Assembly: GCA_965112155.1 (NCBI GenBank)
Contig: OZ218103.1
Origin: Podarcis liolepis
Lineage: Eukaryota
DNA: 64,000 nt
Reading direction: 5' to 3' (one strand)
Numbering within the stretch: position 1 is the stretch's first letter; each line of letters begins with the position of its first letter. Of this stretch, positions 1 through 64,000 are shown piece after piece. The translations under genes and the position numbers were made by a program. The notes under the pieces are model-generated. The model did not search any database, was not told the origin of the DNA, and worked only from the letters and a program-made list of their open reading frames with translations.

Positions 1-3000
1 TAGTGATAATGGACATGGGGAAAGTGCCCCCTCAATTCTTGGGAATTGCTGCCGGCCGTCTCAGAGAACACCCAGTTCATGGGTTAATATTTTCCTATGT
101 GAGCACAAACCTAAGGAAAGTTGATTGCGTGAAGTAAAAAAAAAGTGCTGTGTGAACAGGGTCTGAGAGGTGAAGTTCTATTGAAGAAGGAGCAGGAGTA
201 GGTACTCCTCCTTCGAGTGGTGCATATTATCCACTCGGGAACTGTATTCACATGAACAAGTCCACCCATTTCCAGTGTGTGTGCACACATGCATACCATA
301 GGTGCATACTGTGATAGGAATTGTGAGATTTTGTTTACAACAATACTTTCTGCCTTAAATAACAGTAGAGGTTTTTTATTCCCCCCCCCCCCACAAATGA
401 TTTCTTATTGATTCTGTTAGTTCAAGGAATTCACATAGCTTTAAATGCCATTCTTCTTTTGTCGCTATTACATTACTCTTCCAATATTTTGCTACAAGAA
501 TCTTGGGTGGCTTGTGATGACATAAAGAAAATTAAAAATTAAATTTAAAAAGAATGGGATGTTTTTAAAAATGATGAAGTATGTTTCCGAAGATTACTCT
601 TGGTTGAGCATAGACTAAATTCCACAGAGGTAAGAGAATGGGTTCCTGCAGGACAAGAATGGACACAGAAATTTTAAGATACGAGAAATTAGGAACCACA
701 TAGTGGTAGAAGGAAGTCATTAAACAAATCAGGGAATAAAACTGGAGAATAGGCACAGATAAGAGAGTAATAGTAGTGAGGAGAAATCGACAAGGTGAAG
801 ATAAAAGGACTGCTTACTGGAATTATATGTTTAAAATAATGTCGATGATGGTTTGTATTTCCTAAAAAAACCTGTATGTCGTTGATAAGATGTTTTGTTA
901 AACTTTCTTCCTATTTCCCCCCCATCTTTTTCCTCTCTTCTACTTTTTCTTGTTTTCCTTTTCCTTTTCTATTTTCTTTTTGTGTGATTTTTTTCTTTCG
1001 TAGCAGAACAACATATCTGATTATGTGCAATTTTTAATGTGTAAATAAAGATTATATATAAAAAAGTAGAGTTTGCATCTGGGATATCCTTCTGCAATGC
1101 CGCTTAGCAAAATCCTTTCTGTGAGGAATCGGTGTTGTTGATACACAAAGAGTGTGCAGTCCATACAGAAGTAGGGTAGCCATTCAGGATAATCACGAAG
1201 GGTGTTCTGTGAATGCAGCCTGGCCTTTTCGAGCGTTTTGGCTAACAGTTCTTAGAAATTATTTCTGCAAAAGGCTCCAGCTGCTTGTTAAGAATATGCC
1301 ATGTTTCGTACCAAAAAGCCTAGCAGCAGACTGCTAAAACATCATTGCTTGTGGTGCTCTTAGACTAACAGAATGGTGCTCTTCAGCTGTGGGTATATAT
1401 ATTTTTTGGTCCAGATTGAACTTGGTGGTGAGACATTCCATCCATAGCTTTCCAGCCTTGGGTAGGTGGGTGGATGAGATGGGGGGGGCAGGGGCGCAAG
1501 GGCTTCTGGAAGGTCAAAGAGAGCTTCATTTCAGAGCAGGTGCTGGAAGCAGGATGCCTCAGGAATCCCAGAACACTGACGAGGCGAGCCGAACGCCTAC
1601 GATAAATGGGTCGTGCTTGGCTGAGAGCGAGCCGGTTACTGACACAGGGGCTGATCTCCCAGCTGCTGTGAAGAGCGGCTGAAGGGAAGGAGGGAGAGCT
1701 GTGACCTGTGGTAACCTATAGCGCTTGAACGGTGGCCAGCGTGCAAGAGCCAGAGAGGGAGAGAGAGAGCGAGAGAGCAGAAGGGTCTGGTCCGTGTATG
1801 GCAAGGGGCATTTCTTTCTCCTCCGCTGGGTTAGGAAGGGAGCTGAGCCAGGCACAGGGGAGGCTGCGCGCTTGCCCCAGACAGCAGGTGTAACTTGAGT
1901 TGCGCTCCGCCTGGGCTGGTATGCTGCCTGCTGCTGATTGGCTGGAAGGTTGCCCCACTAGGTTATTTTTAACAGAGCTGTCCAACTGGTTCACGTGGTG
2001 GTGTCAGGGAAGAGGAATTTGGAGAATGTAGTAATTTGGAGGAGGACGTGCCCTCGGAGGGAATGGCACAGCCTCTGGTGAATCACGGGACCGGGACAGC
2101 TGAGCAGGGGCAGGTCTGCAGTGCCTGCCGGTACCAGAGGGAGACAATTAGCCATGGCAGGTGCCCTGCAGTGGGAAGAACGCACGCACAGAGCTTCTCA
2201 GTTGACTCTTTATCTTCACGGCACAGATAGGAACACAAAATGACACTGGGAGAGAAGAGTTGCAAAAGCGGTTTCTTTGCATATGCATGCTACTGCCAGT
2301 GCTCATTTTCTTTTTATCCGGCTTGTATACATTTTCTGATTTAAAGAAGGCTTTACAGTCTTCTAGTGTGCTCACTTTGCAACAACTCTGTGAGGTGGGT
2401 TCCTCTTGTGCTTTAGGGCCAAGCTTATATGGTACGCAGGAGATGCACCGAGGGCAGCTGCTGCTTTTGTGAACAACAAGCAGCCATCAGGAGATGACAG
2501 TTCAGATAGGAAGAGGGGTGGAGGGGAACTTTGTGTAACCCTTCATTCTCCATTCATTTCCCCCCACTTCTGCTGATGGAGAAAAATAGTACAGGTACCT
2601 GGACCATAAAGTCCGTCCGTCCATCCGTCCACCCCCCCCTTCTACTATTCCTAATCGCAGGCTCTTAAGGCTTTTGTTCATTTTTAAAGAAGTCAGATGG
2701 CTGCACACATCTCTTATGTAACATCTAGTTTGCTTCTTAACACGTGGAGGGATTGTGGCCTGACTTCTCCAAGCATACATAATTAATATTTTGCGTAAGC
2801 AGGACTTTTCCATATTTAAATTCTGCTGCCTCTCTACTTGGCTGCAATGCTTTACAACAGTGAAGAATGTGTTATGGAGAAGTAGGCATGTAATTGTGCC
2901 TCGTTTCAGTGAGGAAAGCTGCTTGTGTATGCACGGTTCTTATCTGCTTGCAAGAGAATGAGAAAATTGCACAGTGGTTGCTGCTGGCATCCTAGACATA

Positions 3001-6000
3001 GGTTCATTATTTGGGTAGTTTATACCTTATATTGACAATTACCAAAGACGTCTTCATTGTGTTTAGATTTAGTTCACAGTCAGTTACTTGTCTTGTCATT
3101 AGAAGACAGTTTTGAGTGTAAAATAAACAGGTGTGCTCTTAGAGACAGGCATGCCTTGGTAGTTCTACTCATCCGCCCATATGTGTTGACATGGACTAGA
3201 AATGTTTAGCTTTAGACAGAAAGACACAAAACCATTAGACTGGTTCAGACGAACAATCTCTCTAAGCCTTATGAGGTTTGTTTCAGTTCCCATATCCAGC
3301 AAGATGGCAGCAAGGAATAGGGGGCCATGCTGAGTAGCCCATGCCCTGATCTCATGGGCTCCTCTCCACACCACCACTCATGCCTGTGTGTGTAGCACAG
3401 CACAAACATCCACAGGGAGGGATCCTTCACAGGTATAATTGATATGTGCAAAGTCCTGTGGGATCTGGAGCACTGAACAACCAGGAAACTTTACGGTAAT
3501 AAGATGAGCTGAAAATTCTTTCAACAAGTTAACGAAAATGACACTGCCATAGACTGGACGGATGGGGCATTGAGAACAGGAGGAAGACTGCTAATGCTTG
3601 TTGGTTTTATCTCCCATCAGTTCATCTACATACTAAAATGACGAGTACTCCAGCAAATCATCAGTTGGTTGCTGTGAAGGTGCTGGGAGAAGTTCTTTCT
3701 GTTGACTTTCCTTCCTATCCAAACACCTTATTTCCAGTTTTCTTGTAAACAGCACTCGCAATTCTGTTCTACATCCAGGATGTTGGCATTCCTTTGTTAA
3801 GGAACTCATCCAGAGTCAGTAGTTTCCTTGGAGACATTTCTCTATCCTGGTGCCCTTGCTATTCCCAGTGGGGCCCAGACCTAAAAAGCAGCAAACACTG
3901 GCACTGATTTGTGTTCTTGACATCAATTGTAAAAATAATTTTATACCAATCACCTGGGTATATGCTTTGCTTTTCAGGATCCCAATTTAAGGATTTCCTT
4001 ATGCTCCTCAAAGCACACACACATTGGTCCTGCCTGCTTTGTAAAAACCAATCTGTTTGTTTCCATCCCATCATTGTACCTCCCTAGCACCCACCCCCTG
4101 CTGCATAGCAGAACTAGAGTCTTAACACCCATTGTTTACTCCTAAACTGTTCTTGTCAGACTAGTTAACTTTCAGGTGTATTTACCTACAGCTCTGTCTC
4201 TGTACTGAGTGTGTGATGAAGTGTTGTTACTAGTAGTAACTGATCTTGCAATTCCTGTAAGTTACCTTGTTTACCTCTGTATAATTTGCCCAAGTACCTG
4301 AGTGAATTCAACATTTTGGTTTCTTTTATTGACCTTTTGCTCTACTGTGCTTCAATATCTTAAAACTTCATTTATGGTTTAGAAGTTCAGGAATAGGCTG
4401 ATGTGTTTTTCCAGTAGCTTGACTGTGTCATGCTCAGTGTTTGACATTAGCCAGGCGCCAGGCGCATATTGCATCTGCCTTTTGGCCACTTGCGACCACG
4501 TGAAGATGCCTGGGTGCCAGAATGGTGCCTGACATCTCCACTGTCTGGAGGTGACTGCCTCCTTGGATCTTGACTGTTTTCACACACTCATGCCCATCCC
4601 GTAGAATTCTATCCATTATATTTTACCTGCACAATCAGAATGAATTTCAGAAACCAAAATGCTTTTTCTGTGCAGCCTGAGCAATTATAGCTAATTGTTG
4701 TAGTTTGTTTTCACTTACCCCACCTCACAGCAGTGCTCGTAGTTGTGAAGAATATTCTTACGTTATGAATGGTCCATGTCACAGATAAGGAAAAAGAGGT
4801 CGGAATATGCCAATATAAATATGGACTCTCCCTGGATCAAGTGACTTTTCTTTTTTTAAGTTCTCAAAGTGCTTAACCTAGCTCAAAGTTGTCCTCTGAA
4901 CTGGCCAGATGTTTGACTGAGAATCAATCACAATCAGTCCGTCATTTGAAAAACAAGCCTTTAGAATAATCTGGCCCCCAAATGGCAACAAGACATTCCG
5001 TTTTGGCGACTGTAACTTTGGTTTAAGGAACCATTTGGCACCTAGCTTATATATCTGAGTTTCTAACACTGGTTGTGCCTGCCCGGCCGATGCCTAGTTG
5101 GGAACAGCATCAAAAATACTTTTTGTTTCTTGAGTTGGAGAGACCTGTGCTGCCTCTCTGTTCAGGGTACATGCCGAAAGATAAAAAGAGGCTGAAATCT
5201 CTAGCTCTGTTGTAAATCTCAGTTTAGCTGCTGCTGTTCTGATGAGAAAGATAATGGTGGGAGTTTGGGGCCTTGTTATCAAAGTGGCAAACATAGCATG
5301 GTTGTGGCTAGGGATCTCTTCCACGTTCCTTGTAATTGCATTGCTCCCTTTCCCCCCACACTAAGCCAAAGTTGGGGAAAGAATTAGTGGCCTCAGCAGC
5401 ATGTATAGAGTGAAGCGAGTTGATATTTCATTCATAGTAAAGTTAGTGTCTCTTCTTTCCATTTTATCTTCCAGCAGCATAGTAACCAATCAGATGTCAC
5501 ACCTATGAAGGTGCAATAAACAATGAACCCAGTCAATATTATAATCCGTCCAGCCAGTGAAATGATCAATTAATGTACTATGGTTATGATCCTGTACTTG
5601 CTTACCTGGAAGCAAGCTCCATTGGACTCTGTGTGAAACTTAATTCCAAGTAGACATGCCTAGGGTTGCACTATTAAAAGAGGAGAATTAAAATGCTGAG
5701 CGACATTAAGTTAAGACAAGATATCCAACTAGTGCTGTGAAACCATGAGTCAGTCCATTAATTCATTTCTCAACCAGTATAGCAGTCAGTTAGTTGAAAA
5801 GTCAGTTGTTCATAAAATAAACATCAGAAAGTTGTCAGTTCAGGGTTAAGTGCTTCTAAAACCATTAAAACACTGATCTAGAAAGACTACAGTTTACACA
5901 CCTGCCTAGTTCCCCATCTCACAGTCTGTGTTGGCGTGGTCTCCTTCCTTATGGTCTTCTGTTTTGGAATGGCTCAGATCCCATGTGTGTTTATTAACAC

Positions 6001-6795
6001 GCATGAGTATGCATGTGGTTGCATGCAGTGGCACTGCTGCTACAAGCAGTTGCAAAGTATTAAATAAGTCCAGAGTAAGTTGACAACAGACCTGGGTGAG
6101 TTTTGCACAGAAAACCTGCCTCCTTCTTACCCCTCTCAAAGAGGAAAGGGGAATGAGATGCAGCAAATAACAAGCAATTCATCTAAGCTGTTGAAGAATC
6201 ACAGCAAGCCCAGATTCTGTATCCTTGCATACAATTCTTGAACTGTGGCTTTCTGGCCATGTTATTTTGCTTTTCTCAGTATCACATCAAAAATAAGATT
6301 TGTTTGGGCATGTAAGAGAGACTATCTGGTAACACTATAAAGGTAGCTTCTTTTTTAAAAAAAAGAAAACAGAAGTGGACCTTTTGGTAGTACTCTGAAT
6401 TGACTTTTAAGATGTTGAATTCTAAAAGCAAGGGGCAAAATGTCCACAGGCAAAATATTGAATTGCAAAAGTTTGTAGAGTGTTAACAGGCAAAATTATT
6501 TTCTCCCAAGCAGTGGGCATGCAGTTTGCATCCATGGAAACAATGATTAAGTCAGCACAGGACCTGGACATCCTGAGTCAATTAAAAAACTTCCACTCTG
6601 AAAAGAAGCGTTCCTTTGATCCATTGTGATGTCAGATCCCACGTGGGGGAGAGCCAGTCAAAAACAATGAATTTTTCTAGTTAAGGATCAGTTAATGAAT
6701 TATGCATACAAAATATAGGGAGGCAAGTAGGAGGAAAAAGAGATTTGCTGAACTCTGCTTAGCCAAAATTGCCTGCATCTCCCAGTTTATTTGTA

Positions 6796-7006
6796 CAGTC
6801 ATACCTCGGGTTGAAGATGCTTCAGGTTGAGCGCTTTCGGGTTGAGCTCTGGGTTTTGCCATTCAAGCATGCGCAGATGGTCAAAATGACGTCACGTGCA
6901 TGTGCGGAAGCGGCGAATCGTGAGATGCGCGGGCGCGGGTTGTGTTTACTTCAGGATGTGAATGGGGCTCTGGAACGAATCCCGTTCGTATCCAGAGGTA
7001 CCACTG
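6796..7006. mobile_element. Tc1/mariner (Tigger/pogo-like) non-autonomous MITE
   Basis: Termini CAGTCATACCTC... and ...GAGGTACCACTG are imperfect inverted repeats flanked by TA on both sides. Confidence 0.75.
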
Positions 7007-8283
7007 TATAGCTCTTTCTCAGAATGGCAGGTGGGTCATGGGTGGCCAACCTTCCGCAAGCATCAAGGCATTTGAAGCACACCTGGACCAAGCGTAGGAG
7101 GGCTTGCAGGCATGGCTATGGCACGGAATCAGCCCCTTAGCTTGCCTGCTGCTCCCATGCTGTGCTGCTGCTGCCTGCAATAGCCCAGACTGGAAGCAAA
7201 ACTTCATTGTGGGTTTAAGAACTAGTTAGCTATGGCAGCCCACAATCTATTGTTCTGGAATTGACATTGGTCACCTTTGGGTGCAGTTATTTCAATGTTT
7301 AACGGGCAGTCTAATCTGGAAACCCATCACCTTTTTGAACCAATAAATAGTTGACAGACAATGTCGAATAATACTTTTGCTAGTCTAAAAGGCTGAAGAA
7401 TTGCTGAGTTGCACAGCAACATTTGTATCCTCATCACACCAGAAACACCACTTTCTATGTCTATAAATTTGGGCCCTCTGTTTTATCCTAGCATGCGAGT
7501 GGAGAATGAGACTATCAATGCCATGAGTGGTACGCTAGGCTTTCATGGGGATTGTTTTAGTTTTGTGCCTCATTTTCCACAACTGTGAATCAGGTGTGTG
7601 TGCGCGCACGTGCACAAGTGAGAGGCAGTGCTGGAATTTAAATAAAATATTTGTGAATTGCTTATAATGCCACATTGGTGTAGTGCCTAGGGGGGAAATG
7701 AGGGGAAGGGTCCCCACAAATACAGCTGTTTGCCCTTCTGGAGTCAGAGGCCTTACTTGCAGGGCACCCACAGCCTTGTCTTAATTTCATGTAAGTGGGA
7801 TGGAGTGAAAGCCAAAATGGAGATGGAAGGATGAGCGGAGAAAGCCTTCTGCAATCCGTCCCCTTCCCAACAGCAGTGAGCGCAGGTGTGACCACACCCA
7901 CTTTTGGTTTGGGCTCGGTCCCTGACTGGCTTCAATCCCCCACCTCTGAAGGAATGCAGCCCTCAACAGGGCTAGGTGAAGTTTCCCAATTCCTGGTCTG
8001 TCTATTCCTTTTTAAAAATATATCCAGCTTTTGACTGTACCTGGATATATATTTTTAATATATGTGGCCATGTGATAATTTTAGCTTATAAATTTTATTG
8101 TTTAATGTCTTAATTTGTATATTAAGGTACTTTTATAGCTCTGTTTAGAGTAGGTAATGTCTTGATAACATAAACGTTTTACGATTTTTGTATCAATCTA
8201 GCATATTTTCTTTTAATTGTTGAATGATTCTGTGTACATTGTGGCAGCCTTTGGCTATGTGCAATAAAACTGACTGACTGACT

Positions 8284-8650
8284 GGATCTCCAAGTGGCTT
8301 ACAAAATTCGAAACGTACCACGTGGAAGGCTTAAACATAAAAGAAACATCGCAGAACATCAGTCTATTGCTCTAGAAAAAGAGGTGCTGGAACTCACCAT
8401 GAACACCTCCCTCATTCTCTTAGAATGGCAATGGCGCCCACCTGAGAGGTGCCAGAACTGAGTTCTGGCGAGATCCAGCTGGGGGGGGGGGGAAAGCCCC
8501 GCAGAACAGAAATCATGGTGCAAAGGCCTCCTGGAATAAAACCATTTTAACCTGAAATTTGTCAGGGACTGTGCCTTGCCTGATTTCTAGTGGGGAGGGA
8601 GTTCCATAGAATTGGACCCACTACGCCGAAGGCGTGACTCCTCAACTGAG
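8284..8650 (-). mobile_element. Degenerate LINE (L2-like) 3' fragment interrupted by a short DNA-transposon-like insert (about 8360-8500)
   Basis: GGGAGGGAGTTCCA...GAAGGC pattern typical of squamate L2 ends; recognised by eye only. Confidence 0.4.
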
Positions 8651-10116
8651 TCGAGCGGCACCATGCTGATTTGGTTGTAAAGAGTACGCCGGCACTTGAG
8701 TGGTTTGCGAACCTATTTGGGTCCCCCAGTAAGAAAGACCAAGGCCTCTGGGGCCTGCTTTTCCGTTTGTTTGTTTTAAAGGCGTGCCAGGAACTACAGA
8801 TATCAAGGGATGTGCATTGAGCCAGCTGGCTTTTATAAGGGCATTGTTACTCCGGTATAGGGTATCATCCTCCTCTGTCCCTCTCACGTGGTGCTGCTTG
8901 ACCCTGTAGAGCACCTGGCCTTGTCTGTCCAAGACTGGGATGGTGTGTTGGGGTGGGGAGGGAAAGGAGTGGGTGAGGGGCTGTTGTGTGTCTTTATTTC
9001 AAAGAGTGAAGACTCTTCTCAGAGCGGACACCCAGTGGCTGTCGTGAAAGGAATACAGGGCATTGGTATCGCCAGGGCAGCCACAGTTGCTCCAGCTTTC
9101 TTTTTTTAAGAAAAAATAAATATATTATTATTTAGAGATCTTCTAAGTTAGCTGCAAGGGCATTTCAGGAAGCCTCAGCCACCACCATCTGGTCCATTAA
9201 AATAAATCTGGCGTGCTTCCCCGCCCCATTCCCCCCCCCTCAACCCCACCATGTTCAGAGGGGAGGGGATGAGGGAAAAAGAGAGCTCCCAGCTGCTCTG
9301 ACGTTTGAATTTAGATTGGCCACAGCTGGCCTGTAAAATGTGGAGCAAAAGCTCTTCTGCTTCAAATTAGGAGGAGGAGGAGGTGGCGGTTGGGAAGTTC
9401 TCTCTTAAAAGGCCAGCACCACTTAAAATATCCCATGGGTTTGGGTGTCCTGTGTAGTGCCACAAAATGAAACCCAAAACTCTGGGAGGGTGTGTGTGTG
9501 TGTGTGCATGCTCCATATCATAGCCAATTCCTTGATAGGTCACAATATTTTGATTTATTTTCCATTGGGATCGTGGCCAAAGGACCCTTGTAAGGTTCTG
9601 GAGTGAAGCACACGTGTGAGAACTTGGGATTGAGAAAGAAGCGTGCCCGGTTCTCAGCAGTGGCCTCTCGGGCCTCTCCCAGCATAGTGGGAGGAAATTC
9701 TGTAGCTGACACAATGGGAGCGGTGCCTTCCCTGCTAGGTTTCTGGGTGTCCCGTGTTTGTGCCCTGCTTTCTGTGCTCACGCCATTTAATTTCATGTTC
9801 CTTTGCCATCCACGTGGTGTGCTGTTGTAGGTGCCTTGTTCAGTGTATAAACAGCCAAGGCTGGGGGCGCTGCCTTTCTGGCTAACCTCCTTCATTTGGA
9901 CAACTGTTGTGTTAGTGCCACCTTCTGGTAAAATGTCATTGAGCTAGGCCTCGTGCTCCGGTTATTTTGTGGTTTTTGGTTTCTCAGAGTTAAGAGTTCC
10001 AGAAGGTGGTTCTGACTTCTCCGAGGGGACGGCCTTTATTCAGCAGGTAGTCGGAGAAGGAAGGCAAAGCTCCAGCTCTCTCGTCATGTCATTTATATAT
10101 TCATTTATCCCCTTAG

Positions 10117-10181
10117 GTCGCAATGAATTGATAGCAAGGTACATCAAGTTACGGACGGGGAAAACAAGGACAAGGAAACAG
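10117..10181 (+). CDS. TEAD3: TEAD3 exon, TEA domain ([22 protein letters not shown])
   Basis: ccttag acceptor, CAG/gtaaaa donor, 65 nt, invariant TEA sequence. Confidence 0.96.
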
Positions 10182-13100
10182 GTAAAAATGTACCTAGCAC
10201 TTGCCCTTTCCTTTAAAAAAAAAAAAAAGTAACCTTGCAATAGGATGACTGAAGGAGAAAGGGGCCTCGTGAAATCACCCGTGTGTGTGTGTGTGTGTGT
10301 GTGTGTCTCCGTGTGTGTGTGTGTGTGTGTGTGCCTGCTCCATTGCCATAATTCAGTGTACCACTCAGAAGTGTGATGAGGCATCAGAGCTAGTAGTGAA
10401 TATGTTGGAGAGGTCTGGGACATCAAAGTTCTTTTTCTGGCTCTGTTGGGTACGGTTGAGATCCCTGTTTCACTTTCTTTTTTTCCTAACATAGGTGATA
10501 GCTGCCTTAAAAGTTAGAGAATTGACCTTGGCTTCAATATTTTGGGATCTTTGGTAGGAAGTTACTGAATAAAGCCAAGGGGTGTGAAATGGCAACTGTA
10601 ACTCGCAGGTGCCTTGATGCATCGCAAGCTCTCTCCCCCCCCCCCCTTTGCAAGCACTCATAATTGGTGAAGGCTTTAAAAAAATGCTCCTTCCAGAATT
10701 AGTTGGAGTTATAGGAGCTCTGTAACTTCATATTCTCCCACCACAGCAAACTTCCTGGCCCTTTTATTGCCCTTCCAAATTCCCTTAGAAGAGTAAATCA
10801 TCATTTTGTCTCCACCACTTGACTGGGAAGAATCCTGAATCTACCATAGGTAGAGCTTGATAGGAGATGCTGCACAGCATTGGGAGTGGTGAAGGGGAAG
10901 ATTTTTCTTTCAAAATAGAAGTTGACCCCTAGCAACAATTATGCGTCCATAATTGTAGCTTCTATCTTTTCAGTTGGCTGTGGGTGCTTTTTGAATCTTC
11001 AGGGCAGAAGTGAAAACCACTCGACCTAAGGGCTGTATTGCCCACCCAGGCAGTCAGCAATTTGGTGACAGATCTATTTACTTGATTCTTCTTATCATGC
11101 TGTGTTCATGTTCAGGTTGTCCTCCATCAAGTTAACTCCACCACCACCACCACCATTACTGGTCTTGATGCTGTGTTAGGGATGGGGCAGGGAGAGTAGG
11201 AGAGGGAGAGAGAAGGAATGAGGTGGCAGCAACAATTTTGGTCACAGCCACTGCTGGCATACAGTTCTTGAAAGGTTGGTCAAGAGCAAATGCAACCCTG
11301 AAACACCCTGTATTCTCCATCCTCCATTTGCGCATGATCGCAATTTGACCTGAACCCCCCAAAGAGAGGTAGATCACTGCCAGTTTTTTTACTCTGTGAG
11401 TAGATCGCAGTCTCTTGGGAGTTGGACGTCCCTGGTCTAAAGTATTTCTTCTTTAACCACAGGACAACACTTGGCTATAGAATGTGGTTAAGAATGGTAG
11501 ACCTTAAACATGACCCCAGGTTTGGACAACACTTTTAAGACCTCAAAAGCCTGGAGAGGAGCAAAGTGAATGCCAAGAGCGGGCATGTTTGCACATTCGC
11601 ACTAAGCTGTAGTTTGGGTTAGTGTGATGTGCAAACGTAGCTAAAGACTTTGCCTGGAACATGAAAGAATCCTCATGAAGGCACTCCTTTTTTTTTTGGA
11701 AGCAATGGCAGATGTACCTCTTTTTTGTAATAGTCAACACATTCCTGCTCTGCAATCCATTAAATGGTTGCAGAATTTGTAATCTCAGAATTCATGGAGC
11801 AGTTGACGGTGTGTCAGACCCAAAGGCTTATCCGTAACATCTTTCCAAAAGCCATGGGAAACACACTCTTGTGTAACTCTAGGACTGCCTCCTGGTGGGA
11901 CGTACCCTGTATGCTGGCTTGTTCTTAAATACTCAAATGAACAATTGGCACAGAACCAAAGGCATGGCCAAAGAGCTATTCCTTGTATCTTGGCCTCCCC
12001 ACAAACATGTAAGAGAAGCTCAGGGTGCTTAGACTTCAGTGGTGGGCAAGCGTAGAATTCCTTCTGGAACTCCTAGTTCTCATTAGCTACTTGTAGTGTA
12101 TTATGTTATCAAATCAAACTTGGAAAGGATCCAAAGACTTGGAAAGGACCCCGAGAGTCATCTAGTCCAACCCCATGCAATGCAGGAATCTCAACACACA
12201 GTCCCCCATCCAGTTTGATACCATAACCAGATCTTGCTTAGCTTAGCCAATGTGCTAGCAGTTTGATTGCTGCACCACTTTGTATGGTATGTTAATGAAA
12301 GTCATTGTTGGGAGGGCTGAAACCTTATAAAATCCATCAATTAAGATATCACCAGCTCCCCTTTATTTGCGTCTGGATTGTTTCCTTCATTAGGGCAAAG
12401 TTGGAAATATCAGGTCCATGTCTGTGCTGATTTTACCAGGCAGTAGTTATGATTGGATGGAAGCAGATCTTATGGAATTAAACTTAGAGGAGCTATGCAG
12501 TATATGTATCTATTATACAGTCAATCTTGCCTCTGCTTCAAGGTTTGCAGTCCTAACACTTTCTGGTGAATCTAGGGAAGCCTTTGCCAACTCAATGCCC
12601 TCCAGATGTTTTGGACTAAAACTCCTGGCAGCCCTAGCCAGTAGCCCAAAATATCTGGATGACACAAGGTTTGTGAAGGCTGCCCCTAGCTCAGACTTGC
12701 TAGTAGCACACTCTAAGAAATGTTTTTGCAAATGAGAGTTGTCCTTTTCAATGGCAAAGCATGGATAGCCTCCATTGTAAAAGAAAGTAGACTTAACCTG
12801 TCTTTTTTCTATTGTTTGACTCACTGCATGTGACTAGTAATGCTAAATCATTGGAGCAGTTCTCTGATATAAAACTAAATCCATCCAAAGGCAATTAAAG
12901 TAGACAACAGCCTACACAGCAAGGAAACACCAGTCTCCATTGGTTGTCTCTAACATAGACAAATAGTTGGTGTAGTCTTGGGTCTTCTCATATAGTCTTC
13001 AGATTTGTCAAATCTCCTTTCTGTGGATCATATGCAAGATTCTGATTTATATTTTGGTAACAAAGAGCTTTGTCTTGTGATTCCTTTAAATATTATTTCT

Positions 13101-16100
13101 GAAGTCAGGTTTAAACCCAAAAGAAATTGGGTTTCTACCCAAAATGTTTATACAGCTCTCAGAGCCATGGTCACATGTCCAATAGACAATTTCTGCTCTC
13201 AAAGCCTTGGATGCATAAAAACACTGCCATATATTATCACTTAGTGGTCAGTGGTAAAAAGTGTCTGTGTAAGGCGGTGGCATGTTGTTCTAGAGGGATC
13301 ACAATAGGTAGACTTATGATTCTGTTTGCTTAATTTAGTGGCAATACTGAGGTTAATTTCAAGCTTGTTTGAGTCCCTTGATGTTTAACGTCTTCTAAGG
13401 CAGGAGAAGATAAGATTAATCTTCTGTGAAAAGCTGTTGGTGATTATAATTCCACTCTAACACTTACTTACTTCTGTCTTGCTCTCTGAATGAAGAGCTG
13501 AAAAATATTTAAGAACCAGGGGACTGTGCACTTAGGTTTTTGAGACCCAGATTGGAAACTGTTTTCAATGCTTGATTGTGTATCAATTCAATTAGGAGAA
13601 CTGAAGAAGTGCATCTGGATTTACATGGCTATGGAGAGGAGTCATGTGGGTACAGATCTGGATCAGCAAAACATTATGTTGGGAATGGCTCATAGACTGA
13701 AGCATGAGTGGTTCCTAAAAGCATGATGATCAGTAGTACATAGAATTCTCATGAGAGTAAGCTACACTTACACTATTAAATGCTATTTGCAAAGGGTAAA
13801 ATCCCCAAATATAGCACACTATGCTCAAGTCCATGGCATTCAGTGGGTCTGTAGCAATTTCCTCCACTTGATAGGTTAGCCATATCATTACAGTCTGTAT
13901 TACCTGCCATTCATCCTGAGTACAGATCCTTCTCCTCTGGAATCTCACATGGCTTCAGAGGCTTGTTTGACTGTGTGTTGTGTGTGTGTGTGTGTCCAAC
14001 CTAGGTGCTTGAAGCACTCTTGTCACGCAAAACAATTTGGGATCATGTCTTCATTCTGTTTGTGTTTTCCTTTTTGAATGACTTGGCGGGGCGTAGGTGT
14101 CCAGCCACATACAGGTTCTAGCTCGGAAGAAGGTGCGAGAGTACCAGGTTGGCATTAAGGTACGTTGGAGACCCTGCCCATGCGTCCGTGGTGTGTGAGC
14201 ATGGGCAGCCCCCTCTCCTTCCTCTCCTTTCCTCTGGTTGACGGCTCTGCTGTTTTCCCCCCCTCTCCTTCTGCTTTTCTCTCTGCAGGTCTCTAGCCAC
14301 TTGCAGGTTCTAGCCAGACGGAAATCTCGTGAGATTCAGTCGAAGCTGAAGGTACGCGCTTCCCCGGCTTTCCCACCTTTTGAGCCATGGCCATGCTGGC
14401 AACTAACATGCTGCGCTCTGTGGTTGGTTGCCACTCTTTCCCCCCTGCTTGTTGTGTCTTTGCTCCCCTCCCTTTGTTCCTGGGACCTGATAATTTTCAG
14501 AATGCCGCTGAGGTGTGAGAGAGAATCAGAAGGAAAAAGCGATAGAGCACTTCTGCGTGGCAGGATCTGGCAAGGACAAGCCACCTCTAAACAGTCCAGT
14601 AAAGCTGTCCCTTGTCAGCTTGGAGAGTGCATTTCCAGTCACAACTGGAGCCTTCAGGTGGTGACATAGCAAGGAGAACTTCTAGAGTTCTCCACAGTCC
14701 ACCTGCCATCTTTGGTATATCCATGTAAGTGCTCCACTGTTGTTACAGGAACGGGAACCTTGCCTAAATCAGGAAAGCTGAGTAGGATCCATGGCGGCTC
14801 ATGAAATGTGCAGTCGTGGTATTAAACAGCCACTTCTGCTGAGCAACAACTGAGTGGAAGGGTCCCTCCCAGTAGAGGCATAGGACAGAACACCCTTCTC
14901 CTTCTGTTTCCATTCAACAGAAGAAGCCATTTCCTTCTGCTGTGCTACTTCACTGTCTACCACTCTGTAGCATTAAGATTTTCTAGGTAGCATTGGAGCT
15001 CTGGAGCAGGTTTTTGTTTTTTTAAAAAATGTTTTTCAAATAAGTGTTACTGATGTTCAATGATGCATCAAGCAGGGCTGACCATTAAAGTAGCAGACCC
15101 AAGGCTGCAATGAAACAAAACCAAAACACACTCCCCCACCCCACCCCAAAGCAGAAGAGCCAGACTTTTGGAAAGCATTCCGTGCTGGATGAGGATGGGG
15201 AAGTATACAGGGGGGGGACCCCAAAGTTTTGTAGGTACAAATTCTGATGGATTTATGCAGCTGAGGCTCATATAGCAGGCATAGGAATTTGTGCAATCAG
15301 TGCCTCTGTCATACTTCTAGTCTATATGGCCAACAGTCTTTAATACCTGGGGAGGATATTTGGCTAAGTTGGCCAGTGCAATGGTACAAGGCAATTAGGA
15401 TGGAGATGCACAGAACCAGAGATGAGTGTCTTCCATCATAGGCCTGCTCTTGCTGATTCAGGATGCTTGGACCAAGAACATGGGACCAGGAGCCAAGGAA
15501 GTTGAGCAGGGATAAAACTGGAGAGCTTTTATCCTGTGATTGCCTTTCTTTCTGTGGTTGGCTTTTCTTTTCTTCTTTCTTCTGTAACTTGAGATTGGCT
15601 AACCTTTCCTATTACCCTTTCCTCTGTGTGTTCTGTGTATTGTGATTTGGGTTTTTGAGGGGGGAGGGGGGTCTTAATGAATGGTTAGTGGTTGAAGGTT
15701 ATTTTGAACTGATTCTGGTTCTCTGTCTATTCTTGTGGTTTGGCCTATGCATCGGAAAGTACCTAGAAATTCCAATCTTTTCAGCTGTTCAAATTTATTT
15801 AGTCCAAAATACTCTCCCTTCCTTTTCTAGAGTCCACAAAGCAGGAGCTGCCATTACCAGGTTGGGAAAACTCATAAATAGTGTGCCGTCCCTCCCACCA
15901 TGCCCTCATTCCTCTACCCCAAACTAAGAAAATAATTGGCTGGTTTATAAGAAGATTAAATTGTGTGCATAAAGTGGCCCACACCCAAAATTCAGTTAAT
16001 AATAAAAACTCTCACAGTTGAAGAACAGCATGGAATGAAGGAAAATATCTTTTTAAAAGGATCTGTCCTTGTAGTCAGTAGCACACATTATATGATGAAC

Positions 16101-18999
16101 AGATGTAACTGTAGAACACTTTTACATATATGTTAATTCTAGTCAATAGCATGTCTTCCACAAAAGACAGACAATACATTGCCTGAGAGTTAGGGCTAGC
16201 ATGCTAGTCAACTGATGCTTGTTAGATTATGGCAAGATTTTGTCAAATATTCAAAAAATGCCCATGGCAGTGTTGTTGAGTTTTTAAAAATTATTATATC
16301 GTTATGGTCTCATTTGTTAAGTAGGGGAGGAGCAAATGTATCTTGCCTCCTAAGCTTACAGCTGACAGGGACAAACCTAGAAGCACATCAAAGCTTTTAA
16401 TTTAAGGCATATCTGAACAGAAATGCAAACAGTCATCAGTGGTATTGCCTAGTAAGTAAAGTGTCTGACTAGGGCGAGGGAGTGCTCAGAAAATAGGTTT
16501 CCCAACTCTGTCCTTGCAGTACTGTCGTTGCAAACCTATTTGAGAGGACCTTTTAAGTGCATGCCCATAAGTTCTGCCCTGTATCGCTGAACCACTCTAC
16601 CTCCAACCAGTGTGCTTTCGTGTTCTGCAATGGCAGAAGACTGGGCAAAGCAGTGGTATGCAGGTCCAGTTTACCACCTTGAGTCTTTAAAGAGAGAGCC
16701 AAAGGTAAACGGAGAAAACTGCAGAACATCTATTGGCCCATTTATCTACATCCAGGCTTAGGACTCTGCAAATTACGGTAGCCCCTCACAAATACCAAAG
16801 AATGATTTAACTACCTAGGTACTTTTTACTCCCCTTGCACTACTCCAAGAGTTATGTGCACGCAACTCAAGAAGCCTAAGCTTGTCCACCTACAGCAACA
16901 CCCTGTTTATTTTGTATAGCTTTGCAGGCAGGAGAGTGCAGTGACCAGATCTAGTGCATTGTTTGCACTAGTAACTCTGCAATCTATAAAATAATGTTGC
17001 TTTCAGTACCCAGACCGGCATCAGATTTGGAGAACCACAGAACAGGGCGGTCTGTTCTCACTTCCTGCACATCTTCCTTGATTTGTAAAATTGAAGAAGT
17101 TACCTATTGAGATAAGCCTCATACCATCCGCTCCTTTCTTCCTCATTCCCGTTGTGCCACGTGCCCCAGATCATCAAGTGGATTCAGTAAAACAGGCTGC
17201 ATTAGAAAGCAGCCCGGGACAGATGTAGTTTGTTTACAAAATGAAGTCTGACATCCTGTGATGCTTTGAAGTCCCATTATTGATACCTGTTATGGATTAT
17301 GCAGACTCCCCCCCTCCCCGCAGTGCCCATTATGACAGCAGAGGCACTAACCATATTTCTTTTCTTTCCTCCCTCCTCTTCACACAGGCTATGAACTTGG
17401 TAAGTGCACTTCAGTCTTGTTTCTGCCCCATTAAGTGTTCTCTACTTGGTGATTGTCTTTATCCTTATGCTGAGTGTTTAATTTTGTTGTATGCTGTGTG
17501 CTGCCTTGGTATCTATACTGGTGAAGGAGGGACCATACGGCTTTTAAATAAATAAATCCCCATGAATAGTATTAGAGAGTGCAGATGAGGTGCAGGGGTG
17601 CTGGAAGTGCAAAATTAATAGCTGAGATGAGAATCTTTTGGATACTTTGGACCATACTGGCTAAAAGCCAGCACCTTAAATGGATGTTTGTGTTCTCCTC
17701 CTTTGATCTACAGACATGTTGCACTGCTCTAAAGGATTTATTATCTATGACTAGTAAGATCCCTGGAAAAATGAGCTTTGGGGGGAGGGGAAGTGACATA
17801 AAACAGTTTGCTTGAATAGCTCACTGTCCCCCATTAATTTGTCTTTAGTGGGCCGTCAAGGCCAGTGTTAGTAACTCTCCCTTCTGCTTCTCCTCTTCTG
17901 TCCTGTTTTGAAGGATCAGGTCTCAAAGGACAAGGCTCTGCAGAGTATGGCTTCCATGTCGTCGGCACAGATCGTATCCGCCAGTGTCCTGCAGAACAAG
18001 CTCAGCCCCCCTCCTCCACTCCCTCAGGCTGTCTTCTCTGCTGCTCCCAGGGTAAGGGATGTTCCAACACTTTTCCTGCCTGGTTAGGAAGGTCAGGCCC
18101 AGAAGGACAGCATGGAGTCAATGCTTCTGCAAGACAGCGGCTTCTCTTATAGGGCTAGGTGACTAACGCAGAGATGGTTCCAGAGAGGATATTTATTTAT
18201 TAACTTATCTGTAGTTGTGTTCCTGACCCAATAGGCTTAGTTTAAATCAGACATCATAAGCGTAATTTACGTATTCCACACCCAACATCCATGTCTCCCT
18301 AATTTTCATTTTTGCCCAGTTTACTTAAAAATAAAATAAAAATAAAACCTAACTCATGCTCTTCCTCCCAACACCTTTCACTGTCACATATGGGAATGGT
18401 TCTCCAGTTGTTGTTAAAACTCCTTTGAGACTCAGCTAGCATGGCCAACGGTCAAAGAAGATGGGAGTTGTAATCCAATAACATCTGGAAAAACCATAGG
18501 TTCTCCATCCCTGCCCTAATTCTTCTTATCTGCACATGCCATCAGCACCACCACCAAAGAGTAGCATATCTGACCCACCCTCTCCCCTTAGTGGCTCACA
18601 AGAGAGTGGAGGACATGTACTGACTTGGTGTGAAACTCCCAGCTGTAGTCTTGACTCTCCTCAGCTGTGTTGTGGTATTTCCACACTATTCTAAAAAACT
18701 GACTAGCCGTTGCCATTCTGTAACAATAAACAACTTAAACAACCCTTTAACAACTTTGATGAACCTGAACAACTGTAGCTGTGAAGTCAGATGGTAGGAA
18801 TATGCATGACAATGTTTTCTGTGTTCATTTTTTGTTTCCTCAGTTTTGGAGTGGGCCTATCCCAGGACAGTCTGGACCTTCTCAGGAGTAAGTGAAAAGC
18901 AATTGTTACGTTTGGTGGAGAATTAAAAGGCTTAGCAGTTAGAGGACGGTACTTGCATAGCATTTCTGAATTGTTCCACAGAAATAGATGCCACATTGT

Positions 19000-19091
<92 letters not shown>

Positions 19092-22000
19092 CTTGATCGC
19101 TTATGCCTCCATTTCTAAACTGCTATGTTCATATTCTTCCAAAGGGTCGACTCAGGTATGCATAATTGCCTGTGGGGATTGCTCCAATTCAAGTCTCATG
19201 TAGGGAAATCATTTATTTGAAAGTTCCCCCACATAGGGCCACACTGGGGGAAAAATCAGAGAGAGAGTTAAGATCAAGACTTCTTTATCTTATGTGGTAG
19301 ATTTTTGACATTACACACAATATTCATCGGGGTGGGGGGCATGTCGGTGTTTCAAATAAACAATTCCTCGGCTGCATATTGTCAGGGTTTGAAGGATTAT
19401 CCCAGCTGGTATCTTGAGATTCGAGGGATTCAACCTGGTACCTTCTGCATGGGAAACATGTACACAAATGGCCCTTCCTTTATTTCACTAAGTCAGCATC
19501 TCCAGTGGGGATGCTTCACTGCTCATGTAGCCATAATAAAATGCACTAGAAACTGCAGTCCCAAAAACCCTCTTAAAGTAATTACTTTGGGTATCCAGAA
19601 CCTCCTAAATATATTTGTTATTCTTCATAGGAAACCTGATAGCAGTTTACAAAATCTAGTTGTGTATAAATTTTATGAAATAATTATAAATAAAATATTT
19701 TTATTTTAAATTAAAAATGAATAATATAGTGGAATGTTTGTTGGTCAGGTTCCTAAAGGTTGGTTACATTAGGCCTGCAGATAGACTGCTCTTTTTTCTG
19801 AAATAGTGGGGAAGGCAAATGAGGGGGAGCCCTGTAATGGCTGGTGGCTGTATGTATATGAGAGGCCACCATAGAGTTACCTTGATGATTTCTGCAAGAC
19901 ATCTGCCCTTGGAGTAACTTAGGGTGTACGCAGTTAACAGGAACATTAACAATCTGACATACTGACTAACATACTTAACACTATTTTGTTTTTCAGCATT
20001 AAACCTTTTGCACAACCAGCCTACCCCATCCAGCCACCCATGCCTCCATCACTAGCCAGTAAGTGATTTTGTTTCTCCAACTAACTGATGCTCTGCCTCA
20101 TAACATTTTCTTGGCTCCCCTGTCACCACCAGCGCCCAGTCCTGTTTATTCATACAGACAGTTCTAGCTGTTTCCTCAGGACCTCACTGAGAGCTTGAAC
20201 TTTTTTCTTGGCCCAGCCATGATGGTGAATCTCTTTGATTTCATTCATAGAAACTGAATGCCTTATTGTCTATTCCAAAGGGTTGATTCTTTCCATCCTG
20301 CCATTAGCAGTGATGGTACCTGTAGGTTCTCCCCACCCTCACAGAGCTTTCGGGGTGCAATTTGGATTGGGGGAAAACAGTGCAGTGGAGAGGGCTAACC
20401 ATTTCTCCCTTGCTGTTGCTGGCCTAATTCAGCCCCCTTCTATGCCACTTGCTAAGCTTTTCAAAAAGAAAATAGGATGATCTACTCATGGGTTTTCCAT
20501 CATCTCGCCTGCTTTGAGTGAGAGGGATTCTACCTTCACATTTGCCTAGGATGTTTCTGCATGATGGAGATGAAAGCAGACTTATCATGGACCACCTTGT
20601 CTTGCCAACCATGGTCACATTTTGCTTGCAAGGAAATATGGCAAAAGCACTGAAATAAAATATAAATAAATGACTCTTTTTACACCTTAGCTGCTTCCAG
20701 ATTTTAAAATTTGACTCAGTAAATGATGTTTTGCATTTAATTATTTCAGCAAAGCTTTTTATATTTTAACTAGCCTCTATGCTGCCCTTTGATCCCTTCA
20801 TATTACCCACAGAATGTCATCTGTGAGATGGATTGTGTAGATGGAAGACAGTTTTTGTAGCAGGAAGCCCATCTGTCCTGTCCAATGATCTTCTTGATGT
20901 TCTAAAGTAGAGCTTCCTAAACTCTGTGTCACGACACGTTACTGTGTCCACTGCAGTGTGTAGGTGTGTTGCGCGAATGCCCCCCACGCTCCTCCTGGGG
21001 CTGGAGAGGGGTTGATTTAACTTCCGGTTTGCTAGTAAAACCGAATTACTGTGTCATGAAATGATGCATGTCTAAAAACTGTGTCACCAACATGAAAAGT
21101 TTGGAAAGCTCTCCTCTAAAGACACCTCCATGGTAGTAGAAGGGTAGCTTCCTGGATTGCTGTAGTACTTGGGAGTTTTAAATTGTATTTTATCTAGGGA
21201 GTACAGTCTGCTTCATTCCTCATTGCTTCATCTGGAGTTTAAGAGATTACACCTTTTTTGTTTACAAACAGTCTTGCTTAACGTTCAGGGGAAATTAATT
21301 CATTTCAGTTCTCCCATCTTCTAAATGCAAGGGCATCCCAGAGCTATTATAAATATGAAATGCTTAAAAATGAAATTTGAATCATTACAATTTCAGAGAG
21401 TCCTGTTGCATTAGAACTGCCATCTGGGCAATAAGGAAGGAAATAGTCCTTGGCTTCTTGGAAGGATGGGCAACTAGGCTAGATGGAGGAGCATTAAAGG
21501 GTTGTCCTCATCTCTGCAGCTGAAACCTCCCCCTGCAGTGCTCAAGAATGTGGCAACACTTTCTTTTTTCCAGGCTACGAGCCCCTGGCTCCTCTCCCAC
21601 CTGCTGCCTCGGCTGTGCCAGTCTGGCAGGACCGCACCATCGCCTCCACCAAACTGCGGCTCCTTGAGTATTCAGCGTTTATGGAAGTGCAGCGTGACCC
21701 TGAAACGGTAACTCTTAGGGGGGAAGTGTTTGGCACTGCAGGAGCCGGTGGCAATGGTGTTTTTCAGCTCTTACAGTGCATTGGGTCTCTGCAGAAAACT
21801 GCCCTCTTTTCTAACCTGCATAAAGCCTGACATTCACTTACGAGCCCCATGTAATAAATGCTGCCAGAGACTCAAGCTCTGGTCTCCCTGTGCTGTTTTG
21901 TGTAATATAGACACATATCACATTGGCTGTATTTATATAGCCCTTTTGTCTAGGCTGGAGTCGCCAATGGCATGCAGCTTCCATCAACTCTGGTTATTAC

Positions 22001-25000
22001 CCATGCTGGCCTGAGCTGTTGGAAGTTGGAGCTCAACATCTGGAGATGTTGGCTGCTCCTGGTCTGGATGGTGGTAGCTGGCATTAAGGCAACTGAGTTT
22101 TGAATTTTGCGGCGTCAGCAGGAGTATCTGATTCCCTTTGTCATGGCTGAATCTTTGTAGTGAAGCACGCTACCTTCCGCTCCCACATTTTTTGCCATTT
22201 GTGTTTCCCACCCTACAGTATAGCAAGCACCTCTTTGTGCACATTGGACAGACGAACCCCTCGTACAGCGACCCGCTGCTGGAGGCAGTGGACATCCGCC
22301 AAATCTATGACAAGTTCCCTGAGAAGAAAGGTGGCCTGAAGGAGCTCTATGAGAGGGGGCCCCAGAACTCCTTTTTCCTGGTCAAGTTCTGGGTAAGAAT
22401 CTTGCAGCCCAAAGCCGAACAATGCCTCTGAAAAAGCCATTATTGGGTACTTCTTCATCGGACAAGGAGGCTAAGGAAATTAGACCAGAGGACCATGGTT
22501 ACATTATTCTCCTATATGAATGTGGATGTTGTTTGGATGATGGGAGGGGGGATGCTTTCTGGCCTCAGATTCTCCACATCAGTGGGCAGTCGCATGTTTC
22601 ATGTGGTTTTGCCTGGCTTTATATGCTAAGCAGGCTTGACCCAGGCATCTTGGTAGAAGAGCCTAAGGGATATTAAAAATGAAACGAAATTCTGAAGGGG
22701 TCTGGGGAAAAGGGTTCATCCTTTAGAAAAAGAGCTGCATTCAATAGCATGTTTTGAGGTCTAAGCAATGCCATGGTATTATTCTCGCACAAATGTTCAT
22801 AGAATCATAGACTCTATAAGAGTTGGAAGGGACCCCCGAGGGGCATCTAGTCCAACCCCCTGCAATGCAGGAATCTCAGCTAAAGCGTCCATGACAGGTG
22901 GCCTTCCAACATCTGCTTAAAAACCTCCAAGGAAGAAGAGACCACCACCTCTCGTGGGAGTCTGTTCCACTGCCGAACAGCTCCTACTGTCATAAAGTTT
23001 TTTTCGAATGTTTAGTCGGAATCTCCTTTCTTGTAACTTGAAGCCATTGGTTTGAGTCCTGTCCTCCAGAACAGGAGAAAAGAAGCATGTTCCCTCTTCC
23101 ATTTGACAGCCCTTAAGATATTTGAAGATGGCTATCATATCTCCTCCCAGTCTCCTCTTTTCCAGGCTTCTCATAAGGCTTAGTTTCCAGATCCTTTATC
23201 ATCTTGGTTGCCCTCCTCTGAACACATTCCGGCTCCCGTAGCACATACTGCAAGACCAGCCGGTGTTTTACATTGGCTTTGCTCTACCATCTGAATTTTT
23301 TAATGCCACTCTGCAGCATTCAGCCTGGTTTGAGCCTCCTTTGGAACTGTGGCTTAATATTGCCTAAATGCTGTCACTCTCCCCTGCCATCAAATCTTAA
23401 AAGCTGTTGTCATCCCACACTGAGCATTTTCAGTTCGTCTTCTCAGCCCTTCGCTAAAAATACATGAGCCGATGTGGTCCAGCTTGGAATGCTTGTGAGA
23501 CTTCATTTCAAATTCCATCTCAGCTGTGGACTTCGGGCGAGTCACCTCCATTCTCCATCTACAAAATGGGCATAAAAGCAAAGAGTGGCAGTGAGGCTGA
23601 ATGAGATAAGGGTTAGAAAGCAGCTTGCTATTTTTAAATACTTATGTCAATAATTAGCAGTATCACCATGAATACACTTCTCTGTTGGCATCTTCGCTCC
23701 CCTCAGTGAATGCATCTCGGAACTCTTGGGTCGGAGACCTCTGCGCCCCAAGCAGAAAGCCACAATCCGTACTTGATTTATAACACCTCCTTCTTTGCCT
23801 TTGCTCTAGGCGGATCTGAACAGCACCATTCAGGATGGTCCTGGTGCTTTTTATGGCGTAAGCAGTCAGTATAGCAGTGCAGAAAACATGACCATCACAG
23901 TCTCCACTAAAGTGTGCTCCTTCGGAAAGCAAGTAGTCGAGAAGGTGGAGGTGAGTCCTGCGCTTCCTTTGGGTCTGGTACCAGCAGGAAGGGAATGTTG
24001 CAGAGTGGGTGAAGAGCATAGCAGTTAATGTGGGACTGGAAGTTAAGTTCTTGGGAAGAACGTACAGCCCAAGGGGAAAGTGCTTTGGGACTCTTTAAGT
24101 GCTAACAGTACATGTATAATAAGTAGCAATGTATGCGTTATCAGAATGTCAGTATAGTCCTCTCTTCCTTTCCCCCTGCTGCTTAATTATGGATAATTAG
24201 GGTGTGCCACCTCCCCAGTTCTCCTACACCAAGCTTGAATGCCATTCGATACACAATAATAAATCAATAAACAAATCTCTCTCATATTATTGCACCTTCA
24301 GTGGCTTCTTTGTTAGGGTCTATACCTTATCAATGCTTTTTCTGCAGACGGAATTTGCCCGGATGGAGAACGGACGGTGTGTGTACCGAATCCATCGGTC
24401 CCCCATGTGCGAATATATGATCAACTTTATCCATAAACTGAAACACCTCCCAGAAAAATACATGATGAACAGCGTCCTGGAGAATTTCACCATCCTGCAG
24501 GTAAATAACATTTTCCTTCTATCCTGAATCCTTTCCAGCTGGTGCAAGGAGTAACTTCTGTCTGGATGTTCATAGTAGGCTTTTCATGGCTGAAGACACC
24601 AACTGGATAGTTTCAGATTTGGTCATACTTGGAGTAAAAACCCATTGAAATAAATTGTACAAGTTAGGTCATTGGTTTCAATGAGTTTACCTATAATATG
24701 ACTAAATCTGGGCCTGTAGCAGCAAAAGCAGACCCCTTCATCTGCCCCACTTGTAATAAAACCTCTCTCTCCCCTACAGCTACAAGCAGGTGCTGTATCT
24801 CTCCAATGGTTTGACTTTAGACACACTCTTCCATTGTTCCCCAAGACAGATGGATGCCAATAACCAGGATCCAACCAAAATAACAATTGCATTCCTTTCT
24901 TCCTGTTGTTTTTTATTCTACCTTTCAATGTCGTGCTCATCATCTGCTTCTTTCAAGAAGGCAATGGTTTGTCATGAAGACATTTCTTATGAGGAAAATA

Positions 25001-25941
25001 TTTTGTTCAGCACGTGAGATTCTTTGGCAAGGACAAGCTCATGTAGTCTGTTCCTCATTTAAAGCGCTGTCCTGCCATCCATTATATGTGTTGGCTCAGT
25101 TGAGTAACTTGCTGCAGTCCTTAATCCCCACTTCAAAATATTTTCATTTGATCAGATGGGCATTTGTCTCATCCTTGCAAGTAGAGAGGAGGTTAATTTT
25201 ACCAGTTTCTTAGATTCATTCTCAGGTACAGAAGAACGTTATCTTCATCTCTTTGCAGGTTATAGGCAATCCGTTAAAAGTTACCACTTAAATCTTTAGA
25301 ATTGTGGCTTTGATTTTAGGTTTTTTTAATTCATCAAATAAGTCCTACTGAAATCAAGTGGATAGATGGTAAAAGTAAAGAAGATTGAAATAATATTTTG
25401 TACTTGGGTGCAGATAACTACATCTGTATTATGCTTGTTGATTGTGATGTGTATGGTTAAATTGCAACAGGGAAAGGATCAATCTTCTGCTTCCATATTT
25501 TAAAAGAGATGGTGGCTATTGAAATAAGTGTGTTCTTTGCAGCTGTTGCAATCTCCACCTTCCTCTCAAATCTCATTTTCATTTTGTGTCTTGACTCTTT
25601 AGATAGTGATGTGCAAGCCACTCTGGGACTCCCTTTTCTGCTGAAGAGTGGGAGACATTAATTTTCTAAAGAAATAAAGTACTCAGCTTCTGTACAAAAT
25701 ACAGTATGAGAGCTCGTACTATAGGAACATAGCTCAAAAAACTATGCCATTTCTCTGGTCTCAATGTCTGACTTGCCCAGTCCATCTTCCTGTATCTCAC
25801 GGTATGTGTGTGTCCTTCTTCCCTCAGGTTGTTACGAACAGAGATACCCAGGAAACCTTGCTCTGCATAGCCTTTGTTTTTGAGGTCTCCACCAGCGAGC
25901 ACGGAGCCCAGCATCATGTGTACAAGTTGGTCAAAGACTAG
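10117..25941 (+). CDS. TEAD3: TEAD3 transcription factor (TEF-5), 5'-partial gene span. Exons: 10117-10181, 14097-14159 and/or 14289-14351, 17388-17399, 17914-18051, 18844-18887, 19997-20058, 21574-21707, 22219-22392, 23810-23950, 24348-24500, 25828-25941
   Basis: Exons join in frame at GT-AG boundaries to give [71 protein letters not shown]...[28 protein letters not shown] and YKLVKD are TEAD3-type among TEADs. The N-terminal exon was not found in the window. Confidence 0.96.
10281..10333. repeat. Interrupted (GT)n microsatellite
   Basis: Direct reading. Confidence 0.95.
12128..12195 (-). mobile_element. CR1-type 3' tail fragment
   Basis: GGAAAGGACCCCGAGAGTCATCTAGTCCAACCCCATGCAATGCAGGAATCTC, near-identical to 22824-22878. 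Confidence 0.7.
14097..14159 (+). CDS. TEAD3: TEAD3 TEA helix-3 exon A ([21 protein letters not shown])
   Basis: gcgtag acceptor, AAG/gtacgt donor, 63 nt, phase 0-0; matches canonical TEAD3. Confidence 0.93.
14289..14351 (+). CDS. TEAD3: TEAD3 alternative TEA helix-3 exon B ([21 protein letters not shown])
   Basis: Long polypyrimidine tract plus tgcag acceptor, AAG/gtacgc donor, 63 nt, phase 0-0; paralogue of exon A, TEAD1/2/4-like. Confidence 0.9.
17388..17399 (+). CDS. TEAD3: TEAD3 12-nt microexon (AMNL)
   Basis: cactaac branch point, pyrimidine tract, cacag/GCTATGAACTTG/gtaagt; AMNL is present in TEAD3 protein. Confidence 0.9.
17914..18051 (+). CDS. TEAD3: TEAD3 exon ([12 protein letters not shown]...FSAAPR)
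   Basis: tttgaag acceptor, gtaagg donor, 138 nt. Confidence 0.94.
18844..18887 (+). CDS. TEAD3: TEAD3 exon ([15 protein letters not shown])
   Basis: cctcag acceptor, gtaagt donor, 44 nt, phase 0-2. Confidence 0.92.
19004..19090. repeat. Compound (CT)n(CA)n microsatellite
   Basis: Direct reading. Confidence 0.95.
19997..20058 (+). CDS. TEAD3: TEAD3 exon ([20 protein letters not shown])
   Basis: tttcag acceptor, gtaagt donor, 62 nt, phase 2-1. Confidence 0.93.
20908..21113. mobile_element. hAT (Charlie-like) MITE
   Basis: TIRs TAGAGCTTCCTAAACT / AGTTTGGAAAGCTCTC; 8-bp TSD TTCTAAAG (20900-20907) / CTCTAAAG (21114-21121). Confidence 0.8.
21574..21707 (+). CDS. TEAD3: TEAD3 exon (YEPLAP...[28 protein letters not shown]), start of YAP-binding domain
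   Basis: ttccag acceptor, gtaact donor, 134 nt. Confidence 0.95.
22219..22392 (+). CDS. TEAD3: TEAD3 exon ([10 protein letters not shown]...FFLVKFW)
   Basis: ctacag acceptor, gtaaga donor, 174 nt. Confidence 0.96.
22800..23230 (-). mobile_element. CR1 LINE 3' fragment
   Basis: Minus-strand [20 protein letters not shown]...[16 protein letters not shown] plus CR1 3' UTR/tail. Confidence 0.9.
23500..23630 (+). mobile_element. Ancient MIR/CORE-SINE-like fragment
   Basis: GACTTCGGGCGAGTCAC...CCATCTACAAAATGGG...GTGAGGCTGAATGAGATAA resembles the MIR core. Confidence 0.5.
23810..23950 (+). CDS. TEAD3: TEAD3 exon ([10 protein letters not shown]...[12 protein letters not shown])
   Basis: ctctag acceptor, gtgagt donor, 141 nt. 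Confidence 0.96.
24348..24500 (+). CDS. TEAD3: TEAD3 exon (TEFARMENG...[10 protein letters not shown]...ENFTILQ), includes the palmitoylated Cys of PMCEYM
   Basis: ctgcag acceptor, gtaaat donor, 153 nt. Confidence 0.96.
25828..25941 (+). CDS. TEAD3: TEAD3 last coding exon ([12 protein letters not shown]...YKLVKD*)
   Basis: cctcag acceptor, TAG at 25939-25941. Confidence 0.96.
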
Positions 25942-26784
25942 AGGCCCCCTTGGGGTGACCGGGCAATTTGAGGAAGAAGAGAAGAAGTCTTGTCAGAGAA
26001 GCCACCCGAATAGGATGCCTTGACGCAAGTCTTTTGAAAAATGAACACACAACACACACAAAAAGCAATGCCAAAAAGACTGTATCACAATCACAGATGT
26101 TTTCTACTTAGGAACAATTTTTTTTAAAAGAAAAAAACAAGCAGAAAAGAAGAGCATGACAGGAAAGCATATAACGGAAGGAGAGCTGTATCTGGAGGCA
26201 ACAAGAAGGAGGACTGTTCCTGGGGGCTCGGTCATCAGTATTTCAGGAGACATTGGCGCCAAGGCCTGGTACCTCTGGATATCTCTCCCGTCACACAACA
26301 CTAGAACAGCATCTAGTGAAACGAGACTGCCAACTACTTCTTAATACCTGGATGTGCCTATATATCCCGTGCCAATTTGTCCTCAAAACCTGGGTGGTTT
26401 CATTTAGAGAAAAGCGTTCTGAGAGGGCTGCTAAGGCTGTCTGTTCTGGGAAGGGATGGGGAATCAGAGGCTGCCTTGTTTATGTGACCGATCCCACTCT
26501 GTTCGAGACACCGACAAAGAAGAGGAAGAGTTTTCTTCCATCTCTTGACGCAGGCTGCGTGCAGAGCCAGCACAGGGAATTGGCGGCTTGCGTCATGTGG
26601 CACACATGCCACCCATGGGTTAATTGCAAGAAAACGATTTGGTTCCAACATTTTCCTGGGCATTTTCTATTGCAGGATACAGTGGTGGTGGGAGGGCGCC
26701 AGGAGTTGATTATGGCAGGAATGTGGCGCTTTTACATCCATGTCCCAGATGTTTGGATAATAGACGGGAGTAGGGTTGCAGGAT

Positions 26785-26831
26785 CGTGTGTGTGTGTGTG
26801 TGTGCGCGCGCGCATGCGTGCGTGCGTGCGC
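26785..26831. repeat. (GT)n(GC)n(GCGT)n alternating purine-pyrimidine tract
   Basis: Direct reading; lies in the predicted TEAD3 3' UTR. Confidence 0.9.
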
Positions 26832-29800
26832 CAACAAGAAATGGAGAGACTTAAAGATATCTGTCTGTGGGATGTTAAAAGGTTAGAGTATGTATTAAGA
26901 GGAAGGAGGGGTGCTCAGCTGGAGGAGAGCAATTCAGGAAATCATAGATTTGGAGATTTGCATAGATTTGCAATCATAGGGTTGCAGATAAGCAGGCTGA
27001 CTCTAGGTGAGCAATGAGATGACTGGGAAAATATTAGGGCTGGCTAAGGTTGAGTAACTTTGAGGGGGGGATCTGAATTTGTATGGGATTTTTAACCAGC
27101 TCTCAATGGAGCATTATTATTACATCTGCCATGTCAAAAACAGCATGGGATAAGCTTAGACCAAAGTTCTTGCTGCCTGGGCATTGTTCTGGTAAGGTAT
27201 TAATTTCCCTTCTGCTTCTCTGTTCATCTGTGGTAGTCATCTAGGAAAGGGCATGATCTAAATATCACGATGCAAGTCTTTCCTCTGGATTATGTACTTC
27301 CCACCTAGGATATCTTTGTGGAGGCTGCTAAACGAAACAAAAAACCAAAGCGAAAATTGCGTATTCTGGCAGCCTAAACCCAAGGAGGTGCTGAAAGATG
27401 AAACTAAGTACAATATGTCATACAGAATCCCTCTTCATTTGAAAGCTGTACTGTTTGCTGTTGGAAATGCTGAAGAAAGTTTCTGTGTAGGGTTTAAGTA
27501 TAAACATGAGCCCCTAGACCTTAAGCTTGGAGACTAAGACAGTGGGCTTGTGATTTAAATTGGTGCTTATAGGAATCCTGTTACATGAACAGTGCCAAGA
27601 TATCAGTAACCTCACTGTACGTGGCACCTCCAGGGCTCAGGCCCATAGGTTTCAGCTATACTTTGTCTAAATGCTAGTTTGTAGTTTTAAATAATAGAGG
27701 AACTAACAGAATGTAATATTTGTGCCTTCCTACCTTTCTTTTTTACCATTGAACTTTTTTCTGTTTTGTCCTTCAGCTTTCCCCTGGCCACATGGTGATT
27801 TGTTTGCTTTTAAGTTGGTTGATTTTCATTTTTTAAGAGAATTCTCCTTGCTGCTCCATCCTTTCTTTAGTCCGGTATACTCTTACTCAACCCACTCAGA
27901 CTAATCTCCACCCTATGCTGCCATGGACCTGGTGAGATTACTATGGAGAAGCCTCAAAACATTGGAAAAGGTGCAATACAGTGCAAAAGAAAAAGAAAAG
28001 CCATTTGCAAGCAAGGAGAGAATTTGAGGTTTCCACTTCTACGAGGAAATTGGAATGCACAGACTTGAGTTTGCAATTACATTTTTTTATGCTTGGGGTA
28101 TTTGACTATAGCTTTAAATGGAGGTTGGCCCCCAGTGCATAGTTCTCAAGGCTGGTTGAGTTATTTTGGCACCTGGGGCAGAAAATCCCACAGGTGCATC
28201 TTCCCACCCCTGGCAATAAATACTATAGTAACTTCACATGTTTCTGCCATTTTCATGACACCTCAACACACCTGCCTGAGGAGACCATTTCACTCTACCT
28301 AATGCTAGGACCAGATCCAATTTGTAAGAAGAGATTTCACCACCAGGATCATTTTCATAGTGGTATCAAGATTTGTGCAAAGAGATTCCCAAAGAGAGAG
28401 TGGAAGGGAGCTAGGAATTCAGAGTGTGTTGGCTGCAGGCAAAAATGTCTGTTAAAATCAGATTGTGGTGACGCTGAAGTACTGGGTGCCTTTCATTGGA
28501 ACATAAGGGTCAGGTTAAAATTTAGAGCTCCTCCCTTCTCCGTTGTCTGCCTTAGAAGGTAGGAGATAATGTAATGGAGATGCCTCATAAAGTCTTGATG
28601 TCTGGCTTTTCATAACTGACTTGGGCCTCTCCTTCAGGCCTGGCCTGTATCACCACTGCATTGTTGATTTAGCACCCATGTTTCGACTGTGGATGAAGGA
28701 CTAGGTACAAAGGCATTGGCTAACTCAAACTTAAGTCTGGCTAACGCAGACTAAGAATGTTCCCAGGATCCTTCGGACTGCTGTTTGAGTACAACATGCA
28801 GCTGAGAGGTGACACCATGAGAACAACTGACAGAATGGTTTCCCAGCTTTTTGAAGGACATTTATAATTAATGTAATAATTTTTTTCCTGTGAAGTGTTT
28901 TTAATTGATGCCACCCAAGAACTTCTGGAAAACTCCACTAGAATGTTGAAATGAACACTCCTCTGCGTGTTATGTGGGACCCCGAGGTGGTAGCTCTAAG
29001 GGGAATGGTACGTGGGGACTGGTTTGGTAGAGCAGCAAGTCACAAATTGCTCAGGAACAGTGCCTTATTTTGCAACACATGTTGCACTCTTGGGGGATGA
29101 GCAACAGGTGCAGAAAGTTCTAAAAATCAGTTGTAGTCTAAATTCAGGTGAGCACATCCTCTACCCCCTGCCTCCAATGTGATAATCCTACTGCGTTGCC
29201 TCTGGCAAAGCTGATGGTCTCATGCATCTCCTGTGTGTGATGTTTTGGGCAAACTGGTCTCTCTAGTGCCACAACTCTTTCTCCAGTGTATTATTACTCT
29301 TAGGAAGAACTGGCTACTTTGTAAAAGCCAGCTTGAAGTTCAGGTACGTTTCTGAGACCCCTGTGCATTGGGCGGGGGGAGAGGTACAGCGTCCTTGGAA
29401 CTGAATAACAGTTATTGCTATTCTAGTGGGAGGAGGTAGAGTTAAAAGAGACAGGATGTTGAATTGCTTATGATTACAGCCAGAGCCTCTGCAGCTGTAA
29501 GGAGAGGAGAGCTGGCTAGTTTATATGTAGCATGTTTATTTTCATTCCTAGATCAAAAAACTCTGGGAATTAAGGTTAAAACCTTCCCTGTTCTCCTTAA
29601 CCTATGTATAATAGAATTCCCTTTTCTGCTAAACATACTTTTTTAAGGGAGGGCATATATAAACCCCTGGGGCAGAGACTTCAGTGTACAACATGGGGAA
29701 AGTGGAGCAGAGCCTTAGTCTTGCCTAAACCCCAACTTTCTTATATAAAAACTGTTTCTTGTATTTTATCCACAATCTTTAACCCAGCTGGAGCCTTTGG

Positions 29801-31768
29801 AATAAACCTCCTCCAAAACTGGCCTATGTTACGTTTCTCGTCTTTCCCCCTTTCAGTCCTTCCATGCCATACCATTCTTGATTTCAGTGCAACATTTAGT
29901 TAGATCCATTCCCCAGCCTTCCTGCTTGTAGAATCCCCTGCGCAGGCCACAAGTCTGTGAGCACAAATAGACCTACAAACCACTGCCCACCTGGGTGTCC
30001 CTCAGAGAATGGCAGCAAGGCTAAAGAAACGCCAGCTTCACAAATCTCTTAGTTGGACATAATACTGGTACCCAAAAACTCAAGTCACCAAGTCTCATGT
30101 CACCCCACATCCCATGTATTTATGAATTTCACATGAAGTACTGTTTTATTTTTTTAAAGACTTTGTAAAGCTTACCAGGGTTATGGTCACCTTTTTTAGA
30201 GCTCTGTCAGTCCACATTGTAAAACCATTTTTATGTATTATATTTTGTGTATTTTTTTTTAATCCAGCTGTGATGGGTTGTATCATATATTGTTGTGTTT
30301 ACTGTATGTCCATCTTCAAGTAGATGAGACAGTGGAGCTTCTAGAAAGCTATGGTCTGCTGAAAACTATTAAACTTATTTGTTCATGGGTTGGCTCAAAC
30401 ACCTGTTCGCATTCTTCCCTTTATTTTCTCTTGTATGTTCATGAGCATTGCACCAGCAATAAGAAGCTGCAATTGGATCCACCTCATCAGCCCCTATCAG
30501 CAGAGGTCCTCCACAGGGACTTGTGCAACTGGGCACTCTCCTCACCATGTGCTCCCCCCACGTCCTCTAAAATTGGGGGAGGAGTGTCAGGAAAAATTCC
30601 ACATGGGGAGACGGTATGGCGTATCATTCCACCTGACAAGCTGGATGCTTGCACAGATTGAACGATGAGAAGAGTGCAGCTTTTAATTCCACCACTTGTC
30701 CATAATGTTTTACCAGGTCATAATCTACACTGGTCTGTGTATTTATATATGTCTACAATCTCACTGGGTGAGTGGGGGATTTTGTATTGCATTCAGCCTT
30801 CATTTGTGTAAATAGCTGTTTTAAAAAATAATAATCGTGTTTAACATCTGCTTTGTGACTGTGAAGTTATGACTGGTAGGATTTCAAGTCTGGCTTTCAT
30901 ACTTGGGAGTTAATTTGCTGAACCCAGTTTGGAAGCAATACTACTGTGTTCAGTCCAAACGTACTTTTCTTTTCCGAAGCTTACAGAACTGGCACTCCGT
31001 GAAGTCATCAAGAAGCTTTCCCAATCCCCAAAGCAATTTGCACTGTTTTGTGAATGTGTTCTGTTTAAAACACATTAAAACACATTTAAAAACTGCCAGC
31101 TGCCCAAAGGGAAATCGCAATGCTCACAGCTGAGCTGGAGTTTTGACAGATTGCAAAGGTGTGAGGGATAGGCTCACAGCTGTTATTCATATGTTCTTCA
31201 TTTACCCCTTCTCAAAATGGAAGCCATGTATATTTTGCAAAACGTATGTTTGTGTGGGTGTGTGAAATAAATAGAAATGTGTTTGGATGATAATAATACA
31301 TACTAGCTTCAAAGTACTGTATGCAGTTACAGTGTGACTGGTTGCATTGAGATGATCCTTTGTGGGCTTGACTACTTTCCTCCCCTCACAGATGTACATT
31401 AGTTTAATCAAGCCATATTTTGCCACTTACATGCAACTATAGAGTTTGAGTGAGCCATCCAAATTAGAATTGTAAACTAGTTTGATCCTGGTTTATTAAG
31501 GCTTGCTGAAACCATAGATTTTAGGCTGGATGTAATAGCAATCCATGGTTTGATTAGAACAGGGAGTAATGCAGAAGCTGTTCTCAAAAGGGGAAAAAGA
31601 AAGTGGGGAAGAAGAGAGCCCTCAAGCATATGGTTTGTTCCTAATCCTCCAAACCATGGTTTGAATGCAGACAGTGTCATGGAATTTCACTGTTGGAATA
31701 TCTGAATTTTACTGTTTGGTTCCTTGGTGGTGTGAGGGTTTATTCAAGTGTTTATGTTCACCTTGAAC

Positions 31769-31774
31769 AATAAA
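31769..31774 (+). terminator. Candidate distal polyadenylation signal of TEAD3
   Basis: AATAAA downstream of AU-rich, UTR-like blocks (30110-30260, 30730-30850) and before the SMPD2 CpG island; other AATAAA copies exist, so usage is uncertain. Confidence 0.4.
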
Positions 31775-32789
31775 ACAGCCACTCTGACTAGCTAAAGTAT
31801 GAACTCTGCTGCTTTGAATCAACTCTCAGTCAACAGATCAAACAGTACTTGTGGTCTTGGTATGGGGGAGTGACAAACAGGTGCCAGCAAAGAGAGAGAT
31901 TAAGAATATGGATTCTTAGGTTTCAAGCAACCCAACCACTGGTATGTCTTTGCATAAATGGGCACAGGAATAAAGAAATAGTTTGTGTCAAAAGCAGCAT
32001 CCTTTTTCAGTAGACATTGTTTCGAAAGGGCCTCCTCTCTTGTGAGAGCAAGAAGAGAAATACCTCTTCAAGGAGGGTTCCTGCCAGCTGTGTATTCTGT
32101 ACTTCCAGTGGTGCCATTAGGGCTGGGTTTGAGGGTCCAAGTCAAGGTGGATGATGGGAGGTGGGCATATCTGGAGCTCAACAGCAGGCACTTCCCTGGG
32201 CAGGTTCATATGTGGAAAGGTGATGCTCTAGATAGAGTGCTTTGAGCCATGTAAAGGCTTTGAAGCTCCAAACCAGCACTTTGAATTGCAGCTAGAAACA
32301 ACTTGGCAGCTAGACATTACAAGTGCTTCTTTTACTATTTTTACTTCAAGTATATACTCCGATGTTTCTACAACAAAATGGTGCTAGTTCCCACGCAAAT
32401 GCATTTAACTTCAAGGCAACAGAAGCAAACTCCATTTACTCCTGTAATCACTATGGCACTATAAGTAAGTTTCAAATGTGAAACTGACTATGCTCAGAAT
32501 TTCTTTATTCTAACCAGGGTGACAAACTCTGTTTGTAGTTGTTATGCTCTAGCACAGGGGCTCTTGAACTTCCTACCCTCAGGGCCCACTTGTGAGCCTG
32601 ATTTTCAACCCTTTCGAGTCACAAAATTATGTAAACTTCTATTGAAGCACGGTTTGGGGTACTTAACAATAAATGCCTGAAAAGCTAATGGGCTTAAAAA
32701 AACCCCAACACTACAACAACCCACCAACTAAGGAATGCTGTGTTATTTTTTTGTGTAATTTCCAAAAGCAGGCTTCTAGTGATTGACAA

Positions 32790-33700
32790 GTGAAGATGCG
32801 CCCGCGCTCACTCACTCTCGCAAGCACAGCCATTTTCTGCCGTGCTTTCTCATATTTCTTTCTATTGCAACCGCTCTTCGCGGAGGCAGCGCAGTTTTTC
32901 ATACTTTTCTGCAAGTTCTTCAAAAGCACAACAGTTGCCGACAGAAGAGGTTGCGGGCACCGGCCGCCCCAAAGCATTTCGGTACTTGCAGTCCTCCCTT
33001 CTTTTTTTAAGCCTCCACTTAGCGAGCACTTCTCCTTTCCGAGCCGACAGCGCCACCTCCTGGAACTTGTAGTTCTTCAGGGCAGGAGGCGCGCCTTGAA
33101 GATGAGGCTGCTGCGCGGAAGGAGGCCTACAACCCCCGGGATGCACTGCGCGCCTTACGGCTAGAGGCGAGGCTGGCCCTCTTCAACTGCGGGAATCCTG
33201 CTGCTGCTGCCGCTGCTGTTGCCGGCTAGGCAAGGTCTCCGCGCCAAGAATGAAGTGAAGGGAAGCAAGAAGTGGCCTAGACAGCGTCTCCCGCCAGGTG
33301 CGTAGTGGCTCTCGAAGACTCCCCCAAACCCCCGCTGCGCGCCCCTTTTTCTTCTTTCCAGCCGCGCCTGGTCTTGCTCTGCCATAACCGAAACTCTGCC
33401 TGAGCCGGCAACTCTCGCCTCGGAGCGATCGATGATTTAACATAGTGGATCGATAAAGTGCGCTGCTGGAAGACTCCCGCGAGCGCCAAGCGCTGCGCTC
33501 GGAAATCGACTTGGGATCGAAGCCCGGAAGGCACGCTTAATTATGGCTCCTTCCCGTGGGACATTTCAGGTTATATAGGGCTTAAGGGAAAAGATCCTAA
33601 AGCGCAAAGTCGCCTTCCCTTTGGGGAAATGCGGCCAAGAGAAGGGAGCGCAACCCGGGGAATTGATCTCAAGCTGCCACATTGTGTTAGTGTGATTTAG
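32790..33700. promoter_or_regulatory. CpG-island promoter, most likely of SMPD2, with CTCF-like and ZNF143/ACTACA-like motifs; candidate non-coding first exon ending at 33297
   Basis: Sharp rise in CpG/GC content. CCAGGAGGTGGCGCTG on - strand (33048-33063), ACTACAAGTTCCAG on - strand (33060-33073), CTACAACCCCCGGGATGC on + strand (33127-33144), donor CAG/gtgcgt at 33297/33298. Confidence 0.75.
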
Positions 33701-36671
33701 GGATTTGTTTTGCTTGGCCTGTTCTCTCTCCCCCACCCCCTTTTAATCTCTTACTATTTTGCAGCCGCCTTGCGTTCTTCCTTCCTCCGCCCCCCTCCCA
33801 AAAGAAACGCATACTAGTAAATATATGATTTTAAGGCAATCTTCTCTTGGCCTGGGATGCTTTGACAGCTAATGCGACTTTATTCATTTGCATTAGCTGC
33901 AATCTGAACAGAGGTTGGGAACCTGTGGCCTTCCCGGTGCCATTGCACGACAGCTCCCATAATCTCTGATTATGCTGTATCCAACAGCATGCATTGACCA
34001 TCTCTGGATTTTGCCTGCCTTTACAGATATGTGCATACACTCTAGTCTCTCATATTGTCTCCGATTCTTCTAAAGTTAGTCATAACTACACCTTGTTAGT
34101 ACAGGGCCATCGTGCCTAGTAGTCGTCAGTGGCCTGGTTCATTAATTTTCCTAGGCACCTTTTGGAAGCCGTTCAAGTTAGTGGCTGATACTGCATTCTC
34201 TAGTTTAACTATGGACTGTGTGTAGTTCTTCATTTTATTTCACTATTCAGCCCCATTGGATGTGCCTGTGTTATACTACTATTAAAAGAGGAATAAAATA
34301 TTATTTCTCCAGACTCTTGAGTAATGTTATAATTTTGCTGTGTCCCTCCTCTTCTACTCAAAAGCTCTAAATGTTATAACCTTCCTTCATATGGAAGTTG
34401 CTCCACCCCCTTGTCATTTTCTGAACCCTTGCCAGCTCTGCAGTATTTTTAAGATGAAGCAACCACAACTTGAATGTATAGACTAAGTAAATGAAAACTC
34501 TGCTCCCTAAATTCCAAGAATGTAAAAAACTGCTGAATGGATGCCAGATCATTTATTATTTTGAATCAGAAAAAGCTTATTAGCAATTAATTTATGGGCC
34601 TGTAGATATTGATACTAGTCTGTGCTAGTGTGGACATTTCAGCGCTCCTTCATTCCCCCTCTGTTTGTTCCAGGTTTTTTTGTTTGAATTGGTGTATTTA
34701 TAATATACATGTACTTTCTGAGAAAACTGGGTTAGGCTGCCTGACTCACTATTGAGCAGTGAGAGGCAATGGAAACACCTTTATCCAAATGCTGGGAAAT
34801 AGACACAGTGAGAAGCATCCTAAGACAAAGTACAGTACTGTTTTTTCCCTTGAAGAAACCAGGAAACAGAGCGCAGATCAAAGCTACTGGCCAGAAGCCA
34901 GGACCGGTCTGCGTCACTAACTCGCCACCGATTTTGTGGCAAAACCATGCAAAAATGAGGATGTCCATGTCTTCAACATGTGGTTGTCATTTCTTGCTGT
35001 CTGTATATTGTTGAAAATATTTGAGTCAAAATATTTACCACAGCCATTTTATTTCATCTTGGCAGTGAACACAAGGGAAGCTACTTTCCCTTTCTTGCTA
35101 ATTCCACCAGGTGAACAAGTGTAAGAAAATGCATTCAAAGAAGATGGGAGGGAATGGTTTGAGGGCAGGGTGGAAGCAGCAGTTTGAAGAGCAGACCCCC
35201 CGCTGCTTTGCCATGCGCACTCTCCTGGGTTCTTGGGCAAGCCATACTGAGAGTCTGATTCAATCCAGTAAGACACAAATCCCTAGCCTCAAGGGCAGTA
35301 AAAACCAGTGCTTATTTTCAGGGGATACTCCAGGGTACACAATACCAGCACCTCTCTTTCTCTCCCTCTGGGTTAAAAAGTGTGGCACTTACTGTAAGAA
35401 CTTCACAGTGAGTACTGGCAACTATTTTTCTAGGGGGGAAAGCACTGGTAAAAACCATAAATGATTGTGAGGAATTGTGATATTGAGAGATATAAGTAAA
35501 TACTGTAGGTTTGGTCATGGGTGTCCCAACACTCCAGCATGGTTGAAAACAGATCCTTGAAGGAAATTCAAGAACTGAGACTTGGATTGGGTGTCATTGA
35601 CTTGTGAGCACACAGCTTCTTGTCCTTGGAACTTTGCACAGAGAGATTGCCAGTAGGAGAGAGCTTTAGAATCTACCAAGTAAACACATGATATTTTTAA
35701 AAAGTGGGATCACTCATAATGCTTGATTATGGTTTTTTAAGGACTAGCCCTGTGATGTGTTGGTCATCAGTGTGGCATGCAGTGGTACCTGCATAGCTTC
35801 TGAAGTCACACACACACACCTCCCTTGGTGAGGGTGGTTACCTTTTTCTCCCTCGAGAAGTACACAGAGCTAAAGGAGGAAGTTGGAAGAGTGCCACTCT
35901 TACCCACTTCTTTCAGTTCTATGTGCTTTTCAAGATTCAGACTCATTCTGCTGGTTCCAGCTTTCACCCAGATTCCTTGGAAAAGCTAAGTTTGTATGTG
36001 TGTGCTTTCTCTCTCTGGCTGGGGTGAGGTTGGGATGAGAGAGAAGTGCCCAGAGAGGGAATAATGGGGTTCCAGCACCCTCAAAGATCTACGTGTGCCC
36101 GTGGACCTTTAAAGCTTGATGGGCCCTAAATGATTACAAGAGTATTGTCTTTACCATGAGGGTTTATTGCCTGGAAAAGTGTGCATTTTTTTACGCTTAT
36201 CACTCACTGACAAGGGACTGCGGCAGCGACAGCACTGAAGCAAAAGACTCCTGCTATCAGGATTGAAACAGGCAAAATATGGGCCTTGCTTGACCTGAGA
36301 GTGTCCCTTTAATGCTTTGTAACTCTGCTAATCTTCAGGTCTTATCTTATCTTTGCACCTCTCCCTCCTATCAAGGACTTTCAGATGCTGTTGCCCAGAG
36401 GACTTTAGCAGAGAGAGGCATTCTAGGCCTTGTCCACAAGAGCATGTGCTGCTTGTTGAATCAGTGCCACCAAGGCTTCATCCTTCCTTGTTTTCCAGCT
36501 GCCAGTGCATACCTGTTAGCTGCAATATTACAGTCACACTTCCTGTTCTTCTGGCAGAGAAGCAAAGCCAAAGTCTGACACCTTGATTGCCGGAGAGCTG
36601 GAGGCAGAACCTGTCAGCATTGCGAGTGCAACCATCTGAACCCACCTCTGCATTGTCTTGTCCCCACTGTG

Positions 36672-36721
36672 ATGGATAAGGACCCTCAATTGCAGTTGCG
36701 TGTCTTTGACCTCAATTGCTG
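36672..36721 (+). CDS. SMPD2: SMPD2 coding exon 1 (exon probably begins at 36558)
   Basis: ATG GAT AAG...LNCW, gtgagt donor; upstream acceptor ctggcag ends at 36557. Confidence 0.9.
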
Positions 36722-39700
36722 GTGAGTTTTTCCATTGCTTTATTTTTTTGTGTGTGTTTAAGGCAGGTGAGGGTTGGCTCTGATCTGCATGACTGCTGGC
36801 AAAGGTTCAGTCATGTTTTCTGATCAAGAAGTTGCTGAGTCTTCTGGGTTACGGCAAACACATTCTTCACCTGTTTGTTTCCCTGTTTGCAGAGAGGAAA
36901 TAATGAAGCTCCCGTGGCTGGGGCTGTTTTTATGTAAATAAAACAGGGTATTGGTAAATCTCTCTGTGTATTCCTGCCCTTTTACAACCCAATGATTAAG
37001 TGATTTGGCTGAACATGCATCTATGCTTAAATGGAGAGAGGGGGGAATCTTTTTCATGCTGAGGACAAACTTTGGGGGTGGGGCAGAGACTCAAGTGGGC
37101 AGGCCAGAGAAAAAACAGATGGAACAATGCATGAGACCCTTACTTTTGTACAGTGTCCTACATTATAGCCTTCCAATTCCATTATGTCCTTCCAATTCCA
37201 ACACAGGCTCATGTATACAATATAATGAGATGGTAGAATCATCAGGTGATGGAGTCTATCGTGCCATGTTTCAGAATGGGGGAGGGAGGCCATCTGTTTT
37301 GTTTCTCTCCCATGTAAAACAAGTAAAACAAACAAAGCAGTTGCTAGCAAGTCATGGAGAAAAACTCATTTCAGCTAATTCCTTTTTGCAGTGACGAATG
37401 TATAGTCCCTTGTATTACCCCAGGAATCTTCCACCCCATTTGGGGGCATGCAACAGCCAGGCCTGACTCTGTCTGTGTCTGACCAGTTTTTCTTATAGTG
37501 CTGCTTGTACATAAATGCATTCAATGTTTCTTGGCATTTAATGTGCATATCTTTTCCTTAATGTGCAGCAGCAACAACAGCTGCTGTGAGAGGGCTGCTT
37601 GCCTCAGTGATGAGAGGGGATTTAACCATTTCCTTCCCTACTGTAGTCCTGATTAAAACTGCTCCTCCAGGTGTGCTTTTTGCATTGGGAGGAGTGCTTC
37701 CTTTGGCTCTCAGTAGGATACTGCCTTCTTTACCAGGTGTAAGTAATGAAGGGCTAAGATTGAAATGAGCAATGAGCCTAGTTGGAACCTGATGTTTCAC
37801 TCAGTTTCCTTCCCTTTCTCTCCCTTCCAGGGCCATTCGCTACCTGAGCAAAGTACGGCAGCAGCGCATTGAATTGATTGGCAATGTCCTCAACCAGGAG
37901 GGATATGACTTGGCGCTCTTGCAGGAGGTGAGTACTTACATCTGTTATAGTGCATCTAGTATTGGCATAGGTTGTGGGCAGAGCATGGCAAGATCTTGAA
38001 GCACTATACATTGTTGTAGTGTTATATAAACATGATTAATTGGGGAGGAGGGATGCTAGGGGAAGGGAGGGGTTAGCTCCCCCCCCACACACCTAGCTTC
38101 AACTTAGCCCACTGATTCAATTCCCACTTCTGTTCTTTGGTTTGCAGTCACTGTGACTACAACCTCTCTGCTTTTCCAGGTGTGGAGCGAGAGAGATTAT
38201 TGGGAGCTGAAAAAGAAGCTGTGTGCCCGCTACCCTTCTTCCCACTATTTTAAAAGGTAAAAAGGAGCTTGAATAGTCCATGCCAATGGCTGAGCTCATT
38301 TATTATAGGCTTGACTTCACAGATGTGGAATTTATATGGTTTTTAGAGAGGACCCTCTCAGACACTGGTAAGAAATCATTCCCACTCTTTAGTTCCTTGA
38401 GGGCTCAGAGAGGTTAGCATAAAAGGCCTTGGAATAAGTTGGGTCTTTAGCTGATCAGAATAATATTTTCTTGGAAACAGGTTCCTTGTTGCTTGTGCAG
38501 AAGCCTCACCCCTTGTGACAGATAATTGTTCTTTAATTGCCCTTGTTCCCTTAGCAATCCTTGCCTTCCAGATGTGGCATGCTGACTGAATAGCCCACAG
38601 GTCTATTTTTAAGGCTGTGTTTGTGAAACAGAGCCCATGGTTGCGCACTGGATCACTACATGGGCAGCCTGGTGCAGGACCCATGGGTTGGATGCATGTT
38701 GGCATATACCTGGTGTGAAACCAACCTGCAGACCAACCTGTGAAACCAACCTTCATCTGTAGGGGACACAGCTTGGAACACAGGGAATCTCAATAAAATT
38801 TTGTGACATTAGTTAATCTGAGTTTTACAGACTCACCTTGTACAGGCCACTTGATGGTTACCAAACCTTATGGTTCACTTCTTTGGCAGACACGGCATTA
38901 AACTCTTCTTAAATGTACATTTTGGTGGGCACCTGTGACTTGACCTTGCGTGCTGTTACAGAAGCTAATAATGGTGAGGCAGCATCCCTTTTCAGTCTTG
39001 ACTCTATCACGGTGTCAGAAGACTTCGCTTCGTCCCTAGAACCAGGAATAATTCCAAGGAGTCTCAAATGCCAGCCCTTTTCTATAAACTCTAGTTATTG
39101 ATTTCAAATGGAGGATGGGAACAGTGAGGATTGGCAATGCCCCCCCCAGCTGACGCCTGTGGTGCCTGTGTCTTTCACAGTGGAGTGATTGGCAGTGGGC
39201 TCTGCATCTTCTCCAGATACCAAATCCTGGACACCTTCCTGTACCAATACTCTGTAAATGGCTACCCCTACATGGTGAGTGGGCGATGCCTTGCTTGGGG
39301 GTGGGGAACATGCCAAAGAGCACCTTTCTTCTAAGGCTCTTTTCATGGTGACCGCATTGCCTACGTTTCTTCTACTGTCTTCCACATTCTTCTCTCTACA
39401 GTTCCAGCATGGAGACTGGTTTGGTGGCAAATCGGTGGGGCTTGTGGTCCTGAAGATACAGGAGATTGTTTTCAACATCTATGTGACTCATGTGAGCAGT
39501 TTTATTTATTTTGTTGTATTTTTTTAATTTGTTACAAACTTATTCAACTCCTGGAACAAGATTACAGAGATCATCTGTGTGTGTGTGCATGTCTAGATAA
39601 GAGTAGGATTTACATGAGGAACACAGGATAGCACTTCAGATTTGCTTAGATTGCTGAATGAATCCTGTGATTACAGTCATACCTTGGTTTTCGAACAGCT

Positions 39701-42700
39701 TAGTTCTCGAAAGTTTTGGCTCCCGAACACTGCAAAACTGGAAGTGACTGTTCCGGTTTGTGAACTATTTTTGGAAGCTGAACATCTGACGGGACTTCCG
39801 ATTGGCTGCAGGAGCTTCCTGCAGCCAATCAGAAGGCGCGCTTTCGTTGTCGAATGTTTTGGAAGTCAAATGGACTTCCAGAATGGATTCCATTCGACTT
39901 CCAATTTGGGACTGTACTGGCTTGGACTTCACAAGTGATACTTGTTTTTTACATCCTATTTGCCAGCAGGGGGTGTCCATGAACAGCCAAGGCTTTTTAT
40001 TTTCTTGGGTGGCACTTTCTTAAAAATGAACAAGACACACAACCTTTTAAAGAAGGATTTTTTGTGTGTTCTCTCAAATGTATGCATCATTAGAAAGCTG
40101 CTGTTCATTCTTATCCCAAGGTACAATAAATGCAAGCCACATTGCATAGATGAATAGAAGCTGCCTGTTAAAGGATTAAGTGGTTAAAGGATTATGTATC
40201 AATTCTGTCATTTGTATTGATGTAAACCTCTAGAACGTATTTTGTATAGCTAAGCATTTAGCTTTATCCTCAGCATATTGTATTTTATTTTATTGCTATG
40301 GCTAGTAGGTAATGCAAATAAAATTTCTGTGTAATGCCAGGCAAGCAGTGAGTGCAGTCCCAAAGATCAATAAACTAACTTCTGCTTCTGGGACTGTCTC
40401 TAAATTATCTTAGCGTTGAGGAGGAATAGAAAGCCGGCACAATGAAATGGGTGAGAAAAACTCCCACAGGAGGCAGCCTTAATGAGCAGTATGATTTTAC
40501 AAGCTTGGTACTAACACAGGAGCGTCAGTGTTGCCTAGTCTGCTGAAGCCTGAAAGCTACATGTGGAAATATTTTTGAGGTCTACTTACACTTGGCCATG
40601 CTGGGAGTTGTAGTGTAACGACATCTTGAGATCATTCTTTTGGTGAAGCCTGGGTTACATGATCGGAGGATATTATTCTGAGGCACCTTTTGGGAGATAA
40701 CAAACCCTGCCTGCAGAAACAAGGGACTAGTTCATCCATTCACACAACCAGCATTTCGGACGCAACTGTGGTTGGTATTAATGCAAATAAGCTTTGGAAT
40801 CGCAAGCTCCCGTCATCGTCTCTGGCATAGTCGCAAAGAGGAGATGGAAGCTTTCGCTTCTATTTTCAGCTAACTGTGGCTCCTTGTTATTCAGTTACTT
40901 GGTCAAATACTGGTAAGTCTGAAATGTAGCAGCGCTGGAGAACCTGTATCCCTCCCAATGCTGGTAAATTCCACCAGCCCTAGCTTGATTAGACAATAGT
41001 CAGGGGCGGTGAGAGCTATAGCCCACCAGCATTTGGTGGGGGTCACAGGCTCCCCATCCCTGGTCCAAGGACTCAAGTCAACTTCAATCTGTAATCTAGT
41101 TTCTCTAAATCATTGTTAAGATAAACCACAGTTCCAACGCTTGGGCTTAACAATAATGCATGGTTAGTTGAAAGTGGAAGCAAGAGCTTGTGATCTTGCT
41201 GGAGCAGCAGAAGAATGCGCACACAAGCCCAAGATTTAGACCAGTAATGCAAAACAGTAGTTTAGCGTTGTATCTGTACCAGATGGTACTCTTTGCTGAC
41301 AGTCTTGGATCATCCGTAGGTCCTTGTGTCTCTCTGAAACTGAAAACCCACTGTCTGTTATAGAATTCTTACCTTGTTGCTTTTGATCTCTGCCACAGGC
41401 TCCCCAATCAGTTTAAAGTGGGGCAGCAAGGCGAGTACATAGGCTGTTGCTTTGCGATTTCACATATATTACTATACAAGTGTGAATTTCATGTGTGTCT
41501 TGTTTTCTTCCTCCCAAGCTCCATGCGGAGTACTGCCGGGAGAAGGATGCTTACCTGCCACACCGAGTAGTTCAAGCCTGGGAACTTGCCCAGTTTATAC
41601 AGTAAGTCATGGGGAGACTCCAGAAATCTTTATAATGAGGTTTGTGTGCGCACACTTTGTCCCTCTCTCTGTTAGCTGGTTTCCCTCCTTGGCAGTAGTT
41701 CAGAGCTCTGGCTTGGAACATACTCAGTCCATCTAATGCTATCGCTCCAGCGACAGAATGAATGGGTGGATAGGGGGAGAGGATGCAGCCATGGTTTTGG
41801 GTGTGTGGTAGAATTCAAGTCTAACGTGGCTTAGATCTCTCATGACAAAAAACATCCTTGTATCATTGAGGGCTGCTTGTTTCCTCTCAGTCTGTGGCAT
41901 CTTCTCATCTTCCCAGACATACTTCAAAAGGAGCTGATGTGGTGCTGCTTGGTGGGGATCTGAACATGCACCCAGAAGACGTGGGCATCAGGCTGTTGCG
42001 AGGTTGGGCAGGGCTTCGGGACTCCTTCATTGCTGCAGAGAAGGTTGAGGTGAGTCTCCAGGTACCACCCTATGAAATGGTCCTTTGGTCACTCAGTAAA
42101 AGGAAAAGAAAGTTGCCCTTGGGGCCTGGAAACTATAACCTTATCTTTATTGGGGTAAGAATGTCAAGAGATAGGTTACACCAACCAGATTAAAGGTGCC
42201 TCTTCCATCCACCCGGCTCTCTCTCTCTTTTGCCTTCCTGAAAGCTCCGGGCTCTGCAGGCTGCACTGTCAGCCAGACTCAGTTGGCAGCTTCTTCCACA
42301 ACACAGCTTGCTGCAGATGCTCTAGTATCTTTTATTAGAAGGGTGGGAAACTTCAGGCCCAGTGATCAAAAGTGACCCTCCAGGCCTCCCTATCTGGCTC
42401 CAGGCCACACTGGAATGTGTCCTTCAACTCTGATAATGCACATTGCTTGTCTTGATAGAGATTATGTGAGAGTGTGTGTAGAAATAAGCCTACGGTACGC
42501 AAATGTGCATTAGGTATTCCATCTGCTTTTGTCCCTGGCCCCACCCACTACTGGCATATGGCCCTTGAAACGTTGCCCAGGAGGGATTGCAGCCCTCAGG
42601 CTGAGAAAGTTCCCCCACCTCTGGTTTTTTTTAGAACTGAGAATTCAGACTTTGGTCTTGCTCCTAGGGTGGTGAGGATGGCTCTACACTCTTGCCCACC

Positions 42701-45369
42701 AACTGCTTCACAAGCAAGAAAGAACTGCGGTGCTATCCCCAGGGGATTCGTATTGACTACATTCTGTATAAGGTATGTGCAAGTTCAACACATAGAAAGC
42801 GGCAGTACAGAGTTCAGAAAGCAGTTAAGCAATAAAGGCTGTCAAATATGGTTTGGCACTAGCCCCATGACAGGTCTGTCTCCTGACAGTATCTTCAGTC
42901 TGGAATGTCTTCTTTGTCCAATAGTCTCCAAAACTATGTGCTCACAGACTGGTATGGCCTCAGGCAACCTCTTGGCACCGGGCTGAACTCACTTGCTTGA
43001 TTTCCTGCTGTTGTTGTCTTTGGGCATGTTCTGTGTAACAGCTGGGACTGGCTTTTCAAGATATGAGGATAACACTTAAAGCTTTAGAGCCAAAATGAGC
43101 AAAGCACTAAGCACACTTCTGCAAGAACTTGCTGCATTTGGGGAGTTAGATTAGCTTGCACTGCTTGATCACTTCCTGAACTCTAAACATGTGGGCACTA
43201 CTTAGACCACAGCTGTTGCTACTTCCTACACAGGGGTGTGGAAAGTTGCCCGAGATATCCAGCCTTTCCTGTAAGAGGGGAACTACAGTTGTAACTAATT
43301 CCTCGGTTTGAGGTGGACGTTTGTGAGAACCATGGCCCTATGTTGATTTTGGGGAGAATTCAGAAGAGGGTAGCAAATATGGTTAAAGGTCACATCATTG
43401 AGAAAAGGTGAAAAGAACTGAGCACATCTATTACCCATGAGAAAATCAGATTGACGTTGAGCCTGAAAATAATCTTCAGTCTGTATCAAAATCTTACCCC
43501 AAAGCTGATGGCAAGAATGCGCCTGTTGCCAAACACTGTAGATGTCGGGCAATGGATTTTAAATGGCAAAAGCTTAGATTTAAGATGAATTTGCTGAAAG
43601 AACAAGCCACGGGAGCAAGTTGCCCGAAGACATTGCTGAATAGTTTTCCTTGGAGTTGCATGGTCAAATAAGCACATGATAGAACAGACATAGGAATTCT
43701 TTAGCTGATCCTTGAGGACACTTCCAAATTACTTGACATGAGCCAACAGTGTGATGCGGCAGCTAAAAAAGCCAATGCAATTCTGGGCTGCATCAGTAGG
43801 AGTATAGCATCTAGATTAAGGGAAGTAATAGTGCCACTGTATTCTGCTCTGGTCAGACCTCACCTGGAGTACTGTGTCCAGTTCTGGGCACCACAGTTCA
43901 AGAAGGACACTGACAAACTGGAACGTGTCCAGAGGAGGGCAACCAAAATGGTCAAAGGCCTGGAAACGATGCCTTATGAGGAACGGCTAAGTGAGCTGGG
44001 CATGTTTAGCCTGGAGAAGAGGAGGTTAAGGGGTGATACGATAGCCATGTTCAAATATATAAAAGTATGTCATATAGAGGAGGGAGAAAGGTTGTTTTCT
44101 GCTGCTCCAGAGAAGCGGACACGGAGCAATGGATCCAAACTACAAGAAAGAAGATTCCACCTAAACATTAGGAAGAACTTCCTGACAGTAAGAGCTGTTC
44201 GACAGTGGAATTTGCTGCCAAGGAGTGTGGTGGAGTCTCCTGCTTTGGAGGTCTTTAAGCAGAGGCTTGACAACCATATGTCAGGAGTGCTCTGATGGTG
44301 TTTCCTGCTTGGCAGGGGGTTGGACTCGATGGCCCTTGTGGTCTCTTCCAACTCTATGATTCTATGATTCTACTTCTGTCATTCAAAGAGGACTCTAATA
44401 AGATCGTTCCCCACCCTCTTCACCTGTAGCCCACAGCCTTGAATTTCTGGGAGCCTTACTTATTTAAAACACATGTGCATAATAAGCACCTTGCTCTCCT
44501 GCTTCACTTCCCTTCTTGTAGGGTTTGTCTCACTATGAAGTAAAATGCAACCGCCATGAGACAACTACTGGAACAGCTCCCAACAAGGACATACCTTATT
44601 CCGACCATGAAGCTGTCATAGCCACACTCTCTGTGAACAAGAGAGCGTTAGGCAAATGCCTAAACCATCCTAGAGTTGGTGAGTACCCCAGTTTCATTGC
44701 TTTGGCACAGGAGGGAGCAAGTACGCATGCCTTTGGGAAGTGGGGAGGGATGGCAAAGCCTGCCTGGTCCATCCCCAGTGGTGCTCCTTCAAGGCCTGTT
44801 CTCGCCCATTAACCTCCCTGGAGAGAAGAGTGTGGCCGTTGTGCTAGCGCCCTGGCTTCTCTGCAGGCATGCACTACCATAGTCAAGAAGCCAGTATCTC
44901 TGCATAAAGTAGAAGTCTTGGCCTGTCTCTCCAGACCACCGAGTGGGCTTGGACACAAATGTCTTAGGACTTTTACTGCCTCAACGTGCATGGTGGTTGA
45001 GTCCTGTTGCCGTCTGTCTTCCTAGAACCGGTGCTGGTGGACGTCTTGAACGAAGCCCGTATGGAGGTGCGGGTAGGGCTGCACGCGGCCGAGCGGCAGC
45101 AGTACTCCTGCGGCCGTATGGCCGTCCTGGCCATGCTGCTGCTGCTCATGCAGGCGACCATGGGCGTGAGCTCCATGTTTGGCGAAGCCCTCCTGCAGCC
45201 CTTCCCCAAGTTCTCCTTCTCGCTGCTCAGCCTGCTGGGGGTGCTGGTGTTGCTCATCTCGGCTGTGCTCTACCTCTTCCACACCATCGAGGTCAAGGTG
45301 CTCCAGGGGACAGAGGAGCAGATGCGGGTGGGGCTGCAGACACTCCAGGACAAGCTGAGCTCTCGGTGA
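36672..45369 (+). CDS. SMPD2: Neutral sphingomyelinase 1 (sphingomyelin phosphodiesterase 2), complete, 10 coding exons, 1230 nt / 409 aa
   Basis: Spliced product [17 protein letters not shown]...LALLQEVWSE...GSGL...NGYPYM...GDWFGGK...VTHLHAEY...GDLNMHP...RIDYILYK...SDHEA plus two C-terminal hydrophobic segments; all phases consistent; EEP-fold catalytic motifs intact. Confidence 0.96.
37831..37927 (+). CDS. SMPD2: SMPD2 coding exon 2 (AIRYLSK...DLALLQE)
   Basis: ttccag / gtgagt, 97 nt. Confidence 0.95.
38180..38256 (+). CDS. SMPD2: SMPD2 coding exon 3 (VWSERDY...HYFKS)
   Basis: ttccag / gtaaaa, 77 nt. Confidence 0.95.
39181..39274 (+). CDS. SMPD2: SMPD2 coding exon 4 (GVIGSGL...NGYPYM)
   Basis: tcacag / gtgagt, 94 nt. 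Confidence 0.95.
39402..39491 (+). CDS. SMPD2: SMPD2 coding exon 5 ([10 protein letters not shown]...YVTH)
   Basis: ctacag / gtgagc, 90 nt. Confidence 0.95.
39674..39914. mobile_element. Tc1/mariner MITE related to 6796-7006
   Basis: TA-CAGTCATACCT...GACTG-TA; same left terminus. Confidence 0.7.
41519..41601 (+). CDS. SMPD2: SMPD2 coding exon 6 ([10 protein letters not shown]...WELAQFI)
   Basis: cccaag / gtaagt, 83 nt. Confidence 0.94.
41917..42049 (+). CDS. SMPD2: SMPD2 coding exon 7 ([19 protein letters not shown]...)
   Basis: tcccag / gtgagt, 133 nt. Confidence 0.95.
42668..42772 (+). CDS. SMPD2: SMPD2 coding exon 8 (GGEDGSTL...RIDYILYK)
   Basis: tcctag / gtatgt, 105 nt. Confidence 0.95.
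43735..44370 (+). mobile_element. 5'-truncated young CR1 LINE in SMPD2 intron 8
   Basis: Uninterrupted ORF2 C-terminus ([17 protein letters not shown]...[10 protein letters not shown]...), (TTCTATGA)n tail, flanking TACTT duplication. Confidence 0.95.
44522..44678 (+). CDS. SMPD2: SMPD2 coding exon 9 (contains catalytic SDH)
   Basis: ttgtag / gtgagt, 157 nt. Confidence 0.94.
45026..45369 (+). CDS. SMPD2: SMPD2 last coding exon (two transmembrane segments)
   Basis: tcctag acceptor, TGA at 45367-45369; LYLFHTIEV resembles human FYLFHVQEV. Confidence 0.94.
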
Positions 45370-45541
45370 GGCCTGTCGCTTGCTGGAACTCCAACAGGGA
45401 CCAAGAGACTATGCTGAAAGCTTTTCCGGGAGCCGTAAGTTCCTCTGTGCCGCCAGGTTCTAAGGGTTAGCCGTTTTTTAAGCACGTGGCAGCAATTGCC
45501 GTAGAAGTTTTTTATTATTATTTTTAGCTTAGTCCTAGGGC

Positions 45542-45821
45542 AATAAAACTTTCTACGAATAGTTCTGACCTTCTGCTGAAGGGATTCTAGCACAAGTACG
45601 ATTTGTGCAGAAGCGAATTTTGAAACGAAAGCAGTTCAAGTGCATGCGGTTCAGCTGTGGCTGTTTAGAAACCAGCATTTATCAAACCAAACCATGCTGT
45701 TCCGACCGAGTCGGGTGGCTGAATTAGTACTGTAAAAGCCTGGTGTTCAGCAGACGAGTTAAAATGTGTATAGCGTTTCTAGTTTATACAAAGTTCCTTT
45801 TTGAATTGAAAACAGAATAAA
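45542..45821 (+). terminator. Two candidate SMPD2 polyA signals (45542-45547, 45816-45821)
   Basis: AATAAA hexamers about 170 and 450 nt after the stop codon. Confidence 0.55.
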
Positions 45822-47010
45822 TCATTCTTCAAATACAACAGAGCAGAAAGTAGCATTTACTGGTGAAATTCTTTTTCTTGAAACCCTTTTTTTAATTGCT
45901 TGCTTAGCACTTGAATGTACCAAAATCCTTTCACTGACATCATACTTCCTGCAGCTCTTGTGAAGTAGATCACTGTTGTTTGCATTTCTTGGGGGGGGGG
46001 GAGTGATGCTAAAGGGCTTGCTGCAGTCCAGCCAGCAAGCTTAAGGCTGGTGTAGCTGCTTCCTAACAAGTCAAACCATTGAACCATGCAGGCCTCCAGG
46101 GTCTCAGGCAGGGGGCATTTTCCCAGCTGTCTTGCCTAAGATCCTGGGAATCTGCAGATGCCAGTCTCACCCTGCGACCTGCATGCAAAAGACATGTTAA
46201 GCCACTGAGCATTTTTGGCTCTCAGCTAAGGAGCTAGCCTTCAGCACAGTTCTTAGTAGCCTATTATGTAATTGTTGAGTCTTTTAAAAAATCTCTTAAA
46301 TACTCTTCTTCTGTTGGAAAAGCCCTCCTTTGACACCAGCGGCAACCTGTAGAGCTGGGATTAGCAGTCTTCAGGCTGAATTTCACCCTTTTAGCGGCTT
46401 AAAACATCTTGGGAGAGATGGAGACCTATATGCAATTGAGACCAGGAATCCTACCTTTGGTATGTAGATATATTTTTCTTACCATGGATGACCCCCATCC
46501 TACCACCCCATGCCCCTCTTCATTGTGCCAAGCTGGCAAAAAGTGCTTCTCATCTAGCAGGCAGAAAATGTGTTTGGTGTGTTACTGAAGACGTAGTTGT
46601 CAACCACGGTTACATTGAGAACATTGCGAGAGGCTGCATGCAAATAGCCCAGATAGCAGACAGGTCTGTGAAAGCATGGAGGTAATCATGTCCAGCCTAG
46701 AACAGCATCTTTTTGATGCATGTGTTTGTTTATAAGCTTAACCGGTAACCTGCTCTTCCTCAAAGGATTTAGAGCAGCATTCATCGAGGTTTCTCCCATC
46801 TGGGCACATTACCTGCGTATCTTTCATTATGTGTCCTTCCTTGCCATTCTTATTTAGTGAGAGAAAGGCAGGCATCACAATTGTCTTCTCAAAAAGTTTA
46901 GTAGAGCCCAAAAAGCTTCAGAAGATACCTGGGGGATATCTTCTTTTCTTGTGTTAAATTAGCTTGGGTGAGAAAAGGCAGGACAACACTTCCAGCTCAC
47001 TCCATGCATC

Positions 47011-47362
47011 TTTATTGAAAGAGGAGCACACAGCCCGTAAAAAGAGCTGTGGCTTAACAGCAGTTCAGGCATGGCAACCACCTGGTTCTAACAGGTAGCC
47101 ATCTCCTCAGCCGAAGAGGTCTGACCCTTGTTCTGTAAAGGGGCTTGCTGCAGGAGCAGTTTATGGTGATGAAACAGCGCTCCTAATTCTTCTCTAGTGG
47201 CTGTTCTTTTATTGCTTTGGGATACTATATTCAGACCACACCTGTGTGGTTTTATAGCTGGCAATCCATTACACATGTAAGTAGCGTGTGAGTGGCAAAG
47301 ATGCCTATCCAGATACTGTGTGACAGGATCACACTTCTCCAGTGGCCGTGCTGTTTTTTATT
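47011..47362 (-). terminator. Candidate MICAL1 polyA signals
   Basis: AATAAA on - strand at 47357-47362, 47208-47213 and 47011-47016. Confidence 0.45.
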
Positions 47363-47430
47363 ATAATTCCTGGCAGGCTGCATGCAGCCTTGCTCATTCA
47401 ACTGAGTAATACCCTGTAAACTGTTTATAT

Positions 47431-47552
47431 TAGAAAGGCCTTGCTAGTGTTGTTGGGATTCCCAACTCCCTTCAGATCCAGCCAATGATCAGGGATTATA
47501 GGAGTTGTAGTCCCAACAACACTGGGTGGGGGGCACAGGTTCCCTACACCTG
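47431..47552. mobile_element. Palindromic hAT-type MITE; related copies at about 18390-18513, 40930-41062, 48483-48596, 49705-49790, 56100-56200
   Basis: Exact 8-bp TSD GTTTATAT (47423-47430 and 47553-47560); shared GGGAGTTGTAGTCC...CAGGTTCCC...CCTG end. Confidence 0.75.
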
Positions 47553-48251
47553 GTTTATATATTAAATTATTTAGCATTTATGCCCCTCCAAATATCTCAT
47601 GCTAGTTTGGGAGTGGGAGGTGCGAGGTGCAAGTAATATTGCCCTGCTGGAGCTTGGGTGAAGGCAGGAATGCTCACTTGCACAGCAGCAGCCCAAGTGG
47701 CAAACACTGCAGCTGCCTGAAGTGGCATGAAAGAGGAGCTGTCCTGGTAAGCGAGGCCTTTTTCATAGGGGAGAATGCAGGCAGCTATAGATAGTACATG
47801 TGCAATATTGTCTCCCTGTAGCCAGTGTAAAGAAGAATTTGGAGGACAATCTTAAGACACACTATAATGAAATCACTTATTGGCAAAAAGAATAAAATAA
47901 AAAAGGGCCGTATTTCCAGTCTTACTACTTAAAAACACTCGCATCAAGGTCAGGCTTGTTCTCCTTACACCTAATAGCAGCTACCAAACACTAATCTGCA
48001 GGGCGGGGGGGGGGGGGGCAAGGGACTCAATCCCAGGCAGCTGACCTAGGCTGCTAATGAACGAACTCACTGAAGTGCCTGATGCTTACAGCACAGAGCT
48101 GCAGCCAGCACCTTGGCCTTCATTATTGCTGGGGTGCCTCAGACAGATCTTTGCTGAAGATCAACCAGTCCTCTGCAGATACGTGTTAAAACGGAACTTG
48201 TGTTAAAATGTAGCTTTTGCACGAAGACAAAAGCTTCAATATAGCCAACTC

Positions 48252-48415
48252 TCAAATCTTCCCAAGGTCCCCAAATGCTGGCGCGTGCTCGTAAAGCTCA
48301 CTGAGACGCTTCTTCTCCTGCATCTCAATTAGGGCACTGCGCTGGTTCACAACCTCCAGCAGCTGGGACAGGATCTCCTTCTCTTTCAGCTGGTCCTCTA
48401 GGGTTTTTGAAGTCT
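48252..48415 (-). CDS. MICAL1: MICAL1 last coding exon (...[22 protein letters not shown]...GKI*)
   Basis: ttacag acceptor, TGA at 48254-48252. Confidence 0.94.
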
Positions 48416-51400
48416 CTGTAAAAAACACACACACACACAAAAAAATGTGGCTCAAAGTCAGTCACTATTATGGCATAGAAAGCAGGGAGCCTGCGGTCAT
48501 CCAGATATTACATGACTGCATCTCAAATTATCTCTGCCCATTGGCCAGGAATTGTAGTCCCAACAATCTGGAGAGTCACAGGCTCCCCACCCCTGCTGTG
48601 AATGAAATCTCTGTTTAGCGGCTGTATATTTAATTCTTCTCAGCAGTTAAGTGAAATCAGGCAGACAGCTTGTCTCCATTATGACATTCCCAGAATTGCA
48701 TTCTGTTTAGGACAAATTAATCCACATACCCCGTCTTCTCCATCACCAGTGCGTATTTAGAAACATTCTATACACACAATGAAAATATCTAACCCTAACA
48801 ACAGATCATGAGAACAAAGGAGCTGGTTCAAAGTTTGAATAATTAATCCATGCTAAGTTAGCAGGGGGTGGGCAGGAATCGCATGCACTGCTGTCTGCAA
48901 TGGTACACAGGTTTTCCATTAGAAGCAGGTACATATAAGATGCCAGAGTTCATTAACTTGGGTTCCTTTGCCAACTCCCTTAAAGCCCAGGAATCAGATA
49001 TAGTAAATAGCAGGGTAGCAAGCTTCTGCTTCGTGTATCCATCCTAAATGACCTTTTCCTCCCCTCATTCAATCAATTGATTTACAGTAATCAATTCTGT
49101 GAATGAATAAAAATATGCTCCCACTTAGCTTGGCAAGCATTTCTTGGGTTTCTCTGCATTTCCTAGTATAAACCTGGACCCCTTATACTCTCTCTTACCA
49201 TCCATATTATCGTATTGGCGCAGCTCATGATCCAGTTGGCACTGCTGTTCCTCTAGTTTCAGCTCTTGCACCCTATGGGGTAAAAAATAACAACTGAGAA
49301 CTTTGGTCATTTATAATTGAGAAGCTCATGATAGTATACAAGATCCACTCTTGAGAAGTCTTCCAATTGATTCTCCCTTTGTTAGTAACAGTCCTCTGTA
49401 TACTGTCAGCTCAAATATCCATATACTTTAAGCCTCATTAAGAACAGACTATTGGGCAGGAGTTAAAGTAGTAATGAATAAGGCATGTCTGCCTTGTCTA
49501 ACTGGAGCTTCCCAGGGAAAGGTCCTGTTCTCCCAGAGATAGCCAATACTTCTGCAGTTTACAGAGGCCTTTCTATCTACAGAACATTACCAGGGGAGTA
49601 GTTCTTCTATATACACATGGCAGACTTTCAACATAAGGTCTGGTCCAGTGCCAACTTTGCATGGGTTCATTCTCAGAATTCCCACTGCTGGTCTGCATCA
49701 GCCTCCCAGATGTTGCTGGACTCAAGCTCCCATCAGCCCCAGCTCATGTGGCCAGTGGACAGGGATGATGGGAGCTGTAGTCCAATGAAAGGCTGGTGTA
49801 TGTCACATTCTGCCAGCTGTGTGTGTTTTGTTTCAAATGAGCTAGCTGTTTGAAACCAAGCAAGGAAAGGGGACAAAAACGACTTTTTAAAATGGCTTAG
49901 GGGACTAAGATCTGCTAGTAAGTCCAAGAGCAACTCTAAACCCCTTCACCTCCCTTCCCCACCCTTGACTGGCACAGTAGTTCTATTCATGCTGTCTGTG
50001 TGACACACCATCTTCCAGCACTCTGAATATGAACTAGGTTGGGTTGTTAACGGCATTCAAGGTAGCGCAGGAACCAGAAGAATGCCACTGGGGTATCAAG
50101 AAAAACTGAGCACTACATGTGATAGTACAGGAAGGAGCAGTGCTGTACCAATTCCCCTGTGATCAGAACTGACATGAGTACCAGGTCTCAAAACTATGAG
50201 AGGCTGGGTCTCTTACGCAATCATGAGGTCAGACTCCTCACACATCAGGCTGTTCTTCTTTTGGACCAGGGAAAGCAGCTGGTTCATCCATTGTTTTAGT
50301 TCAGCGTCTGTTCCTGGAGGATAAAGGAGGGAAGAAGTTATCCCTGGAGTACAGCTGCCATTGCATGTATTATCCATAGGCTGCAGCCTCACCCCCATCT
50401 CTCTTGGCAGAAGCCCAGGCTCTTACCTCTCTCTTCCCGCAGAGATCGCTCCAGCTCTATGCCCTGTTGTTCAAGCTCTCGGAAAGTCACTTCAATCTCT
50501 TCCAGCCTCCTCTGGATTGACTGGAATGCCCAAGCAATAAAGAGTTGGTCAAATCAAGAAAGCATTTCAAAGTGTAATGAAGAGGAACCCAAGCACGGGT
50601 GGATAGCTTCCCAGAATAGCTGGCAGGAACTCTTATAGGGTAGTAGTACACTTTTTGGCAAAACCTGGCAGTGTTTATGATTGTCTGTGAAGCAAAAAAT
50701 GCCCGTGTGTTACATCATTAAAAATCTAAGGGCATGATCCAATCCCTCCTGCACCTGAAACTCTGGATGTACAGGCTACTTAAGACTATAAGTGTAATTT
50801 AGTCATTTTACAGTCTCTTGAATATTTCTGCCATTAACTTTATATGTGCGCACCATTTGCAACAGTTTAGAACCTATCAACTGTTGTGAAATAACTCACA
50901 AAGGATTTATAACTATTATAATCATCACGCTCATACAGTTCTATAAATTAAATTTTGAAATACTTTATACCATTTAGTTGAATGAGCAAAATAGTCAACC
51001 TAGGGCTTCACACAGACGGTGTTTTGGCACAGGAAGCAGCACACCATTTCCACGTAACCCAAACATCCTGCACCTGCGAGCTTCAACTGTATATATACAG
51101 TACACAGTAGTTATATACACCCTTCCAGAAGCAGGTCTGCTTGAGGTGTTTTATTTATTAAAAGCATTTCTAAACCTCGGCCCTATTTTAACATCTCTAA
51201 GCGGTATGAAAAAATACAACATAAAAACCAGTAAAATGGTATAAAGATTAATTAAGAACCTGGTCCAATCTTCTGGGGCTGGGACTTATGGGAGTTATCC
51301 TCCCAATGTTCTGAAGTGCATCACATTCCAGTTTCAGGAAGCCTAACCTACTTATATGGGGTGGGGCATTAACAGTGGGAGCAACTAGGGTACAAGAGGA

Positions 51401-54400
51401 AGAAGCTAAGTGAGAGTTTACATCTAAATTAACAGGAAGAGGGCTCCAAAGTGGAGAAAATAGGTGGTGCACAGGTGATACTAAAGCCAGGAACTGGTAC
51501 TATCAAGTCAGTGGATATGGGCTATTTCACATTAGAAGTGAACACTGTTTTTTAGTCATTCGTTCATTTGTTGCAATCCAGCTTGGAAGGGGTGGGTGTG
51601 TGGGTGTGTATCCATCCTAAAGGGCATATTAGAAATCCATTAAATAATACTTTTTATATAGGTCAACAGTCACATATCATTAGTCCTGGTGTAGGGCAGC
51701 TCCCCATTTTATGCAGCAAACACAACAAGGGTGATTCCCCACCCCAAGTGAATCTTTAAGCATTCGTGTGCTGGAAACCCTTCCTGGAACAGCTAGATGT
51801 CTACATAATGAATTTTCTCTGGGAAATGGTAGTAAAGCTTGGATATATGCAAGCAAACATTCACCACATAAAGTGTGCAACTGTTTATAGTAACAGGGAG
51901 AATCTCTAGAGACACCTAACGGCCTCGGGGCCTGAGATGTGAAATAGCAGGCTGCAAGGTATCTGAAGCTTCCACCCTTAATTTCTGCAGCCCCATTCCT
52001 CACTGGGACGATCCCTGTAAAAGTATCAATGCCCGTCCACCAGCGGAGCATGCAAGTATTACCTGCGCTTTGCAGAACCTTTTCATTTGCGCCTCTTTGG
52101 CTCGTCGCATCAGTGTCTTCTTCCACGTTGGATACTGAGGTTCTTCAGTGAAGCTCAGGAAATGCTGCAGCCGCAACACACAAGCAAGAATCAAATGAGA
52201 TGTTTTTAAAAGCCGCTGTCCGCCATCTAAACTGCAGCCACAGTTTAGGGCTAGGCTACTGCATACTTTCCAGCTATAACCAACAGTGACCCAGCCCCTT
52301 TACAAGAAGGTACAAAAATAAATACATAAGCCCAAGGTGCCTGGTGTGACATCACTGGGGAAAAGACGAGTGAATTGTTATCGCAAAATCGAGAGCAACT
52401 TAATGCTCAGAGTCTGGCCTACCCTGCAGCTGGCCTACCCTGCAGCTGCAAGAAGTCTTGACAGAGTGACTCACTCTCCAGTCAAAACTTGTTGTGTAGA
52501 CAGGACCATGCCCAGAATGCACAACGGAGAGGGTTGTCTTCAGGGCTTTGTGAGGTTCTTGTTAGTCATCCTTTCAGAACACGGATGTCTGCTGCTATTC
52601 TTACAGACCCCCAAGCCAATTGCAGCCCCCTTGAGGGGGAATTCCAAATATTCATCTGTGGTCCTTTTCCAGATCGTGTGTCATAAATTTAGGGCCTAGC
52701 ACCACCCATGCAAACTGTGGATAGGGAGGAGCTCCATGGATAACAAGGTGCCTACTGGAGCTTCCAACCAGCCACACCACTTGGCCAACTACTTCTGAGA
52801 CTCCCTTTGTTGATGTGAAGTGCTGGGAGTATGAAAGACTTGTGGCCTGTTGCCAGTGAGATGGAGGAGATGGGGCAATGGGAGGGGTGTGGGGAAGAAA
52901 AGGAGAATGAAGATGGGGGTATACAGAGAAACCTGTAGGGTAAGGAAAGAGAAGGGGGTAACAGATGCGGAGAAACTTGTGACAGTATAGGGGGAGAAGA
53001 GCAAATGATGGGATGCAGATTTTTAAAAAAATATATAAACACAAAAATTAACAGGCTAGAGACAGAAAAAGAAGAGAGAAGGTGAGCCTGTTGAATCAGA
53101 AAACAACAAAAAAGGAGCTACAGAGAGGGAGAAAAGTGGGTTTTTTTGGAGAGGGAAGAGAAAAAGAAGTAGAGTTAACAGAAGGGTTATGAGAGATGCG
53201 GTGGTGAGAGGAATCCCATGATTTGCTGAAGAGATTATGTGAAAAACCGAAAGAAAATGCTTTCCTGCTGTTAAAAGCAGAGAATTGAAGTTGGAAAGGA
53301 CCACAAGGGTGATCTAGTCCAATCCCTTCAAAGCAGGAATCTTGCCCAACACAGGGCTCGAACCCAGGGCACTGAGATTAAAAGTCTTATGCTCTACCAA
53401 CTGAGCTATCCCAGTTTTGCTATGTTTGGATGTCGTGATGATAACACAGCCCTCCTGAGTTACTGAAAATGGTCCTGAAAGTGGTTTGAGTCGTGCTTGT
53501 CTGCTGTGGTGGAATTGAAGTTTGGGCTTCTACACTCACAATATATGCTGCAAGATCTTGGCTCATTGTTTCTTCCTCCTCTTCTTCCTCTTCACTGTCA
53601 CTGTCAATCTCCAGAGAATCTGTCAAAAAAAGGACAAGAGAAAAATATTTCATTCCAGTGACTTGTGGAATGACGCCATAAATTAAAGGGTGATTTGTGG
53701 GCTGGGGGTGGAGTGAAGCTTTCTTTTATAGCTAGAGATATCCAAGAGAAGAACTGGTTTTATATAATGAAGTGGGGAAGCAGGCACATTGATGCTATGT
53801 TCACTTCTTTTCTACGGACAGTGAAAGTAGAATTACTTCTGTACCAATCAAAATCTGGGCCCAACGCTGCTAACAATGAAATTCCTCATCACCAGTTAGT
53901 ACTGCAGTGATCCGAGACCCAAAACAAAACTGTTCCATAGAGGCCAGTGGATGCTGGTACTATAGCCCTTAAACATTTATGAAGCATTAACAGAACAGGG
54001 CACGTGCTTCCTGTTTTATGGTCTCCAGAAAGAGGACAAAGGTTAAGAAAGATAACAGGAAAGCACAATATGGGAGGGTTAACTCCCATGTCGAAGAACA
54101 GAAATGGGTCTGGCAAGCTATGTGAGTTCGATTAAGCAGGCAATATGGAGAATGCTGCTGATGCTGCCGCCACCACCTACTTAAACCACCTCATCTTAAA
54201 GGATGAGGGTTTATTAGAAGACACTACCATGGAAGTGGACCAGAGTAAACAGCTCTCTGGGCCACAATGAAGGCAACTCTGATCTGCTAACATCCCAAAT
54301 GCTTCCGTTTCAGAAGCAACAAGCTAAATCTTCAATGTCACAAAGAATAATGTGTTTTAATATGGGATTGCACGGTGGAGAAAACCCATGTGAGCAGGAT

Positions 54401-57400
54401 GAACATCGCACAGCACACACAAATGGATATGCTACTCAGGAAGCCCTGAAGCCATATGCAGCTGTACAGGAAAGAGCACATGGTGACAGCTGAGCATGGC
54501 CTTTGACACTTAGGTTTAAAATCAAAGGTGGGGGAGCCATTTCAATGGCTCGGATGTTGTTCTGTTTTGGTGAGGTTTCCTCCCATGTTTATGGTCTGCC
54601 CCAAACTTTTTGGATAAGGCATATGATATATAAATAAAACAACCTTCTGAGATGGTGCTGAAGCTGGGTTCTTCTATTTTCATATCTGGAAAGTGAAATG
54701 AGGCTGATATTGGACTCAGTCGGGATAACTCAAGCTTTTCCAGGGCTGACAAGCAAATCTTTTTCTTTGGGAGATTTCCACACTCCTTCTGTTCTAGTTT
54801 GGAGCTCTGAGCAGTTGGCACCTTTCCAGAAAGAAAAGGATCTGTATCAGTTCCTTGAATTCCTGTCACCAGGCTGTCACGTGTCTCTTCTTGGGACTGG
54901 CTGCCAGTCCAGTTTTCTGGTTCAAGTCTCTCTCTTTTTGGACTGGCCTTGTTTCCATCTCTGCCTTCACCTACAACCTCTGAAGTTAAACCAGCCTCAG
55001 AAACAGAGTCCGCCAACTTCTTGTCCACCTCCACTAATGGTTGACGATGTGGATGCCAGGATGAGTTCATAGTACAAGAGCCTCCATTTACTCTGGCTGG
55101 GAGTAAGCTGTGGCCTTCAGCAGCTGATTTATGAAGTTCTGTAGGCAGCTGATCTTCGAAAGACAGCAGGTTCTCATCCAGGCGTGGTTGATATGGACCC
55201 TTTTCCATCTTATTGTCCTCGGCAGCCAAGTCCAGAATGCCTTTGTCTGAAGGAATGAGGAGTTTGGAGGAATCCTAGGGAGACAAAAAAGCCGGTTTTC
55301 CAAGCAAGCAAGTTGCAAGGCTGTCGCCCATGAGCGTGACAGGAAGTAACATGGAATACGCTACTGGACAGAGTTACTAGGTTAATTATCAGCTAGGGAG
55401 CTGCCTTGCTAGTCAGCACCAAATGCCTCCAATTCTGAAAAGGCATCCATCCCACTCACCTTACGTGCTGCTCTGACAGAGGTTGTGCTGCTGGGTGTAG
55501 TTATGTCCTCGGAGGTAGGACAGTGCAGCATGCAGTAGAAATTACCTAGGAGTAAAATCAAGACAGCCATAATCAGGTAGGGTATGTTGCTTGCATTCAC
55601 CTGACTTGCCAATAAACATGACTGCCAGGGCAGATTCAGATACCTGAAGGAGAATAAAAGCAAATGGCGCAAATGAATCTTGATATGCACTTGCAGGAAG
55701 TAGAGACACAATGCAAAGAAAGGCAGCCAGTTTGGATTTCAGAGAAATCAATGCCCCCGTCTGCACTGACGGCTGTGCCATTCAGGCTAAGCAACTACGT
55801 CTTCTCAACTCCACTCACCGTCATCTTCATTGAAGGCGTAGTCCCCCAGGCGCAGTGTCGTCTTGCAGCGGCGACACTTGAAACAGCCACGGTGGAAGAA
55901 GCATCCCTCCGCGCTGACTCGCTCCAGGATGTACACACGATCTCCGCAGAAATAGCAGGCATCGCTGCTCCTCACTGAGGAGGTGACAGGGCTCTGCCAA
56001 AAGACCAACACCTTTAGGACCAAACGTTCCAAGTCATCTTGTGCTTTGGTTTCAAAATACATGGTTCAACCCAATGAGACACATTAACAAATATCCACAA
56101 GTTGCTGGACTACAACTCTCATGATCCCTGAGCTCCTGCTGGGATGATGGGAGTTGTAATCCAACAACATCTGGGAGAGCCGCTGGTCCCCCACCCCTGG
56201 TAATGGTAACAGCCCTCTGGGCTCTCTGCCTCCGACATTTGGCGATGACCTCACTCCATCCCGAGTGAGATAAACGTATCAGGCAGCATTACAAGTTACA
56301 TTCCAATGTCTTCCGCCAAGAAAACAGCCTCAACAAGACAATGGCTACAAGGTCCAGCAAGTCGTTCCTTTCCGTCAGATAAGAGGAAGGGCGGGTTTGA
56401 GTCTCGAGAGAAGAGAGCTGCCAGGCTCTCTGCCAGTATGTAACTGAAGCACATGAATGCAATAAAAATCTTCGTTTTTTGCCCAGTGACATCTGGCTTC
56501 TTCCAGGCCTAACAGCTGTTTCAGCTTGGCTTATGCATGAGAGCTAGCAGCCTGCAGCCTGATACAGGGAGGAACATTTAGCAGCCGCCCTGAGTGTGGG
56601 CAAGTGGTCAGCCTTCATAGGCAGCATCCAACCTCCTCGCAACTGTTATTTGCCTCCAGTGTATCCTACCAGCCAGAATTCTGGTGCAACGTTTTGTGTG
56701 AAAAGGGAGGAAATCAATATTTTTTTGAGCACTTAAAAATAAATTTTGTGGTGGGCCACAGCAAAGTTCAAATTGGAACTGAGGCAGGGTGGGATTTCCC
56801 AAATGACATTTGAGTTCCAATTTTCACAGGCGGAATTTGACCCTCGGGATCAGTCTTTGAACTGCAGTCTTAAAGTTATATTAGTTATCTGGCAGTTGCA
56901 GTCAATAAACTGCATGCACTGGATTTCCCATCATGTGTTAAAAGGTCAGAAAATCTACAGAGTCAATAGCAATGACTCAAATAAGGAGGGTTATGGAGTT
57001 TCCTTAAATGAAACTCCCTGAAATACACACTGGATTAAAAAATGGAATTTTTCAGAAGCAATGAATTTTCAGAAGCAATGAATTTCCATTCCCAACACTA
57101 CTCTGGACCCAGACATATCTAATGTTAACTTCACACATAACCAGATTCCTGCAATGAAGGCATTTCCATGTAGAAATTCACAGGAAAACCAAAATGTAAC
57201 CATAATGTGTGAAGATGCTGCACTCAAAAGAGTTCCCCTCCCCACCGTATATTCATGCAATGGGAAACTGCAGATGGCTAAAGCTTCCCGCAGGCAGTGA
57301 AATACCACAGGAGTTTGGTATACAATGATCCACATGCAGATTTCATGTTCATTTTTTCAAGCCAGTACCTTCCATGTGGAATCATCACATATGACATCCT

Positions 57401-60400
57401 CTAAAACTTGTCTAGTACCAGATGAACCCCTAAGTGCGATGACGGAAGAACTTACCCCAGCCTCTTGCTTGGTCTTTTTGGCTTGGTCATCCATTGCAGA
57501 GCTCTCCTGCAATCGAAAATTATGACTTTGGAGCAGCAGAAAAGACAGAAGGCCAAAGACACTTTGCTCCTGCAATAAACGTAACCCCCACTGCCAGCCC
57601 CCCGTCCTGTGCTTCTTACTAGGGACATCTGAAAATGGGGAGAGCTAAAGTGATCTGGGAAGAGATCATACCAGCTGCCAAAAGGCCACTAGCCAGCACA
57701 TAAGGCACAAACAAACACACTGCTGGGAATGTCTGGTGATGGGCTAGCAATGGCTGTGGAGAGAGACTCACCAGGGCACGTTTACGTGAGAGAGAGAGAC
57801 TTTTCTGAAGCTTGCTGAGGAAGAGGATCGCTCCCTTGGTACCACGTGTTGACAGAATCATCGAACTTTTCTCTTCTGGTTCTGGAAGAGAGAATGCAGT
57901 GTTTAGGAACTTGGGAAGCTGCCAGATACTAGTCCATCTAGCTCAGTACTCTACTGTCTACAATGACTGTGGCAGCAGCTTCCCAGGGGTCCCCGAACTA
58001 CCTGGAGATGCTGCAGATTGAACCTGGAATTGAACCTGGGAAGAGTCCCCAAGGACCAGGCAGAGAGGCCTGGAAACAAGGTTCCCCACTCCCCTTGTGA
58101 GGCTTCCCTTGTAGGAAAATCCCCAGGACTGGGTTCCTTGGGACTCCCTACCTGGAGAGCTCTTGAAGGCATCATAAAACTGGCTCAGGTAGGTGATCAA
58201 GCCAAGCCTCTGATGTTCAGACATCGAAGCCATTTCAGTGCTGGAGAGGACCGGAGGGATCCCTAGCTCTTGCTCTGCCACGTCTAAGGCCAGCTGGTTG
58301 TTCCCAATGGGGTCGTTCTGGTTGAGTGCGTTGACGTCTCTAGAGAAGGAAGATACAAAGTCAAGGTGACTGACAGGACTTAGCCCAGACTGAGAGAAAC
58401 TTTAACCAGACACCTGAAGCAGAAGGTGAAGTGTGTGACAGTTTCTTTAAAAACGATAGCAAAACAACTCCCAGCTCATGACAAGCTGGCTTGTGTGAAG
58501 CGGCTGCCATGTGTATTACTGGGCACCAGGAGGCAGTCATACAAATTATGTTTCACTTTAAACAAAACAGGAAAACCACACACAGCACTGCTTCCAGTAA
58601 TGGGATGTCAGCCAGCAATCCTCCCACCCCTGTTTTAACAACCTTGCTCCCATCTCATTTCACTATGCAAGGACAGGAGGACTCCCTGCTTCTCTTGATC
58701 ATCAAAAACAGGCAAATGAAATGTCGCTGCCATCCTATCTGGCAGGCAAGACTGTGAAGCAACAGACTCCCAGGTTGGGGAGTCTGTGGCTTTGTGGCCA
58801 TCAACCCCCTGAAACACCCTCTAGGAATTGAGAAACACGCAGAGACTGCTTTGTGGTGGGGTGGGGCACCTATTTCAGACTGAAGACCACACTCCCTTCC
58901 CACAGCCTTGGGTAAGTGTCCCATGGCAGTGGCAGGCAGGGAGACTTTTTTTTTTTTTTTTTTTGTTTCCTGCTTGGCAGGGGGTTGGACTCGATGGCCC
59001 TTGTGGTCTCTTCCAACTCTATGATTCTATGATTCTATGAAAAGTGGGTAGAGCAATTAGTGTAAATTCTATCTTTGTACAGTAGCTGGTTTCTTCACAC
59101 CTGCAGCTCCCTCCCTCTCCTCCATCCAGGCAAGTAAGAGGCCTGATCGGATCTCAAGACACATCCCAGCCAGGCACAGGGACTCAAGGAGGTGCAAAAT
59201 AAAGGATGTCATGTGGGGAAAGTCCCACAGGAGAGAGCTGGAGAGATGTGTTTGGCTCCTGGGCCTGAGGTTCTCCATCAAGTCACATCTGCCTTTATGG
59301 CCACCCTCTCTTTCTCCGTGACTGGTAAGAGGGAGGGAAGAAAGGATGGTTGCTGTGGGGAAGAGGCTTGAGAATTGGTACCTCTCTAGATCAGCAAGGC
59401 AAAAGCTACCTGCAGGCCACAAGGTCTTCCCATGCCTGGCCTAGCTTGACCCTGACATCTGAGGCTCAGTGGACTCCCCTTGGTTCTGAACCTCCAACAC
59501 AAAGGAAGGCTAGGATGGAAGCGTTCAGCTCTGCTTTTCTGAAGTAGAACTATATAGAGTAGGAGAGTTCCACTCACAACACAAAGGCAGCAGCACCATG
59601 TGGTGATTTCTAGAGGGGGATAGATGCTGAGCTTCCCAAAATGGAACAAATCACCAGGTCAGTAATGGAGATCTCTAGGCTGACTAGATCTGTGGCTCAC
59701 ACACACAGCTTCTATCCCAGCATCAAATGGCAACTTGCATGTCTGTGAGCCACCACAGATCAAACTTCTTGCAAATCTCTGCATATCACTTTGTACATAA
59801 GACATTTCACTGCAGTCCATTCACACTTTCAGCTGTGTTATAAAGAATTAAGAAATAAAGGCATATATGGACTAGCCCTTAATTTAGGCCTTTGGGATAC
59901 ACAGTTTGCTGAATGTGTGTGTGATTTAGAAAAAAAAGCACTTAGCCACAGAATAAGTTGACCTGCACAACAAATTTAAAATATATTTTTCTACAAATGG
60001 ACAGTATAATCACTCTGAAGTAGCGTTTCCTGAGCGGTACAGCAATAGCTAATCGTTATGCCTTTATAAAGTTTGCCTCTAATGTGCCTACAAGCATTCC
60101 CTCCCTCCGGCAAGGCTCACTCACAGAAGATCTGGTCGGAAGTGATGTATGAGGGCACACAGGGCCAGGCCACTTTTCCAGGAGGATGTGAAGTCTTCTA
60201 CCTTGATGCCACGATAATTTGCTGTATTAGTTTGACACCAGCTAAGCAGCTCCTCATAGGCTCTGTTGGAATCTGGAGAAGGGTGGATGAAGGATGATGG
60301 AAGGGAGAGAGAGAAAGAGCAAACCAAGCTAAGGGTACATGAAAGAGGGCCACTTGGTCCAGTTCCCAAGATGTACCTAGTGACAAGCAGGTATTGGGAA

Positions 60401-63400
60401 CCTTTCGGCCCAATCTTCTTCCGCCCCCTCCCCCAGGGGCCAACTCTAATCTTCTGATGTCTTGATGGCATCAGATGACTGATGGATGGGCAGTCCAGTA
60501 CCTCCATCAGAGCTCGGAAAAGGGGAAAAGCCTAACACATAGCTACCAACAGAGATGAGACTGTGTATGTGCTACTTTAGGATTAGGGCAGACTGCTGTA
60601 CTCCAAGTCCAGCTAAATAGGGAGCTTCAGCCAGCTTTTATGCTGACAAAATGTGACTGCTTTGCCTAAACCACAGCTCTGTTGTGATAGGAAGAACCAC
60701 CACCAAAGTATACTTTGCTTCCATCAAAAACTAACCTGGCACCACTGACCCTACTCTGATGCCACACAGGAACCCACAACAATCACATTGCCATCATCTG
60801 CACCGCTGATTTACACATCAGCATGCAATAGATTTGTAACAACATCCTTAGCTTGGAATCCATCAACGCACAGCCTAAAAGCTGAGTGGAAGTGAATCAG
60901 AGAAGTCTTCCTAGTAGCTAGCACTCCATTTCTAACCAGGGTGACAGTGAACGGGCAGGTCACATTATCTCTCCACCTCCCAAAACACACAGTTATTTGC
61001 TAACCATCACAAGGGCTATTCCATAAGCAGAGCAAGGCCAAGGGGAACAGACTGGGCTATGGAAAACAATGACAGTGTGGGAGGAAATATGAGAAAACAC
61101 AGAGAAGAAACAAGAGAGCTGTAATTTAAAGAGGGAAGGGGGAGCCAGAGGGACAGAGAAATGTGCGCACACACGTAAGAGAAGGCAGAAAAACAGTTCA
61201 AGAAATGCAGAGCGCTCTGAGGCATTTTTAGTTTATTTCATAGAAAGCTGGAAAGGAAAATGCTACAGCTGGAGCAAAATGTAATAGATAAACACCCTCG
61301 CCATTGTTTAAGAACTGGGCAGCAGGGGATTTCCCCCCCACAGAAGTGATAGTTTGGGAGTGAGAGATTGTGACAAATGTGTGTTTTTCTCCTGGGAGAT
61401 GAATAGAGGGTGCCTATGCAGTAGGCAGAAATGTTTCAGCATTGTTAGTTTGTTGGGAGGCAGAGGTTTTTACACCCAAGTTTACACCTGAATAAAAGAT
61501 TAAACATAAAAAAATAAAACCAGAATAAAAGGGAATTTCACTGTGGAAAGATTTGGACCATCTTTCTCCAGGGGACCTTGGCATGCCTGCAGTGAGGCCA
61601 AAATATGGCAAGGCCTTAGTTCTGGGCTTCTTGCCAACCAACAGGCAAACCAGCCCCAAGACAAGCCAGCCATGTTGCTAACCAAGTTACAGTCCAGAGT
61701 CAACTGGCTGGCTGACTATAACAGACCAAAGTTTCCTCAACCCTATTAAGACAACTAGATTCTGCTATTCTATTACTAAGGTGTATGCTGTGTGCTTGTG
61801 GATCATGGGAATATTGCCCAAAATGCAGGTGTATTACTGGGAATTCCCCCCCCCCCCCGAAAGGAATATCCTGAACCAGTTTTCTTCTGGGGTAACACAT
61901 TTGAAGCACTTCCAGAAGTGGAACCATAGAGAATGGGTGGAGGGAGAAAAATAATTGCAAAAAGGACTGAGATCAGAGAACAAAAACTCAGCAAAAAAAA
62001 AAAGGGTCTCCTATATACTAGTAACAATCTGTTGACATTGACTTGTGGACTCTATGCACTATGCCAGAACACTTGAAAGTAGTCAGCCTTAACACTGATT
62101 CCTCTCTGCTAAGAAAATCTGCCTTCAGAGACTATTTTGCAAATTACAGACCATTGAGCAAAGCCAGACAAACATCTGTCTGGGATGCTGCAGGCAGTGG
62201 GTCTCTTGTTCCAGACTCAACTGAATCTCTCCCAATTTTATGTTTAATCTATGTGCAGAGCGGTGTGGATTCTGCACATGCAGAACTGAGTATCTCCAGA
62301 ATCTCAAACATCATTATTTCAAAACAGGACATTTCTAGCCTTTATGGAGACAAAGGAAGGTTTGAAAAATGTGTCAGCAATGTCTGTAGGGTTAGAGCTG
62401 TTCAACAGTGGAACAGACTACCTTGGAAGGTGGTAGAAGTTTTAAAACAGAGGTTGGATGACCATCGGTCAGGGATTCCTGATGCAATGTAATTCCTACA
62501 TTGCAGGGGTCTGGATTAGGTGACTAAAACTGGACTTCAGGGGGGCAGGAGGTAGATTGGTGCCTTGCCCATAACTAGCAAAAGTGGAACTCGCAAAACA
62601 ACTAAATATATACACATTGCTTCATTTTCTTAATACGTAAGAAGCCACCCTATTCAGCTTTCATTGTCACAGAATCTCGGTTTGTTTTGTTTTTAGCAAA
62701 GGCAACAGTGTAATGTCTATGGAGAAGCAGGAACAGTCTGTTAGAGTGAATGCTTGGGATCACTCTTCCACATCCCAGTCTGAGAGACAGCAATATTGAC
62801 CCAGATATTTGCTGCTTGGGGGTAAAGCAGAGTCCTAGGGAAGGAAAAGCAAGCAGAGAGGTCATATGGGTAGAGAAAAACAGAAGAGGAGGATCTGCTG
62901 CAGAGAAATCCAATTCATCTAAAGGGAGAGAACAGCGAGTATGAACAAGTGTGGAGGGGTCTGGTACTGGTTTTCAGGTGGATCCATGCAACCAGTAGCC
63001 AGGGGAGAACATGACCCAGACTTGCCTTTGCTGACTATCTCGGGGCTGCCACGACTTCTTCCTTTCTTCATATCCATTTCAATTTCTCCTGTCACATACA
63101 GATTACGAACCTGGAAGCAGGTGCACCCAGTTATTTATTTCCTATCACTGACCACAGCTTGGATCCAGAACAAGACCCAGCTAATTCCCCCAGGTCTGCA
63201 GCTGCCCAAACAATCCCTGTGTGGCCCTTAGCGTCCCAGCTTGGAAAACACACCACACCCCATTACTCAGCAAAGAACAACCTTCAGTGCCAGAACAGCA
63301 CAAAAGGACGTCTTGCAAGGGAGTCTCTTCTCCAAGCCCTATTGCAGCGAATGCCAGCGTTCTTATACATTTCTGTTATTTTCGGAACATGGCTCAGGGA

Positions 63401-63656
63401 CGTGGCATGGTGCCAGTGTTTAAAAGCTGCAAAGAGGAGTGAATGAGGCAAAGAGAATCATCAGAAAACTGACAAGGAAAAGGAGGAGATATTGTGTTCT
63501 TCACCACCACCCTATACGTATAGCGATACCTGAGAGGCTTTGATGGCTTGGAGGTTGATGTTTGGGTACCGCGTAGTAGGATCAATGCTGTACTGACTGA
63601 TGTTCTTGTTGGTGTTGTCAGGTGAGGTCTGCGACAGCTGCTGATATATGCTCTCC
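48252..63656 (-). CDS. MICAL1: MICAL1 F-actin monooxygenase, 3' part (end of MO domain, CH, LIM, acidic stretch, bMERB/Rab-binding coiled coil), 15 exons
   Basis: In-frame spliced product [15 protein letters not shown]...[11 protein letters not shown]; CH: EELLSWCQ...[18 protein letters not shown]; LIM: CYFC...[11 protein letters not shown]...YCMLH; [34 protein letters not shown]. Convergent adjacency to SMPD2, as in human. Confidence 0.95.
49199..49272 (-). CDS. MICAL1: MICAL1 exon, bMERB ([20 protein letters not shown])
   Basis: ccatag / gtaaga, 74 nt. Confidence 0.94.
50217..50313 (-). CDS. MICAL1: MICAL1 exon, bMERB ([24 protein letters not shown])
   Basis: ctccag / gtaaga, 97 nt. Confidence 0.94.
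50427..50520 (-). CDS. MICAL1: MICAL1 exon, bMERB ([10 protein letters not shown]...LERSLREER)
   Basis: ttccag / gtaaga, 94 nt. Confidence 0.94.
52063..52164 (-). CDS. MICAL1: MICAL1 exon ([24 protein letters not shown])
   Basis: ctgcag / gtaata, 102 nt. Confidence 0.92.
53281..53415 (-). mobile_element. SINE with tRNA-Lys(UUU)-derived head and CR1-derived tail
   Basis: Minus strand GGATAGCTCAGTTGGTAGAGCATAAGACTTTTAATCTCAG...GGGTTCGAGCCC (A and B boxes) joined to GATTCCTGC...TTGGACTAGAT...GGTCCTTTCCAACT. Confidence 0.8.
53540..53619 (-). CDS. MICAL1: MICAL1 acidic exon ([27 protein letters not shown])
   Basis: tgacag / gtgagt, 80 nt. Confidence 0.88.
54644..55274 (-). CDS. MICAL1: MICAL1 large linker exon (about 210 aa, disordered)
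   Basis: ccctag acceptor (phase 0), open frame, [18 protein letters not shown] resembles human RRQIRLSSPERQRLSSL; donor AAG/gttgtt is weak but phase-compatible. Confidence 0.78.
55460..55545 (-). CDS. MICAL1: MICAL1 exon, end of LIM (GNFYCMLH...)
   Basis: tcctag / gtgagt, 86 nt. Confidence 0.92.
55819..55993 (-). CDS. MICAL1: MICAL1 exon, LIM domain
   Basis: tggcag / gtgagt, 175 nt, CxxC...HxxCxxCxxC. Confidence 0.94.
57456..57506 (-). CDS. MICAL1: MICAL1 small exon ([17 protein letters not shown])
   Basis: ttgcag / gtaagt, 51 nt, phase 0-0; low sequence conservation. Confidence 0.7.
57772..57881 (-). CDS. MICAL1: MICAL1 exon (...[21 protein letters not shown])
   Basis: ttccag / gtgagt, 110 nt; the LFLSKLQ motif is MICAL1-like. 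Confidence 0.9.
58152..58339 (-). CDS. MICAL1: MICAL1 exon, CH domain 3' half ([14 protein letters not shown]...[12 protein letters not shown])
   Basis: ctctag / gtaggg, 188 nt. Confidence 0.93.
58965..59040 (+). mobile_element. CR1 3' terminal stub
   Basis: Identical to the 3' end of the CR1 copy at about 44300-44372; preceded by a T19 run. Confidence 0.9.
60125..60272 (-). CDS. MICAL1: MICAL1 exon, CH domain 5' half
   Basis: ctccag / gtgagt, 148 nt. Confidence 0.94.
62388..62525 (+). mobile_element. Older CR1 3' fragment
   Basis: [25 protein letters not shown] plus GGATTCCTG...TTGCAGGGG...GGATTAG tail. Confidence 0.8.
63026..63110 (-). CDS. MICAL1: MICAL1 exon, MO-CH linker (VRNLYVTG...IVSK), GC donor
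   Basis: ttccag acceptor, AAG/gcaagt donor, 85 nt; phase matches next exon. Confidence 0.82.
63530..63656 (-). CDS. MICAL1: MICAL1 exon, end of monooxygenase domain
   Basis: atgcag / gtatcg, 127 nt, [42 protein letters not shown]. Confidence 0.94.
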
Positions 63657-64000
63657 CTGCATGGAGATTAAGCAGGAATGCCCCCCTCTTAGTCCCTCAG
63701 CACCAAGATACATTGTGTACGTGGCACTCACAGCCTTCAGCATTCGGGAGCCTTCAGGCAAAAGAGGAAGATTGACATGCTCTCACTCTTCTTATCTTCA
63801 CAGCAGTCCCTCCTCACCCTTTGCCTGGGTCTGTGGCGTGAGCAGCATCAACAAGTTCTCCTGCGCTCTCAGATTCCCACTACATCAGACAGTTACACCC
63901 ATTCCTGTCCCCCATTCCATGTTCCAGGTCAGTTACACATGGCCCTGCAGTCTCCTAGATGATGCTGGGAACTTCCTGAGGTTGGGCAGCAGAACAGAAA

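What the first reader, a model, noticed from the sequence alone, without database searches (positions are those of the whole stretch)
14174..14241. Perfect 10-bp hairpin in the 129-nt intron between the duplicated exons: candidate steric mutual-exclusion switch
Seen: CTGCCCATGC (14174-14183) pairs perfectly with GCATGGGCAG (14199-14208) around a 15-nt loop. The 3' arm contains GCATG (RBFOX core). A candidate branch A (GTTGAC, A at 14241) is 81 nt from the exon A donor. Known: when the donor-to-branch-point distance falls below about 50 nt, joining of the flanking exons is blocked (alpha-tropomyosin exons 2/3). Inference: folding removes about 35 nt, leaving roughly 46 nt and preventing A+B joining, while protein binding at GCAUG could open the stem and allow dual inclusion. 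I do not know of this mechanism being described for TEAD genes.
Basis: partly seen in the sequence, partly recalled or inferred. Interest (0 to 1): 0.75.

Follow-up and report, generated by a model that had tools for sequence, protein, structure and literature searches.

The report
Lizard TEAD3 intron hairpin, leaky damper
A perfect 10-base-pair inverted repeat lies in the short intron between two duplicated exons of a lizard TEAD3 gene; it is predicted to fold and would likely damp, not block, joining of the two exons, and it appears perfect only in lizard-like sequences, weaker in birds and absent in mammals and fish.

Summary
The hairpin is real: arms 14174-14183/14199-14208, 10 bp, 15-nt loop, in the 129-nt intron between the duplicated helix-3 exons of a lizard TEAD3. 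A stem this long arose in 3 of 3000 intron shuffles. The candidate branch A (14241, +82) has support: its motif recurs in a fish TEAD3 intron (+62) and in this genome's TEAD1 (+48). The strict-switch reading is weak. The perfect stem fits only one other lizard-like record; eight bird records allow 6-7 contiguous pairs with no compensatory change; mammal and fish records lack the arms. Donor-to-motif spacing runs from 37 to 136 nt across vertebrates. The 46-nt linker lies inside the range modelled as spliceosome-compatible for yeast zipper stems, and 100 of 100 shuffles also fold below 50 nt. A+B isoforms are annotated in lizards. The GCATG is a pentamer, not TGCATG. The exon pair is already catalogued in human. 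Best reading (0.35): a lineage-limited stem that restores near-ancestral spacing and damps A+B joining. No RNA reads were examined, so isoform ratios and the branch point remain unmeasured.

The parts
14097..14159 (+). TEAD3 exon A, 63 nt, in frame; first copy of the duplicated exon that ends the TEA domain
   Evidence: same peptide as human ENST00000338863 exon in PMC8373072 supplement
14160..14288 (+). 129-nt GT-AG intron between exons A and B; no AG between +50 and +127
14167..14171 (+). 5' strand of a predicted outer helix (pairs with 14214-14218); context-dependent; bird translations force changes here
   Evidence: bird peptides
14174..14183 (+). 5' arm of the 10-bp stem (intron +15 to +24)
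   Evidence: fits without mismatch only 1 of 36 intron-reading protein records
14184..14198 (+). 15-nt loop; last base A14198 (+39) is a weak distal branch candidate; both forced changes in the other lizard-like record fall here; about 7 nt longer in most bird records
14199..14208 (+). 3' arm of the stem, starting with GCATG (RBFOX-type pentamer) and ending in a cryptic CAG
   Evidence: fits without mismatch 10 of 36 records, all lizard- or bird-like
14209..14235 (+). C/U-rich tract between hairpin and branch motif (possible PTB site, or pyrimidine tract of a distal branch point; inferred)
   Evidence: sequence
14235..14246 (+). conserved branch-point-like motif, candidate branch A at 14241 (+82, -48)
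14247..14288 (+). polypyrimidine tract and acceptor of exon B
14289..14351 (+). TEAD3 exon B, 63 nt, in frame; second copy
   Evidence: same peptide as human ENST00000639578 exon
14397..14433 (+). second hairpin downstream of exon B (11-nt arms, 91% complementary) whose 5' arm holds ACTAAC at 14402-14407, at +51 as in the fish locus L014; likely QKI-type element (label recalled)

Best explanation
A perfect 10-bp inverted repeat lies between the exon A donor and a conserved branch-point-like motif; it is predicted to fold in the pre-mRNA and would leave about 46 unpaired bases between the two, which likely damps rather than blocks joining of exon A to exon B. Shown: the repeat, its position, the motif in three DNA sequences, and TEAD1's +48 position. 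Inferred: that A14241 is the branch point; that the ancestral intron had its branch point within about 50 nt of the donor (TEAD1 +48/+49, carp-like TEAD3 +37/+43); that the lizard and bird TEAD3 intron lengthened and the stem folds the extra bases away; and that the effect is a leaky kinetic brake. Exon choice itself is likely set by proteins at other sites (weak exon A acceptor, C/U tract, ACTAAC after exon B). A+B is in frame and keeps a full TEA domain match, so strict exclusion is probably not required.
For: Stem rare in shuffles (3 of 3000) and predicted at probability 0.97 or more in 4 of 4 contexts. Branch motif aligned in lizard TEAD3, fish-like TEAD3 L014 and own TEAD1; peptide signatures of it in 26 of 33 intron-reading records (signatures picked by eye). 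TEAD1 keeps it at +48 in this genome and, by translation, +49 in two named fish records, with no stable fold (z +1.22). In the other lizard-like record P0183 both forced changes fall in the loop and none in the 20 stem bases. In birds the 3' arm is fixed and a stem between the same two segments still removes 38-47 nt in the inferred sets, giving linkers near 43-50. Leakiness: 3 of 15 listed lizard records carry A+B; A+B scores a full TEA match.
Against: No compensatory pair seen. Bird records allow only 6-7 contiguous pairs in register (8 of 8 tested) and their inferred folds are no more stable than shuffles (median z -0.9 to 0.0). None of the 26 non-sauropsid records holds the 3' arm. Mammal spacing is 114-136 nt with no such stem. 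In silico shortening is unspecific: 100 of 100 shuffles reach 50 nt or less and 43 of 100 match the window. A 46-nt linker starting at +15 and ending 32 nt before the branch A meets all the zipper-stem limits in PMC12350175, so it may not hinder at all. Two loop changes against none in the stem is too few to be significant. All cross-species stem evidence except L014 and TEAD1 comes from translations, not DNA.
Confidence: 0.35

Rival explanations
1. The stem is incidental. The 3' arm is conserved as a primary sequence (a protein-binding site), and full complementarity arose in lizards without a splicing role.
For: 3' arm unchanged in 10 of 10 lizard- and bird-like records while the 5' arm changed in birds without compensation; bird folds not better than shuffles; 8 such stems in the window; the loop is also fairly conserved between lizards and birds.
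Against: 3 of 3000 by chance in this intron; outer 6-7 pairs remain possible in all 8 bird records tested; loop takes the indels and substitutions.
Confidence: 0.3
2. OGDH-like design: the real branch point is distal (A14198, A14201 or A14207; +39 to +48) in front of the C/U tract, so exclusion is steric by plain distance and the hairpin displays or hides that branch point.
For: 78-nt stretch without AG and a pyrimidine tract right behind the hairpin. Fish locus L014 has a good branch consensus at +36 in the matching place. OGDH has distal branch points 25-41 nt from the donor inside an 8-9 bp hairpin (PMC7969005 passages).
Against: These three A's fit the branch consensus poorly and two are inside the stem; the motif at 14241 fits and is the deeply conserved one.
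Confidence: 0.12
3. One reading: the folded stem prevents A+B joining, and RBFOX binding at GCAUG opens it to allow dual inclusion.
For: 46-nt linker under the roughly 50-nt threshold cited in PMC5740500 and PMC7969005; GCATG kept in lizards and birds; with the outer helix the linker would be 29 nt. RBFOX2 regulates another TEAD1 exon (PMC9410899).
Against: Pentamer only, found in 77 of 496 tiles; stem and motif not kept in mammals or fish; A+B annotated in lizards and widely elsewhere; linker within the compatible range; outer helix context-dependent and altered in birds. PMC9410899 reports TEAD1 exon 5 did not respond to RBFOX2 (unpublished data).
Confidence: 0.1
4. The stem is a zipper stem that helps removal of the A-B intron by holding donor and branch point close, favouring A+B.
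For: Meets every geometric limit given for zipper stems: linker 46 (42-85 allowed), starts 14 nt from the donor (10 needed), ends 32 nt before the branch A (20 needed). Zipper stems diverge fast in sequence in yeasts.
Against: The intron is short and +82 needs no bridging (inference). The limits come from yeast modelling and may not hold for a vertebrate.
Confidence: 0.1

Closest known systems
Human TEAD3 tandem exon duplication, event 210 (ENST00000338863 / ENST00000639578; PMC8373072 supplement)
   Same: Same two 21-residue exons; listed as an internal substitution event dating to Vertebrata.
   Different: Human intervening intron is 189 nt by the listed coordinates, against 129 nt here; the rows seen give no mechanism.
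TEAD1 duplicated exons in this genome (L012)
   Same: Same exon pair, same branch-like motif, similar intron start.
   Different: 89-nt intron, motif A at +48, no stable hairpin. A mouse transcript with both exons is treated as full length in bioRxiv 10.64898/2026.04.17.719138.
OGDH exons 4a/4b (PMC7969005)
   Same: Duplicated exons, short intron, 8-9 bp hairpin near the donor, long pyrimidine tract, long AG-free zone.
   Different: There the mapped branch points lie within the hairpin, 25-41 nt from the donor; here the best candidate lies 33 nt beyond it at +82 and nothing is mapped.
alpha-tropomyosin exons 2/3 steric exclusion (41 nt as cited in PMC7969005; original paper not read)
   Same: Idea of a minimum donor-to-branch distance.
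   Different: Exclusion there is by linear distance; here linear distance is 81 nt and would need folding.
Yeast zipper stems (RPS17B; PMC12350175)
   Same: Stem between donor and branch point, 42-85 nt linker, 10 nt or more from donor, 20 nt or more from branch.
   Different: Described in yeast introns as aiding splicing; not in a short vertebrate intron between duplicated exons.

Membership tests
Steric-interference mutually exclusive exons (Tpm1 2/3, OGDH 4a/4b) | Tandem homologous exons of equal frame | tested here: met
Steric-interference mutually exclusive exons (Tpm1 2/3, OGDH 4a/4b) | Branch point under about 50 nt (linear) from the upstream donor | tested here: not met
   best candidate A14241 is +82; only poor-consensus A's lie at +39 to +48
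Steric-interference mutually exclusive exons (Tpm1 2/3, OGDH 4a/4b) | Experimentally mapped branch point | not testable with these tools
   no lariat data for this species; human tables were cut and showed no row in the A-B intron
Steric-interference mutually exclusive exons (Tpm1 2/3, OGDH 4a/4b) | Joined product essentially absent | tested here: inconclusive
   A+B in 3 of 15 listed lizard records and 30 of 88 records (two by intron read-through); annotation only, no reads
Steric-interference mutually exclusive exons (Tpm1 2/3, OGDH 4a/4b) | Long AG-free zone and long pyrimidine tract before the second exon | tested here: met
   no AG from +50 to +127
Zipper stems (PMC12350175) | Stem of 6 bp or more, linker 42-85 nt, 10 nt or more from donor, 20 nt or more from branch | tested here: met
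   10 bp; 14 + 32 = 46 nt, if A14241 is the branch point
Zipper stems (PMC12350175) | Formed in vivo and aids splicing | not testable with these tools
   needs probing and mutants
Evolutionarily conserved RNA structure | Compensatory base changes in the stem | tested here: inconclusive
   none seen; one other lizard-like cluster, birds break inner pairs; translations only
Evolutionarily conserved RNA structure | Stem present across amniotes | tested here: not met
   3' arm fits 0 of 26 non-sauropsid records; bird folds not above shuffles; no Rfam match at gathering score
RBFOX site | GCAUG pentamer | tested here: met
   14199-14203; fixed in bird two-frame sets
RBFOX site | Full UGCAUG hexamer (recalled as the high-affinity form) | tested here: not met
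   preceded by A
RBFOX site | Binding and splicing response | not testable with these tools
   needs CLIP or knockdown

The most novel reading that the evidence does not exclude
Steric exclusion rebuilt by RNA folding: the ancestral TEAD exon pair was kept apart by a branch point within 50 nt of the donor (still so in TEAD1 and carp-like TEAD3); when the TEAD3 intron grew in lizards and birds, a hairpin evolved that folds it back to 43-50 nt and places a GCAUG in the stem, so that a protein can switch the steric block off. Mammals lost the stem. This would be a regulatable, structure-made version of tropomyosin-type exclusion, with a hard-wired paralogue as built-in control.
Probability: 0.12. 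Interest if true: 0.72.

Novelty: new variant of a known kind. Interest (0 to 1): 0.36.

Why it matters
The two exons encode alternative versions of the last, DNA-reading helix of a Hippo-pathway transcription factor (helix role recalled), so what decides A, B or A+B could change TEAD3 activity. If a stem sets the effective donor-to-branch distance, this 129-nt intron and its 89-nt TEAD1 twin make a small natural test of whether the roughly 50-nt steric limit counts bases or space, and of which sign a stem at the 46-nt edge has in vertebrates. As it stands it is a lineage-limited hairpin in a known exon pair, without functional or read evidence.

Tried and rejected
Relative genomes: none held. 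Pattern scans: exon A pattern in metagenome contigs, 0 hits; exon B pattern, 1 hit in metagenome contigs (L014), 0 in genome contigs and 0 in viral contigs. Sequencing runs: 24 listed, no RNA holder listed on record; 13 of 18 holders carry half or more of the 35 words; no reads were laid, so this is not used as evidence. The search of 50%-identity representatives was not available. Rfam: one sub-threshold match elsewhere (16.8 bits against 35), rejected. 'Effective distance' as a discriminator: rejected, because shuffles, TEAD1 and the fish intron all shorten in silico. Isoform tallies as frequencies: rejected; they are gene models, and one search was biased to A+B (48 of 55 new records with the upstream exon). 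The first DNA alignment had two references off by one base and was redone. The tally step crashed and was redone. Human branch-point tables: TEAD3 A-B intron not found, but the files were cut when stored and 15 of the 27 Taggart files were never searched. TEAD not mentioned in the main texts of PMC5740500, PMC7969005, PMC9741552, PMC7954323 or in the searched supplements of the first two. Earlier findings of this scan: none. Two-frame bird sets failed for 2 of 7 records.

Full report
Setting. The window carries a TEAD3 gene on the + strand. A downstream exon is 100% identical to TEF-5/TEAD3 records of skink, geckos and wall lizard, and the genome is 1.57 Gb, so I call it a lizard. Exon A (14097-14159) and exon B (14289-14351) are 63-nt in-frame copies separated by a 129-nt intron. 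The pair is known: the supplement of PMC8373072 lists TEAD3 event 210 with the same two peptides, dated to Vertebrata; its coordinates give a 189-nt human intron (supplement rows only).

Observation. Confirmed. The arms are exact complements around a 15-nt loop. Such a stem arose in 3 of 3000 shuffles of the intron, 5 of 496 real tiles hold one, and the window has 8. Its pairs have probability 0.97 or more in four contexts. Energy z-scores are -2.88 and -2.48 for the hairpin alone, but -1.39 for donor-to-branch and +0.16 in 411 nt. An outer 5-bp helix is predicted at 0.17-1.0 depending on context. GCATG is a pentamer preceded by A and occurs in 77 of 496 tiles.

Branch point. A14241 is the only A between +49 and +127. 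Its motif aligns with a TGGTTAC motif in a fish-like TEAD3 intron from a metagenome contig (L014, 137 nt, A at +62) and in this genome's TEAD1, which has the same duplicated exons around an 89-nt intron with the A at +48. Two named fish TEAD1 records that read into the intron place it at +49 by translation. Neither L014 nor TEAD1 folds better than shuffles between donor and motif (z +1.65 and +1.22). L014 also has a good branch consensus at +36. None of these is mapped by experiment.

Conservation of the stem. No related genomes were available, so I used predicted proteins that read through the intron and asked which bases their translations allow. This gives bounds, not sequences; unnamed records were placed by likeness to named ones. 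Of 36 such records, the 3' arm fits without mismatch in 10, all lizard- or bird-like, and in 0 of the other 26; the 5' arm fits in 1, the lizard-like P0183. P0183 forces two changes, both in the loop; the other four members of its cluster read the same through the hairpin. Eight bird records allow at most 6 or 7 contiguous pairs in register (a ninth, P0233, was not in this step). Combining a named shorebird record with other birds in a second frame worked for 5 of 7 records; mean pairing of the homologous helix was 0.0-0.6. In the three sets folded further, a stem between the same segments removed 38-47 nt but was no more stable than shuffles (median z -0.2, -0.9, 0.0). These sets mix species and are soft. 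No compensatory change was seen.

Spacing. Hand-picked peptide signatures of the branch motif were found in 26 of 33 records: +82 in lizard-like (2, one cluster), +85 to +92 in bird-like (9), +114 to +136 in mammal-like (8), +37 to +62 in fish-like (6), +40 in one unplaced record; 7 had none. So TEAD1 spacing looks frozen near the threshold and TEAD3 spacing does not. Subtracting the stem gives 46 nt here and about 43-50 in birds, close to TEAD1. Against it, a path-length measure on folded ensembles fell to 50 or less in 100 of 100 shuffles and matched the window in 43 of 100, so the arithmetic alone does not discriminate.

Is 46 nt a block? PMC5740500 and PMC7969005 cite a limit of about 50 nt of linear distance (passages). 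PMC12350175 modelled stems on the yeast A complex and accepts those with 42-85 linker bases, at least 10 nt from the donor and 20 nt from the branch (passages). This hairpin meets all three (14 + 32 = 46). It therefore sits at the edge, and the sign of its effect is open. With the outer helix the linker would be 29 nt and outside those limits, but that helix is unstable by context and altered in birds. PMC7969005 shows a different design for OGDH, with branch points inside a hairpin near the donor; the 78-nt AG-free zone and the C/U tract behind our hairpin leave that reading possible.

Are the exons exclusive? Of 88 TEAD3 records with this region, 24 have A only, 33 B only, 30 both (two by intron read-through), 1 neither. 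Of 15 listed members of a 30-member lizard cluster, 3 have A+B, 5 A, 6 B, 1 neither. A+B models also occur in carp-like fish, where the motif is near +40, and a mouse Tead1 transcript with both exons is treated as full length (bioRxiv 10.64898/2026.04.17.719138, passages and section 17 part 1; its supplements were not seen). These are gene models and say nothing of levels. A+B keeps a full TEA match. No reads were examined, so the ratio in lizards is open.

RBFOX. The pentamer is kept in lizards and birds but not as this arm in mammals or fish. PMC9410899 shows RBFOX2 acting on the TEAD1 12-nt exon 6 and mentions no response of exon 5 (passages). A better conserved element lies after exon B: ACTAAC at +51 both here and in L014, against 14 of 533 tiles by chance; the QKI label is recalled.

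Literature. Ten searches of the open library listed no paper on a hairpin or branch point in this TEAD3 intron; subscription papers are largely missing. I also saw passages of PMC5378181 and PMC7404189, term searches of PMC9741552 and PMC7954323 without TEAD hits, and cut supplements of PMC5378181 and PMC5959240. The latter has three rows that, with a recalled coordinate offset, fall 41-48 nt before human exon A, and none in the A-B intron in the part stored.

Verdict. Observation confirmed; branch candidate strengthened; strict RBFOX-opened switch unlikely (0.10). I commit to a lineage-limited stem that folds the intron back to near-ancestral spacing and damps A+B joining (0.35), ahead of an incidental stem (0.30), an OGDH-like distal branch (0.12) and a helping zipper stem (0.10). 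Interest 0.36.

Noticed in passing
window 14402-14407; L014 downstream of exon B: ACTAAC at exactly +51 after the exon B donor in both lizard and fish-like TEAD3, inside the 5' arm of a second hairpin (14397-14433); bird and some fish translations allow it too. Likely a QKI-type enhancer of exon B (label recalled); not seen after TEAD1 exon B.
   Followed up: partly
L012 3192-3280 (minus strand); G000:C1: This genome's TEAD1 has the same duplicated exon pair with an 89-nt intron, branch-like A at +48; fish TEAD1 translations show the first 50 nt nearly unchanged. A better candidate for plain steric exclusion than TEAD3.
   Followed up: partly
window 14045-14096: Exon A acceptor is unusual: the pyrimidine tract ends about 21 nt before the AG, followed by a purine-rich spacer. 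A14053 (-44) fits the branch consensus; human branch rows in PMC5959240 fall at about -41 to -48 if a recalled offset is right.
   Followed up: partly
L014 intron +30 to +38: Fish-like TEAD3 intron has a second, good branch consensus at +36, at the place matching the lizard loop end A14198.
   Followed up: partly
window 17388-17399: 12-nt micro-exon (four residues), counterpart of the RBFOX2-regulated TEAD1 exon 6; present or absent across annotated records.
   Followed up: no
L011 (G000:C14): A third TEAD gene of this genome shows a single copy of the helix-3 exon in the 10 kb read.
   Followed up: no
window 39800-39830 and 8012-8058: Other perfect inverted repeats: 14 bp with a 3-nt loop, and 12 bp with a 23-nt loop.
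   Followed up: no
P0286-P0288: Lacertid records carry an extra 10-residue segment between exon A/B and the micro-exon, suggesting another small exon.
   Followed up: no

What the first reader, a model, noticed from the sequence alone, without database searches (positions are those of the whole stretch)
14097..14351. Tandem duplicated exons give TEAD3 two swappable DNA-recognition helices
Seen: two intact 63-nt phase-0 exons 129 nt apart, [21 protein letters not shown] (A) and [21 protein letters not shown] (B), both ending AAG/gtacg, with many synonymous differences but a conserved peptide. Known: this segment is TEA helix 3 plus the basic NLS region; A is canonical TEAD3 and B resembles TEAD1/2/4. 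From memory, a similar duplicated exon exists in TEAD1, so the architecture may be old but is little studied in TEAD3. Inference: mutually exclusive use (or dual inclusion giving a doubled helix) lets one gene switch DNA-binding, cooperativity or localisation properties.
Basis: partly seen in the sequence, partly recalled or inferred. Interest (0 to 1): 0.8.

Follow-up and report, generated by a model that had tools for sequence, protein, structure and literature searches.

The report
Old alternative exon pair in TEAD3
A reptile TEAD3 gene carries two neighbouring look-alike 63-base exons for the end of its DNA-binding domain; the pair is real and over 450 million years old, but it is already annotated in many vertebrates, so it is a known, little-studied feature.

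Summary
Observation confirmed. Exon A (14097-14159) and exon B (14289-14351) are intact 63-nt phase-0 exons, AG-preceded, GTACG-followed, 129 nt apart. They share 38/63 bases and 14/21 residues.

The window is a reptile TEAD3 gene (94% to Pogona TEF-5), not human.

Both peptides are almost invariant from cartilaginous fish to mammals, so B is not decaying. TEAD1 and a lamprey TEAD hold the same pair. A-types resemble each other more than B-types, so the duplication predates the TEAD1/TEAD3 split.

Public RefSeq/Ensembl models carry A only, B only, A+B and neither, in sharks, sturgeons, teleosts, reptiles, birds, monotremes and placentals. [quoted passage not shown] From memory, chicken DTEF-1A/1B (1996) is this event.

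Interpretation partly supported. These are two in-frame cassette exons, not an enforced either/or pair. The first ten residues, the helix-3 part, are nearly identical; differences lie in the basic tail. "Swappable recognition helices" overstates it.

Verdict: already known; interest about 0.3.

The parts
10117..10181 (+). Upstream constitutive TEA-domain exon (..[22 protein letters not shown]). It encodes helix 2 and the N-terminal half of helix 3.
   Evidence: AG before, GTAAAA after; Pfam TEA PF01285 positions 37-57, E 4.5e-7.
14097..14159 (+). Exon A, 63 nt, phase 0: [21 protein letters not shown] (the 'divergent' TEAD3-type tail, no Ser at position 13).
   Evidence: Identical peptide in amniote TEAD3 models.
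14160..14288 (+). 129-nt intron between A and B. It holds a perfect 10-bp hairpin (14174-14183 / 14199-14208), a single GCATG at 14199 inside the 3' arm, a candidate branch site TTGAC at 14238, and a pyrimidine tract of about 85 nt before exon B.
   Evidence: The fold z-score is -2.3 to -2.4. Conservation could not be tested.
14289..14351 (+). Exon B, 63 nt, phase 0: [21 protein letters not shown] (TEAD1/2/4-like tail with an RRKS motif).
   Evidence: The peptide is identical from ray-finned fish to mammals.
14517..14534 (+). Purine-rich arm complementary (16 of 18) to the pyrimidine tract 14266-14283 just before exon B. The pairing would loop out exon B.
   Evidence: repeat I1. The pairing is kept in the minimum-energy fold of 14160-14545. 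It is low-complexity sequence, so it may be chance.
17388..17399 (+). 12-nt microexon AMNL, itself optional in many annotated isoforms. It occupies the same position as the TEAD1 microexon VTSM/VTNM.
   Evidence: Isoforms with and without AMNL are seen. The TEAD1 microexon is described in PMC9410899.
17914..18051 (+). Next constitutive exon ([21 protein letters not shown]...AAPR).
22219..22392 (+). YAP-binding-domain exon, used as the query to fetch TEAD relatives.
   Evidence: Pfam YBD PF17725, E 2.2e-12.

Best explanation
This is the vertebrate-wide pair of tandemly duplicated, homologous 63-nt cassette exons of TEAD3, seen here in a reptile. Each exon encodes one version of the C-terminal half of TEA-domain helix 3 plus the basic tail that follows it.

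The duplication arose before the TEAD1/TEAD3 split and before the lamprey lineage branched off. Both copies have been kept under strong purifying selection since then.

Both exons are 63 nt in phase 0 and the intron between them is a spliceable 129 nt. Splicing can therefore yield A only, B only, A+B (a 21-residue in-frame internal repeat that extends helix 3) or neither. All four are annotated in other vertebrates.

The DNA-reading residues are the same in both versions: TRTRKQ comes from the upstream exon, followed by VSSH[I/L]QVLAR. Exon choice should therefore tune the tail rather than base specificity. The tail differs in charge (B has an extra Lys at position 19 and Arg at 11), in helix extension, and in bony vertebrates in an RRKS kinase motif that B has and A lacks.

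Shown: the anatomy, the conservation, the annotated isoforms in other species, and published splicing evidence in zebrafish tead3b and human TEAD1. Inferred: that this reptile uses both exons, how the choice is regulated, and what the functional difference is.
For: Anatomy.

Gene identity: Pfam TEA and YBD hits; 94.3% identity to Pogona TEF-5 over the downstream exons.

Position in the fold: PDB alignments to TEAD4 and TEAD1 DNA-binding domains.

Conservation: 109 of the 120 best hits hold A and B in tandem with nearly invariant peptides, from chimaera, sharks, Polypterus and gar to birds and mammals.

All four isoform classes occur in RefSeq/Ensembl models. Examples: Pogona X1 = A+B and X3 = B only; Chrysemys X3 and two geckos = B only; platypus F6VM38 = B only and A0A6I8N143 = A only; Lepidochelys X1 = neither.

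TEAD1 pair: frog isoforms with A only, B only and A+B.

Age: lamprey P0234 holds the pair. A-types are 18-20/21 identical to one another and 13-17/21 to B-types.

Papers: zebrafish tead3b mutually exclusive exon confirmed by PCR (PMC6120630). [quoted passage not shown] PKA and PKC phosphorylation inhibit TEAD DNA binding (PMC6628201).

Structure: an AlphaFold model of the Pogona A+B isoform gives one continuous helix over residues 65-110 through both copies.
Against: Predicted A+B and 'neither' models may partly be annotation artefacts, because both exons look coding to a gene predictor.

The zebrafish paper does not say in its text which tead3b exons are the exclusive pair.

The AlphaFold model is weak: mean pLDDT 60, falling to 52-65 over the repeat.

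The RRKS serine is not ancestral. Shark TEAD3 exon B, lamprey exon B and TEAD4 all have RRKA. A kinase switch therefore cannot be the original reason for keeping two exons.

No functional comparison of A and B forms was found in the searchable library.
Confidence: 0.75

Rival explanations
1. Strict mutually exclusive switch. Every mRNA carries exactly one of A or B, enforced by RNA structure (the hairpin next to the exon A donor, or looping-out of exon B) or by a factor bound at the GCAUG between the exons. On this reading, A+B and neither models are annotation artefacts.
For: The zebrafish tead3b event was classed and PCR-confirmed as mutually exclusive. From memory, chicken DTEF-1A/1B differ by a one-for-one swap. 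There is a perfect 10-bp hairpin 14 nt after the exon A donor and a GCATG in its arm. The pairing 14266-14283 with 14517-14534 is kept in the minimum-energy fold.
Against: The 129-nt intron is long enough to be spliced, and the candidate branch site lies about 80 nt from the donor. A+B and neither both stay in frame, so nonsense-mediated decay cannot remove them. A+B models are annotated in dozens of species. For TEAD1 the A-type exon behaves as a regulated cassette that gives an internal repeat. The folds are only modestly better than shuffles (z about -2.3), and one arm pair is low-complexity sequence.
Confidence: 0.15
2. Exon B (or exon A) is an unused relic in this lineage. Only one exon is ever spliced in, and the other merely looks intact.
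For: No RNA data could be read for this animal. A review of human data states that TEAD3 has no cassette exons (PMC9410899).
Against: Both peptides are unchanged across more than 450 million years while synonymous sites differ: 6 of the 14 codons that keep the same residue in both exons differ synonymously between A and B. Both exons keep AG/GT sites. Lizard, gecko, turtle and bird annotations include B-only, A-only and A+B isoforms.
Confidence: 0.05
3. The main product is the A+B form, and the single-exon forms are minor. The doubled segment acts as a longer rigid helix that spaces the DNA-binding domain from the linker.
For: A+B is 'isoform X1' in many RefSeq sets. AlphaFold predicts one continuous helix through both copies.
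Against: X1 is usually just the longest model. The searches were seeded with an A+B query, so A+B forms are over-sampled. With a B-only query, the new hits were 28 A-only, 26 B-only and 12 A+B. Mammalian reference proteins are A only (P0045).
Confidence: 0.05

Closest known systems
Chicken DTEF-1A / DTEF-1B (TEAD3) isoforms, Azakie et al. 1996, J Biol Chem 271:8260 (recalled from memory; the paper is not held)
   Same: Same gene (TEAD3/DTEF-1) in a sauropsid. The two cDNAs are reported to differ by alternative splicing at the C-terminus of the TEA DNA-binding domain, which is where exons A and B lie.
   Different: I could not read the paper, so I cannot confirm that the two cDNAs correspond exactly to A and B. 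The recalled 433 versus 432 residues suggests another small difference as well.
Zebrafish tead3b mutually exclusive exon (Nudelman et al. 2018, Genome Res, PMC6120630)
   Same: TEAD3 orthologue. Long-read isoforms were validated by exon-specific PCR, and usage differs between maternal and zygotic RNA. Teleost tead3b models hold the same A and B peptides.
   Different: The text does not name the exons. No functional test was done. Fish annotation also has many A+B models.
[quoted passage not shown] 2011, PMC3158048)
   Same: A paralogous exon pair of the same length, position and order: [21 protein letters not shown] followed by [21 protein letters not shown]. Splicing is regulated.
   Different: In TEAD1 the B-type exon is the default and A is the optional cassette. 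In amniote TEAD3 the reference protein is A-type. The paper treats it as a skipped exon, not as an exclusive pair.
Classical tandem-duplicated mutually exclusive exons (for example alpha-tropomyosin exons 2/3, FGFR2 IIIb/IIIc; from general knowledge)
   Same: Adjacent homologous exons of equal length and phase that arose by exon duplication and encode alternative versions of one structural element.
   Different: Here exclusivity is not enforced by a too-short intron or by a frameshift leading to nonsense-mediated decay. Double inclusion and double skipping are in frame and are annotated.

Membership tests
TEAD3 (TEF-5 / DTEF-1) orthologue | N-terminal TEA/ATTS DNA-binding domain | tested here: met
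   Pfam PF01285 hit on exon 10119-10181, E 4.5e-7. Exons A and B align to TEAD1 and TEAD4 DNA-binding-domain chains. The first TEA exon (WSPDIEQSF..) lies outside the window.
TEAD3 (TEF-5 / DTEF-1) orthologue | C-terminal YAP-binding domain | tested here: met
   Pfam PF17725 hits on three exons, E 2e-12 to 1e-8.
TEAD3 (TEF-5 / DTEF-1) orthologue | Closest to proteins annotated TEF-5/TEAD3 rather than TEAD1, TEAD2 or TEAD4 | tested here: met
   Identity over the downstream exons is 94.3% to Pogona TEF-5, 93.6% to Mauremys, 93.1% to colubroid snakes and 75% to a frog. The A peptide [11 protein letters not shown] is specific to TEAD3.
Tandem-duplicated alternative exon pair | Adjacent exons of the same length and phase, with sequence homology and intact splice sites | tested here: met
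   63 nt each, phase 0, 38/63 bases and 14/21 residues shared, AG...GTACG at both.
Tandem-duplicated alternative exon pair | Both copies kept by selection in other species | tested here: met
   Peptides are nearly invariant from cartilaginous fish to mammals, and the pair is present in TEAD1 and in lamprey.
Mutually exclusive exons in the strict sense | Transcripts contain exactly one of the two exons | tested here: inconclusive
   No reads could be laid. Public models include A only, B only, A+B and neither. The zebrafish event is called mutually exclusive. The TEAD1 event is a cassette giving an internal repeat.
Mutually exclusive exons in the strict sense | An enforcing mechanism: an intron too short to splice, incompatible spliceosomes, or a frameshift leading to nonsense-mediated decay | tested here: not met
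   The intron is 129 nt with GT-AG ends, and the candidate branch site is about 80 nt from the donor. Both exons are multiples of 3, so all combinations stay in frame. Enforcement by RNA structure remains possible but untested.

The most novel reading that the evidence does not exclude
Exon choice is a conserved regulatory switch on TEAD DNA binding that the Hippo field has overlooked. B-type tails (RRKS, extra lysine) would make TEAD3 and TEAD1 sensitive to PKA/PKC-type inhibition of DNA binding, or change nuclear import or partner contacts. A-type tails would be insensitive. The A+B form would add a rigid 21-residue helical spacer. The choice would be set by the intronic hairpin/GCAUG element between the exons. 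If so, TEAD3 and TEAD1 each encode three or four functionally distinct DNA-binding domains, kept for more than 500 million years.
Probability: 0.25. Interest if true: 0.55.

Novelty: already known. Interest (0 to 1): 0.3.

Why it matters
TEAD proteins are the DNA-binding end of the Hippo/YAP pathway, and work on them usually treats each paralogue as a single protein. This exon pair alters the end of the DNA-binding domain. It has been kept in two paralogues since before the jawed and jawless vertebrates split, so the isoforms very probably differ in function, yet I found no study comparing A, B and A+B forms. For the scan the finding is a correct reading of a feature that genome annotation and a few papers already record. 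It adds a reptile example and no new principle.

Tried and rejected
1. RNA-seq evidence. The look-up of sequencing runs listed candidate RNA runs.

3. Transcript-derived fragments. A word search with the stop-free frame around exon 17914-18051 found 14 short proteins, all unspliced genomic read-throughs. This was a dead end.

4. Papers not held: Azakie 1996, Gupta 2000 and Das 2012. The chicken DTEF-1A/1B link and the exact PKA serine rest on memory.

5. P0151, an unnamed 303-aa hit with a divergent 'pair', is a read-through artefact with three TEA-exon copies and says nothing about invertebrates. P0158, labelled Lampetra planeri, looks teleost-like, so I relied on Lethenteron P0234 for lamprey.

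6. Steric exclusion by a short intron is rejected: the intron is 129 nt.

Exons were searched one at a time by reference, and full-length comparisons used public proteins.

8. The window is not human. Primate proteins appeared in cluster lists and were only classified. No human contig was fetched.

Full report
**What is there**

The stretch 14097-14351 holds two 63-nt open exons. Exon A (14097-14159) encodes [21 protein letters not shown]. Exon B (14289-14351) encodes [21 protein letters not shown]. Each is preceded by AG and followed by GTACG, and the intron between them is 129 nt.

They lie in a TEAD gene on the + strand.
- The upstream exon 10117-10181 encodes ..[22 protein letters not shown] and matches Pfam TEA positions 37-57.
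- Downstream come a 12-nt microexon AMNL (17388-17399) and the exon 17914-18051.
- YAP-binding-domain exons follow up to about 25.9 kb.
- The first TEA exon is outside the window.

Over the downstream exons the gene is 94.3% identical to Pogona vitticeps TEF-5, 93.6% to a turtle and 93.1% to colubroid snakes. The window is therefore a reptile TEAD3 locus, not human.

A and B share 38/63 bases. Eight codons are identical, 6 differ only synonymously and 7 change the residue.

**Where it sits in the protein**

Both peptides align to the solved DNA-binding domains of TEAD4 (5gzb_A 66-86) and TEAD1 (2hzd_A 64-79). B is the closer match: E 3.6e-6 and 18/21 identical to TEAD4, against E 0.0028 for A.

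The exon boundary falls inside helix 3. TRTRKQ comes from the upstream exon, and VSSH[I/L]QVLAR from either alternative exon. Helix 3 lies in the major groove, and loop L1, not helix 3, is credited with cooperative binding (PMC5876656; PMC7547805).

The two exons are identical over residues 1-10 except I/L. They differ at positions 11 (K/R), 13 (V/S), 16 (Y/I), 18 (V/S), 19 (G/K) and 20 (I/L). What is swapped is the end of helix 3 and the basic tail, not the base-reading face.

**Conservation**

The one exhaustive search, seeded with the YBD exon 22219-22392, returned three kinds of TEAD3-like representatives:
- B only: P0015, Scleropages isoform X2.
- A only: P0045.
- A and B in tandem: P0016 (Oryzias) and P0005 (penguin).

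It also returned TEAD1 proteins with an equivalent tandem pair, [21 protein letters not shown] followed by [21 protein letters not shown] (P0084, P0085).

A word search with P0016 residues 150-232 gave 3053 hits. Of the 120 best, 109 hold A then B. They come from chimaera and sharks, Polypterus, sturgeon, gar, Amia, many teleosts, a frog, birds, marsupials and placentals.
- Exon B is [21 protein letters not shown] from ray-finned fish to mammals, and [21 protein letters not shown] in cartilaginous fish.
- Exon A is [17 protein letters not shown][AV][GS]IK.

A lamprey TEAD (P0234) also holds the pair. A-type peptides of TEAD3, TEAD1 and lamprey are 18-20/21 identical to one another. B-types are 16-19/21 identical to one another, and A versus B is 13-17/21. 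The duplication therefore predates the TEAD1/TEAD3 split and the lamprey split.

B is, if anything, the more conserved copy.

**How the exons are used elsewhere**

I listed members of ten 90%-identity clusters and classified them. A second word search used a B-only lizard protein. Together they show public RefSeq/Ensembl models of all four kinds.
- A only: rays, sturgeon, salmonids, birds, platypus A0A6I8N143, many placentals.
- B only: rays, paddlefish, salmonids, Pogona X3, Chrysemys X3, two geckos, birds, marsupials, platypus F6VM38, many placentals.
- A+B: nearly every group, often as isoform X1.
- Neither: Lepidochelys X1, a skate, paddlefish.

Frog TEAD1 shows A only, B only and A+B as well.

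These are predicted models, and some may be artefacts. My first queries held both exons and so over-sampled A+B. With the B-only query, the 67 new hits split into 28 A, 26 B and 12 A+B, with one holding neither exon.

**Published evidence**

- A mutually exclusive exon in zebrafish tead3b was seen in long reads and confirmed by PCR, with different use in maternal and zygotic RNA (PMC6120630).
[quoted passage not shown] Double inclusion is therefore real for the paralogue.
- A 2022 TEAD1 paper states that TEAD3 alone lacks cassette exons in human data and studies the 12-nt microexon (PMC9410899).
- From memory, the chicken cDNAs DTEF-1A and DTEF-1B (Azakie et al. 1996) differ by alternative splicing at the C-terminus of the TEA domain. 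That paper is not in the library.

**Mechanism**

Nothing in the anatomy enforces exclusivity. The intron is 129 nt with GT-AG ends. The best branch-site candidate (TTGAC at 14238) is about 80 nt from the exon A donor and 47 nt from the exon B acceptor. All four outcomes stay in frame. I therefore read the pair as two homologous cassette exons whose inclusion may be anti-correlated by regulation.

Candidate regulatory elements, none tested for conservation, are:
- a perfect 10-bp hairpin 14174-14183/14199-14208 just after the exon A donor, already noted by another first-stage reader;
- the only GCATG of the intron, inside the hairpin's 3' arm;
- a 16/18 pairing between the exon B pyrimidine tract (14266-14283) and 14517-14534, which would loop out exon B.

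Both pairings persist in the minimum-energy fold of 14160-14545, with z -2.4 and 2 of 100 shuffles as stable. The second pair is low-complexity sequence and may be chance.

At the protein level, an AlphaFold model of the Pogona A+B isoform predicts one continuous helix over residues 65-110 running through both copies. Confidence falls from 84 to 52-65 (mean pLDDT 60).

B carries RRKS and A carries RKKV. PKA and PKC phosphorylation are reported to inhibit TEAD DNA binding (PMC6628201). The exact serine is from memory. Shark TEAD3 exon B, lamprey exon B and TEAD4 all have RRKA, so a phospho-switch cannot be the ancestral reason for keeping two exons. The constant differences are K/R at 11, V versus S/A at 13, and a small-residue versus Lys-Leu ending.

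**What could not be done**

The last word search found only unspliced genomic fragments. Exons were searched singly by reference, and full-length work used public proteins.

**Verdict**

It is not shown to be mutually exclusive, and it does not swap the recognition face of the helix. The feature is already in public annotation and in a few papers, so it is already known. What remains open is the functional difference between A, B and A+B TEAD isoforms, which nobody seems to have measured. Interest is 0.3.

Noticed in passing
window 17388-17399: A 12-nt microexon (AMNL) lies between the A/B pair and the next exon, in the same position as the RBFOX2-regulated TEAD1 microexon (VTSM). Annotated TEAD3 isoforms in many species exist with and without it, in combination with A, B or A+B. 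There is no GCATG within 17200-17950.
   Followed up: partly
window 14174-14208: A perfect 10-bp hairpin sits 14 nt after the exon A donor, and its 3' arm holds the only GCATG of the A-B intron. Another first-stage note (s1-847092) proposes a steric switch. The fold is modestly better than shuffles (z -2.3), and conservation could not be tested.
   Followed up: partly
window 14266-14283 and 14517-14534: An 18-nt inverted repeat (16/18 complementary) pairs the exon B pyrimidine tract with a purine-rich stretch downstream of exon B. The pairing would loop out exon B. It is low-complexity sequence and possibly chance.
   Followed up: partly
window 55808-56065 and 57961-58401, minus strand: Open frames with a LIM domain (E 9e-7) and a calponin-homology domain (E 3e-6) point to a MICAL-like gene on the minus strand downstream of TEAD3.
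   Followed up: partly
window 43705-44292, plus strand: A 196-aa open frame with a ..[18 protein letters not shown].. motif looks, from memory, like the C-terminal part of a CR1-type LINE reverse transcriptase. It had no Pfam hit at E 0.01.
   Followed up: partly
protein cluster of P0193: Several turtle RefSeq proteins named 'tubby-related protein 1' (P0277, P0283, P0286) sit in the 90%-identity TEAD3 cluster. They are probably mis-named or read-through models involving the neighbouring TULP1 gene.
   Followed up: no
P0158: The protein labelled Lampetra planeri TEF-5-like is almost identical to teleost tead3b. It may be contamination or mislabelling in that assembly.
   Followed up: no
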